DNA of 64,000 bases from Trichoplax adhaerens (taxonomy: Eukaryota > Animalia > Placozoa). The first letter of the stretch is position 1. Every line of letters begins with the position of its first letter. A program made the position numbers and the translations under genes. Of the stretch, positions 1-64,000 are shown piece by piece. The stretch covers positions 2,014,987-2,078,986 of the forward strand of contig NW_002060943.1 in assembly GCF_000150275.1 (NCBI RefSeq), in the 5' to 3' direction. The notes below the pieces were generated by a model that had not been told where the DNA came from, did not search any database, and saw only the letters and a list, made by a program, of their open reading frames with translations.

Positions 1-1127
1 AGTCTATAATTAAAATATGAAGATGCGATATCCATATCAATTAAAGAATTAATCACCTAAACTCACTTTGTTAGTGGTAAATTACATAGGATGTTATTTG
101 TGTTGCTTCTATCTACGCGTATTTCAGTAAACTAGCTATCGTTGATTCTTAAGTCTGCAATTGGAATTATTAAAAATAATCAAATATTCCCACAAATACC
201 TTCTAACTTTCGCGACATTTTCTTCCGACATATAACCTCCGTTAATGCACCAAGTTTTAATAAGCAGTGAAAATGCTCTAAATCGTACTCTTCCAGGTGT
301 CGAATACTGCTTAACATTTAAAAAGTATCGTCTCAAATTTTCTGGTCGTTTTTATTTGTATTTAAGCCCGATTAGAGTTATTGAAATGATGCTATTACAA
401 ATATTTATGGTCCATTGCCATCTAGTTAGAGATTTAATTGCTATACGTGTTAGAACTAACAGTATATTTATGAAAATCAGTATTAAACTGTATCCTACTT
501 TACGTCAAACAATAAATCAGAATAAAGTTGGTACTTCCTAGTATAGATTTGAATATGCCCTTATTTTTATGCATCCATATTATAGATTAAAATATATCTA
601 GATATCCAAAACTACAATTAACTTCTTACTTGTGGTCGGAATAATAGCGTGCAGCGTCAAATAAGTCTCCAAACTGTTGCTTTAAAATTCCAAGCAAATG
701 AACAACTGAACAGTAAAATTCATGTGATATAGAAAATATCCTAATTGTAAATTTATGATGATTGAATTAGAAGTCTTTTCAATAGCGGATAAGCAATTAA
801 CTTTAGCATTTACAGACAAGTTATATTCTAGGCATCGCTAAATTGTACATTACCAAGGTTTATTAGGTCGACATTACCTCAGCATAATTGCAATGATAGT
901 TTCGATGGTATTAACACATGGTCGAAGTATGATATTTCGTATTAGTAAATGAAGATTTCTTTGCCTAGCTTCTTTTATACAAGTCTTCAATAGCTCTGTT
1001 AATAGAATAAGAAATCATATATTGTACATCAACCATTTCACAACTTAAGCTCGTAATATTCTGTAAATAATTGCCTAAATGAAGCCGTAGCTAAATTTTC
1101 CCAACTCAATTGTGTAATAAGCACTTT

Positions 1128-4100
1128 TTAACCTAAATCTATAACCAAAGCAGAGTTATCATTATCAGCAAGCCACTTGTTGGTTTCAGCCATGGCAGAT
1201 TTGAGAGTTTCCATTAACCCTTCGTATTCATCGTGGCCAATTTTCTTGGCTAAATCGCCAGCGATATCTTCAGACTGAGTAATTATACGATCATTTTCGT
1301 ACAAAGGCTGTAGTAAATTGCTCGTTATACATGTAGAATCTATCAATATACGGAAATATTCACTTTATTCAACTAGTAAAATAAAATAACGAAAAAGTGA
1401 TAAACTACTATATCAAGGTAAGACTTTCAATATCTCTATCATTTAAGAGCTATTTGCTAGCATTGTGCGTAGATTTTTAAGATTTCGTATAAGTAGACTA
1501 TCCCTTACAATGGTGCTTTCTTAGATATTCCAACGCATCTTCGAAGCCTTGTTGACATAATGCTCTAAGAGAGGCCTCATCTGGAGAAAATAAAGCTCTA
1601 GTCGCTCGATGAAGATCGCCTAATGTAAATTTAATCGTTCGTCGAATACAGATATCGCTATTTTCAAAGTCATGAAGCGACACATGGTTAGGACAAATCA
1701 TTCCATCACCGACGAAAGGAGAAATAGTTATTGTTTTCTGAATATCGAAAGGTATAGGATGGTTGTCCGAAATTCCACCGTCTAAATATCGCTAATGATA
1801 AAGCATATAGGCATTACAAGATCATCTAATAAATCAAGTTGATTTTATTGATAATTTCTCTATACTTAGAATTTGGCAAAGTCTACTAACTGAGTAAAGT
1901 AACATTGAGATTTACGTTATAATATAATAGATATCTACGCTTTGCAATATAATATACCAATCTTTTTTTTATTCTACATCTTTTGCAGATACAATGTTAT
2001 AAGTAAATTTATACAACTTAAAATTTTTAATGTATTTCTTACCTCTCCACGATAAAAAGGTGGCACTATACCCGACCAAAAAGGGACAAAACAACTACAA
2101 GCTACACACTGCATACCATTTCCGGAAAAAGAAAGAATTTATCATCTTAATAATATTTATCATAACCTAATTTCATTTACTTCAAGCTATTAGCAAGTTT
2201 ATTACGAATAAATGAGATATTTTTAACTGCATATTATTTCATTTACTATAAATATAAATAAATGGACCTGATTGAACAAAAAGAAAATTCATATAAAATG
2301 AATAAATTGCTTTAAATACGCATGAATTATGAAGGTAGGGATAAACTAGAGTCTATCGATTTTATAATACGCGTACATAACGAAAATTAGATACAAGCTT
2401 AAAAATTAATCCATCATTTAGAGAAATTTACATGTAATCAACAGTCTTGAATGGTACTGTTGTAATATGCTATATCTAAAAATGATCTTGAAATACGACT
2501 ATATGTAACTAGCAGTCTTGAATAGTGCCTTTGTAATACGCTATTTCTAAAAATAACCTTGAGACACGAGCATAAATAATCAGTAGTCTTGAATAAAACC
2601 GTTGTAATATGCTATATCTAAAAATAATCTTGAGATGCAAGTACATATAATCAGTAGTCGTGAATGGTACCGTTGTAATATGCTATATCTAAAAACAATC
2701 TTGAAATATACTATTTACTACTGATATGCAGAAGTACTGTGGCGATGAAAAAGGTAAAAGTTTATTCTAGTAAAGGAAATCCAGTAGTATATTCAAAGCT
2801 ATCATGATTGATGCTTAAAAAATTGATTTCATGTAATTTACATGTAATCAGTAGTCTTATATGGTACTATTGTAATATACTATATCTAAAATGATCCTGG
2901 CATAAATAATCAGTAGTCTTGAATAGTACTGTTGTAATATGCTATATCTAAAAATGATCTTGTGATATACTATTGACCGCTGATATACATATGTAATACG
3001 GTGATGAGAAAAAGTAAAAATTTATTTTAGTAAAGTAAACACAATAATATATTCGAAGCTTTCATGATTGATGCTAAAAAATTAATTTCTGAAATATTGA
3101 ATGTACAGGGACTATAGTACTTGAAGTATTCTATCAAATATGTAATAGTAAGGATAGAACTGTTTTAATTTCTTTTTCAATGTACGGCCTAATAAAAGGA
3201 CCTTGGGCAAAATTAAGTCTACATTCTCCATCAATCGATCTGCATCAGATTAGTAATGATTTTTAGAGTCGATCTACATAGAAGATGTCTATATTATTTC
3301 ACTATAAGTCAAGTAATATCTTTATAGAATCCTGTACAATACTTACATTATATTCTCTCTCCATAAAGCAATCTTTATCAGGTCAGTAACGATTTTAGAG
3401 TCGATTTACATAAAAGATATCTATACGTACTTTCACTAAAAGTCTGGTAATATCTTTTAAGAACTCTATGCAATAATTAATTTATAAGCTCTCTTCATGA
3501 ATCATTCTTCATCGGCTTAGTAATGATTTTTATTTCAATCTATTTATATAGAAGATGAATATATTTACTTCACCAAAGGCTAATAATGCCGCTAAGAGTG
3601 ATAAAGAGGTGATGTGATATTAATTGAAATTTTAGCCGAATTTCAGATTTTTTTAGCATGATTGCGTAATCCTAGAATATGCAGTGGTTTAATTGAAATT
3701 GCGATATGGACATCAACAATCTTTTATTACTTTTTCCCTAGGTCTAAACCTTCGTCATGCCCATTATAACCGATTTTTTTCATGAATAATGCATCTCATC
3801 TTCAAATAAACAAAGTCTAGAGATACGATTTAAAAGATTATAGTCCAGTATTTCCATAAGTATCGCCAAATGTACGTTAAATAGTAATTACTATTGCCTC
3901 TTTACGATTGGATTCTCAAGAAATTATACAATATATTATAATTTAGCATGTAAATGCATGTACAAGATATTATACGCATATTTTTGCCGCAGTTACTCCT
4001 AAAGGTTGAAAATTAATGGGAAATACTATGTATTCCTAACTATAAAATATTATAACTTTAGGATATGATCAAGTTAAAGTATTTTACCTGCTTTAAAAAT

Positions 4101-4565
4101 TATATTACAAACAGATGATGGATGTGATCATATATGCTTTGCTTTTAGCGATAGTTGATTTACCTTAATAAGATCCATCTTTGAGAAGAATTCGCTAATG
4201 AGGATATTTTGTCGATCTCTGGCTCGAGTTAATGATATATGAACTTTATTGTTGGCTAATTGATGAGCATTATCAGGAAATACACGATCTAATGCTTCTT
4301 CAATCAAATGAGGTATGCTAACACGAGGGTGAAAAGCTCCTGTGTAAAAATCTCTAGTCTTCACCCCCATCTCGATACAATATCGGCTTAATTCTGGTAA
4401 TTTATCGGGACATACCACTAATGCTGATGCTGTGATTGCACCACCAGATGCTCCACTAGCTGAATTTAAATTTTTGATTATATCTGGCGCATATTCCACA
4501 AATCCAGCTGCTACACCCAGTTGATATACAGACAAAAATCCACCACCAGAAAATGCTAGATTCAT
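1128..4565 (-). CDS. Patatin-like phospholipase / adipose triglyceride lipase-like (PNPLA2/3/4 family). Exons about 4565-4164, 2108-2043, 1791-1509, 1339-1128
   Basis: Oxyanion loop FSGGGFL, nucleophile GASGG (GxSxG), SCFVPFWSGIVPP and catalytic YLDGG. GT-AG boundaries are phase-consistent. The last exon (ORF 1128-1346) joins in frame via T|gtaag...tag|AT but is less certain than the rest. Confidence 0.9.
2430..3090. repeat. Intronic minisatellite, ~70-bp unit (taatcagtagtcttgaatggtactgttgtaatatgctatatctaaaaa...), about 6 copies, with a larger duplicated block (~2650-2835 vs ~2905-3090)
   Basis: Unit recurs at about 2435, 2506, 2577, 2648, 2845 and 2907. Confidence 0.85.
3230..3580. repeat. 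Degenerate tandem repeat, 3 copies of ~130 bp
   Basis: A (t/c)agtaatgatttttagagtcgat...catagaagat-like motif recurs at about 3250, 3385 and 3518. Confidence 0.7.
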
Positions 4566-5647
4566 TTTGTCTTTTTTTCAGTTATGGCTTGCTGTATCGG
4601 ACTACGTATAGGAATAAGGATATACGCTTACGATATTATGTACCAAGGTATTTTTTTCTAGTAATCACGTACATTCTGGATACACTCATGCACGAATTCA
4701 TTATATATTTACTGTAAATGTTGGTGTCAAAGGCGAGTATGCAAATGACCTGTGCTCAAAATTTTTTTTAAGACTGAACAGCTTCAATGATGCCCGCTGA
4801 TTTGATAAATATTATTTCAAGATCTTAACCAATAAAATGTAAGTTCTAACTTATTTTTTTATGGCTGATCAATCTAGCATAATTTTATTGTCTTAGATGT
4901 ACTCTTAGGGTAGAATCAATGAATAAAAAATGCTGTGTCTATTTTTCCAAATATTCTATATCATAGAAGTTACCTACTAAAATTGCTGCGTTTATTTTTC
5001 CAAATGCAGAGATATCAAAGAAGTTATCTACTAAAATTGCCTCGAGCAAGTACCTGCTAATATAGATTATATTCACTTAATACTATCTGTTACACAACTT
5101 CAATCACATTTGGGAACGGATAGTTTTCGCTTCAGACTGCTAGATTTAAGACAAATTTGAAACGCAATTTTATGTATACGCTAGGTTATCAGTGTTCTAA
5201 CACAAAATGCATTTTATTCGGCCACTAAAGCGAAAGATATAAATTCGTCCGCGAACGCAAGATTATACTTATGTAATCTCTATTTTATGTAATGTATAAG
5301 TGTTTGACTATTCTATCATAATTTAATTACTTCTAAGACGATAAATCGTTACAAATTGTCTCAGATTTCAACGTCATAATGCGATAGCATTCTAGGCCAT
5401 TAATGGTCAATTTTATACGCCCTAACGTCGAGTCATGTTTACGATATGGTATCACAACTTCAACATGTGTCATAAAGAAGCCTATCATTAGCAATTACAA
5501 AATCGTTATGCTTTTTAGGTATTAACGGAGTAATTGTCTAGCATAATTCTTTACATTTTCGAGTATGAAAAATTACAAAGGGCATAGTAATTTCAGATGT
5601 AAAGCGAAAAATCTTCTCAAGTTATAAGCAATGGGTGCATTTCGATT

Positions 5648-8600
5648 TTATAGTTTACTTTGTAATTTCGTTAACTCCGCGACCCGTTTTCTTAGTTCTC
5701 GTCTTAATATTTTACCACTTGCTGACTTAGGAATAATATCAGCAAATTCAATACCACCTCGTAAATATTTATGAGGGCTAACTTTACTCTTAACAAATTC
5801 AATAATCTCTTCCTTTGATATTTCGCTTTTCTTTACTATAAACGCCATCGGCAACTCTCCTGCTTCTAAATCCGGTCGACCAATAACGGCAGCGTCGGCA
5901 ATTTTTTCATTAGTAAGTAACAGTGCTTCTAGTTCGGCAGGAGGCACCTAGTTTGGTAAATATTAGGTTGGATCACGTTAGATTGACCATATTTTTCCCT
6001 TGTTACATCATATTTGTAATTCAAGTAGCAGCATTCAATATATTCTATTTGTTAGACCTGAAAGCCTTTGTACTTAATTAATTCCTTCAAGCGATCGACA
6101 ATGTAAAAATACCCATCTTCATCGTAATATGCAATATCACCAGTGTGCAACCAGCCATCTTTATCAATGGTTAATGCAGTAGCTTTTTCATTTCGAAAGT
6201 ATCCTTTCATAACCTGAGGCCCACGTATACATAATTCTCCTCTTTCATGCTGTGGTAGTGATTTTCCATCCTCATCTACAACCTATTACCCCAAAAAGAA
6301 AATGATTATATAGATGATCAATTTCTCAATCAAATTTATTAAATTAATAAAACGCAGGATATGACTTCCAGTAGTTATAGATAATATAACAAGGTAAAAT
6401 TATCTGTAGAGATTCTAGACAAACCTTAGCTTTCGTATTAGGAGCACAAACTCCAATGGCTCCAAATTTCTTCTCGTCAGCTCTTTTGACTAAATGAGAG
6501 ATAGGGCTAAGTTCCGTCATACCATAAGCTGTAATAAGCAAATAAAGTTGAGGCTACATCAGATACATTAAGTAAAATGTTTCTCATTAAAAGGTACGAA
6601 ATTAAATACCTTGGCGTAATAATGATATCTTTGCTCGCTCTTTAACACTTTGACTGAGATCTGAGTCAAGTGGAGCTGCCCCACATATGGTTTCCTGCAG
6701 ACTAGATAAATCAAATTTTTCTACCAAAGGATCCTTAGCTAAAAATACGTATAATGGTGGGACTAGGCAGGCATACTTGATCTGATGCGTAGCGATGAAT
6801 CGGTATAAAAAGTTGTATAATTAATAGTTGTAGAAAGGAGAATTAAGAGTTATTTTGTTTATACGATGTTATCTATTTTCAGTTTTTAGATACCTTATAT
6901 TTTTGAATGGATCCCAAAAAGAGCTCCGGTTCAAATCTTTCTAAGCTTATTAGGTGCGCACCAGTTCTTAGCCCAGATAAAAGGATAACAACTAATCCAT
7001 AGATATGATACCAAGGCAGTAATCCTAAGGACGGGCGGTCATTATCGAAAGCTTTGATATCTGGATGCATCAGTTGCAGAGAATTTGCAATTAGATTGTA
7101 ATGTGTTAGCATAACACCTAAAACAGTGAAAGAGATAGATGGGTTAGAGTTTTCTAATAGGAAATCTTTCAATATATTCATGCCCATTCAGATCATAAAG
7201 CAATGGCTCAGAGCTTATGTACAATACTAAGCATTTGTAGTTTTATAATCTGTAATGATTAGGTAATGATATAATTTTACATGCGAATAATTCTAAACCT
7301 ATATACGAATACATTGCATGTATATGATAGCACAATTAAGGAATAGCCTAATACCTTTAGGGATGCCAGTTGTCCCGCTAGAATAAGGAATTACAACAGT
7401 ATCTTGCATTGGTCGGATTGTGTCATCCATTTTAAAGAATGAGCCATCATCTTTCATTAGCTCGTTAAAGGACTTTAATCCCTTAACGTGACCAAACACA
7501 TAAGCGCCTCTTAATCGTCTGCGAAATGCCAAAGACAGATTTTAATAGGTTGTGAATGTTAATATGGCAATTATGTTACGCCTATAATCCTACGAGTAAC
7601 CTATGAATCTTAATGGGGTAGTTTAAATTTATTACTTACATTATTCAGTTTAGTGATATTAACAGCAGCTCTATTAGCCTAATTTAAATTATCCTTTTAT
7701 TAAATAAATGACTGTCACAAAACTATTTAAGAATTTATACCTGATTTGTACACGATTAAGAAATTGTATGCATATTGCTATTGCTTTGTAAGACTTTAGT
7801 ATATAACGTTAGATTGAATATACTCATTATCAATACTTACATCCTGGAGGTAACTTTCAAGGCTACATCGGCGTTGGTTGGATATGCAAACAAATACTGT
7901 GCAGACGATAACTTCATCTGCTTGGTCACTTCATCAGCAGTATATAAGGGGTTGATAGTTGTGACGATACCGCCAATGGCTGTAACCGCTAACAAGAGAA
8001 CAGCATATTGAGGATGATTTGGGCTGAAGAGAGCTAAAATATCGCCTTTCTTAAATCCTAGTCGTCGCAATGCGGAACCACATTGGCGTATTTGTAAGCC
8101 CAAATCTCTATAAGACAGCGTTTGTGCAGTGGCAGCATGCGTCTGTAGGTATAAATGGATTAATTTTACGAATGAGAAGAAGAAATATACCTCGTATGAT
8201 TACTATGCAATGCATATATAAATGTTATATGCACATATTATAAACTGTAGAATGATGAATTAGATGATTTACGTGTAATACATAGTCCAAGGTACACTGC
8301 AATACTAATCGTATGTATTAAGTGAAATAATTCATGTAATATTTTATGGCTGTAATGGCAAAGCCATAGAGAATATTTTCAGTATTATCACAGTTAACTT
8401 ATATTGTTAGCCTTTGCATTTTTAGTTAAGATTTAGTCATAGACAGTAGTACAATGGATAAGTAGTATGTAGAGATTACAGGTGGAGTAGATCCATATTG
8501 ATTGCGATACAAGCAGTAAAGCAATCGTTGACAGTATATACTGAGATCCAAATGTATAATAAAGTTTGCTACTAGTAGTAATTAATAAATTAAACGTGTA

Positions 8601-9984
8601 AGACTCTTTGCAAGCTCGTAAAGCTTACTACAAGGAGTCCATTTAACGTCTATGACTTCATGCAAGCTTTACTATCAATTTTGTATCGCCATATTATTAT
8701 GTTCAGTCGATTTCGATTTACTTTAAGTAACATATGAGCACGCAAGCTGGAAGTACCTAAAGCAACAATTTATATGTGCTTGCTGATCAAATTACAGTGT
8801 CATTATAATGTATTTTCATACGCGTATGTATCCAAGTTTACTGTGAGTCCCTCAGCCTGAGATCATTCTTGTTGCTTAAAAAAATTCCAGCTAGGCTTTG
8901 CTATGTAGTACAGTAGTGTTTACTACTGGCGATAAATAGGTTTCTGCTTGGTACCGAATGCAGTAGACTGCACTACTCCTAGTTGTAGCGTATTGAGACA
9001 AGGACTACTAGATGCTCTATGTACTCGTAATTAAGGTAATTTAGTAGTCTATGATTAAGATTTTATTGTACATTGTGGTATAGAATTAAGATAGGACATT
9101 CTAAGTTGTTATTAAATATAGATTCCTTCACAGTCTTACCGTACTAAGAGTCTAAGATAAATATAAAATAGCTTGTTATGTTTACAGTAGTTTACATAGC
9201 AGCGTCTTTGCTATTTTCTACAATCATTTGCTATTAAGTTCTAAAAAGCTATCAATGCTAGCAATTTCTGCTTCCGATTCAGTTAGTGGCAATAGTAACC
9301 GTGTTGATTGAATATTCTTACGTTACTTCACGACAGCTTCCAACACACTGCTCTACTGTCACTACCTCACTCATGTAGTCTACAATAAAGAATCAACTTT
9401 CTTACTTAACGTATTTGTGCCAATCCCTCAATGGCTACTAAATCTACTTAAGCCGAATCATTGAACCTTCCAACACACTAGTACACTACTATTACTGCAA
9501 TAATACTGGTATTAACCATCAGAATCAGCATTGGTTAATGCACAAGAGAGAAAGCGATTCCTTCTTGATGCCCACCTAGTCGATTCTACGCGTGATTAAT
9601 CGGTTCCTTCTAACTACAAGATACCCTCACAAGAGTGCCTACACTAATCAACCTGCATCACTGCAATGGCTGCTGTTGTGTATACTGTTGCTGTAGGTAA
9701 AAGTAAGTTAAGTTTAATTAATGAAGCATAAAAGGATAAGCGATGCATTGTAACTTAGCGGACATCCACTCATCATCCGTAGGCATTTCTCTTTGACTTC
9801 AGTAGAGACTCCTTGGGGAACATATGATGCAAGTCCAACAATGTTTCCGAGACTATTAACAACTTACGATTGCCGGCTTGTCTCCATAGCGGTCGAAATT
9901 TCCACAGATAAATTGGTATAAGGAAACATTGGTTGGCGGGTGGACATCGCTCATAGGGCTGTTAACGATAAATTCTTCGGCCAT
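5648..9984 (-). CDS. 4-coumarate-CoA ligase-like / firefly-luciferase-like acyl-CoA synthetase (ANL superfamily) with C-terminal PTS1. Exons about 9984-9868, 8142-7841, 7518-7355, 7117-6894, 6782-6610, 6529-6425, 6281-6058, 5947-5648
   Basis: AMP-binding [59 protein letters not shown] and [11 protein letters not shown]; ends SKL*. First exon [10 protein letters not shown]...YGDKPAI splices in phase 0 to [11 protein letters not shown]. Confidence 0.93.
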
Positions 9985-12799
9985 GACGTCCTTGTATAGT
10001 AGCAGGAAACCCAAACGATGTGCGGCGTGTCTGGTTGCAAAGCTTGCAATTCAAAAGGCTTGATGACCTCTTTTTTTCCAGGTTACAAGGGTTGTGGCTG
10101 CCACTCCTCTCCTCTCAGTGCCATGGCCAAGTATAGTATATCCATTCTATATTATGTAAATATGCAAATAGGAAGAAAATAGTGCCCTCATTAATAACAG
10201 TATTGTGATGGGCGGCCACCATGCTGTCTCTCGTATTCATGGATAGACCATAGTAAAATGACTGCTATACCTAGTATATGGTAAGCAGCCAAGTATGGAT
10301 CTATGCTCTTGGGAGCAACAGAATTCATTGCTAAACAACGGTATGCTATCGAAGATTGTTATGGCATCCACTACTAAAACTTGAAGTTGTCCATGGCTAT
10401 AAAGATATTATTATATTACGGATAAGACGCCATGGATGCTATACTTTAGTATCCCAGAAAGTCGGGTTTTCTTCAACTTCATTGGCAATAGATTTTCTTT
10501 CAATAGCATATACACCGTATAGAATATTATACATTAGAGATGCTATATAGTATAGAAGAAGAAGAATTTACATAAATTGATGCTTGATAAATGCAAAAGT
10601 TTTCCACCCAGCTGCATTCACATGGATAAAGTTAAACATTGGATTATTGTAGTAGAAGTTCTATTCGTTATTGTTACGATTAGTGTCGCTAGCATGAGCA
10701 AGAGATAGAGAAGTCAATCATTTCCGATCCAGCAATTGAAAGTAATACCTGCCTTCTCGATATATAATATAAGAATAGAGAGAACTAATTACAATTACTG
10801 TTATCCTAACATAACTCATATAAAAATAGACATCTACAAGTTCTATTTGTTCAGTTTTAATATCAAGTTGGAGGCAGGTAAAAGTCTGTAATCAAAATTA
10901 AAATCGTCTAGAATGAATTATCGCCTTGAAAAAGAGGAGCCATGTATATCGATTCCAGTCGAGACTACGCCAATTATACTATACAAAGTATAATTTATTG
11001 GCAAATAATACCATAAATTATATAAAATTGAAATGAATTCAAATTATTCAGGCCAATGAAGCGTACAGTTATTATGCCATCTTTATTGCTGTAATTTGAT
11101 GAGATTTGTCGAGTGCTATAGTATTAGAATTCTATAAAACAGAAAATTTGAATGTGGAAGTGTATCTTCAATCAATAAATTAAATAAGTGTATCTCCAAT
11201 TAATGAATAAATTCCGCTTTAGATTTGGCAAATGGATACCAAGAGGGTCTGAAATATGCTTTTAAGAGGAAAATGACAATCAATGTTAGGCTATAAAAGA
11301 TTTTTCCATTTCAGAATCTTTATTGGCATGATCGTTTTAAGAACGAGCTAGCGATAGTATCGGTAAACATAGCAACCTTTATTGACTAGAATATCTTAAC
11401 GATTCGTCTTATAAATTAGTTATTATCATCGTCGTAATCGTTATAGTTCAAGATTTAAGCTGGCAATGGTAAGCAAGAGTTAGAGTTTATCGATCACTAA
11501 GTGGCTGTAGACAATCGCTGTCTATCTGATGAGAAGATCAAAGTTAAATAACAGATACAGAAATTATATTGAACTTCTATGCATACGAATATTGACATTG
11601 CAGTATTTACAAAATGCAATAGTACAATCAAGAAATTATCCTCATTACTATCATGGTTGATATACTCGTAGAATGTATAAAGACTATACCTATTACCATA
11701 AGCATTTTATTAGAATATAGCTAAATTTAGACGTAATCAATACTAGATCATCGTAGAAGGACGTTGATGTTGTTGGGTAAGCTTTAATAACGCATGGTAA
11801 TTCATGGATGAATTATTGTTCTTTCACATTCACTTATTAACAAAATTCTCCTTCTTCGGTACAATTGTTTCCATGCATTGATGGCATTGTAAGGTAGTCA
11901 ACAGGCTTCTCTCCTCATGAGCAATTAACCATGTCCAATCATAATAAATCGGCAACCACTGACAAATAAACAACAGTTTAGGTAGTGTACTTATTAGCAT
12001 CATAGTACAAAGTCCCACTTGGTCGGTGCGCCACATTGACTAACTGATTAAGAGTAGAACCAATGGATGCAATGTTATTCCACTCATTATTCATGACTTA
12101 TTGTTGTTAATCTCGTACTTTTGGCTACTCCAATAGGGTTATCATGCATGTCTTAAAGCTTCTTACTCGTGCTCACCCACATGATTGAATAATAAATCAG
12201 CAAGGTGCCTTTTTTCTAGTAGAGTAATTTGACTACTTGAAGGAAGTAATTGATATTTACATGCCAGTACGCGTCGATCTTGTAGCCACTTCGTTCAAAT
12301 ACTGATAAAAATAAAAAACATTGTGCTAAAGTTATTAAGTTGAAGAGAGTGACAGATTGATCTATTCGTAAGCGTAAAATATCAAGAATACCATCCATCG
12401 GAATCATACGTAGATCTAGAAACTTTTTCTCCATATTGACACCCTTGTCTTCATAAGGTAAACAGGATTAAGTGTACAATATTTGTCGATAGGATTATAC
12501 GAATAAGATAGAGTACGATAGTGGATGATTTCTTAACGTTAATACCATTCAACGCGATAAAGATGCTTTTAACAGTATCCAATAGAGGCCAATCATAATC
12601 CGTATTTGTCATTAAACTCATGTAATTGCTTATAGATGGGATAGTTAAGCGCTCAGAGCTTGCACTAGGCTACCTTTTAAACCGTGGCTTTGTGTACCTT
12701 GAAAAAATAATTCAAACTTTTAAATTCGTATTACGAATAAATAAGGTGTACGTATAATGTAATAATTTCTTGATTACTTCCTTCTATCTTACCTAGAAA

Positions 12800-15700
12800 A
12801 TGTCTGATATTGAAGAATCACAAGAGGAATGTACACAATCTCCGCCAGAGGAATGTGCAGGTACTACGTAGTGCATTTATACTGAACTGTCTGAGTACTT
12901 ACACTTTGCAAACAGTAAACGATGCTCATTTCGTTAAGGTTAAGAGCAAGGTTTGCAAAAATCAGTCTACTACATGTTGATTAGAGAGGACATGACAGTA
13001 CGTGATTAGCAGTTTAATAATTATCATTACAACAGGATATTTACTATAATATCATGTGGCAGAATCATGACAACATGATATACACTGTATATTATACAGT
13101 AGAGTCATGATTTCTACTAGAAAAATTCTACAATAGGCTGTTATGAGAGATAATTATGGCTTACCTAAATTAGGTTACATTAACCATCAATCATTTGTTA
13201 ATAAATTGAATACGATTTTAATATCCTAAACTGTTCGATCATGTATATAGTAAAGTGTGTGATCTTACGCACTGATCATTAACTAAATTACTACATAAAA
13301 GGTTTTCGCTATCGACTGCTCACTGGTAAATTAACCACTGTCCAATAAAATAATCTCTACGTTATTTCTTGATGGTAGATGGCCACAATTAAAATAGACA
13401 TGGACTACTAGATGCACTTACCTAGTAATCCATGGTATAGACTACAGTTTTGTACTTCGCAGGAGCGGTTTTTTCCTCAACTGATTACGTATTTTATTGA
13501 TAGATCAATCATCAACAGTTGAAGCTTCGGAATTAACTGCAGAAGATACAAGCGATAAATTTGATGACAATGAACAACCTCTAGAAGAAGAACAGGTATC
13601 TTCCGAAGAAGCAGCGATTACTGAAGAACAAATAAATGAAGAACATGATGTATCCGAAGAAGTAGTCGAGGTTGAAGCGGAAGAGGAATCCCCAAATGAA
13701 GATTTAACGCAAACAGACGTTGCTGGAGAATTGGAACAACCTGTTCCTCAAGATTCTTGTGAAACTGCAACTTCTGTTGAACAATCGGATGAACATCAAC
13801 AGAACGGCACAGTATCGAGTGAGTTCGTAGCTACTGAAGAAGAGAACAATAATGAAGCTACTGAAATAACTAACGAAGATCAATCACCAACGGATCAAGT
13901 TAGTACTGAAGATTTAACAGAAAATAATTTATCGGATGAACCACTAGTAGTCTCTGAAGAGTCACAGGTTCAAGAACTTTCTGAAGATTCGACCGAGGAA
14001 CAAATTCCCTCTGAATCTGCAAGGGCAGATATTGAAGAGAAATTACCTGTCGAAGAAACAACTGAGGCTGTAAGCAATGAAGAGCAAATATCTTCAATGG
14101 AATCAACCGAAGATGTCAAAATTGACGAGGTATCTGATGAAGAAAAAGCTGTAGAAGATGAGGGAAAACATCTGTTGAAGATGCTGATGAGATCCTAAAA
14201 AAAAATGAAGAAACTGCAGAACAGATACCGGATGAAGAAACAGTTGTACAAGTCGTACAAGCTGAAGAACAAATAACATCAGAAGAGCCAGCTGAAATTG
14301 TAGAAGTTGAAGAACAAATAACATCAGAAGAACCAGCTGAAATCGTAGAAGCTGAAGAACAGATAGTTTCAGAAGAATCAACTGAAATAGTAGAAGCTGA
14401 AGAACAAATAACTTCACAAGAACCAGCTGAAGTTGTAGAAGCTGAAGAACAAATAACTTCACAAGAACCAGCTGAAATTGTAGAAGCTGAAGAACAAATA
14501 ACTTCGGAAGAACCAGCTGAAATTGTAGAAACTGAAGAACAAGTAACTTCCGAAGAACCAGTTGAAGCTATAGAAGCAGAAGAACAGATACCTAGTGAAA
14601 TAGGTGAAACCGCAGAACAAATATCTTCGGAAGAGTCAACTGAAGCTGTGGAAACTAAAGGACAGCTATCTGGTGATGAAGTAACCAACATTTTGGAGCC
14701 AACACTAGCTAAAGAATCAGAAGAAACTACAGAAATCGAAGAACAAGCATCTGGTAAAGAAACATCTGAAGCTGCAGAAGACAAAAAGCAGACTCCATCA
14801 TCCGAAGCCATAGAAGATCAAGAACAGATATCCTATGAAGAAACTATTGAAGCTACCTCACTAGAAAGTGAGGTAGCTGTTGAGGAATTGCATGAAAATC
14901 TTCAATCTGGAGAACAGGTACACGTATCTAGTGAAGAAACAACAGAGGTTGTGGAATCTGAAGAACAAACACCTAAGGAGGAATTAACCGAAGCTGCAGA
15001 AACTGAAGAACAGATAGCCGTATCTAGTGAAGAAATAACTGAAGCTGTGGAAGCTGAAGAACCTAAGGAACCAGTTGAGGTTGCAGAGACTGAAGAACAG
15101 GTACCTGTATCTAGCGAAGAAATAACTGAAGTTGTGGAACCTAAAAATCAAACACCTGAGAAAGAATCCGTTGAAACTGCAGAAATTGAAGAGCAGGTAC
15201 CTGTATCTAGAGGAGAAACGATTGAAGTTGTGGAACTTGAAGAACAGACACCTATGGAAGAATCAGCTGAGGCTGCAGAATTTGAAGAACAAGTACATGC
15301 AAAAGAATCAACTGAAGCTGTTAAAATTAAGGAACAGTTGTATGATGAAGGAGCTGCTGAAGAACCAGCTGAAGAGGTAGAACTTTGCGAAGAGACAGCT
15401 CCTGCTAAATCATCTGAGGTACTCGACTCTGAAGAACAAATACTTCCTAAAGGAGCCATTGAAGATCCAGTTATGGTTACAAGTGAGATACTGCCTGAGG
15501 ATAAGCAAACCAGTCAAGAAGTCACAACAGTGGCTGGTGATAACAAGCAAATGGAAGTAAACCACATCAATGCTGAAGAAAAAGTGGAGACTTCATCTCG
15601 TCAGCAGTTATCAGACGTAAATAGAAATGATAATGATAAAGAAGTGACAAGAAATGAAAAGGCAGACTCATTGGTCGTAGGTAAAAAGTTATTATTTAAA

Positions 15701-16510
15701 AACGTATAATAAATGTAAGCAGATAGCAGAATTATTATTTTACTAGCTTGCATGATAACTATCCATATCATTTTAAAATGTATAAGAGCCAATCTACGTA
15801 GCAATTTAAGTTTTTTAATGAATTCACGACTTTAAATCACTAAACTTAGAATAAAATTGAACTTTTTCATTTAGTCCTTATAGTAAGCATCTTAGTTTCT
15901 AGTTTCTAAAAGCCTCTACCGTTTTCCATAACAATTACATAATACGTGTAAATACAGACTTTAGCGGTGTTTCAGGATTTATTGAAGGCAGATTTATTGG
16001 ATAAAAAAGGCTACATTCTTAATCGTTTTTCTATTTGCAGCAAAAGAATCAAACTCTGCTGATCACGAGATGACTACTACGATATCAAAAGCTAATAAAG
16101 AGCACTCACCTCAATCTATAACAACAGCAGGTAGATTATCTAGAATTTATAACATTTAGAAATTGCTATTACATAGAGTAATATTGCTGTCGCACTTCCA
16201 ATTGAAGGCTTTTACATTTACTGTTATAAGATGATTCTTTTTTGTTGATATTAATTCTCCGATGCTAGAAATCTGAATTATTTTGGGGGGCTTTTTAAGT
16301 TATTTATGTCCTAAGTATGTCACTATAACAATTTACTAACACTTATGATATTGTCTGTTACTACTCTCAAATCTCGAAGATTCAGAAGCGAAGAATACAG
16401 ATTCACAGGAAGCAGGTGCTGCTGGTTACCAAAAACGAGAGAAAACACCCCGCAAACCTAGAAGAAAATCCATTAAGAAAGCATTTATAAAATTATTTAA
16501 AAGATCGTAG
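12800..16510 (+). CDS. Glu-rich, low-complexity repeat protein of unknown function (copy 1). Exons about 12800-12860, 13504-15680, 16041-16130, 16380-16510, with one apparent frameshift near 14165
   Basis: MSDIEESQEEC exon splices (phase 1) into ORF 13497-14198. The Glu-rich frame resumes shifted at about 14165 (KTSVEDADEILKKNEETAEQ) and runs to the donor near 15680. The last exon ends RKPRRKSIKKAFIKLFKRS*. Confidence 0.75.
14261..14620 (+). repeat. Coding 45-nt (15-aa) tandem repeat AEEQITS(E/Q)EPAEIVE, about 7-8 copies
   Basis: gctgaagaacaaataacttcacaagaaccagctgaaattgtagaa repeated head to tail. Confidence 0.92.
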
Positions 16511-18767
16511 TAGAAATCTTTCGTTTCCTTTAGCATCATAAAAATTTTCTGTAACCGTAGAATTTGACAAATGTTTATTTTGATAATATACCTCCTAATT
16601 AGGTGCTTAAAAATTCAGGATTATATAAACTATTTTATCGGCTGATCATATTAATTAATACATATACGACTAGGATAATCTATTTAAATTAGGTTTTGTG
16701 ATTTCATTCTTGAAGCAAACTGGAGATAATAATATCATTACGTACGTAAGGTTCAAGACAATTTAAAAATTGTGAGTGAATGAACGATTACGATTTAGTA
16801 TTACGCGTATTTTATTATATGCAACCGAGTATAAGGTGTTGTTTTTTAATTATTGCCTTTTATCAAAAGACGAATACTCGTAACGTAAGAATTAAGTTGG
16901 AAATACTACAACAACTAACGATTTTCTTTACTATTAAGCTAGTACTATCTTTTTAAATGCAAATATGCAATGATGAAATCAATAAATGTGATTGAGCGGT
17001 GCCAATGTGGCATTTATGATGATTCTGTTGTAATGTTGATAGCCTCGGAATTTTTTGAACCTTTAACTGAAAAAATTGAACATGAGAGATTTATAGTTCT
17101 GCGATGGGTGGACCAGTAGCGAAGTACTGCATCTTAGAATTTTTGAATTATTAATAGAAAAGTGAATGTAAACTGACACTACTAATCATAACCAAGCTGC
17201 AATTGAGGTTAACCATTGCATGATACGCGTTTCTGGTTGCTTTACAGGAAATTAAACTCATGCTCGTATGGTAGTATAATGATACATAGTGCTGGGTACC
17301 AGATTCTAAATATTAATAGGACCCATATACAAGTGTGATCATACCGTCACACTAGCACTGTAGTCTAAGTTTTTAATTATGCAATCTTCTGAAAAAGAAA
17401 ACAGTCTTAATAAAGTTCTATGCTTTGCTAATACACTGTCTCTACATTTGCTCGAGAACTTATTATAAATTCAAAAGTGAGTAGCTAATACAGCTTCGAT
17501 CAATCTAGTAATCAAAAATAACCATGAACATAACTTTAGAATCACGATTTTATTATACTTTGGAGCAATTCTAATTAAATCATCGCTACTAATCATACAA
17601 GTTAAGACAGACTATCTTGATATTCTTTTCTAAATTAAGTAGGATATTTCATCATGAATAAATTTCTATTGATACATTTAGCAAATCAGATAGTATATTT
17701 ACCAAATACATGTATTGCTTAACGGTTAAATTACTCCCTACGATGTATAATACTTAGTAAAAGTCAAATCTCATCTACTAATGATAAATCATGATACGGA
17801 TAAAGTAGTACGGTAGAGCAGACAATAACCTCACTACTAGATAACGTCTATAGCAATTAGCAAACTAAATTAATCAAAAATTATTACAGTTACATTTATG
17901 TTGTAGCTATTGTACTCTATATATTTCGTAAATACAATAGGTAGTGATACAATGCAATTTTATGGATGAGAATTCTAGAAATTAACTTTCATTAGACTGT
18001 AAACTAAATCATAGTACGATTTCTAAGTGAAGGTTAAATAGAACAACTTGCGAGCATTGCCTATAAGATAAGGTTGGAAGAGTCTATCCATAGTTAACAA
18101 CTGTCAATAACAAGAAAATATCGTCCTGGAGATATTCTGATAAAAAGATGCGTAGGTACAAGCTAAATACTGGTAGCTCTAAAATCTACTGTTTAAAATG
18201 TACGTAAGAACTTGTAATTAGGACTTTAAATGTAATAGTAAAATTTGGATGACAATATAATAATCGTTATGGCTTATCGGCTATCGTTTTTCTTTCTTTC
18301 TCTCTAATATTTCAAGCTACAGCTGAAATGTTGTCAACTAATTAATTTCCGATTTCTTTGCCTTCAATTAGAACAACTGCTTTCTTGTTCAGCTTTACTT
18401 AGATTTTCTGTTAATCCATTACAAAGTAGTTAATTTTTCAGTGCTTTTGCATTAATATCCTAATAGTAAAGCACCTATCTTTCGAAGAAATCAAATACTA
18501 CACTATTTAAAGGTTGAAATACTCTCGTATACCAGTAAGAATTCGTGAGACTTTTAGAAAAATTAATAAAGATAGAACATAATCCAAATTGAATCTTCCA
18601 TATCCTGATAGTAGTCACTGATTAAGTATACAAGTACACTACTTTGCGTTTTCAAATTAAGATCAATTTAGCATTAAAGGGTCATTTCGACTAACTATAT
18701 TTGTAGTTATTGCTAGTAGTGTATAAGATTGTCAATTATTATAAAAGTGATTACTTCGTTTTCTTTA

Positions 18768-21178
18768 TTAAACTGAGAAACCATTCACAATTCCATCTTG
18801 GCCGTTTGTTAAGTCTTCTGGATCATTACATTCGTGTTCTTTATTTGTCATTTTCTCTCTTATAGTAGAGAAGTAACGAAGCATATTAGTACGCACATCT
18901 TCGGATTGCTCAGACCTCATTTCCTGCTCAACTTGACTTAGGCAGTCATTTAAAATCTTTTTTTGCATTCTCAATTCTTCGTTTCGCTTTGTCAACTTCT
19001 CATTTTTATTTTGCAAATCTCTCAACTGGCGAGCCTGTTCCTTTGATCTTCTCATTAATTTAGTATTATTTTTCTCTGTATCCTCTCTACTTACATTTCT
19101 GGTATATTGACGTTGTAACTTAACATCTGGCTTTTGAAGAGATTGAAAAATTTGTATCAAATCTTCTGGTATCAAAATTTGGTTACGTGTTAAGAAGGCA
19201 ATCATCTCAGAATTGAATTTAGGTAAAGATGGGTAGATTGCTGTATAAAAGGTCACTAAATCGTGTCCTCTCATTTTTAATATCACTTTAGGATAAGATA
19301 AGGTACCCATAACACCATTCCCAAAAGACACTTCTTCTTTACATTTTATTAACTCATAAACCTCTTCTAAATCCTCTCGCTTCCTGATAAGATTATTTTT
19401 GTCACTCCCTAAGTTATCGATAGCTTTGATAACTTTTCGAGCAAGATCTATTAGCTCCTTAAGAACATCTTTGCACTTTGAACGTTCACGGATTTTCTTT
19501 GCGTAATCTAATAAATTACCTTCGCTATGGACAAGTTTACATGTTGTTTCGAAATCTTCTATCGTCGATTCCTTTTCTGATGTTTCTGTCTTATTTTCAA
19601 GATTAGTAAGCAGTGATTCCAATTTTTTAACGCACTCTTCAAATTTATTCTTGAATTTGATAAATTTTTCTACCGCATCAATCAGTTTTTTGCTTACGAC
19701 GTCGATAATTATTTGCAATACTTTAGTTAGTTGAGCAGCCCTTCCTTTCTCGAAAAAACCAGATAAAAGATCGGGATGTTCTGTTACTGAATGATTATTG
19801 ATTTCGCTTTTCATCTCTTCCGCTTTGTTTTTGCTTCTCAAATAATAATATATATGTATCGGATCATAAAGATAGTTTTCTATGCTATATCTCTTTAAGC
19901 ATCGAATGTTATATAATTTGGGATCTTCTCTATTATCGTTATCAACTAACCCAAATATAAATTCCCTTAAACTCTGATCTTCATCGCTCTCATTTACGCA
20001 AGATTCCACAATGTTTTCCACATAAGCTCTACATGACTTTTCAATCATCCTGCTACCACTCTCATCTGCAGAGTCTGGCCTTTTTTTGTGCTTGCCAACG
20101 GCCATAAATAGCAATGGGTAAGTACTTGCGATTAAACGTTCCCTAGCTAATTTATCTTGAATCATTGTGTAAAATTTCTTATCATCTCGAGCTTCAACGA
20201 AGACCATTCGAAAGGGTAAATTGACATGGACAAATTCTGCTGTTAATAACTGTATTGCCTGCCGCTTACTTGCAGCTTTTTCAATCTTGATCTCTTTTGT
20301 CATATTATTTTCTGTCATAACATAGATACAGTCTTTTGGGGCAAGGCTCACTGTTGTAGGGGAATGAGTAGTCATGATAACCTGAATGCCAAGCTTGGAT
20401 ATCAATTTAGTTTTAATAGTTTCAATGACTTCTTGAACTAAGCTTGGGTGAAGATGGGCATCCGGTTCATCTAGTAAAATGATTCCGCTATCATTTGCTT
20501 TTGCCAAGTTTTTACTTCCAAATAGCCATAGTAGTGATAACAATTCTAACTGTTCCCCAGAAGATAGTTGAACTTGAATAACGGGTATGTTAAAAGGCAC
20601 TCGTTTTTGACATATTAATTGACCATCTTCCATTATATATACATCAAACTTAAATCCATTTTTATATAAATGCTTATTGACATCGTAAAGTGTGTTATCC
20701 ATTTGCAAAAAATATCGTACGTAATCTTTCCATGAACCATAAGTCTTTATCGGTTGTCCCATTTCCTCTCTTAAGTACTGTTCTAGCTTTTCTTTAAGTT
20801 GACTTTCAATTTCTGGTATATCCGTCAATCCTAATTTCTTCGTGGCATTGCAAGCCTTGGGTACGACTTTTTTATAGAGTTCTTCGTGATCATGGCTCTC
20901 CATTTGATATTGTCCACCATAAATATGACACTTTTTTATATCCATTAATACATTATTAAAGTTTTGTTCAAAATCATCGGAAGATTGCTTAGCTAAGTTC
21001 ATAGTAGAATTCTCATTTTTGTCTTTTTGTTCATTAAAGGAATTAGTAGCCAAATTTTGCTCTTCTGAGTTAGAATTGAGGTAACAGATTTGCGAAACGT
21101 TTCTTCGATATAACAAGATAGGACGAGCTAATGATTTATTGTGTATATGTTCACCCTCTGATAACATGAAACGAAGCA
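18768..21178 (-). CDS. Intronless ABC-type (AAA_15/AAA_21-like) ATPase fused to a TOPRIM (DUF4435/OLD-like) nuclease domain, plus a C-terminal coiled-coil-like region. 5' end lost in the assembly gap
   Basis: Signature LSSGEQ (20550-20567), Walker B/D-loop ILLDEPDAHLHP, H-switch IMTTHSP, TOPRIM VFVEARDD and GLVDND, and RYSIENYLYDP. The frame stays open upstream of Met 21167 (L-R-F-M) into the Ns. No Walker A is visible in the available part. Confidence 0.85.
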
Positions 21179-21228
21179 NNNNNNNNNNNNNNNNNNNNNN
21201 NNNNNNNNNNNNNNNNNNNNNNNNNNNN
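21179..21228. other. Assembly gap (50 N)
   Basis: Run of N. Confidence 1.
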
Positions 21229-21886
21229 GTAACATCGAAATCGATTTATTTATTTACCACGTAGTTTATATTTCTCCTGTATGATTTAACCGTGCTTGCC
21301 GTCATATTATAACGCAATGACTACAGTAGCTGTGTATCTAATTAGTTTGTTATTGATTCTGTGTCGGAATGCGGCGGTTGGATCACTCAATATCTAAAAT
21401 GTAGTATGAGTGAAGGCTCTACGGTAGTTTATGTAATGGGTGTTTATTTCCTATTTTGTCTCACGGCTTGTAGCCCTTACAGAGAAGAACAGCTAAATAC
21501 ATGTGTTCCCTTACACGCGGTCCTTGCCTTAAATAATGACCTACTTATCGCAGCCGATCTACTTTAGGCTTAACCAAGACCGTATACCTTTACTGTAACT
21601 GATTACTATATACTGACATCCCAGCTAGTATCGTAATCGATATGAACAGCACATACACTAATATATAGTTATCTAACATTGCAATACCTTATTCCATATC
21701 GCTAGTAACAGAAGATCTACAACTACATCTAAACTATCATTAGTACCGTATCCTACATATAATAATACCTAGGCTAAATTTATTGATAAAATTATATGAA
21801 ACCAAACCTGATTTATTTGTTTGCTTCGTAGCTTATATTTTTCCTGTTTGATTTAATCATACTTACTGTTATTTTATTCCATACAG

Positions 21887-24254
21887 AACAGATACCGGAT
21901 GAAGAAACAGCTGAAGTTGTCAAAGTTGAAGAAGAAGTACATTCAGAAGAATCGGCTGAAGCTACAGAAACGAAAGAGCATAAATCTAGTGAAGAAGCAA
22001 CCGAAATAGTAAAAGTTGCGGAACCTTCGAAAGAATTAACTGAAGCTACAGAAGCGGAAGAGTATATATCTGATGAAGCAACTGAAATTGTAAAAGCTGA
22101 AGAACAAGCACCTTCGGAAGAATCAACTGAAGCTACAGAAATTAAAGAGCATGCATCCGATGAAGAAGCAGAAGAATCGGCTGAAGTCGTACAAGCAGAA
22201 GAACAAATAACATCATAAGAACCAGCTGAAATTGTAGAAGCTGAAGAACAAATAACTTCACAAGAACCAACTGAAACCTTAGAAGCTGAAGAACGAATAA
22301 CTTCAGAAGAACCAGCTGAAATTGTAAAAGCTGAAGAACAAATGATTTCACAAGAACCAGCTGAAATTGTAGAAGCTGAAGAACAAATAAGTTCAGAAGA
22401 GCCAGTTGAAGTTGTAGAAGCAGAAGAACAGATACCTAGTGAAATAGACGAAACCACAGAACAAATACCTTCAGAAGAGTCAGCTGAAGCTGTAGAAACC
22501 GAAGGACAGCTATCTGGTGATGAAGTAACCAACATTTCGGTGCCAACACTAGCTAAAGAATCAGAAGAAACTACAGAAATCGAAGTACAAGCAAATGATA
22601 AAGAAATACCTGAAGCTGCAGAAGACAAAAAGCAGACTCCATCATCCGAAGCCATAGAAGATCAAGAACAGATATCCTATGAAGAAACGATTAAAGCTAC
22701 AGAAAGTGAGGTAGCTGCTGAGGAATTGCATGAAAATCTTCAATCTGGAGAACAGGTACCCGTATCTAGTGAACTAACAACGGAAGTTGTGGAACCTGAA
22801 GAACAAGCGCATAAGGAGGAATTAACCGAAGCTGCAGAAACTGAAGAACAGATAGCTGTATCTAGTGGAGAAATAACTGAAGCTGTGGAAGCTGAAGAAC
22901 CTAAGGAACCAGTTGAGGTTGCAGAGACTGAAGAAATGGTACCTGTATCTAGTAAAGAAATAGCTGCAGTTGTGGCACCTGAAGACCAAACACCTGAGAA
23001 AGAATCTGTTGAAATTATAGAAAATGAAGAACAGACACCTACGGAAGAATCAATTGAGACTGCAGAAATTGAAGAACAAGTACATACCAAAGAATCAGCT
23101 GAAGTTATTGAGATTAAGGAACAATTGCATGATGAAGGAGCTACTGAAGAACCAGCTGAAGAGGTAGAACTTAGTGAAGAAACAGCTCCTGCAAAATCGT
23201 CTGAGGTGATAGACTCTGAAGAACAAACACTTCCTAAAGAAGCCATTGAAGAGCCAGTCATGGTTACAAGTGAGATACAGCCTGAGGATGAGCAAGGCAG
23301 TCAAGAAGTGACAACGGTGGCTGATAATAACAAACAAATGGAAGTAAACGAAATTAAGGCTGAAGAAACAGTTGAGACTTCATCTCGTCAGCAGTTATCA
23401 GACGTAAATAGTAATGATAATGACAAAGAAGTGACAATAAATGGAAAGGCAGACTCATTGGTCGTAGGTAAAAAATTATTATTTAAGACCGTATAATGAA
23501 ATTTGAGCAGATAGTAGAATTACTATTTTACTAGCTTGTATGATAACTATCGATGTCGTTTTAAAAAGAATAAGGGTCAATGTAGAAATTTTAAGTCTTG
23601 ATAGCTTCACGACTTTACGTCACTAAACTTAGAATGAAATTGAACCTTTTTTTCGTTTAGTCCTCGTATTAAAAATTTTAGTTTCTAAAAATCTCTACAG
23701 CTCTTCACAATAATACGTGTAAACACAGACTTTAGCGGTGTTTTAGGCTTCAATGAAGGCAGATATGTAGGATAAAAAATGGCTACATTCTTAATCGTTT
23801 ATCTATTAGTAGCAAAAGAATCACAGTCTGCAGATCACAAGACAGCTACCACGATATCAAAAGCTAATAAAGAGCACTCACCTCAATCTGTGGCAACAGC
23901 AGGTAGATTATCTAGAATTTATAACATTTAGAAATTGCTATTACGTAAAGTAACATTACTGTCGCCTTTCCGATTGAAGGCTTTTACACTCACTCTTATA
24001 AGATGATTCTATTTTGTTGATGTCAATTCTCAGATGCTAGAAATCTGAATTATTTATGTTCTATGAAACTTCACTAACAAACACTTATGATATTGTCTGT
24101 CACTGCTCTTAAATCATGAAGATTCGAGAGAGAAGAATACAGATTCACAGGAATCAGGTGCTACTGGTTACCAAAAACGAGAGAAAACACCCGCAAATCT
24201 AGAAGAAAATCCATTAAGAAAGCATTTGTAAAATTATTTAAAAGATCGCAATAG
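21887..24254 (+). pseudogene. Degenerate partial duplicate of the Glu-rich protein gene (copy 2)
   Basis: Colinear with 14220-16510 including introns; the homology continues in the 3' flank to the gap at 24870. In-frame TAA at 22216-22218 and a 1-nt deletion at about 24190 (CCC vs CCCC) in the last exon. Confidence 0.75.
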
Positions 24255-24870
24255 AAGTCTTTCGCTTGGTTTAGTATCATAAAAATTTTCTGTAGTTGTA
24301 GAATTTGACAAATGTTTATTTTGATAATATACCGTCTAATTAGGTACTAAAAAAATTTAGGATGATATTATATAAATTATTTTATCGGCTGATTACATTA
24401 ATATGGATACGACCAGGATAGTTTATTTATTAATTAATTAATATGCAATGGTTTGTGATTTTCATTCTAAAAGCGGATTGAAGGTATTAATATCATTAAC
24501 TACGTAAGGTTCAAGACAATTTAACAATTATAAGCAAATGAATAATTAAGATTTTAATAATATTGTAATACACGCATTTGAGTATAGTTGCTTTTTAATT
24601 ATCGCCTTTTATCGAAAGATGAATACTCGTAGCGTAAGGATTAAGTTGGGATACCACAACTACTAACGGATTTCTTTACTATAAAGCTAGTAGCATCTTT
24701 TTTGAATGCAATCAATAAATGTGATTGAGCGATGCCAATGTGGCATTTATGATAATTCTATACTAGCGTTGATGGATCTCGGAAATCTTGAATCTTTGAT
24801 AGGAAAAAGTTGAGCCCGAGCACCTTATGCATAAGTTATGATCAAGAAGTTTATAGCTCTACGATGCATG

Positions 24871-24920
24871 NNNNNNNNNNNNNNNNNNNNNNNNNNNNNN
24901 NNNNNNNNNNNNNNNNNNNN
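24871..24920. other. Assembly gap (50 N)
   Basis: Run of N. Confidence 1.
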
Positions 24921-25114
24921 TGCATTCTTCCAAAAAGGTTGTCAAGTTGTTATAATACAGTATCATGAACGATGATGCATTGCTGTAATTGTAAGGTGTA
25001 CAGTAGTAGCAGGGACTACTCCATAAAAAGGTTTATACCGTATACTGTACCATAAACTACTAAGAGAAAAGGTTTTCTTTTAGTAGTCCATGACTGTACA
25101 GTATATGGTCAAAG

Positions 25115-25530
25115 AGTAGTGTAAAAGGAAGTTTTTTGAATCATTGCGCGATGCAGAGTCGTAGAGTTCTACGAATCATGCACTACCTCTAAATCCTACA
25201 GGATCAGCAGTCCATGAACCAATATACTCTATGCATTAGCTACTACAATATATCGTCAAGCAGTAAAAAGGAGCTCTTGAATCCTTATACGATACAGAAT
25301 TGTAGAGTTCTACGAATTATGCATCGCCTCTAAATGCTACAGGATTAGCAGTCCATAGACCAATATACCCTATGCATTAGCTCCTGCAATAGATCGTCAA
25401 ACAATACAGTAAAAAGGAACTTTTAAATCGTTGCATGATATAAACTTGTAGAGTTCTATAAGCGTTAGCTACTACTGTACACGGTCAAACAGCAAATAGA
25501 GCTTTTAAATCGTTGCACAACACAGAATTC
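25115..25530. repeat. Degenerate tandem repeat, ~143-bp unit, 2 full and 2 partial copies
   Basis: gtaaaaagga...gtagagttctacgaat...tacaggat..gcagtccat...atgcattagct at about 25120, 25262, 25409 (partial) and 25495 (partial). Confidence 0.8.
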
Positions 25531-26270
25531 TACCCGATGACCGTTATGGTAACATGGCAACGCTGGTCTTTACGCGCACATTCAGTTTACATATTCTTCC
25601 CACATACGCGTATACGTGCATAACTGCCTATGCAAATTCTTTTTTTTTATTGACTATTACCATTACTACAGTAGGCAGCCAAATTTATCGGGTATAAATA
25701 GTCATCATTGATTTAATTTGATTTTACATGTATACATAAAAGCATCACGTTGACCATCATGCTAAATTACTACGGTCGAAGAAGCGATAGTCACATAATG
25801 CAAATGGCCACAAGTTCCCATAACAGGCTGATTCAAGCAGCCCTAGAAACCGGTACCTTGCGAAATACAGTAGCAAGGAGATCGTATCTGAACTGGACAC
25901 CAGGGTCCTTAATTTGGCATTTTTTGATCACCGTTAACTGAGCAAGGTAGCGGACAATTCGCCCAATTTTGTAATTGCCCGACAAAGGACCCTTGCTGGT
26001 TACTGTGGACAGTGGATACTATCCTTCATCTTGGATACTGGAATACTGTTCCAAACACTTCTATTCGCTATAATAATGTTATCGAGAGGATATTCGATTT
26101 TGTAATTTGTTCATTTTTGTAAATTAAGTAATATTACATTGAAATCTATTCTAATTTACTAAGTTCTACTTGAAAGCAGTCATATCAGGTCATAAATATT
26201 GTTGAATTAATAGAAGTAATTAAGAAAAATAGATACTGAAGATCTATACTAAGTAAATTACTGATTTGGG

Positions 26271-26640
26271 GAGATTTCGGCCTCATTTGGAAGAAAGAGT
26301 CTGTCCGTCCGCACCGTGTCCATGCCATACAGTTAAGAGACTTAACTCTGTAATACTGTACAGTGTACAGTATGGCCCAGTCCGATGATGAGATTTCGGC
26401 CTCATTTGGAAGAAAGCGTCTGTCCATCCGCACCGTGTCCATGCCATACAGAGACTTAACTCTACAGTACTATACTGTACAGTGTACAGTACAGTACAGT
26501 ACTGTATGGTCCAGTCCGATGATGAGATTTCGGCCTCATTTGGAAGAAGGAGTCTGTCCATCCGCACCGTGTCCATTCCATACAGTTAAGAAACTTAACT
26601 CTACTGTACAGTGTACAGTATGGTCCAGTTTGATGGTACT
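26271..26640. repeat. GC-richer tandem repeat, 3 copies of ~120-135 bp, just upstream of CTR9 copy A
   Basis: gagatttcggcctcatttggaagaa.g.gtctgtcc.tccgcaccgtgtccat at 26271, 26390 and 26524. Confidence 0.92.
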
Positions 26641-26844
26641 GTACTCAATACTGTACCGGGTCTCTTCCGCATACTGTACAGCACAGTATGCGTATACCGC
26701 TCAAATCGTTATTCACTCAGTATAGGTAAAACGACCATCCTTTACAGTATAATATGAGAGACTACAGTCAGGGACTACAGTGTACAGTACTCCACTAAAA
26801 AGATTTTCCCTCTCCTAGGAACATTGACTGAAAGGTACGGTGGT

Positions 26845-26856
26845 TACGCATGCGCG
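26845..26856. promoter_or_regulatory. Candidate NRF1-type element about 25 nt upstream of the CTR9-A start codon
   Basis: TACGCATGCGCG (reverse complement CGCGCATGCGTA) resembles the palindromic GCGCATGCGC consensus and is rare in AT-rich DNA. Confidence 0.35.
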
Positions 26857-26880
26857 ATAATTCTACCTCTAAAAATCAAA

Positions 26881-29800
26881 ATGGCTGGAACGACTTCTGT
26901 TGAGATTCCTTTACACGATTCCGATGAGGTAAACGAGTAATTTTGCTTAATTATGATTCCAACGACCTCGATTTTACCTTTTATTCTTCGATCTGTCTTT
27001 CATGCCAATGCTATTAGTCGTAGCAGTAACAAGAACGACAGAATACGATTCCGTTATTCTAATGTTTGAGAATGTAGTCAACACGAATGGATGCATATTG
27101 TATCAACGCAGTAATGCGGTTTCAGTCATCAAAATTAGCATAGTCTAAACTAGTCTAAACATCAGTTTTGAATTGCTTATTTACACTATACTAGATTGAT
27201 TGTGTACTAATAGAAAGCTATCTTTTGCAATGCACGGATTAAAGTCCTCATTTTGTAGCTGGAGTTTATTTAAAACATAGACAATGTCATTCAACCGGTT
27301 ACATACTGTACAACTCCCCATGATAGGTAATCGAATTGGATTTCGATCAACTTCCTGATGGTGGTGAATGCCTCGCAATCCTGAAAGAAGAAAGACCCCA
27401 ACTTCGTATATGGAATGTTCTAGCTGTAAGTAGGATTGATTTAGTTGATCGAATGGTGATATACGACAACATTGATCTTATCCTACCCATAATTGAGTAA
27501 CTTTTTTTTACAAGTTTTCGTTGATTCTTCATGCAATTGACGTACTGTATTCTCAGCAATTTGTTGTGAAACGTTTTCCTCCTTACCTTACTTGTTTACA
27601 AGATTAAATCCTCTTTTGTTTATCATTGCATTTGTGCAGCAACAGTATTACAAACTAGGAGAGCAAGATGCTTTCTTGTCTATGTTGGAAACTGCTACGA
27701 CAGGTTAGTAAATTGCTGTGTTATACTGTAAATGCTCTTTGTCTCCTTGTGTTTGTAATAGTATGGATTAATGATACGTTCATAAATGGCAGAAGCGACA
27801 ATGAGCTACGACGATAGCGATAAAGACTTGATGACAACTTTAGATAGTTTAGCCAACTACTACGTAGAATTGGGCAAAAAAGCAAATAATAAAGATCTAA
27901 CGAGAGATTATTTTGCCAAGGTTGGGTTGCATTACACTGTATAGTGTATATCTTGATTAATTAAAAATTCATTTTTGGCAATAGTTATTAGTGCTATAAT
28001 TTTTCTACAAGCGGCTCAGAATTCATAAACTAAAAATTTCGCTTATATTTACTAAATGAATATCTACTGTTAAATTACTTGTGTAGGCCGCTCAATTGTT
28101 TGGTAAAGGCGACAAAATTATCATGCATCACGAGGTTATTTCTTGTTTCTCATCGGCAAATAATTTGCGTATTCATCGATCGCTAGAATTCAGCGTCATT
28201 GAAATAATTCCACAATCTATCACTATAATCTCATTGTTTCTATTTGTTTCTATTTTAATTGATATTAAAATCGTGATTGATGAGATGTGTGTAATAATAG
28301 GGGCATTTAGTAAGTCGTGGATGTTTTTACCTGGCTGATGGAAAATTGGAACAAGCTGAAACACAATTCAATTTCGTTCTGACGCAAGTAAATTCATAGC
28401 ATAGTAATGATATTGATATTATTGGTCTTTAGGTTACATCCATGTCTTACTAAAAGCAGTAATAGCGGTGCAATATATTAAACTATGTTATTATTACCCT
28501 TCCCTTATTCCAGTTAAACAAGCAAAATCCTCCAGCCTTATTAGGTATTGTTATGCTGGATAATATGAATGCCTTCATATTTATACTGTAAAAATGGTCT
28601 ATTAAATTTACTTGCATGCCGGAAAAATTTTTATTACTATAGGCAAAGCTAGTATACTTTTCAGTCGAAAGGATTATAACGGTGCTCTTAGCCTATATAA
28701 AGAAGTTTTAAAATTAAAGCCGGAGACATGTCGAGGTATTAACGTGTATCACTTTTGATACTTGAATACCGTATTGTTTTGTATGCAATCGATATGTTTA
28801 ACACCCGCTTTATTATCAACTTTACAGCTGATGTTCGTCTAGGAATTGGACATTGCTATGCAAAGCTAAACAAACTCAACTTGGCAAGGTAAGCCTGAGT
28901 CTTTAACCACATTTACTGATCTCATGAGATATACATAAAGTGGCACAGTTGCTAAAGTATAACCAATAAACGTTATAATAATGCTATTATCTTTTATATA
29001 TTTTCACTGACAAAAAATTTCGTAGGCGAGCATTCGAAAGAGCATTACAACTCGATCCTAGATGTGTTGGAGCGATGGTTGCTTTAGCTGTTTTGGAACT
29101 GAACAATAACAGGGTAAATGCAATAGTTCTATTTTATTTACGGTTAATTCAAATTCGAATTTGCTAATTTCGGTAATGACAAATTTAGAAACGATAATAT
29201 ACATGATAAGTTTGATATGATGCATAAATGTGCAGTATTTACACTTAACATTTAAAAATTTTTTATAGGCTGAATCTATTAGGAATGGGGTTGATTTATT
29301 ATCACGTGCTTATACAATCGATCAAACAAACGCTATGGTGTTGAATCACCTAGCCAACCATTTCTTCTATAAAAAAGATTTTAATAAAGTTCAACATTTA
29401 GCTCTACATGCTTTCCATAGTACGAACGTCGAACCTATCCAAGCCGAAAGCTGCTATCAACTAGCTAGAGTTTTCCATTCGATGCAAGATTACGATCAAG
29501 CTTTTAAATATTATTATCAAGCTACTCAATTTGCCGATAGTAATTACGTTTTACCACATTTTGGTCTTGGCCAATTATATCTTGCTCGTAATGATCCAAC
29601 TAATGCAGCTAGTTCATTTGAAAAAGTACTTAAAGTCCAGAGTGATAACTATGAAAGTATGAAAATTTTAGGATCTATATATGCACGCTCTAATAACGAA
29701 GAAAAGCGAGAAAGAGCTAAAATTTTATTACAAAAAGCAACCACTCAACATCCTGACGACATAGAAGCTTGGATTGAATTAGCAGGTATACTAGAAGGTT

Positions 29801-32797
29801 CAGATATTCAAGGGGCACTTTCAGCATATGGTACATCTTCACGACTTTTACAAGAGACTCTTGAAACCGATACACCTCCAGAAATATTAAACAATGTAGC
29901 CGCGTTACACTTCAAGTTAGGTAATCTATTAGAAGCTATGAAAAACTTTAGTGCCGCATTGGAACGAGCTAAATTAGAAGCAAACGAATCAACCGAAGGT
30001 TCATCTTATTTCAATACTATATCAGTTACTATAACATATAACGTCGCTCGTTTACACGAAGCATTGTGTGAACATGATGAAGCAGAAAAGTTATATAAGC
30101 AAATCCTTAAAGATCATCCTAATTATATCGATTGTTATCTTCGATTGGGATGTATGGCTCGCGATAAGGGTCACTTTTATGAAGCTTCAGATTGGTACAC
30201 CGAAGCACTTGTTATAGAAAGGGAGCATAAAGATACATGGTCTTTAATTGGAAATTTACACATGATGAAGCAAGAATGGGGTCCGGCCCAGAAAAAGTAC
30301 GAGCGTATTTTAAATCAAAACAAAGACGATACTTACGGTCTTGTAGCTATGGGAAATATATGGTTACAGACATTATATCAACCTACAAAGGACCCAGACA
30401 AGGTTTTAAAAATCGCGAGTTGTAATGAAATATTAATACCTACTGTATTTTAATAAGAGCCATATTGATGTTACTTATTTTTTATATTATACTAGAATAG
30501 ACGTCATCGCGATCGCGCGTTGAGTCTATATAAGCAGGTAATTCGACTCGATCCACGAAATATTTATGCCGCTAATGGTATCGGTGCCGTATTAGCACAG
30601 AGTAGTTTTCATCAAGAATCTCGAGAAATTTTTGCTCAGGTAGATTAATATAGAATTATTGATTTGTAATTTAATAAGTTTACAAAGTTTTGAAGTTAAC
30701 ATACAATGTATTACTGTACTTTTAATAGGTCCGCGAAGCTACTGCCGACATGTTCGACGTATGGCTAAATCTCGCTCATGTTTACACTGAACAGAAGCAA
30801 TATTCGACAGCAATTCAAATGGTACTCAATAATTTAGCATTGCTATATCGAGTTTGATAGTGACGAAGATGAAAATTAGTGTCATTTTAGTATTGCGAAA
30901 ATTTAACCAGCTATGTGATGTAATTTCTTTTAGTATCAGAACTGTATCAAGAGGTTCGGAAAGAATCAAAGTACGGAAGTACTGCTATATCTAGCTAGAG
31001 TATTCTTTAAGGATGGTAGATTACAAAATTGTAAAAGTGCTCTTGTTAAGGTAATAAACAATTGCTCGATCATGTTTGTACAATGCAATTGCTATAGATT
31101 CGAAATTGTAATAGCCTTTGACGCTTTTAAAAATAATGGATTAAAATTTAATTACAACCTTAGGCCTGCCACGTTGCCCCGCAGGAAACTCTACTCTTGT
31201 TTGACGTTTGCTTAGTCTTACAGCGTATAGCAACAGTTTCTCTAAAAGATGAAAATAGTAACCTCAAGGACGTTCAAGAAGCTGTTGATCAACTAAAATT
31301 AGCTCACAGGTGCTGCCATTGAGTAAAAATAATTCTTACATAATGTAATTGCTAACGATTCTTAAATTTACAGATACTTTACATTTTTGAGTAAAGTCGG
31401 AGACAAATCGAAATTCGATCTTAATCAGGCTCAATTGGAAGCACGGTATAGTTTATAATAAATACAGTGTATAGAATTAATATTGGTGTCAGTAATTAAG
31501 AAAATCCTTTCTTTTACTTGGTATCACAGCCAATGTGTAGATCTATTAAGCCAGGCTAAGTATCATGTGTCCAGGGCAAAGAAGAAGCAAGATGAAGAAC
31601 TTGAATTAATTCGTAAGCAGGAGGAAGAACACCAAGCCTATCTAGAGAAAAGAAAGGCTGAAGAGGTTGGTTTGATTACCGTGAACCACATTCTAGTTTG
31701 TTGCCAAGAGTAATTTAAATGTTCAAATAGATACAACGCCAAAAAGAAGAGGAAGTAAAGAACAAGTCCATTAATGAAAAACGTAGCCAATTTATTGAAG
31801 CGACCAAGAAACTCTTAGTTTTTGAAGCGGATACTTCTAGTGCTGCGAAAATTTCGGGTCGCCGAGCTAAGGTATGAATACTTTAGATAATGTAGCTCGA
31901 GCTCATATAACTGTTGTCCGATGCAGATACTGTATGTAACGTTAAATAATTTTATTGCTCTTGATCAAAGAAACAAGATGACGATTTCATAAGTGATGGA
32001 GAGCAGAGTGAAGAAGACGTTACTGAACCTAAGCCTAAACGGTATCTTCTAAGTTTAATTTTAATCTATTTGTGTAAGTATTTAGGCGATTAATATTATT
32101 TTATGCTCATAATAGCAAAAAAGCGAAAGACAAAGGTGTTCGAGTCAAAAAACGACCGCGAAAACGTAAAGCACCGGCTGCAGTCAAGGAAAGGTCTGCC
32201 AGAAAAAAACGTAAAGCTATTTCAAAAGAAATTATTTCGGATATCTCAGATAGTTCTGACGCTGATGACTCCGGACAGTTACATATTGTTGGTGAAGATG
32301 AGTGAGTTTTAATGACGTTAATGATATGAATTAAAAAGTTGATATTATAGCTGCCTTAGATTTTACCTTAGAAAGAAGATTGTTGTGCTAAATCTTTTCC
32401 TATTTCTGTATATATAATAAATAGAGAGGAATCAGATAAATCTAATCTTTCGGATGAAAAGGAAGCAAGTTTTTCTGAAGAAGAAGATGAAGATGATGAT
32501 GAAGTAGATTTTTCGCCACCGAAGGAAACGTCTACCAAGAGAAGGCAACGTAATATGATAGCAGAAACGGTGGATGAATCAAGCTTGTTAGGTGATGAAG
32601 ACGAAAATGTAGCACCATCTGTTAGAAAATCTCTTAGGGCAACTACAAATGCATTATTCTCATCTTCGTAAGTATCATTATAAAATATCGAATATTTTCT
32701 TTATACCTTCGGCTAATATTAATTTGTAGTCGTATTACTGAAGATAAGTTGGTAATGTTATATTATGCAATGCATTTACTTTAGGGATGAGGGTTAA
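26881..32797 (+). CDS. CTR9: RNA polymerase-associated protein CTR9 homologue (PAF1 complex, TPR), copy A, about 20 exons
   Basis: N-terminus [16 protein letters not shown]|[66 protein letters not shown] and [17 protein letters not shown]; basic and acidic tail; GT-AG introns. Confidence 0.95.
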
Positions 32798-33238
32798 TAT
32801 GATCACAAAGTCCAATAACATCACCTTAGAATGCTAGAGTATCCTATCGTTCATTCATCCATCATGACGATCTTGAATTATTGGCTAATAAAAGTTATGA
32901 GCTATTGCCGTGCGAATATTACATGACTGTAAAAAATCCATTGCATGAAAAGTGGGTATTTTTATTTTTAAATTTTCATGGGTAAATTGCTTGAATTGAT
33001 ATCAAACCTACCGATAAGTAAGAATGATATCATCAACATACGAGGTAAACTTTGACTGCGATAACTTGTGCTTTGTGCCGTGGATCGACCACTTCTTAGT
33101 TTTTAGATATTTTTAAATGAAACCCCCACTAAATACGCAAATATCAATGTCGCGTTGTGGTAAGCAGCAGCCATATTGGTAAATATTGCAATAATAAATA
33201 CGTGTATCTTTTAAATGGAATAGAATGCAAACATTCGA

Positions 33239-33263
33239 TATATATATATATATATATATATAT
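33239..33263. repeat. (TA)n microsatellite
   Basis: About 12 TA units. Confidence 0.95.
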
Positions 33264-33770
33264 AGTATTTAAAACTTAAATTTTATGAGGTAAATATTTG
33301 TAAAAAGCATGAAACTCAATCTTGTATCACTGTCTGTAAAAAATTGTGCACTTTTGTCGTTATAAAGTTCTTATTCATTTGTGAACTTGATGTATTTGCT
33401 CTTATTACTGATCTATATTTTCCGTATCTTCCTTCTATTATGGTAGCACGTATTGTTAAAGATTGTAGCATACCTTGATTACTTTTATAGAGCTACGCAA
33501 TATTATAATGTCTGACAAAATGAGTAATTTATATCTACAATCTGATGTAGCTCTTCAATTGAAATACGCAATAAAATTTGGCACCTATAGATATTTTATA
33601 ATACATATCATAATGATTTATTGATAGTCTGCGCGTATTATTTTACCAACAGAAAAATTCTCTTTCAATCTTCAATTTAAGCTTCACAAATGCTTCACTA
33701 ATAGTAAAGATTTTTTTTAAATCTCCATTTTTAGCGTCACAGTCTATGTCATAATTAAGCATATAATTAG

Positions 33771-33837
33771 CACTATGGTACAAATTCGGCAACATGGAGT
33801 ATGATATACTCCATGTTGCCGAATTTTGTCCATAGTG
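33771..33837. repeat. Near-perfect inverted repeat, 32-nt arms, 3-nt loop
   Basis: cactatggtacaaattcggcaacatggagtat-gat-atactccatgttgccgaattttgtccatagtg; the inner 21 bp pair perfectly. Confidence 0.92.
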
Positions 33838-34424
33838 TATAATACGTAGAATCATGGGCGCTCTTAAATATTTTCAAAGCAATAAAGACCTCTTTAAATC
33901 TCCATTTTTAGTTTCATAATCCCTATAGTAGCGGAGTGTAAGTAGAAGACTCATGCAGAAAAGATCAATTAGAATTTCATTTCATTTCATGTTGAACTTC
34001 ATGTGCATTGCTCATGCAGAGGAAGTCTTTACTGTACTAATCATTGCACTGAAGTTATAAATAGTTTCTATGCTGGTGCAATGCTGCAGACTATATCTTA
34101 TTCTGTACAAGTTTACTAAACCTTAATTAAGTTAGGCCTATGAACTTAAGATAAAAATCTGCATTTATTATAATATTTAAAAAGGTCCGTGTAAGCTAGT
34201 CTGTCATTAGCCACCGTTTTCATTACAACTCAATGAATTAAATCTCCATTTTTAGCTTGATGAGAGCCGTGTATAGTCGTTATATTTTTATCATACATAG
34301 TACAGTAAGGTATTGCAAGATTTTTCAATATATTGCATTATTTTACTGTTATTAAAAAAGATTGCTACATGGTGACTTTTGACGAAATCTCCTATGTTAG
34401 TAATATCTAGTAATACGCGTACAA

Positions 34425-34712
34425 TTTAGGCGGATTACTCCAGTCTACCGTTGAGCTTTTTTTTCTCCTTTACTCATAATAATTTACAATTAACAGAATC
34501 CCGTCTTACTTGTATAGTGCTTTTGTATTTAATTATCGGAATACTAGCCCATTCGACTTTAAATAAATTATATTAGGCGGATTGCTCTAGTCTACCGTTG
34601 AGCTTTTTGCTCCTTTGCTCATAATAATTTGCAAGTAGCAGAATCCCGTCTTACTTGTATAGTGCTTTTGTATTTATTTGTCGGAATACTAGCTCATTCA
34701 ACTTATAAATCG
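34425..34712. repeat. Direct tandem duplication, 2 x ~148 bp
   Basis: ttaggcggatt...gtctaccgttgagcttttt...cagaatcccgtcttacttgtatagtgcttttgtattta..tcggaatactagc at about 34426 and 34574. Confidence 0.9.
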
Positions 34713-35149
34713 ATTAATAATAATAGTACAGTATATTTAGCAGTCCAAACAGCACATCTACGCAAAATATGACGAGTGAGACATTATCCGTATACCTTGG
34801 TAAAAGGTTCGAAATCTTTCCAATACAACTGCGTTTTCTGATACCGCATATCAAAGAAATGGACAGCAAACAGGATTTGTAGGGAAATCAAAAACGTTGA
34901 TAGGAATTACTACAGCATAACCAGCACTTTTGTTGCACCGGGATAGAAGCCATTTTATTGCAATTTTTTACAGTCAATCCAATTGTAGGCCAAGTGAATC
35001 AAACGGTAGAAGGCATTTTAATGCTCAATATCGAATTTATTCATCCTAAAGACAATTTTTGGATCAATAATATAATGTAACTTTTTTTATAGTTAATCCG
35101 GTAGAGTATGGTAAACTAAGCAGGTTCTACTGTTTTACAGTAAAATACA

Positions 35150-35960
35150 AAAATAGATTGAGCAGGGGCCAGTAAGTGAAAGAAATGGATTAAGTAGACC
35201 AAATGGTATAAGGCATTTTATTGCCCAATTTTTCAATGATCTACAGTCACTTTTCTAGTTATTCTAATGGTAGTCAAAACGGACCAGTAAAGAAAGGAAT
35301 GGACTAAGTAGATCAAATAGTATAAGGTATTTGATTGCCCAATTTTTCAATGATCTACAGTTAATCTGTTGCACTGTAATGGTAGACAAAGCAGACCCGT
35401 CAATGAAAGAAATGGACAAAGTCTATCAAATAATTTAAGGCATTTTATTGCCCAATTTTCAATGGTCTACAGTCACTTTTTTTTTATTGTTAATCTAATG
35501 AGAGACAGAGCAGACCAGTAAAAGAAAGAAATGGACTAAGTCGATCAAATAGTATAAGGCATTTTATTGCCTCATTTTTCAATGGTCAACTTTCACTTCT
35601 TTTTACACTTAATCTACGGTCATGGTAGACAGAGCAGACCAGTAAAAGAAAGTAGTGGATCAAGCGAGCCAAATCCTAGGTACAATTGATTTGATTCGGT
35701 ATAAGCAATAAGGTATTTCAATCTGTTGTACTGTAATGGTAGACAAAGCAGACCAGTAAATGAAAGAAATGGACTAAGTCGATCAAATAGTTTAAGGCAT
35801 TTTATTGCCTCATTTTTCAATGGTCAACTTTCACTTTTTTTTACACTTAATCAACAGTAATGGTAGACAGAGCAGATCAGTAAAAGAAAGTAGTGGATCA
35901 AGCGAGCCAAATCCTAGGTACAATTGATTTAGTTCGGTATAAGCAATAAGGAATTTCATT
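35150..35960. repeat. Minisatellite, ~115-120-bp unit, about 7 copies with a ~240-bp higher-order duplication, upstream of CTR9 copy B
   Basis: gaccagtaaa..aaagaaatggactaagt.gatcaaatagtataaggcattttattgcc recurs; 35500-35720 is nearly repeated at 35740-35955. Confidence 0.88.
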
Positions 35961-36421
35961 GCAACCATTTTGGATCAATAATTATAATTAATTAATTATT
36001 ATTACTGTATAATCAGTTTTTTTTTACACTTAATCCAATATGGAGGACCAAGCAGAAGCTACTTAGCCATTACACGGTGTACCGTCCTGTCATAGTACTG
36101 TAAGCACCACTTAGTATGCGCAGTTGCGTAGGCAGAATACACACCTGATTGCAGTAGCTCAAAAAGTCAAGTTGCCAGGTATGAAATTGAATGATTAACT
36201 GCTTGGAGCTAGTGAGAAATTGCACCAATTTTTCCCCATTTATGATTGTCGAGGAAAAGGAAAGCTCTAATATTATCGTTTCAGTTTATTCTGATAGATC
36301 AGGCTTGTATCAACTACGGTAGAAGAAGAAGGAATTATTGCGTAGTTTTGGTGGCACCACGTGCTGTCGCAATCACCGATTGAATCAATAGCGCTTACTT
36401 GGATCGAAATAAAAATCCAAA

Positions 36422-39400
36422 ATGGCTGCCGTCAACTACATTGAAATCCCCTTACGTGATTCAGATGAGGTAAATGATTGCTGTAATTTAGCTCTTTCAT
36501 TATTGTAGAGGTGTTTGTACTTATGTTCTATCTCGGTGAATGCATCGTATACGTATTAGAGATGCATTGAATAAAATATATCAGAAAAGGTTGAAATTTT
36601 CCGATACTGGATGTCATTCAATTTTGGAGAGTTATAGAATAATTATAATTCAATTCGTTCATAGTACATTCTATGCAGTCAACGGTATAGAATGATCCAT
36701 ACTTTAGCTACAGCTATGTATTCATCATAGTAATTTGGAAGTGGCTTTCTCTTATAATGGTAGACCTTCGTTCTCACTTCCCGTCCATCGATCTATCTAC
36801 GGTATCTTGATCGATTGATCATCCTGTACCAACCACGAAAGAGTATACGAGTATCCTATAGAAACATTGTAATGGATGTTCAACAGGTTTACAATCTACA
36901 AACACAAAATCATCCACGTCCATTACTAGCCAACTTGTACGATTACAGTACTGTAGATCAAAAATACCTGGTGAAATACGAATTTCTAACTAACAACGTG
37001 GCGTTAAGAAAACTCTCTCTTTTATCCGAAAGTGAAACCGTGTATTATTAACTATTCTGCAGCATTACCTTAGCAACCGTTAGTGTAAAGTTAGTCGACA
37101 AACTGTAGGGATTCATGAGCACACTTTAGAAAATCAACATAATGTATCTCAATACGGCACTATGTACTAAGAAAATTGTTCCACGTATACGCGTTGATCA
37201 TAGTTTGTGGACTAGACATAACCTTGGAAAGGCAGCTTTAGCCAACTTTGAAAGGAAGTTATTTACAACTGTAGGTATTCATTATTACGTTACTGTACTT
37301 TCTATGTATCTGAATGTATTTTAACCAGATGAGAATAATAGAGAAATTGCAATAAGTCTCCATATATTAGCTCATTACGCTTCTATGATATGTATATGTA
37401 TTATATCACATATACGAATATATGTATACGTTGGTATAGCCATAAAACTGCCAAAGAAGCTTATTGTAATTATTAACTGTAGGTATTGATTGCTATTTTA
37501 CACTCTATGCATTTTAATCAACTTTAAAGTATTACTCGTATGTGCAAAATGAGAATGATAAATATCAGCTCAGATGTCTCCATATGGCTGTAATCTTACA
37601 GTATATCAATATAGGTGTATTGTAATGGAGTTCCAGTATTTATTGTAGTTTTAAATTGCCAACCTAATGTAGCTTGATCTTGCAATTGTAGCCATTTTGC
37701 TCAACTATACGAGTCGTATCTGTTGCAGCTCATGGTGCGTAAACGTGAGAGCAACATACAATTGCCATACTTTATAAATATTGTAATGCACATGCAACGT
37801 ATTTATAATATCCGATTGATTGTACGTCCATAGTGCGCGCATTTCTGCGTCGGTAGTACAATGTAATTCTTACTATAGCAGCTTCTAATGCGGTTTTACT
37901 TTACAGCAGTAGATTTTGGGTTATTTCGTTTTAACCATAATAGTTAATCTATCAGAATCGAAATAAAGAATATATAGTATTTATTAAATACATTGCAATT
38001 ATATAGAATAAGCCTATAATCTCCGTCAACTGATCTATGTGCGGTATACTTGTTTAGTAAGACTACATTTTTAAACATATTATTCCGATCTGTAAAAATT
38101 GAATAGGTCATTGAATTAGACCTTAATCAGCTTCCTCATGGTAACGAATCGTTGGCAATCTTAAGAGAAGAACGGCCCCAATTGCGTATATGGAACATCC
38201 TTGCTGTATGTATGAGTTATTCATTGGATGGCAATTGCCCATTTACATCTCGTTCTGATAGTGTTAGCCACACAGATCTCATTACTTGATATAAATCTGT
38301 TACCGCTATTATTATCATAGATAATAACGTGTAGTTATAATTTATACTTGAACGGCAAGTGAATTAGACGCGTATATATACAGTATATTAATGTTATCCA
38401 ACGGGAATACCTTTAGCAACAATACTACAAGCACGGTCAGCAAGATGCATTTTTATCCGTATTAGAAGCCGCTGTTGAGGGTAAGTCTCAATGCTATTAC
38501 TAATTTTGAAGGAATAGTATGCAGCAACATCACGTCTTTATCAATATATCGAATAACAAAGTTAAACATATTAATAATTGCATTAAATGTATCCCATACG
38601 TTAACTAATTTTTTGGCTAATGGCAGAGGCAGTAGTAGACTATCCTGATAGTGATCGAGACTTGATGACATCATTGGATAGCTTGGCAAATTATTTTGTT
38701 GAACTAGGCAAGAAAGCTAGTAATAAAGACCTTACTAGAGAGTTTTTTGGAAAGGTTTGTTTAGTATTTATACTGCAACCATACGAGTTCGCCCAGTTTT
38801 TAAGGGCTAATTTTCTTAATTCATTTTGCTAAGGTGCATGACAGCATTGAAATCCTAACTTAAAAAAATGGCCTTTTTAAATTAAATTTTATATAGTATT
38901 AATGAGATGATTGCAATCTTTGATTACCTGTGTAGGCTGCCCTACTGTTTAGTAAAGGCGATAAAATCATCATGCATCACGAGGTTATTGATAGCTACTA
39001 ATATCGTATATAAACTGAATCGTTCATTTGCTAGTTTAAAAAAGCGTAAAAATGACTCACAGTTTGCAAACAATGCATTTCGGAAATATACAGTAGATAA
39101 CCTTATATTGTAATTCTTTTAATCCATTAACTAAATTATTAAATTCCTATACAAACTTTGCCAAAGGGCCATCTCGTAAGCCGAGGGTGGTTTTATTTAG
39201 CTGATGGAAAATTTGAACAGGCCGAAGCACAGTTTAATTTCGTTTTAACCCAAGTATGACTATTAAGCATATACGCCGAGTGAATATGCATCACGTATTT
39301 ATCTTATTGTTTCTATTTACTTGTAAAACACATAATTAAATCATCTGGACTAGACTAATTTTTATTATGTTCCTATCCCTTATAGCTGAATAAAAAGAAC

Positions 39401-42400
39401 CCACCAGCATTACTAGGTCGTGAAGTAAAAATGATAGATTTCGAAAAGTTTAATATTATACACTGAATACTCAGAATTTTATGCCTTACTTTAATCAAAA
39501 AGATTTTCAAATTCACCTCGATATCTAATTCTATGTGCAGGCAAAGCTACTATACTATTTAATAGGAAAGACTACAATGAAGCTCTAAACCTATACAAAG
39601 AAGTCTTGAGATTGAAACCAAAGACATGTCCAGGTACTAGATCAGCTACAATTGTAAAAATTTTAGAGTTAGCAAACGAAATTGTTACTGCATTAATCAA
39701 TTAAGAATTGACCTTTGAAATTGCAGCAAATGTTCGTCTAGGAATTGGCCATTGCTATGCAAGATTGAATAAATTTGATTTAGCCAGGTTGTCAATAGTA
39801 AAAGAGTTATATCGTAAATGATAGTAAGATAGTAAAGGAAAACAAGTTGTTTGGTTGATGTGGTTGTAAATAGGTGCATCATTACTATGGTATATAGACA
39901 GTGTACCATCTGCTTAACTTTTTTATACTAAAAGGAGGTTGTTGACTGAACGTCATTAATATAATTCTTAAGACAAGCATTTGAAAGAACATTACAGCTC
40001 GATCCTAAATGTGTCGGAGCAATGGTTGCCTTGGCTGTTTTAGAATTAAACACAAAAGTGGTATATATCCCGATTTAAACCCTTTATACTGATGATATCA
40101 TAAAGTTTTAAAAGGAAAAAGTAGCACGTTGTGTTAAAATTTTTTTAGTATTCATTTTTGTTTCCTTATACTGTGATATTATTGAAATATTAACAGATTG
40201 ATTTGATTTTAAATATCTAGGCTGATTCCATCAGAAATGGAGTCGATTTATTATCACGTGCTTATACAATCGATCAAACAAACGCTATGGCTTTAAATCA
40301 TCTTGCAAATCATTTCTTCTACAAGAAGGATTATGATAAGGTTCAGCATTTAGCTCTACATGCTTTCCATAGTACGAACGTCGAACCTATCCAAGCCGAA
40401 AGCTGCTATCAACTAGCTAGAGTTTTCCATTCGATGCAAGATTACGATCAAGCTTTTAAATATTATTATCAAGCTACTCAATTTGCCGATAGTAATTACG
40501 TTTTACCACATTTTGGTCTAGGCCAATTATATCTTACTCGTAACGATTCAGCTAATGCGGCTAGCTCATTTGAAAAAGTACTTAAAGTCCAGAGTGATAA
40601 CTATGAAAGTATGAAAATTTTAGGATCTATATATGCACGCTCTAATAACGAAGAAAAGCGAGAAAGAGCTAAAATTTTATTACAAAAAGCAACCACTCAA
40701 CATCCTGACGACATAGAAGCTTGGATTGAATTAGCAGGTATACTAGAAGGTTCAGATATTCAAGGGGCACTTTCAGCATATGGTACATCTTCACGACTTT
40801 TACAAGAGACTCTTGAAACCGATATACCTCCAGAAATATTAAACAATGCAGCTGCATTACACTTCCGGCTAGGTAATTTTTTAGAAGCTATGAAAAACTT
40901 TAGTGCCGCATTGGAACGAGCTAAATTAGAAGCAAACGAATCAACCGAAGGTTCATCTTATTTCAATACTATATCAGTTACTATAACATATAACGTCGCT
41001 CGTTTACACGAAGCATTGTGTGAACATGATGAAGCAGAAAAGTTATATAAGCAAATCCTTAAAGATCATCCTAATTATATCGATTGTTATCTTCGATTGG
41101 GATGTATGGCTCGCGATAAGGGTCACTTTTATGAAGCTTCAGATTGGTACACCGAAGCACTTGTTATAGAAAGGGAGCATAAAGATACATGGTCTTTAAT
41201 TGGAAATTTACACATGATGAAGCAAGAATGGGGTCCGGCCCAGAAAAAGTACGAGCGTATTTTAAATCAAAACAAAGACGATACTTACGGTCTTGTAGCT
41301 ATGGGAAATATATGGTTACAGACATTATATCAACCTACAAAGGACCCAGACAAGGTTTTAAAAATCGCGAGTTGTAATGAAATATTAATACCTACTGTAT
41401 TTTAATAAGAGCCATATTGATGTTACTTATTTTTTATATTATACTAGAATAGACGTCATCGCGATCGCGCGTTGAGTCTATATAAGCAGGTAATTCGACT
41501 CGATCCACGAAATATTTATGCCGCTAATGGTATCGGTGCCGTATTAGCACAGAGTAGTTTTCATCAAGAATCTCGAGAAATTTTTGCTCAGGTAGATTAA
41601 TATAGAATTATTGATTTGTAATTTAATAAGTTTACAAAGTTTTGAAGTTAATATACAATGTATTACTGTACTTTTAATAGGTCCGCGAAGCTACTGCCGA
41701 CATGTTCGACGTATGGCTAAATCTCGCTCATGTTTATACCGAACAACAGCAGTATTCAATAGCGATCCAAATGGTATGATTAAGTATTAGCATCGAGATC
41801 GATAGTTGTCGAAGTTTAGATTAGGACCGTTATCACTATCGAAATTATTTATTCCTGTTACATGATCACTATAGTATCGAAGCTGTATTGAGAGATTCAG
41901 CATGAATCAAAATACGGAAGTACTGCTATATCTAGCTAGAGCATACTTTAAGGATGGTAGATTACAAAATTGTAACAGGATTCTTGTTAAGGTATCAAAT
42001 CTTTAGTCTATGGGTAATGCATATTTTGTAGGTATAGATGACTTAATCTTCCCTTGTAAAATACGTGTTTTATTACGCTATTAAGGCCTTCCATATCGCA
42101 CCGCAAGAAACTTTACTCCTGTTTAACATTTGCTTAGTCTTGCAATGTATGGCAGTCGTAGTGTTGGAGGATGAGTATAACCAAGTTGAAGATATCAAGG
42201 AAGCTATTGAACAACTCAAATTAGCTCACAAGTAGGACTTATTTAGTAACCGATAGAGTTAGTAATTATTAGTAAGTGGCATCCTTTGTATCAGGTATTT
42301 CACTTTTTTGGGTGAAACGGGAGATAAAACGAAGTTCGATCTTGATCAGGCTACGGCAGAATCTCGGTAATGCTCAAATGCAATTTTAATAATTCTCCAA

Positions 42401-43242
42401 CCCAATAAAGATGCCGCTGGTACTAAGAAAAATAAGTCTGTTCTGAATGTATGATTACAGCCACTGTTCGGATCTATTAAGTCAAGCTCAGTATCACGTT
42501 ACCAGAGCCAGCACGAGGCAGAAAGAAGAGCTGGAATTAATCCGAAAATATGAAGAAAATTACCTAGCTTCTATCGAGAAAAGAAAAACTGATGAGGTTG
42601 ATTAGGATATGTTTCATACATTACCCAAGCTATGTTTTTTAACTGTTTAAGGGTTAACTGAAACAATTTATGTGTAAAGCTGCACCGTCAATGTGAAATG
42701 GAAGCGAAGACTCGAGTAATCAATGAGCAACGTAATCAATATGTTGAAGCAACCAAGAAGCTGCTGATTTTTGAAGACAATATCGAGAAAGGTTCTGATC
42801 GCCGTTCTACGGTAATATATTCAAAACTTTATTCAGGATTGATTACAGTTTACTATTTGATCTTGAAAGCGGTTGTATGTTACCAAACTATTTATCTTTA
42901 AGAAGCAAGATGATGGCGTATTAACCAATGAAGGTAGTAATGAAGATGTCATTAGTGCGCGAGAGTCCAAATGGTACTTCATAATATAAGTTAGCATCTT
43001 GTTAATAGTAAAGTTCGCTGAACTCATAATGTTTTGCTTATAGCAGTAATAGTGGAACAAATAAGAGAGTTCGAACGAAAAAGCGATCACGAAAACGTAC
43101 GGTATCATCTGTGAAGAAGGAAATGCCAACTAGAAAAAGACGAAAGGCTATTTCGAAGGAGCTGATTTCAGATATCTCCGATAGCTCTGACAACGATGAA
43201 TCAGGGCAGTTACGTATTGTAGGCGACGATGACGATGATTAA
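36422..43242 (+). CDS. CTR9: CTR9 homologue, copy B, same exon pattern but a shorter C-terminus
   Basis: [16 protein letters not shown]|[12 protein letters not shown]; ORF 40287-41405 is nearly identical to 29335-30453; ends [13 protein letters not shown] at 43240-43242. Confidence 0.93.
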
Positions 43243-44485
43243 AATTTAAATATTCATGCAGTATATCTAACATATAAAAATAATTATATATGTTGCGTAC
43301 AGTATATAATGCGAGTATATAGGGTTTAATGACGTCTGGGTTATTTGATTCTAAACGCTTGTACTTATATACAGTACTTGATAATTACAGTATACAATAA
43401 AAGTTACATTAACCGAGAAATACGATCATTGCGTAGATTGCTTGAAGTGACAAATGTTCACCTATTTGCTTAGTACTGTAGTAGTTGCCATCTGCACTCA
43501 CAATTTACTTTCATTTACTCAGATAGTAGTCAGCATCTATGCACTTACAGTAGTTGTACGTAATTAGCTGTACCCACACTTTCTGTACATTATTTTGTGT
43601 TAAGTATCTTTATGTGTACACGTGTAGCCATTAACATTAGAATTCATACAACTAGTTCTATTTTACCGTTCACTCTAACAAGCCGGTCTATTTAGTAGTT
43701 GGATGCAAATGTATTCTTAGCATCACATGTTACTTAATTAAAGAAATTGTTACATTATATATTGCATGGTTACAATAAAGTTCCGCAAGAAAACTTTTCA
43801 TTCGTGTTAAATTTCGGTACAACTAATTAATCAAATAGGGAACCCTTATTACTTCACCCAGGCCCGATGTCGAAATTTGAAACGGTGCGGATGTTTAATT
43901 GATACGACAAAATTTTCTGTGAAATTGAACTTAACGATTGTCCAATTGCCCAGAGTATAGCAAATAGCATATTGCTTGCAACTGACATTTTGTTTGTCAA
44001 CATACTTTTGCTGATTATTGTATATGTACATATGCCGTATGCCGTTAATTTTACGTCATTGGATAAACCCAAGTCTGATAAAAGCATACAGCAATTATGT
44101 TTATTCATTGAAGAGGCATATGAGTAAATTCAATGACACGATATCTAAAATAAGGATATCGTGAAAACACGTAATTCATGTACTGTACTGTACGCGTAAA
44201 CAAAATTTAAAAATGTCATTTGTAAAATAAAGCAATATGTATATAATTCATTAATATGCGTATGATAACATATTAGTAGGTTTTATAACAAAATAAGCTA
44301 CAAAGTTCATATTTACAATAGGATTAGCAAGTAGTTGATCAGTTTTTTTCTATACATTGCATCTTTGGTATTGAATATTAGACTATTTTAACATTTTTAA
44401 AGATAATTATAATATAATTATCATTGTTTAGGAGTAAATGCATAAAAAAATTTTAAATGACTTTTGATTCTTAAGTTGTTACAAA

Positions 44486-45802
44486 TTAATTATGATGAAA
44501 TATTGATCGTGTAGTCCAACGGTATTTATACGAACTTAATGGTGTTGCTGGGACTAAAACTATATCTTCTTGGTTGTCTCCTTCATCCTCATTATGCATC
44601 ATTAATGATGTACATGTAGAACATGACTGTAGTGAATTACTACCATCATGATCACTTTTAATTGGTGATAAGTCCTGATCGTTGATTCGTCGACTTTGCG
44701 AACTAGATAGTTCAGGATCAAAGTTGGAATCTAACATTGTATCAGTATTTTGTTTGTACGTAGGTTGAAAATTCAGTCTGGATGGTGTCATAGTATTGCG
44801 AAATCGAAATGTTCTATTTCTTGCATTAGTACGAAATTTGCTACAATTTCTGAACTTGACTTTTTTGCGATTATGAACTTTCGAAGGAGCTTTGCGATCA
44901 AATTGAGGAGACACCTATCATAATAAAATAAATAAATAAATTACCAATTTTAAATTTGGCTATGACTCTTTAAATAAATTATATTGCAGTACATTGTAAC
45001 CGTGAAACTTAGCATGAGTAAAACCTGATATTGTGTACATCCACGATGTACATTGTACAGTACGTACAGCACAGTGTAGGTTAGTAGTAATGTTCATCAA
45101 CATGTTGACCAATACGGTAAGTAGTAATAAGAAATACTGTAGTTACGAGCTCGTTTTGCACTGGATATAAAAAGGTAAGCTGAATGCTATCACATTTATG
45201 CACTGTATTTATACGGAATTATAAGGTAATTTCTTGTAGTTGTTGCAGAATGTAGATGCTATAAAATACTCGATCAGAGTATTATATGAGCTTCATAGAG
45301 AATAACACCAACACTGCATAACTAAGCCGCATACTCAGCCTTATACTGTAGTGTATTTTTTAATTTTAATGTTTTGACCAGCTTGAGGTTAGTACGGCGT
45401 ATCATATCCGTAGACTGCAGTCAAAGTTCATTGTATATATGTTATATATAAAAAAGATAAAAATGGTTGAACGCAAAAAGTCGACGAAAATTAGCTCATA
45501 TTGAAATGTAATAGCATTTACTCATTGCAATGCTGCAATTATTATATTATACTGTGTATATTTGTATCCTGGCAGTAGCCATCTATACTTACCCATTTAT
45601 CCAGAACTTCAGCTTTTGCAACGTTCAGATCTATCAAACGTATATGCTTTGACAACTTTCGCTCATCGAGTTTCCTCTTCATTTTTCTGAATGATCGCTG
45701 GATCTGCTGGGACGACCTCGGCGTCCTTGGACATCTTGCATTCATCACCTGAAGACTTGTTTTCGTTAAGGTCCACGTGGGTTTTTGCTGCTCTTTAGCC
45801 AT
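44486..45802 (-). CDS. Two-exon gene (45802-45593, 44914-44486), ~212 aa, candidate RHINO/RHNO1-like 9-1-1 clamp interactor
   Basis: A phase-0 GT-AG splice creates KWVSPQF, and the C-terminus has IVLVPATPLSSYKYRWTTR. Both resemble the two conserved RHINO blocks as recalled (SWVSP[D/Q]F; VLVxDTPExxYGxxxTWRRR). Confidence 0.6.
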
Positions 45803-46585
45803 CCATGATCAATACATGTTATGGAGGTATCGATTGATATTGTACTTCGAAGTTCTTATCACTACAATTTCAATAGTGTTGCAGTGATATGTCACCACAG
45901 CAACCTTTGCATTTAATTTTGACAATTAATATATAAAAAATTCATGAGTATTTGATGTGGAAACTGCAATCTAGCCCATTCTCAGGCCCCAATGGATGCA
46001 ATATGTATGCAGTTGGTGCATAAATATGCTGACTTCAAAATAGAAAACAAAACGCGAGCTAGCAAACCACGTGACCTGCAGAACAAAGGCCAACCGTTTG
46101 CTTGGCTACCGTCCAAACTCCAGAGTCCGGTTACCGTACTGTACAGTGTAGAATGTCAGTCAACACAGTCAATACAGCTACAGTACTGCACACTGTACAC
46201 TTGAGGATCAATCAGATTGATTGCAGCATTATTTCATGGATGCTCTTGAACAGATTCCGTTGTCGTAAGGTCATAAGCAGCCATAATTCACAACACGGTA
46301 GCTTAAATTAAGCTTAAAAAGTAACAGGAAACATTGTGCAACCTCTATTTTAATGGGTGGTGCAATAATGTCATGATAGTATTTATTGGTCTGGAAATAT
46401 CATCGTTACAAAAGTAATGATATTGTAAGTAGTGAGCTACTGTAGGCTAGTCTAGATCCAATTATCATCTTCCAGATCGCTATTATCGTAGTGATTGAAT
46501 GAAGTAACATTGATTTATTTGTTATTGATATCGGATAGATATGTACGCATAATACTGCATCATAGTGTCCATTCGTCTGTTCAAC

Positions 46586-49500
46586 ATGGCAGCGAATCGA
46601 AATCCTTCGCCGCCACCACCTGATAGTGATGACCCTGATGTCCATCATCTTCAAGCTATATCGGATGCAATCGGCGATACGGTCTATAGCCAACTATGGG
46701 TTACCTCGTTACTGAAAGAGTTAATCAACCACTTAAATCGTGAAGATAACGAAGACGTTCATCAACAGCAACCTATCGATCATGGTGCTGATTCATCGTC
46801 TCAAGCAACCAGCACTAAAATACCTATGCCTGCTTGCATAATTGAAAATGATGGCAATCTTTGTATTGCATTTGATGAAGAAATATGTAAACTTTGGGAT
46901 ATGTCAAGCGATATAGTAAGTAAAGCTCAGTAATGAAATACTCCAATGCATTGTCTCTGCAACTCATGACTGATCTACTCGGTATGCAAAGTAATCTAAG
47001 CCAAAATGAAGTGTTTACAGTGAGTTACTACCTTGCCTCAGCCCTTGGGCTAGCAATCGAGCCAGCTAAATCTACTTAAGTAGTGTCCATTGAGTATAAA
47101 AATAACCTACCTCTGTGTAAAACGCACCTGCCTTGGTATATTGTAACTGTGTACGCTTATATCGCTCGGCTATCAGATTGCTCGTAACCATTAGTCCAAG
47201 TTTAACATAGAGCTAAATGTACGCTTAAAGCAATAATTAGTGTTGTCTCGTTCTTACTCATAGTTAGTTAATAATATACTGCACACGCATACAATGTTTG
47301 TAATATTAAGTTTTTTTAAGTTCTTGTACTCGTATTACCCAACAAATAACATTGTTGTTAGAGAGCAACAAGTTCAACCATCAGAAACATGACTACCATA
47401 GAAGCCAGCTTTTCGATAACTTCATATGGTTACATAAAATAGCTTACGTGATCAAGTCAGAGCTACGTTGTACATGAGCTGTTATTTTCATTTAATTGCT
47501 GCATATTCCAATGTGATTAAATTGTTTACATTTTAAGTTATCATAAAATTGAATGAGTTGTATAAAGAGGAGTCTTCTTACATTATTGTTTATAAGGATT
47601 CTAGTGTAATCTTATTTATTATCTTTTTGTGTGTGTACGTCAACAAGCATGTTGCCAACTATCTTCTGGAAATTGGTATACTCCAAATACTTATTGCTAT
47701 TATTGTGAAATCGAAATCCGCCAGACTAACGGTGTGTGCAAAGTGTATATAAATATACGAGTATGCCATACGCATTGCTAGAAGTTGGGTACACATTTTC
47801 ATCAATGCAGTACAGTACCCGATCTTTGCTTGTTTAGATAATCAAATTCGATCTGATGTAAAAATATAAAAAATTGAATATTGCTAACCGTAACGTGGTA
47901 ATAGTAGAGATTTTAGTTAAGAAGTCATAAGGGTAATCCTCCAATTTTAAATTGCCTTGCAATACTACACTCATAACTTTTCTTCTGAGTGATCAAAATA
48001 CTATTACCGTAATGATATATGTAATTAATTATTATACTTCAATGTACGTATACATTAGCTCATGTTACTATGTTATTGCTTGTATTGCAATTATAGGAGA
48101 TTAGCGTAGGCATTCTAGCCAATATGGCATGTCACAGAAATGTTTGCTTTCAAATGACTCTTTACGAGGAAATCTTGTACGTAAGATAGTACATGACATC
48201 TATTAGCCTACTAAGAAGTATTAACTCTTTTACTGTACATTACCTACTAAGTGAATTTGTACACTAACAATTGCTATGATAATTATTTAGCCTGATAATA
48301 CCTATGTTGCTGCAATCACCTGATCCACCAATACTTTTAGAGTCTATAAGGTAAATATCTACCTGCTAATACTATATTTTCGAGATAGGCTGATTAAGTG
48401 AAGGGAACTAAATACAATAAATTTAAGTTGTACACGTATCATGCAATATGCAGTAGTACTATGAGTTACGCTAACGGACATATCAACTTACTATTGCCGG
48501 AGCTATTTCTATACTAAAAGTCTCTGTTATTGTAAAAAATGGACCACAATTTACAGGCTAATTAGAAGTTTCATTTCATGTCCTAACGCAAAAGAAAAGT
48601 GGCTAGTAACTATAAAAGAAAATGTGATTATCTACGATTCTATTACATTTATTTTAGCAAGTTCAGTTAATAGTAAGTATATCTAGTTTGAAAGATATTT
48701 TATTCTTCTAAAATTATATTTGATCTATATTTTTTCTTGATTAAAGCTGGTCAGCTCCTAATATGGTAAAAAATTTTCAAAGGAATTAACTTATTTTGTC
48801 GCTAGATGACTTGCTAAGAAGCACTTGTTGCTTAACTTATGAAATTCTGTATGAAGACGATCAACTGCTAACGCAGTGGGCAAAACCGCAACTCTTAGAT
48901 GCTTTATGCGAAGCTGTAAAGCAGTTAAAGTAATTGAATTTACAGTTCATGGAAGATCCTTTCTGTTACGTAGATTTTTACTGTGATTAAGATATGTTAC
49001 GAAAGTAAGCAAAAATTCTTTGCTCTCTTGGTAGTGGGGATACAAGGTCTCAGGAGAACCTTTTTCTTATCATGCAATTAATTAGTAGTAAGAACAGAGG
49101 AGTTACGGCTTTAGGTAAGTAGGCCCTCTTCATCCATTTTCTATTGATAGCAGTAAGCTAGGTATTTGCTTTTAAATCAAAATTTATTTTGTAATGGAGC
49201 TAATGTGTCTTTCTTGCAGTGGAAAATGAAACGGCTATATCTTTGATTTGCCAATTCATGATTGGATACGGTCAATCCGCTGATTCCAGTTTACAGTTTT
49301 ATTCCACATTAACAGCTATATTGTCAATTATTAATGTTATGATGACATTACATCATCACTTGGTATTAAAGTATTATATTGAAGGTAGGCAATAAAAAGA
49401 GTAATTCAACTATTTTTATTAGATATATCTGCATAAAGTTGGCGCTTTCTATAATTAATCAACAAAATCGTGCTTATTTAATGACTGAAAGCTCCAGAAT

Positions 49501-50794
49501 TCCTAACTGCTACATTCCAATTTTTGAAATTTGCCATTTTAAAAACTATTCCTGCAAAAGGTATACATTTGATCAAGTTAAGAGAATCTTGTGTTTAAAT
49601 TGTAAATACTGCTTCAATCTTTTAAAAATTTTCTAGACGAAGATGCATCCCTTGCTAATTTCACCTTGGATGAAGTACAACATTCGTCTAGTTATGATGA
49701 TGATGGTAAGTGTATATTCTTATTAAGGATCACAGCAATCTAACGCTAAAAGTTCAAATCCGCTTTGTATTGGTACTTAAAAACTAATGCAGTATCACTA
49801 TGTCTTTATTGGAAATGTATAAACCTTCTTAAATCGTTATTGCTCGCAAAATGAAATTTCATCGATTTGTAGTAATGTGACAAAGTAATTTAAAGTAGTT
49901 GTGTAGACCATGTATCTTTACAGATAATGCATTACCTTTCTAAAAATCGTTAGTATTGACTAAAAGCAATTTCATCTATAGGTAGTGTTTTAGAGCTGTT
50001 GTGTGAGACAATGTATCTTTATTGAAAATATATTAACGTTGTAAAGTTGTTAGTATTTACTAATAGAAATTCCATTTATAGCTAGTAAGGTGATAAAGTA
50101 TTTTAGAGCTAGTGTATGGACAATGCATCTTTATTACAAATACATTAACGTTCTAAATCACTCGTATTGACTAAAACAAATTTCATCTATAGGTAGTAAC
50201 GTGGTAAAGTATTCTAGAGTTATTGTATGGAAATTCTTGGAAATTTTAACGTCTAGCTTGGCTGAGGTATGTTTTGTATGATATTACATTTGGTTGACAA
50301 TTCCTACCACTTTTGTGATAGCCATAAAACTGTGCCCCTATATCGCTTAGTAAACCACTGTTTCATTAGTAACTTTTTTGATGATCATTAGAACTATAAT
50401 GAGACTATCCTAAATATCCTCCTTTGCAACTGCAAGCATCAAATTATTGCTATTTTCGAATCTTACCGTCAATTAGCTCCATTTTACCAAGAAAAGGTAC
50501 TTCAACGTAATAGATAAAGAATACTTTTTACCGTAAAGATGTGTTCATATCTTTATTACAATTCGTTTTTGCCTACTTTCCTGTCAGACTAGAATTGTGT
50601 TTTTGGCTGCCTTATTACAACAGCACTACTCTTTCTTTATCTAGTATAGTCTCGTCACAAATGATGCAGAGTTTTCTGGTTATAATGTTCTATATAATTT
50701 ACATATTTTATTTTAGCTGCGATTGTTTGCCAATCTGTTTACCATGACGGATAGACATCAACCTTTTTATGCGTATTTGAAAGAGAGATATTAG
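46586..50794 (+). CDS. SAAL1: SAAL1 homologue (serum amyloid A-like 1, ARM-like), about 11-12 exons; 3' end approximate
   Basis: MAANRNPSPPPP, DAIGDTVYSQLW, EEICKLWDMS, KSKSARLT|EISVGILANMAC and DPPILLES match the recalled SAAL1 blocks (MDRNPSPPPP, IGSTVYSKHW, EICRVWDMS, EICVGILGNMAC). Confidence 0.88.
49790..50230. repeat. Degenerate intronic tandem repeat, ~100-113-bp unit, about 4 copies
   Basis: aatttcatctataggtagt-like and atgtatcttta-like motifs recur at about 49855, 49968, 50068 and 50179. Confidence 0.75.
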
Positions 50795-53700
50795 GTACCC
50801 TTTAATGTGATTTTATCTGAAAATCATCTTCCTTATGGCGCTAGAGTGCTGGTTATTATTGCATTGGAGTTATTGACGTATTTTAGAAACTGCCATTTAT
50901 ACCTCCTATTCGTACCTCCATATCTAGTTTCAATTTAAGTGAAACGAATCAAAGATTACTTCTCGTTTAATAGTACATGATCGAGTTGATATAGTTTAGA
51001 AGTCATACCATACTGTGTGGTGATGACGATTCCATTGCACTGAAATGGAATTTGTAATAAAGTTTCATTATCGTTGTTCATTTCAACTTCGTGTTGTTTT
51101 GTATAGTTCGCTGTCTATGGTCGTTACATTGTGAATTATGGTATTGCCGTAGTACAGTATAACTATTATATCAAACATTATCAATATAACTATTGAAAAA
51201 TGAAAGTATGTTGCTATACTGAAATGCGCTAATAAATATTTATTAACTGATAGAGGTAGTATGAGTTTTGGTTGGCTAGCTACTAAGTAGTAGTTACAAA
51301 GAGGGCCTGTAACTCTGCACACATTATTATGAATGAATGAAGTCTAAAAAGAAGTTGAGAAAGGCATTTATTATCTTATTCTATTCTCCTATGTAGTCTT
51401 TCAGCGATCTTGCGAGATCAAGTGCATTCGCTGAAGGGCTGATCGGTCGGTAGCCGTGAAAAAATAATCATATTTCCTAACTGGCAAGGTTGGAGATGTA
51501 TTTATTAAATTCGAGCAAGCATTTGAATTCATAATGCAAATCAAGCCAGTAGGCATTAGTTCTACATTTGAATTTATGTTAGGAGATTGTCACACACAAA
51601 TAGACTTATTCAATTTGAGCTGCCTAGATCACTGGTAAGTAGTATGTCGAGTAACATGTAAGGTTCGAGGTATATCTGAAATGTAAGGGGGATATTTTTG
51701 AGGCAAGTGATATACTGTATAATCAAATTTTTGAAATTTAGTTACGATTTCTCCATGTTGGTTGGAGCTCTTTCATAACGAAGTCAGTAGCGTGAATTCA
51801 CTTAGTAGTCCTGTACTGGACCTACTTGAGACGACATTCACTCTGTGGGCTTGAATCTACATGTCTATGAAGCGCGTGCATTGACTGAATGCCGTCGATG
51901 ACGCATGGATAGTCACTGGCATGCAGTGCGTACTTGAGAAGGGTGAGTCGGCGACAATACAGTCGCAACGTCGCCATTGAGTTTATTCATTGAGTGGAAG
52001 AGAATAAGAGTACATCAAAAAATTTTCAACCACTCTTTCCAAAGAAATTTTCAAGTTGCTAACCAAGTCTGGTCTAGGCGCAAAATACCATAGTTTTATA
52101 TGATATTGTAACTGGCAGTGAAGCCTATCGGTTTTCTTTTACCTCTATCTTTGAAGCCACACTTTGGTCACGTTTTATTGGTCAATTTACTGTAGTTATT
52201 CAATAATCATAATTATATAATTGAATTTCTGCCAATCCATTCAAGAAAAGCTGGGCGGTGCATTTTGTGCTCATAGAATGTAACAACTGGCTATATTCAA
52301 GCATACGCGTAGAAATAAGAAAAAAAGGACAAAAACAATTCCAATAACGTAAGCTACTGGTGATAGTCGCTAGGAAATATTCTGAATTGGTTTCGTTAAT
52401 AGAATTATTTCTGCGTGTTTCTCTTCTGAATGAAGTTGTTTGTACTGTCTAATGTTTGTCATGGACACCATCGTATCATATTTCGGTTCCTAGCTATACA
52501 GTATAGTATAAAAATTGCATGAATGAAGGGGGTCGTTTACAAGCATGCAGCTCATGATGAGATCATGCCATACGTATCCATAGCAATACTATCCTTCATT
52601 TTTGGGTGTATGGCTTCAAGAGTTTCAACAGAAAGAAGGCCTTTTTTTACCTTTGGTAGAAGGATTGACTGTGTTCCTTTTCCTCAAGTCTGTCCAGTAC
52701 ACTGTCTGTTCGAATAGAAGTGACGAGAATTGTAGTATTGTACAATGAATGGCTGACGTTTTGATGAGCTCACGCCACCTTCTTTCTCCGACACGTGAAC
52801 AAAATCGTATCACCCATCTTCTCTAATCATATTATGATGGCGTAATGTTTTGTATTGTCATCCCTATCGTCCAGCAGTACTGTACTGTACCATATGCCCT
52901 GTACAGTACAGTACAGTACTGTACGGTACTGTCATGGTACATACCAGTCTTGTACTAGTGTGCACTGTGACGGTAATAATAGTACTGCATTTACACTCAA
53001 AGATTCCTCATGTGCAGTGTACAGTATTACATGAAAGTCAAAAGTCCTCGGTACGGTACAGCCTGTAACGTAACGTACTGGTACCGAATACAGTACCAGT
53101 ACAGTACAATGGATATCAGACGTACACTACAAATCACTGTACAATACTGGACACAATCAACATGGAACCTCACCCAACACGGTGTTGTGATCGAGAGTCT
53201 CTCTACTACGACTGAACCCCTACTAATGCTAATGACTGTCAATGTGGCTGACCTGGGCCACCCCAGATCACCCGATTATCGTGTACAAATGATACTTAAC
53301 CCACCTTTGTTATCCATCTTATTATTATAGTACTGTATTGTTGGGCAAGAAAGGCTCAGGCCATTGAACTATTCCATCACCGAAAATTCACTAATATCAA
53401 ATACGTGGCCAACAAGAAGATTAAAAGTGAACAACTTACTTATAGCGACCAAGTGGATCTACTACTATGCGCTAATTGAAGTCGATAGCGATTGTAGTGT
53501 ACAGCATATTGACTGTCTGTAGAATTACGGTAGTGGTTGTGTTTTTTTTTCCCTTTTTGCGGGACTGATTGTTAACCTACAACACCTTACTGTTATTGGC
53601 TTGCAAACGTTTGGTCGATCGAGACGACGAGTAGAATAGTACGTATGTACTATACTACAATTGGTGCCAGTCAAGAGAAAAAGATTAAGAGCAACCTGCA

Positions 53701-55039
53701 GCATTGTACAATTATTGCCTAAAATTTGCATGCTTGTACAAATACACAACGGATTGATCAAGTAGGAGAGATGCAGTGGAATGTGATCTACGCGTGTTAG
53801 TCTTTTCCTTTGGCATCATCTTGTACAGAGAGTGTAGAAGGATTGCTGCCGTTTCGGATACTTTATGCATCACTCAACTGCATCATAGTACTTAAGACAC
53901 AGTCTTACTTGGCCACTGCGCATTATAGGAATATTATTATTATTTCATCTTGGCAATAACGTACTAACGAGGTTGGAAATACTTGCAACATTATCAGCCA
54001 ATACATGTAAGTGCAAGACAAAGACAGTAGACATTGAAAATTGATCTCGCCATTCACGGATATTTGATGTACTACGCTATCGTTTTGATCACCCTCTTTG
54101 ATTGGAAACGTTTCAAGTTGAAGAAATACAGTTCTTAACTTGATCTAAATCAACAAAACGATACAGACTAAAAACAGCAATCTAATAAACTCTTGATCGT
54201 GTCTAGCAAGAGAACAAGGTAGAAATCCTACCCATGCTTTTGTTGTAAACATTTCCAAATTGATAACTCCAAATTGTCAATAACTTCATTTCTTCAAGGT
54301 TCACAATTTCTACCATAGAAATTGTATAAACTACATCAACATCGTTCCCTCGTAATATTTCAATTAAGACTGACACTACTATATTCCCAAGGGACGTTGA
54401 AATGTTGACCATAGTAGAATAGATCATCAATTCTTACTCCTCTGCATCCATTACTTCGTATAGATTAATTAATTAATTATTATTATCATTGACAATCCTG
54501 AAAATTTCCCTCTTATTGCAGTACAGTACTTGAGCTAGCTACCTCTGCCAAACAACGAATGCGGAAATACGGACACGGTGACACGGCAACCCTGACGTTG
54601 TGCAATTCATTGCAATGAGTGCAGTGCATGTTGTTGTTGTTTTTTCCTATTCGATTCGCTTCCCTAATTAGCTTAAAACCAAAATATCACACAGTCGGCG
54701 AATTGGATAAACAACTTTATCCTTACCAACTATTCCAATGTTCATCTATGCAGTATTGACCGTTGACTATCACCCAGCAACAGTTATTCAAAGAAAGAAT
54801 CATGGATTGATGAAAGATCAAAACTACCTTACTTTCTAATAAAAAATGACTGGTTTAGCTGCTGTGCCATAGAGGATGAAGATGATCCCACTGAACAGCA
54901 CTACAGCAATTTATTCGATCAGTCAAGAGATTGATTTAATCCTTGAAGATTGACTTGTAATTTTAACGTCACTCAGTTAGCTAGCGTAGAAGTGCTGCTG
55001 CCAATCAATTTTTACACAGCGCACTATTTGAACTGTACA

Positions 55040-55590
55040 TACAGTATATTATATCAGGCATCAAGTCTTTTTTAAAACATACACAAATGTGGGTTAGGTC
55101 AAAGTCGTATGAAGAATGAAATTAGCTAGCTTCTACCGTTTAGAGAGTCTCTTTTTCTATGCTGTAGTGTTGAGTTAGTACATACAGTATATTGTAGCAG
55201 GCATCAAGTCTTTTTTAAAACATATACAAATGTGGGTTAGGTCAAAGTTGTATGAAGAATGAAATTAGCTAGCTTCTACCGTTTAGAGTCTCTTTTTCCA
55301 TGCTGTAGTATTTAGTTAGTGCATACAGTATGTTGTAGCAGGCATCAAGTCTTTTTTAAAACATATGCAAAATGTGGGTTAGGTCAAGGTTGTAAGAAGA
55401 ATGAAATTATCTAGCTTCTACCGTTTGGAAAGTCTCTTTTTCCTTGCTGTAGTATTTAGTTAGTACATACAGTATGTTGTAGCAAGCATCAAGTCTTTAC
55501 TAGAATATATACAAAATGTGGGTTAGGTCAAAGTTGTATGAAGAATGAAATTAGCTAGCTTCTACCGTTTAGAGAGTTTCTTTCCATGCT
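55040..55590. repeat. Minisatellite, 4 highly similar copies of a ~143-bp unit
   Basis: gcatcaagtctttt...aaatgtgggttaggtcaa.gt.gta.gaagaatgaaatta.ctagcttctaccgttt at about 55058, 55201, 55342 and 55486. Confidence 0.93.
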
Positions 55591-57637
55591 ACTCTAGACT
55601 ATATGTTCACCTCGGCTTTATTGAAAAATGGACATCGTATGGAAAACATTGTTTACAGCCTCTTAGCCTCAGGCTTCACTAGAAAGTGGACTGTAATAAG
55701 ACATCAAAAATAAAAGATAGACCGCTAGAGTCATCGCTCTCGATACTGCTGCGCGATGTATTACTATACTTCTGTATCTACGGCAACAGTCTACTTATTC
55801 GTACTGATAACAATAGTTATAATTAATAGAATAATTTATCCCTGATGACTTCTATGAGTCAATCTGTGCGTTCCTTTTAAGAGCAGCCTGTTCTATCCGC
55901 TAGCAACAGGGGCCCTTTTACCACTCAACTGTACATGACTATTGATTAGACGTATTATTCACCACTGTCTTTCATAAATTGAGTTAAATTAGTATACCAC
56001 CCCCCTGTACAGTTTAAAGTTCACATAATGTATTTCTTAATGGTTTTATTTTTTGGAAATTCTTGTCATCAATAACTTTTATTGTAGAGAGCTTAGTTAC
56101 AGATTGAATTGATCGTTGTTTTTGAAACGCAATAAACAACTTTCCGCACAATTATCCACAAATTTACACAATAAATGGAGGCCGAATATCACACTTGGGA
56201 GTACAACTAGTACAACACTACAACATCATGCTATCCAATAAGTCATAAATGATCTGCATATATTGTATCCTCATGAAGATAGTAGATTGCTTTGTAATTT
56301 CTTTACCGCTATACAGTGTTAATTATGTTATTGAATGTATATTTTTTCCTTACGCGGTATAAAATCTCAACAATGATTATAATTGTATACTGTACGTTGC
56401 TGTTCCGATCTTTATACACATCCGCCTCTATTCGATATAGGGCCTATCCGGGATATATTTTTAAAGTACATCACCAAATAATATTCATATTCAAACTTCA
56501 CGGTGATTATAATTATAATTGACCGAACTCACTGATAACAGACAGGAAATTATTGGCTTGCAAATGTTGACGATGCATTTTTACTCCATTTGTTGATATT
56601 TTAGTTAAGAATCAGCGACGTTTAATCAATCAGGTATAGTACACTTGCTCAATAAACTTATTAAAAAAAGAGTTAGCTTAGATCGGCCACATTTTCATCC
56701 ACGTATCTTCGTTATCGTCAAAGTTATATCGTAACAACAGGATCAACAATGAGAAGAGGCTAGCGGATTGAATAAGGCATTAACTACTTGTTGTAAAGTA
56801 ACAACCGACCAATTGATTACCCTGTATAAATGCCACATCTACTGTACTTTATCGCTGATAATAAGACAAGCAAATACAATAATCTCTTGTGATAAAAGTT
56901 TGCAATGGGACTGCATCTACGAAATGCTTAGATAATTACTATAATTACGGTATCTAAACAGGGAAGATGTTGTTCTTTTCCCACTAGTACTAGATTATAG
57001 CAGACTTGCTTATTTTTTGTTTGAAATAATGCATTTACCAATGATGCCTTCCATAATATAATATATAATTCCCAAGCAATAATATTAATTTAATAATTGA
57101 AGCATTAACAACACAATTTTATGCTGTACATTTGCACTACGTACATTGTTTATTTATTCGTACACAATGTGCAACGTACTTGTGAAACAGAGAAAAAGAT
57201 TGATTGTTTTAATGATTATATAATCGCCTACTTGCAATCTTTCAGATCAAAATCAGATCATGTGTATTAGCCAGCCTTGAAGCGGTGTTAATTAATGTAG
57301 TGCCAATAGTTTATGTAGCTGTTAACGTAGCATAATGAAAACATTGATTCTAGTTGTGTACACTTTAAGATCATTTACGATAATGTACTCGTAATACCAT
57401 ACTGTTGTGTTCTATTGGCTGCCTGTATCTCGTACTATTTTATAATCTCCTACTTTGCAACCCGTATTTTACTACTATACTGCTCTCATCCTTGGTTGCT
57501 ACTGCAAAACAATATGGTACTACGTACTTACTAGTATCCGATATGACACTATTACGCAGTTATGAAATATGCAATCAATCTTTATCTATTTACACGTATC
57601 TCAATTTTTTTTCCTGATCGCTAGATAAGATTTTGAT

Positions 57638-60537
<2,900 letters not shown>

Positions 60538-61751
60538 ATCGTACAGTCTTTATCCTAATGGCCGCTACAAAAAATGTACTTTATCTAGTTAGATGATAGC
60601 TCTTTCCTTAGCATTCATGAACTAATCAGATATTGATATGAACAGGAAAGAAATATGTAGTAGCTATTGCGTACAGTAAGACAACAGTTACTGTAAACAT
60701 GTACTATTTCTGCTTAGTCGTCCTGACAGATGGTATGTGTGCCGTAAGTTGACAGATCGACGTATGAGTACTGGAACTGTAGACAATAAGCAGGAAAGTT
60801 TCTCAGCGGTCGCTTAAACCATAGCACATGCCTTACTCTGTTAGTACGTTTCGTTGTAGCTAGTTAAAACTATAGAGATAGCCCTTTTGCTTTCTATGGT
60901 TTAAACAATCTACGTCCGTAGAATTAATATCTAGCACGTTTACGGGCATACGGTAGACGTAAATGCGATATCGCTTATCTGGTTTGCGGCTTAGAATTAT
61001 TTTGTCAGATTATGCAAGAGGACTCCACGCACTTTCTTAGCACTTGATCCGTATTATACGGAAATGTATGTTAATGAAGCCGCGTAGATATTAAATATCT
61101 AATTTCATACTTAAATTGAGCTTTATGTCACAACTGCAAAAAGTTAATATATAATAGTTATTCTGAAATAGATTCTTACCGAATATATCATGGATTTTAG
61201 TATAAAAAGTCTCAAATATATCATTAATGTCTGTACACGGTATCTTATGACTAATTAGATCTTACTGCAAGATGTCGTTGAAGCGGAAAATTTATGTTAC
61301 TTCTTCACTTGTTTACATAACTACTATAAGTATTTTTGAGAGACAACTTGTATGTATCACGATCTACGCAATAGATATTTATTACATTGTGCAGTAAATC
61401 GACTCGGAATAGAGGCATTTTTAAATTGAAAGTTTTTGATGTGTATCGATGTGTTTCCAGGATTGTGATTACTCGTGATGTTGAAGATGTTAGTTTCTAT
61501 TTATAGTTATAAAGTGCTGATGAAATACTGTACAGTGTACACGTATCGTAAATAGATTGCTAAAAAGCCAATATTAAGCATGGATGCATCTTAATTAAGG
61601 CCATACGTCACCTGGTTTATATTACAGGAATACTAGTTCATTTTGTAAGCCAAATATTCGATCAGTGCGTGGTATACATTACCAGTATGTGATAATTCCT
61701 AAAATAATATTACAGTGGGCAATGTGCAATTGTGCATGCATACATGGACAG

Positions 61752-61804
61752 TAGCCCTAACCATTTTGCATAAATTACTTTTTTATGCAAAATGGTTAGG
61801 GCTA
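61752..61804. repeat. Perfect inverted repeat, 23-nt arms, 7-nt loop
   Basis: tagccctaaccattttgcataaa-ttacttt-tttatgcaaaatggttagggcta. Confidence 0.95.
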
Positions 61805-62366
61805 ATGGATAAAGGACACACATTAACCATTTTAAGCCTTAGTTTTAACACGGTTACAATGCATTGTATTTTAAAGTACTCGTATTACTAACTAACGTAG
61901 TTATACACCTACAGCCTTACACAATAACGGATTCTATAACAAAGTTTCATGCCATTGATGGTATGAAAATTTATTTTGTGATACAGTATTTTGTACAGCA
62001 TAATGACCCATCGACTGATATCGACTTAAGTATGTTGTAGCTTGTAAATAAAGCCCCAATGTTTTGAATTTATCATATCTACCAACGCACTTTAAGATTC
62101 ATGATTTAATTTTAGAATAAACCATAAATGTGCAAATAGGTACATTAACCTACAGAATCGCTTAGACAATTTGTGCTTTTAAATATAGAAAATTTTTTAA
62201 TTATAAGATTCAAATATTTTAGGGTCATATAATATCGTCTTAACTTGAGCTACTTAGATTACAATCAAGCCATCAACGATAGCCTGTTTACATGAATTTA
62301 TCCAACGTTTAACGTATTTTGCAAATGATAACATTATCTAGGATTAATTATTACTAGATGTTTAAT

Positions 62367-63383
62367 TTAAACACAGCCTAGCAATGCTTTCCGCGATTTT
62401 ATCGCCATTGATTTTAGAAGAGATGATGGAATACCATGTACAGCAATAACTTTATTGTATTCACATAATTCATTCGGTATTGGTCCAAAGGGTCTAAAAC
62501 CCGGATCATCGCGAGGCTTTAGTTTAATTTCTTTAGCCAACATTCCGACATAAGCATCATCAATCGGTATTTTTCGAACCTTTGGTACTACTGTAACCAT
62601 AGAACGTACTACATCCATAGAAATGACATAGGAGAAACCGGAACAGTAATCAGGATAGGTTGATATAGGTAGATCTTTTTCACTGACGTAATATCGATTA
62701 TATTCTTGCCGGTTAACAAGACAACTTGACATAACATGACCTATAAATAATTTTTTACTTTCTTTTGAAGCCAATTTTCGAAATAAGGTTGACGGATTTA
62801 ACATCACATCATCGTCTCCTTTATAATAGTACTTGGCCGTATTGCAATGTAGGTTCGCCCATTCCATGCCAAAAACAGTTTTGTAGGTTAAATTACGAAA
62901 ACTATCACCGAAATCAGCTAAAACGATATCACCATATTTTAATGCCTCTGTATCGACAATATTGTTAAGTGTTTTACTATAACTATCACCGATAATGAAT
63001 ATAGTTCGCCATGCATGATTGCCGAACGCATTACGGATAAAATCGGGTTTACCCCAAGTCTCACGTATGGAAGATCTGCGTTCATAATTTTTGGGAGCAC
63101 TATTGATCATCAATAAGATGATGTTATTACTTTGACAAGGCTTAGCAGATGGTCTGTTACTGAAGAAACGTAATTTGATAGGTGCTACACTGGCATTTGG
63201 GGAGATTCGAGTATCAATAGCGACTGGTTCAGTATTAGAGTCGATTATCGTAAAGCTATTAAGAAATTCTCTGCGAAGAAATAGCTGACGGCTAGCAGAT
63301 TTGAATAACGTGTAGTAAATTATGAAAGCGAAGACAAGGTTAGCAATTAAAGATAAGTAGAGCATTAAAGTTCTCCTCTCCAT
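62367..63383 (-). CDS. GT31 beta-1,3-galactosyl/GlcNAc-transferase (B3GALT/B3GNT-like), type II membrane protein, single coding exon
   Basis: N-terminal TM helix, SAPKNYERRSSIRETWG, YGDIVLADFGDSFRNLTYKT, DxD motif KGDDDV, YPDYCSG and IDDAYVG. Confidence 0.95.
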   Translation of the reverse strand: MERRTLMLYLSLIANLVFAFIIYYTLFKSASRQLFLRREFLNSFTIIDSNTEPVAIDTRISPNASVAPIKLRFFSNRPSAKPCQSNNIILLMINSAPKNYERRSSIRETWGKPDFIRNAFGNHAWRTIFIIGDSYSKTLNNIVDTEALKYGDIVLADFGDSFRNLTYKTVFGMEWANLHCNTAKYYYKGDDDVMLNPSTLFRKLASKESKKLFIGHVMSSCLVNRQEYNRYYVSEKDLPISTYPDYCSGFSYVISMDVVRSMVTVVPKVRKIPIDDAYVGMLAKEIKLKPRDDPGFRPFGPIPNELCEYNKVIAVHGIPSSLLKSMAIKSRKALLGCV

Positions 63384-64000
63384 CTATAATCCATTTATTT
63401 GACAAGGTATAAACCTGCAAGAGATGAGAAATTCAGCATCTCGATTGGCACGCTAATGTTTACTGTAATTTCATTCACTAACACCATCGTACGCATACCA
63501 TCAATAAATTATATCATAATATATCTTGAATTTACACTTGCCATTTTAATTATAGATTCAAAAATACCTGTTATCCATACGTTATATTGAAGAGCTGGAG
63601 TATGCGTAAGCAAGACAATGATCCACCATGATATGATTTAAAAATACCATTGCTAACAAAATCAGTATTGATCATTCAGAAGAGAGTTGAAGAGTAATTC
63701 TACCTCCTAATACAAGCTTAGCATATTACAATAGTGTACAGTAGCTAGGTGGATTGTTTACTGTTGTCCAAATTTACAGGCTAAATAGCGCTGCACTGTA
63801 ATAAGTTGTTATCGATTCATTTGTAGGAATGCAAAGATTTTAAACTCTATTCTATCAACCTCTTACAGTAATAGGAATTATACTCATATGATAGTTCAAT
63901 GAGTTGAAAAAACGTCCATTAGCCCAATAACTGACGGTGAGTCTACTGTATACTGTATGCATTGTGCAGTAAGGTATTTTGCAATACATCCTATCCGAAT

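Follow-up and report, generated by a model that had tools for sequence, protein, structure and literature searches.

A placozoan nuclear gene family of probable bacterial PARIS-type (fused AriA–AriB) descent in Trichoplax adhaerens

The stretch of DNA analysed here (the window) comprises 64,000 nucleotides of the Trichoplax adhaerens assembly and lies on contig C1414 of the 105.6-Mb genome that was searched. On its minus strand, positions 18768-21167 hold a 799-aa ORF that begins at the first in-frame ATG (21167), and upstream of this ATG the same frame stays open to 21178, where an assembly gap of 50 N begins. By chance, a frame of 802 codons would stay open at the local base composition with a probability of about 1e-27. 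The uninterrupted 2.4-kb ORF of the initial annotation thus holds as an open frame but does not represent the whole gene, which is cut by the gap at 21178 and, in the part assembled there, lacks Walker A; the intact nuclease first proposed is thus more than the window alone shows. The AATAAA said to overlap the stop is present. The gap is largely filled by an unplaced contig, C919, which matches the far side of the gap and extends into it, and whose bases 2164-3129 are the first 322 codons of the window gene, encoding a Ulp1/C48-like unit in which Leu replaces the catalytic Cys. Around 120 further codons, including Walker A, fall in the unsequenced interval between the end of C919 and window position 21178. 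No Walker A motif occurs anywhere in the window, its region falling in the gap, and the motif was found in the paralogues P0002 and TRIADDRAFT_54103. The gene is nuclear, belongs to a T. adhaerens-like placozoan and is apparently intronless. The features of the locus are as follows (window coordinates; residues are those of the window protein).

18764..18770, minus strand: TAA stop (18768-18770) with overlapping AATAAA (18764-18769)
18768..21178, minus strand: assembled open frame, 802 sense codons plus TAA stop, running open into the gap
18834..19124, minus strand: fast-evolving tail, long, charged and helical, that probably forms a coiled coil; it spans residues 682-778, with helices modelled at 682-751 and 756-778
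19128..19397, minus strand: sheet and helices at the C-terminal end of the AriB-like domain (conserved YPK...RGHDL motif)
19398..19679, minus strand: four-helix-bundle insert of about 95-110 residues within the AriB-like domain (alignment, model and generic helical-bundle matches)
19788..20240, minus strand: TOPRIM core, residues 310-460, with E325, D329, D409, D411 and E430 (conservation and AriB fold match)
19860-19892, minus strand: RYSIENYLYDP
19935-19952, minus strand: GLVDND
20181-20204, minus strand: VFVEARDD
20238..21178, minus strand: ABC ATPase, C-terminal half, ending near residue 310 of the window protein (AAA_21, AAA_15, PDB profile and Foldseek matches)
20358-20378, minus strand: IMTTHSP
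20445-20480, minus strand: ILLDEPDAHLHP
20550-20567, minus strand: LSSGEQ
21179..21228, no strand: assembly gap of 50 N, concealing at least 2.3 kb (what is left of C919 and some 120 codons, Walker A among them)
21231..22411, minus strand: stretch matching C919, 99.6% identical to bases 1-1178 of this unplaced contig (G000:C919)

Within the ATPase half, a helical insert is accompanied by the ABC signature (LSSGEQ), by Walker B and its catalytic glutamate (LLDEPD) and by the H-loop (TTHSP). Across the ORF as a whole, all six motifs previously read from it were located in the order claimed. The window protein matches Pfam AAA_21 (3.9e-13, 50.6 bits against a cut-off of 27) and AAA_15 (9.7e-8, 32.4 bits against a cut-off of 32.1), the latter match being restricted to positions 149-372 of the 374-position profile. 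Profile comparisons with PDB chains relate the ATPase half to PtuA and AriA, and Foldseek relates it to PtuA, AriA and OLD. The maximal Kyte-Doolittle mean over 19 residues, 1.08, is below transmembrane grade, in keeping with the earlier statement that the protein has no transmembrane domain, and the proposed architecture of a soluble ABC ATPase joined to a TOPRIM domain is supported.

In the TOPRIM domain, E325, D329, D409, D411 and E430 are invariant or nearly so across 56 homologues, which bears out the claim that the acidic residues are retained. The acidic pattern of the window protein, E-x3-D...D-x-D...E, is conserved and, compared at the level of the pattern, matches the published acidic residues of AriB, E26, D30, D88, E90 and E122 (PMC11464382). 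A Foldseek search with the full-length model, which the ATPase dominates, matched OLD 6p74 and the retron Eco8 ATPase–TOPRIM effector; the C-terminal domain was accordingly folded separately for structure searches (pLDDT 88.9). With this domain model, the AriB chains 8ux9_A and 8v46_D were the best match in three structure searches: AriB ranked top in Foldseek (E 1.6e-3, probability 1.0) and in VIA-align (Z 10.7 at an rmsd of 4.2-4.7, with 203-209 residues aligned in a chain of ~306), and the alignment covers model residues 6-369. The TOPRIM fold that had been anticipated by comparison with AriB, GajA and OLD is found, and AriB is its best match. As a domain-only sequence profile compared with PDB chains did not reach AriB, giving only chance-level matches, the tie with AriB is one of structure and runs transitively. 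The prediction of a TOPRIM-domain homodimer scored 0.01, a value without bearing either way. In the alignment, the helical-bundle insert is missing from the fused bacterial forms of ~580 aa.

Among the 120 best-matching proteins, those closest to the window protein are from Trichoplax itself. The family occupies at least three loci, with intact and decayed copies, and the paralogues lie on two to three large scaffolds of 6-13 Mb and share a co-duplicated non-coding flank with the window locus. One of the paralogues is intact:

C1412:844469-848932: TRIADDRAFT_54103, 1488 aa, with four Ulp1/C48 units (Peptidase_C48, 1.4e-21) and Walker A

It is ~43% identical to the window protein over residues 81-548, and three of its four C48 units have Cys-Gly at the catalytic position, the first having Cys-Ser (CS). 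The C919-borne N-terminus of the window gene is homologous to these units (E 9e-15), retaining His-Trp and Asp and carrying Leu where the units of TRIADDRAFT_54103 have Cys; the His-Asp-Cys triad is incomplete, and the Pfam C48 model did not score this copy. Given the Leu in place of the catalytic Cys, the module of the window gene probably serves for binding and not for proteolysis. Used as a query, the N-terminus of TRIADDRAFT_54103 with its four C48 units matched nothing beyond that protein. In the 1522-aa metagenomic relative L095, Pfam found neither a C48 nor an OTU domain; inspection by eye left an impression of C48/OTU-like motifs. The nearest paralogue, TRIADDRAFT_57780 on C1409, is a pseudogene with four in-frame stops, which its published model disguises as introns, and the cluster on C1412 also contains degraded fragments. 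An acidic gene flanking the window gene was considered as a conserved partner and rejected, being present at the window locus only. Judged by its sequence, the window gene belongs to a placozoan family that, in its full form, has N-terminal Ulp1/C48 modules.

PARIS combines AriA, an ABC ATPase, with AriB, a DUF4435 TOPRIM tRNase, and single-chain AriAB fusions exist. Our best explanation, which taken as a whole is probably correct, is that the window gene is a placozoan nuclear gene of a lineage-specific family descended from the bacterial single-chain PARIS-type (fused AriA–AriB) branch of the OLD superfamily, its full protein of ~1245 aa consisting of a Ulp1/C48-like module, an ABC ATPase, an AriB-type TOPRIM domain with a helical-bundle insert, and a coiled-coil tail.

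Several other readings have to be weighed against this descent. PADLOC scored the window protein best with AriAB (2.4e-18), followed by ATPase-Toprim_I-B (9e-15) and AriA (1.7e-14), supporting the kinship with bacterial defence genes proposed in the initial annotation. It also returned GajA and Old at 1e-11, and these matches, together with those of the full-length model to OLD 6p74 and the Eco8 effector and with a preprint that reports OLD-like genes in Placozoa (10.64898/2026.08.18.745644), would fit a canonical OLD/GajA-type DNA nuclease (class 1 or class 2 OLD) instead of a PARIS-type one. We regard this as very unlikely, as the GajA and Old matches cover the ATPase only (residues 221-304), and the OLD C-terminal regions, although they align with the domain model, do so at Z 6.2-6.4, compared with 10.7 for AriB across nearly its whole chain. 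Moreover, PF20469 (OLD-like_TOPRIM) matched nothing in the protein or the genome, while control genomes scored, and no helicase-like partner is seen at the ORF level among ORFs of at least 80 aa in window positions 1-24000. Pfam DUF4435 (PF14491) likewise gave no match to the window protein, its domain or the genome; however, it matches the C-terminal domains of 16 of 31 bacterial relatives whose alignment with the window protein is collinear, and the ESM Atlas neighbours are DUF4435 clusters. The OLD/PARIS/GajA likeness first put forward is narrowed to one with PARIS/AriB rather than with OLD/GajA; of the profiles expected, AAA_21, AAA_15 and AriAB were found, but the DUF4435 and OLD TOPRIM models remained without a match. 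That the gene is contaminant or symbiont DNA, or the product of a mis-join, is barely credible. It does adjoin a gap, the next contig piece is itself gap-bounded, and intracellular bacteria live in Trichoplax (PMC3641634); however, the 3′ side of the gene runs gap-free for 21 kb with host exons, C919 provides an independent link, at 99.6% identity, between its 5′ part and the host piece that follows, and the annotation of Trichoplax sp. H2 includes relatives. The location of paralogues, with their co-duplicated flank, on the large scaffolds argues in the same direction. Intron-containing host genes (patatin and AMP-binding exons) lie on the same contig, and the GC content at the gene is 32-34%, like that of its surroundings, so that both the embedding in an animal genome and the host-like AT richness noted at the start are upheld.

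The origin and present state of the gene leave more room for alternatives to the acquisition of a PARIS-type gene from bacteria by a placozoan. In quick, unrooted trees with SH-aLRT support only, the placozoan clade (100% support) is nested within a 'long-form' clade (99-100%) that also holds Parachlamydiaceae proteins and a rotifer protein, its sister not being resolved; the clade thus sits inside a bacterial radiation, beside the Parachlamydiaceae proteins. The same tree could accommodate ancient vertical inheritance in eukaryotes or transfer from a eukaryote to Chlamydiae, the more so as the Parachlamydiaceae proteins carry eukaryote-type additions (an F-box in P0019, and a UniRef-named 'OTU domain-containing' protein) and the preprint makes a case that some of the OLD-like genes of eukaryotes were inherited from an Asgard source (10.64898/2026.08.18.745644). 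We nevertheless consider these routes unlikely: bacteria hold a wide and varied range of the family (219 of the first 600 pattern matches were confirmed, in many phyla), its eukaryotic members among the 120 best proteins are only from Placozoa and one rotifer, the ~580-aa short forms of Bacteroidota type fall outside the long-form clade, and the window gene is apparently intronless. A different challenge is that the window gene is a dying or dead copy, recently inactivated by 5′ damage, loss of expression or loss of ATPase activity, whose open frame is a remnant. This has a small but appreciable probability, given the pseudogene state of the nearest paralogue, the degraded fragments on C1412, the lost Cys of the Ulp1-like unit and the Walker A region hidden by the gap. 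In addition, the window gene and the C1409 pseudogene form sister branches of equal length, so relaxed selection in their subfamily is possible. Against this, the 1124 sequenced codons contain no stop, whereas neutral drift of 0.05 substitutions per site produced ~11 stops in simulation, and the sequenced part keeps all of its catalytic motifs. With the C1409 copy read with X at its stops, dN/dS was 0.39 overall and, even against this pseudogene partner, 0.24-0.30 in the ATPase and TOPRIM domains; by part, it was 0.24 in the C-terminal AriB-like part, 0.54 in the helical insert and, in line with decay, 1.08 in the tail. Identity to the same copy is 80% in the coding region compared with 67.6% in the 3′ flank. 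Taken together, the absence of stops and a dN/dS of ~0.3 in the catalytic domains argue for long-term selection on the window gene, including selection against stop codons.

If the gene is of PARIS-type descent as we propose, its protein may work by a mechanism that can be sketched by analogy. Like its PARIS counterpart, the dimeric ATPase would restrain the nuclease until a trigger binds, and this trigger might be sensed via the N-terminal module derived from a ubiquitin-like protease or via the coiled coil. Rearrangement driven by ATP would then release the TOPRIM domains or bring them together in pairs, and these domains would cut nucleic acid by two-metal catalysis, the substrate being tRNA if the domain behaves like AriB and DNA if it behaves like OLD. 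The outcome would be a stop of translation or death of the infected cell, and thus defence against viruses or intracellular bacteria. Since substrate, trigger and immune role rest purely on analogy, we offer them as proposals. A bolder extension, tentative but worth stating, is that Placozoa acquired from bacteria an abortive-infection nuclease of PARIS type and, by fusing it to Ulp1-like modules, made of it a novel kind of innate immune sensor-effector in animals. These modules, some active and some Cys-less, might read ubiquitin-like modifiers or the pathogen factors that tamper with them, so that sensing a bacterium or virus inside the cell would directly switch on the ATP-gated nuclease, with tRNA or DNA as its substrate, in a birth-and-death family of which the window gene would be a working, unannotated member.

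To our knowledge, only a few bacterial defence modules have animal counterparts, among them cGAS-STING, viperin, TIR and gasdermin. Should the window gene be kept under selection in so simple an animal, the PARIS-type ATPase–TOPRIM would be a new module on the list shared between bacterial and animal defence. Its fusion to ubiquitin-like-protease domains would, furthermore, tie a PARIS-type nuclease to ubiquitin-like signalling, a link that we know of in no characterised PARIS or OLD system. The family also makes gene flow between rotifers, placozoans and bacteria that live inside eukaryotic cells accessible to study.

Our literature searches, on the locus tags of the family and for PARIS homologues in eukaryotes, found nothing. 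The preprint cited above (Maaroufi 2026, 10.64898/2026.08.18.745644) describes intronless OLD-like genes of 577-844 aa with transcripts in Placozoa, drawing an analogy to GajA and OLD. As we found no ATPase–TOPRIM genes in the Trichoplax genome besides the window family, these are probably the same family; unlike the present account, the accessible text mentions no AriB-type domain, Ulp1-like modules, pseudogenes or unannotated window copy.

Within the genome, TRIADDRAFT_54103 shares with the window protein the ATPase, TOPRIM domain and helical insert in the same order, but differs in its four Ulp1/C48 units, in the presence of Walker A and in lacking a long charged tail of the window type. 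The long-form proteins of Parachlamydiaceae (Protochlamydia, Parachlamydia) belong to the same supported clade and also have long N-terminal extensions, although they are bacterial, only 27-31% identical, and extended by different additions (F-box; OTU by database name). OLD nucleases (P2 Old, class 1 Thermus OLD and class 2 Gabija GajA) are members of the same superfamily, with an ABC ATPase carrying a helical insert and a C-terminal TOPRIM domain with two-metal acidic residues, whereas the window protein is without a PF20469 match, is closer in fold to AriB and has extra domains; no GajB-like helicase was seen beside the gene among ORFs of at least 80 aa in window positions 1-24000. Compared with PARIS/AriAB, the window gene is an animal nuclear gene with an extra N-terminal Ulp1/C48-like module, its protein is not scored directly by Pfam DUF4435, and it has a helical-bundle insert and a coiled-coil tail of ~100 residues each, for which we know of no counterpart in characterised PARIS systems. 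It shares with PARIS a domain order in which the TOPRIM domain comes after an AAA_15/AAA_21-type ABC ATPase, as well as the acidic pattern E-x3-D...D-x-D/E...E, and its bacterial relatives are ATPase–DUF4435 fusions of ~580 aa.

The uninterrupted minus-strand ORF described in the initial annotation is present, with all six of its motifs (among them LSSGEQ, IMTTHSP, VFVEARDD, GLVDND and RYSIENYLYDP) in the order described, an AATAAA overlapping its TAA stop, and no segment of transmembrane-grade hydrophobicity. An open frame of 802 codons would arise by chance with a probability of ~1e-27, given the local base composition. However, the view that this is an intact 2.4-kb nuclease is borne out by the window for the openness of the frame but not for the gene, which is incomplete there: the frame continues for three further sense codons upstream of the ATG, to 21178, and enters an assembly gap, while no Walker A motif occurs anywhere in the window. 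Pfam AAA_15 and AAA_21 match the window protein by the C-terminal part of their profiles only. The features of the window considered here are as follows.

4131-4565, 5651-5947 and 6882-7187, all minus strand: host exons, one for a patatin-like phospholipase and two belonging to an AMP-binding gene of the acyl-CoA synthetase/luciferase type
13497-15709 and 22342-23496, plus strand: two copies of a very acidic, Glu-rich repeat gene
18768..21167, minus strand: the ATPase-TOPRIM ORF, 799 aa
21179-21228: assembly gap of 50 N, abutting the upstream edge of the open frame
24871-24920: second 50-N gap; the piece 21229-24870, holding the second acidic gene copy, is thus gap-bounded on both sides

The nearest protein, TRIADDRAFT_57780 (1014 aa), has ~230 additional upstream residues, including the P-loop ITGKNGSGKT. 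Searched against all contigs of the assembly, this protein retrieved an unplaced contig of 3129 bp (C919), bases 1-1178 of which are 99.6% identical to window positions 22411..21231 (minus strand), so that the contig begins in the next piece beyond the gap and reaches 1951 bp into the gap. It could be placed at 21179-21228, and the nominal 50-N gap therefore spans at least 2.3 kb. Because bases 2164-3129 of C919 hold an open frame of 322 codons, the last 45 residues of which are 62% identical to the N-terminus of TRIADDRAFT_57780, the window gene runs on across the gap. As estimated from the paralogue, about 120 codons, including Walker A, would lie unsequenced between the end of C919 and 21178, and the whole gene would comprise ~1245 codons, apparently intronless.

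A contaminant or symbiont origin, by which the ORF would not belong to the animal genome, is very unlikely. On its 3′ side the ORF is contiguous with 18.7 kb of N-free sequence carrying the patatin and AMP-binding exons separated by non-coding DNA, as the initial annotation had noted in calling this flank intron-containing host sequence, and the host-like AT richness noted there is borne out by a GC content of 32–34%, as in the rest of the window. Moreover, the best protein matches are from Trichoplax adhaerens and Trichoplax sp. H2, and paralogues reside on two other contigs of this assembly (105.6 Mb, 1414 contigs; the window is C1414:2014987-2078986), namely C1409 and C1412, the similarity between the C1409 copy and the window extending beyond the coding sequence into ~930 bp of 3′ flank. 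A direct repeat of 2.9 kb (82% identity; 14209-17079 and 22050-24813) lies on both sides of the ATPase-TOPRIM gene and carries the two acidic gene copies, which have no further copy in the genome; long Ser-rich ORFs opposite the acidic gene were dismissed as antisense artefacts.

In an alignment of 56 homologues, the ATPase signature (S202, G204, E205), Walker B and the catalytic Glu (D233, E234) and the H-loop (H268) are invariant or nearly so, as are the acidic TOPRIM residues previously described as retained (E325, D329, D409, D411, E430). The latter form the pattern E-x3-D...D-x-D...E, which appears to correspond to the published acidic residues of AriB (E26, D30, D88, E90, E122; PMC11464382). 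PADLOC ranked the fused AriAB model first (2.4e-18), followed by ATPase-Toprim_I-B and AriA, and its PtuA, GajA and Old matches were confined to the ATPase. The AlphaFold model of the 799-aa protein (mean pLDDT 80.7) matched defence-system ABC ATPases in the PDB (PtuA, AriA, OLD and the retron Eco8 effector). For residues 310-690 folded separately (pLDDT 88.9, pTM 0.88), the top Foldseek match was AriB of PARIS (8ux9_A, E 1.6e-3, probability 1.0), and VIA-align, run exhaustively against 48,161 chains, likewise placed AriB first (8v46_D, Z 10.7, rmsd 4.2 over 203 residues, model 7-368 versus chain 17-307), as did a second VIA-align look. Next, at Z 6.2–6.4, came OLD of Burkholderia and Xanthomonas, matched in the C-terminal region, the remaining high matches covering only a four-helix bundle of generic arrangement (model residues 188-281). 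The modelled TOPRIM region is thus closer in fold to AriB than to OLD.

Bacteria of many phyla have ATPase fusions of ~580 aa, and the domain aligns collinearly with their C-terminal domains, from which it differs by an extra helical insert of ~100 residues; Pfam DUF4435 matches 16 of 31 of these bacterial domains, and the ESM Atlas neighbours are DUF4435 clusters. The Pfam expectation of the initial annotation was borne out for AAA_15 and AAA_21 but not for the TOPRIM part, as neither PF14491 nor PF20469 matches the window protein or anything else in the genome, and a domain-only sequence profile missed AriB in the PDB. We therefore rejected membership of DUF4435 as defined by Pfam (no PF14491 match) and assignment as an OLD/GajA nuclease (no PF20469 match, GajA and Old hits limited to the ATPase, fold nearer AriB). 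With direct sequence models failing, the predicted AriB-like fold and transitive homology through the bacterial relatives lead us to file the protein as PARIS-like, on the branch of the OLD superfamily formed by single-chain AriAB proteins.

Comparison with the C1409 copy, which carries four in-frame stops, gave dS 0.47, dN 0.18 and an overall ratio of 0.39 (Nei-Gojobori, 780 codons). By region, dN/dS was 0.30 in the ATPase, 0.29 in the TOPRIM core, 0.24 in the C-terminal sheet, 0.54 in the helical insert and 1.08 in the tail, and coding identity was 80%, versus 67.6% with many gaps in the common 3′ flank. Neutral simulation of the 1124 known codons of the window gene yielded ~11 stops at 5% divergence and ~38 at half the observed dS, whereas none is observed. 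Together with the dN/dS pattern, this indicates that selection preserved the open frame of the window copy until very recently at least.

The paralogues differ in state. TRIADDRAFT_54103 (C1412:844469-848932) has an intact frame of 1488 aa that encodes four tandem Ulp1/C48 units (Peptidase_C48 1.4e-21 over three matched stretches; RickCE_cat 1.5e-10), after which come the ATPase, with its Walker A, and the TOPRIM domain. Among 5.8 billion proteins, a search confined to a set length range retrieved nothing else with an N-terminus of this type. These Ulp1/C48 units have homology with the 322 N-terminal codons of the window gene (E 9e-15, 1e-8 and 3e-8), in which, as in the C1409 copy, Leu occupies the position of the units' catalytic Cys. 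TRIADDRAFT_57780 (C1409:5954453-5958184) is one continuous frame whose four stops, standing for Trp, Cys, Trp and Gln where intact copies are comparable, are passed over as introns in its published gene model and in that of Trichoplax sp. H2. TRIADDRAFT_54102, on C1412, has one in-frame stop, and degraded fragments occur on the same contig; this is a birth-and-death family.

In two quick, unrooted maximum-likelihood trees (SH-aLRT support only), all placozoan sequences form one clade (support 100) within a ‘long-form’ clade (support 99–100) that also holds Parachlamydiaceae proteins, a Gammaproteobacteria MAG, a long-branch rotifer protein, and metagenome and Logan proteins, with ~580-aa Bacteroidota-type forms outside. 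The proposed phylogeny thus places the placozoan genes among bacterial relatives, with no well-supported sister. Long N-terminal extensions typify the long-form members: a Protochlamydia sp. W-9 relative has an F-box (5e-7), one from P. amoebophila bears the UniRef name ‘OTU domain-containing’, and several JGI metagenome proteins carry LRRs, add-ons that hint at host-directed or host-derived functions. A metagenomic relative (L095; Ga0075163_10041827, 532-5100) consists of one ORF of 1522 aa with 39% identity to the window protein; Pfam names no domain in its 780-aa N-terminal extension. The wide occurrence of the family in bacteria and its patchiness in eukaryotes favour a bacterial origin, possibly via bacteria living inside eukaryotic cells.

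Taking published PARIS models as a basis (PMC9122126, PMC11464382, PMC12409363), the ATPase dimer would hold the nuclease in check until trigger binding and an ATP-dependent rearrangement free or pair the TOPRIM domains, which may then use two-metal catalysis to cut nucleic acid (tRNA if the enzyme is AriB-like, DNA if it is OLD-like). Three parts are candidate surfaces for reading the trigger or for assembly: the Ulp1-like module lacking the Cys, the helical insert and the rapidly evolving coiled-coil tail. Our search of the literature found no account of PARIS-type genes in eukaryotes. An August 2026 preprint (10.64898/2026.08.18.745644), which used DELTA-BLAST with GajA and OLD, reports that Placozoa and other aquatic eukaryotes have transcribed ‘OLD-like’ genes that lack introns. 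Its accessible text makes no mention of an AriB-type nuclease domain, a Ulp1-like fusion, a helical insert, pseudogenes or the window copy. Since we found no other ATPase-TOPRIM genes in this genome, those placozoan genes probably belong to the same family as the window gene.
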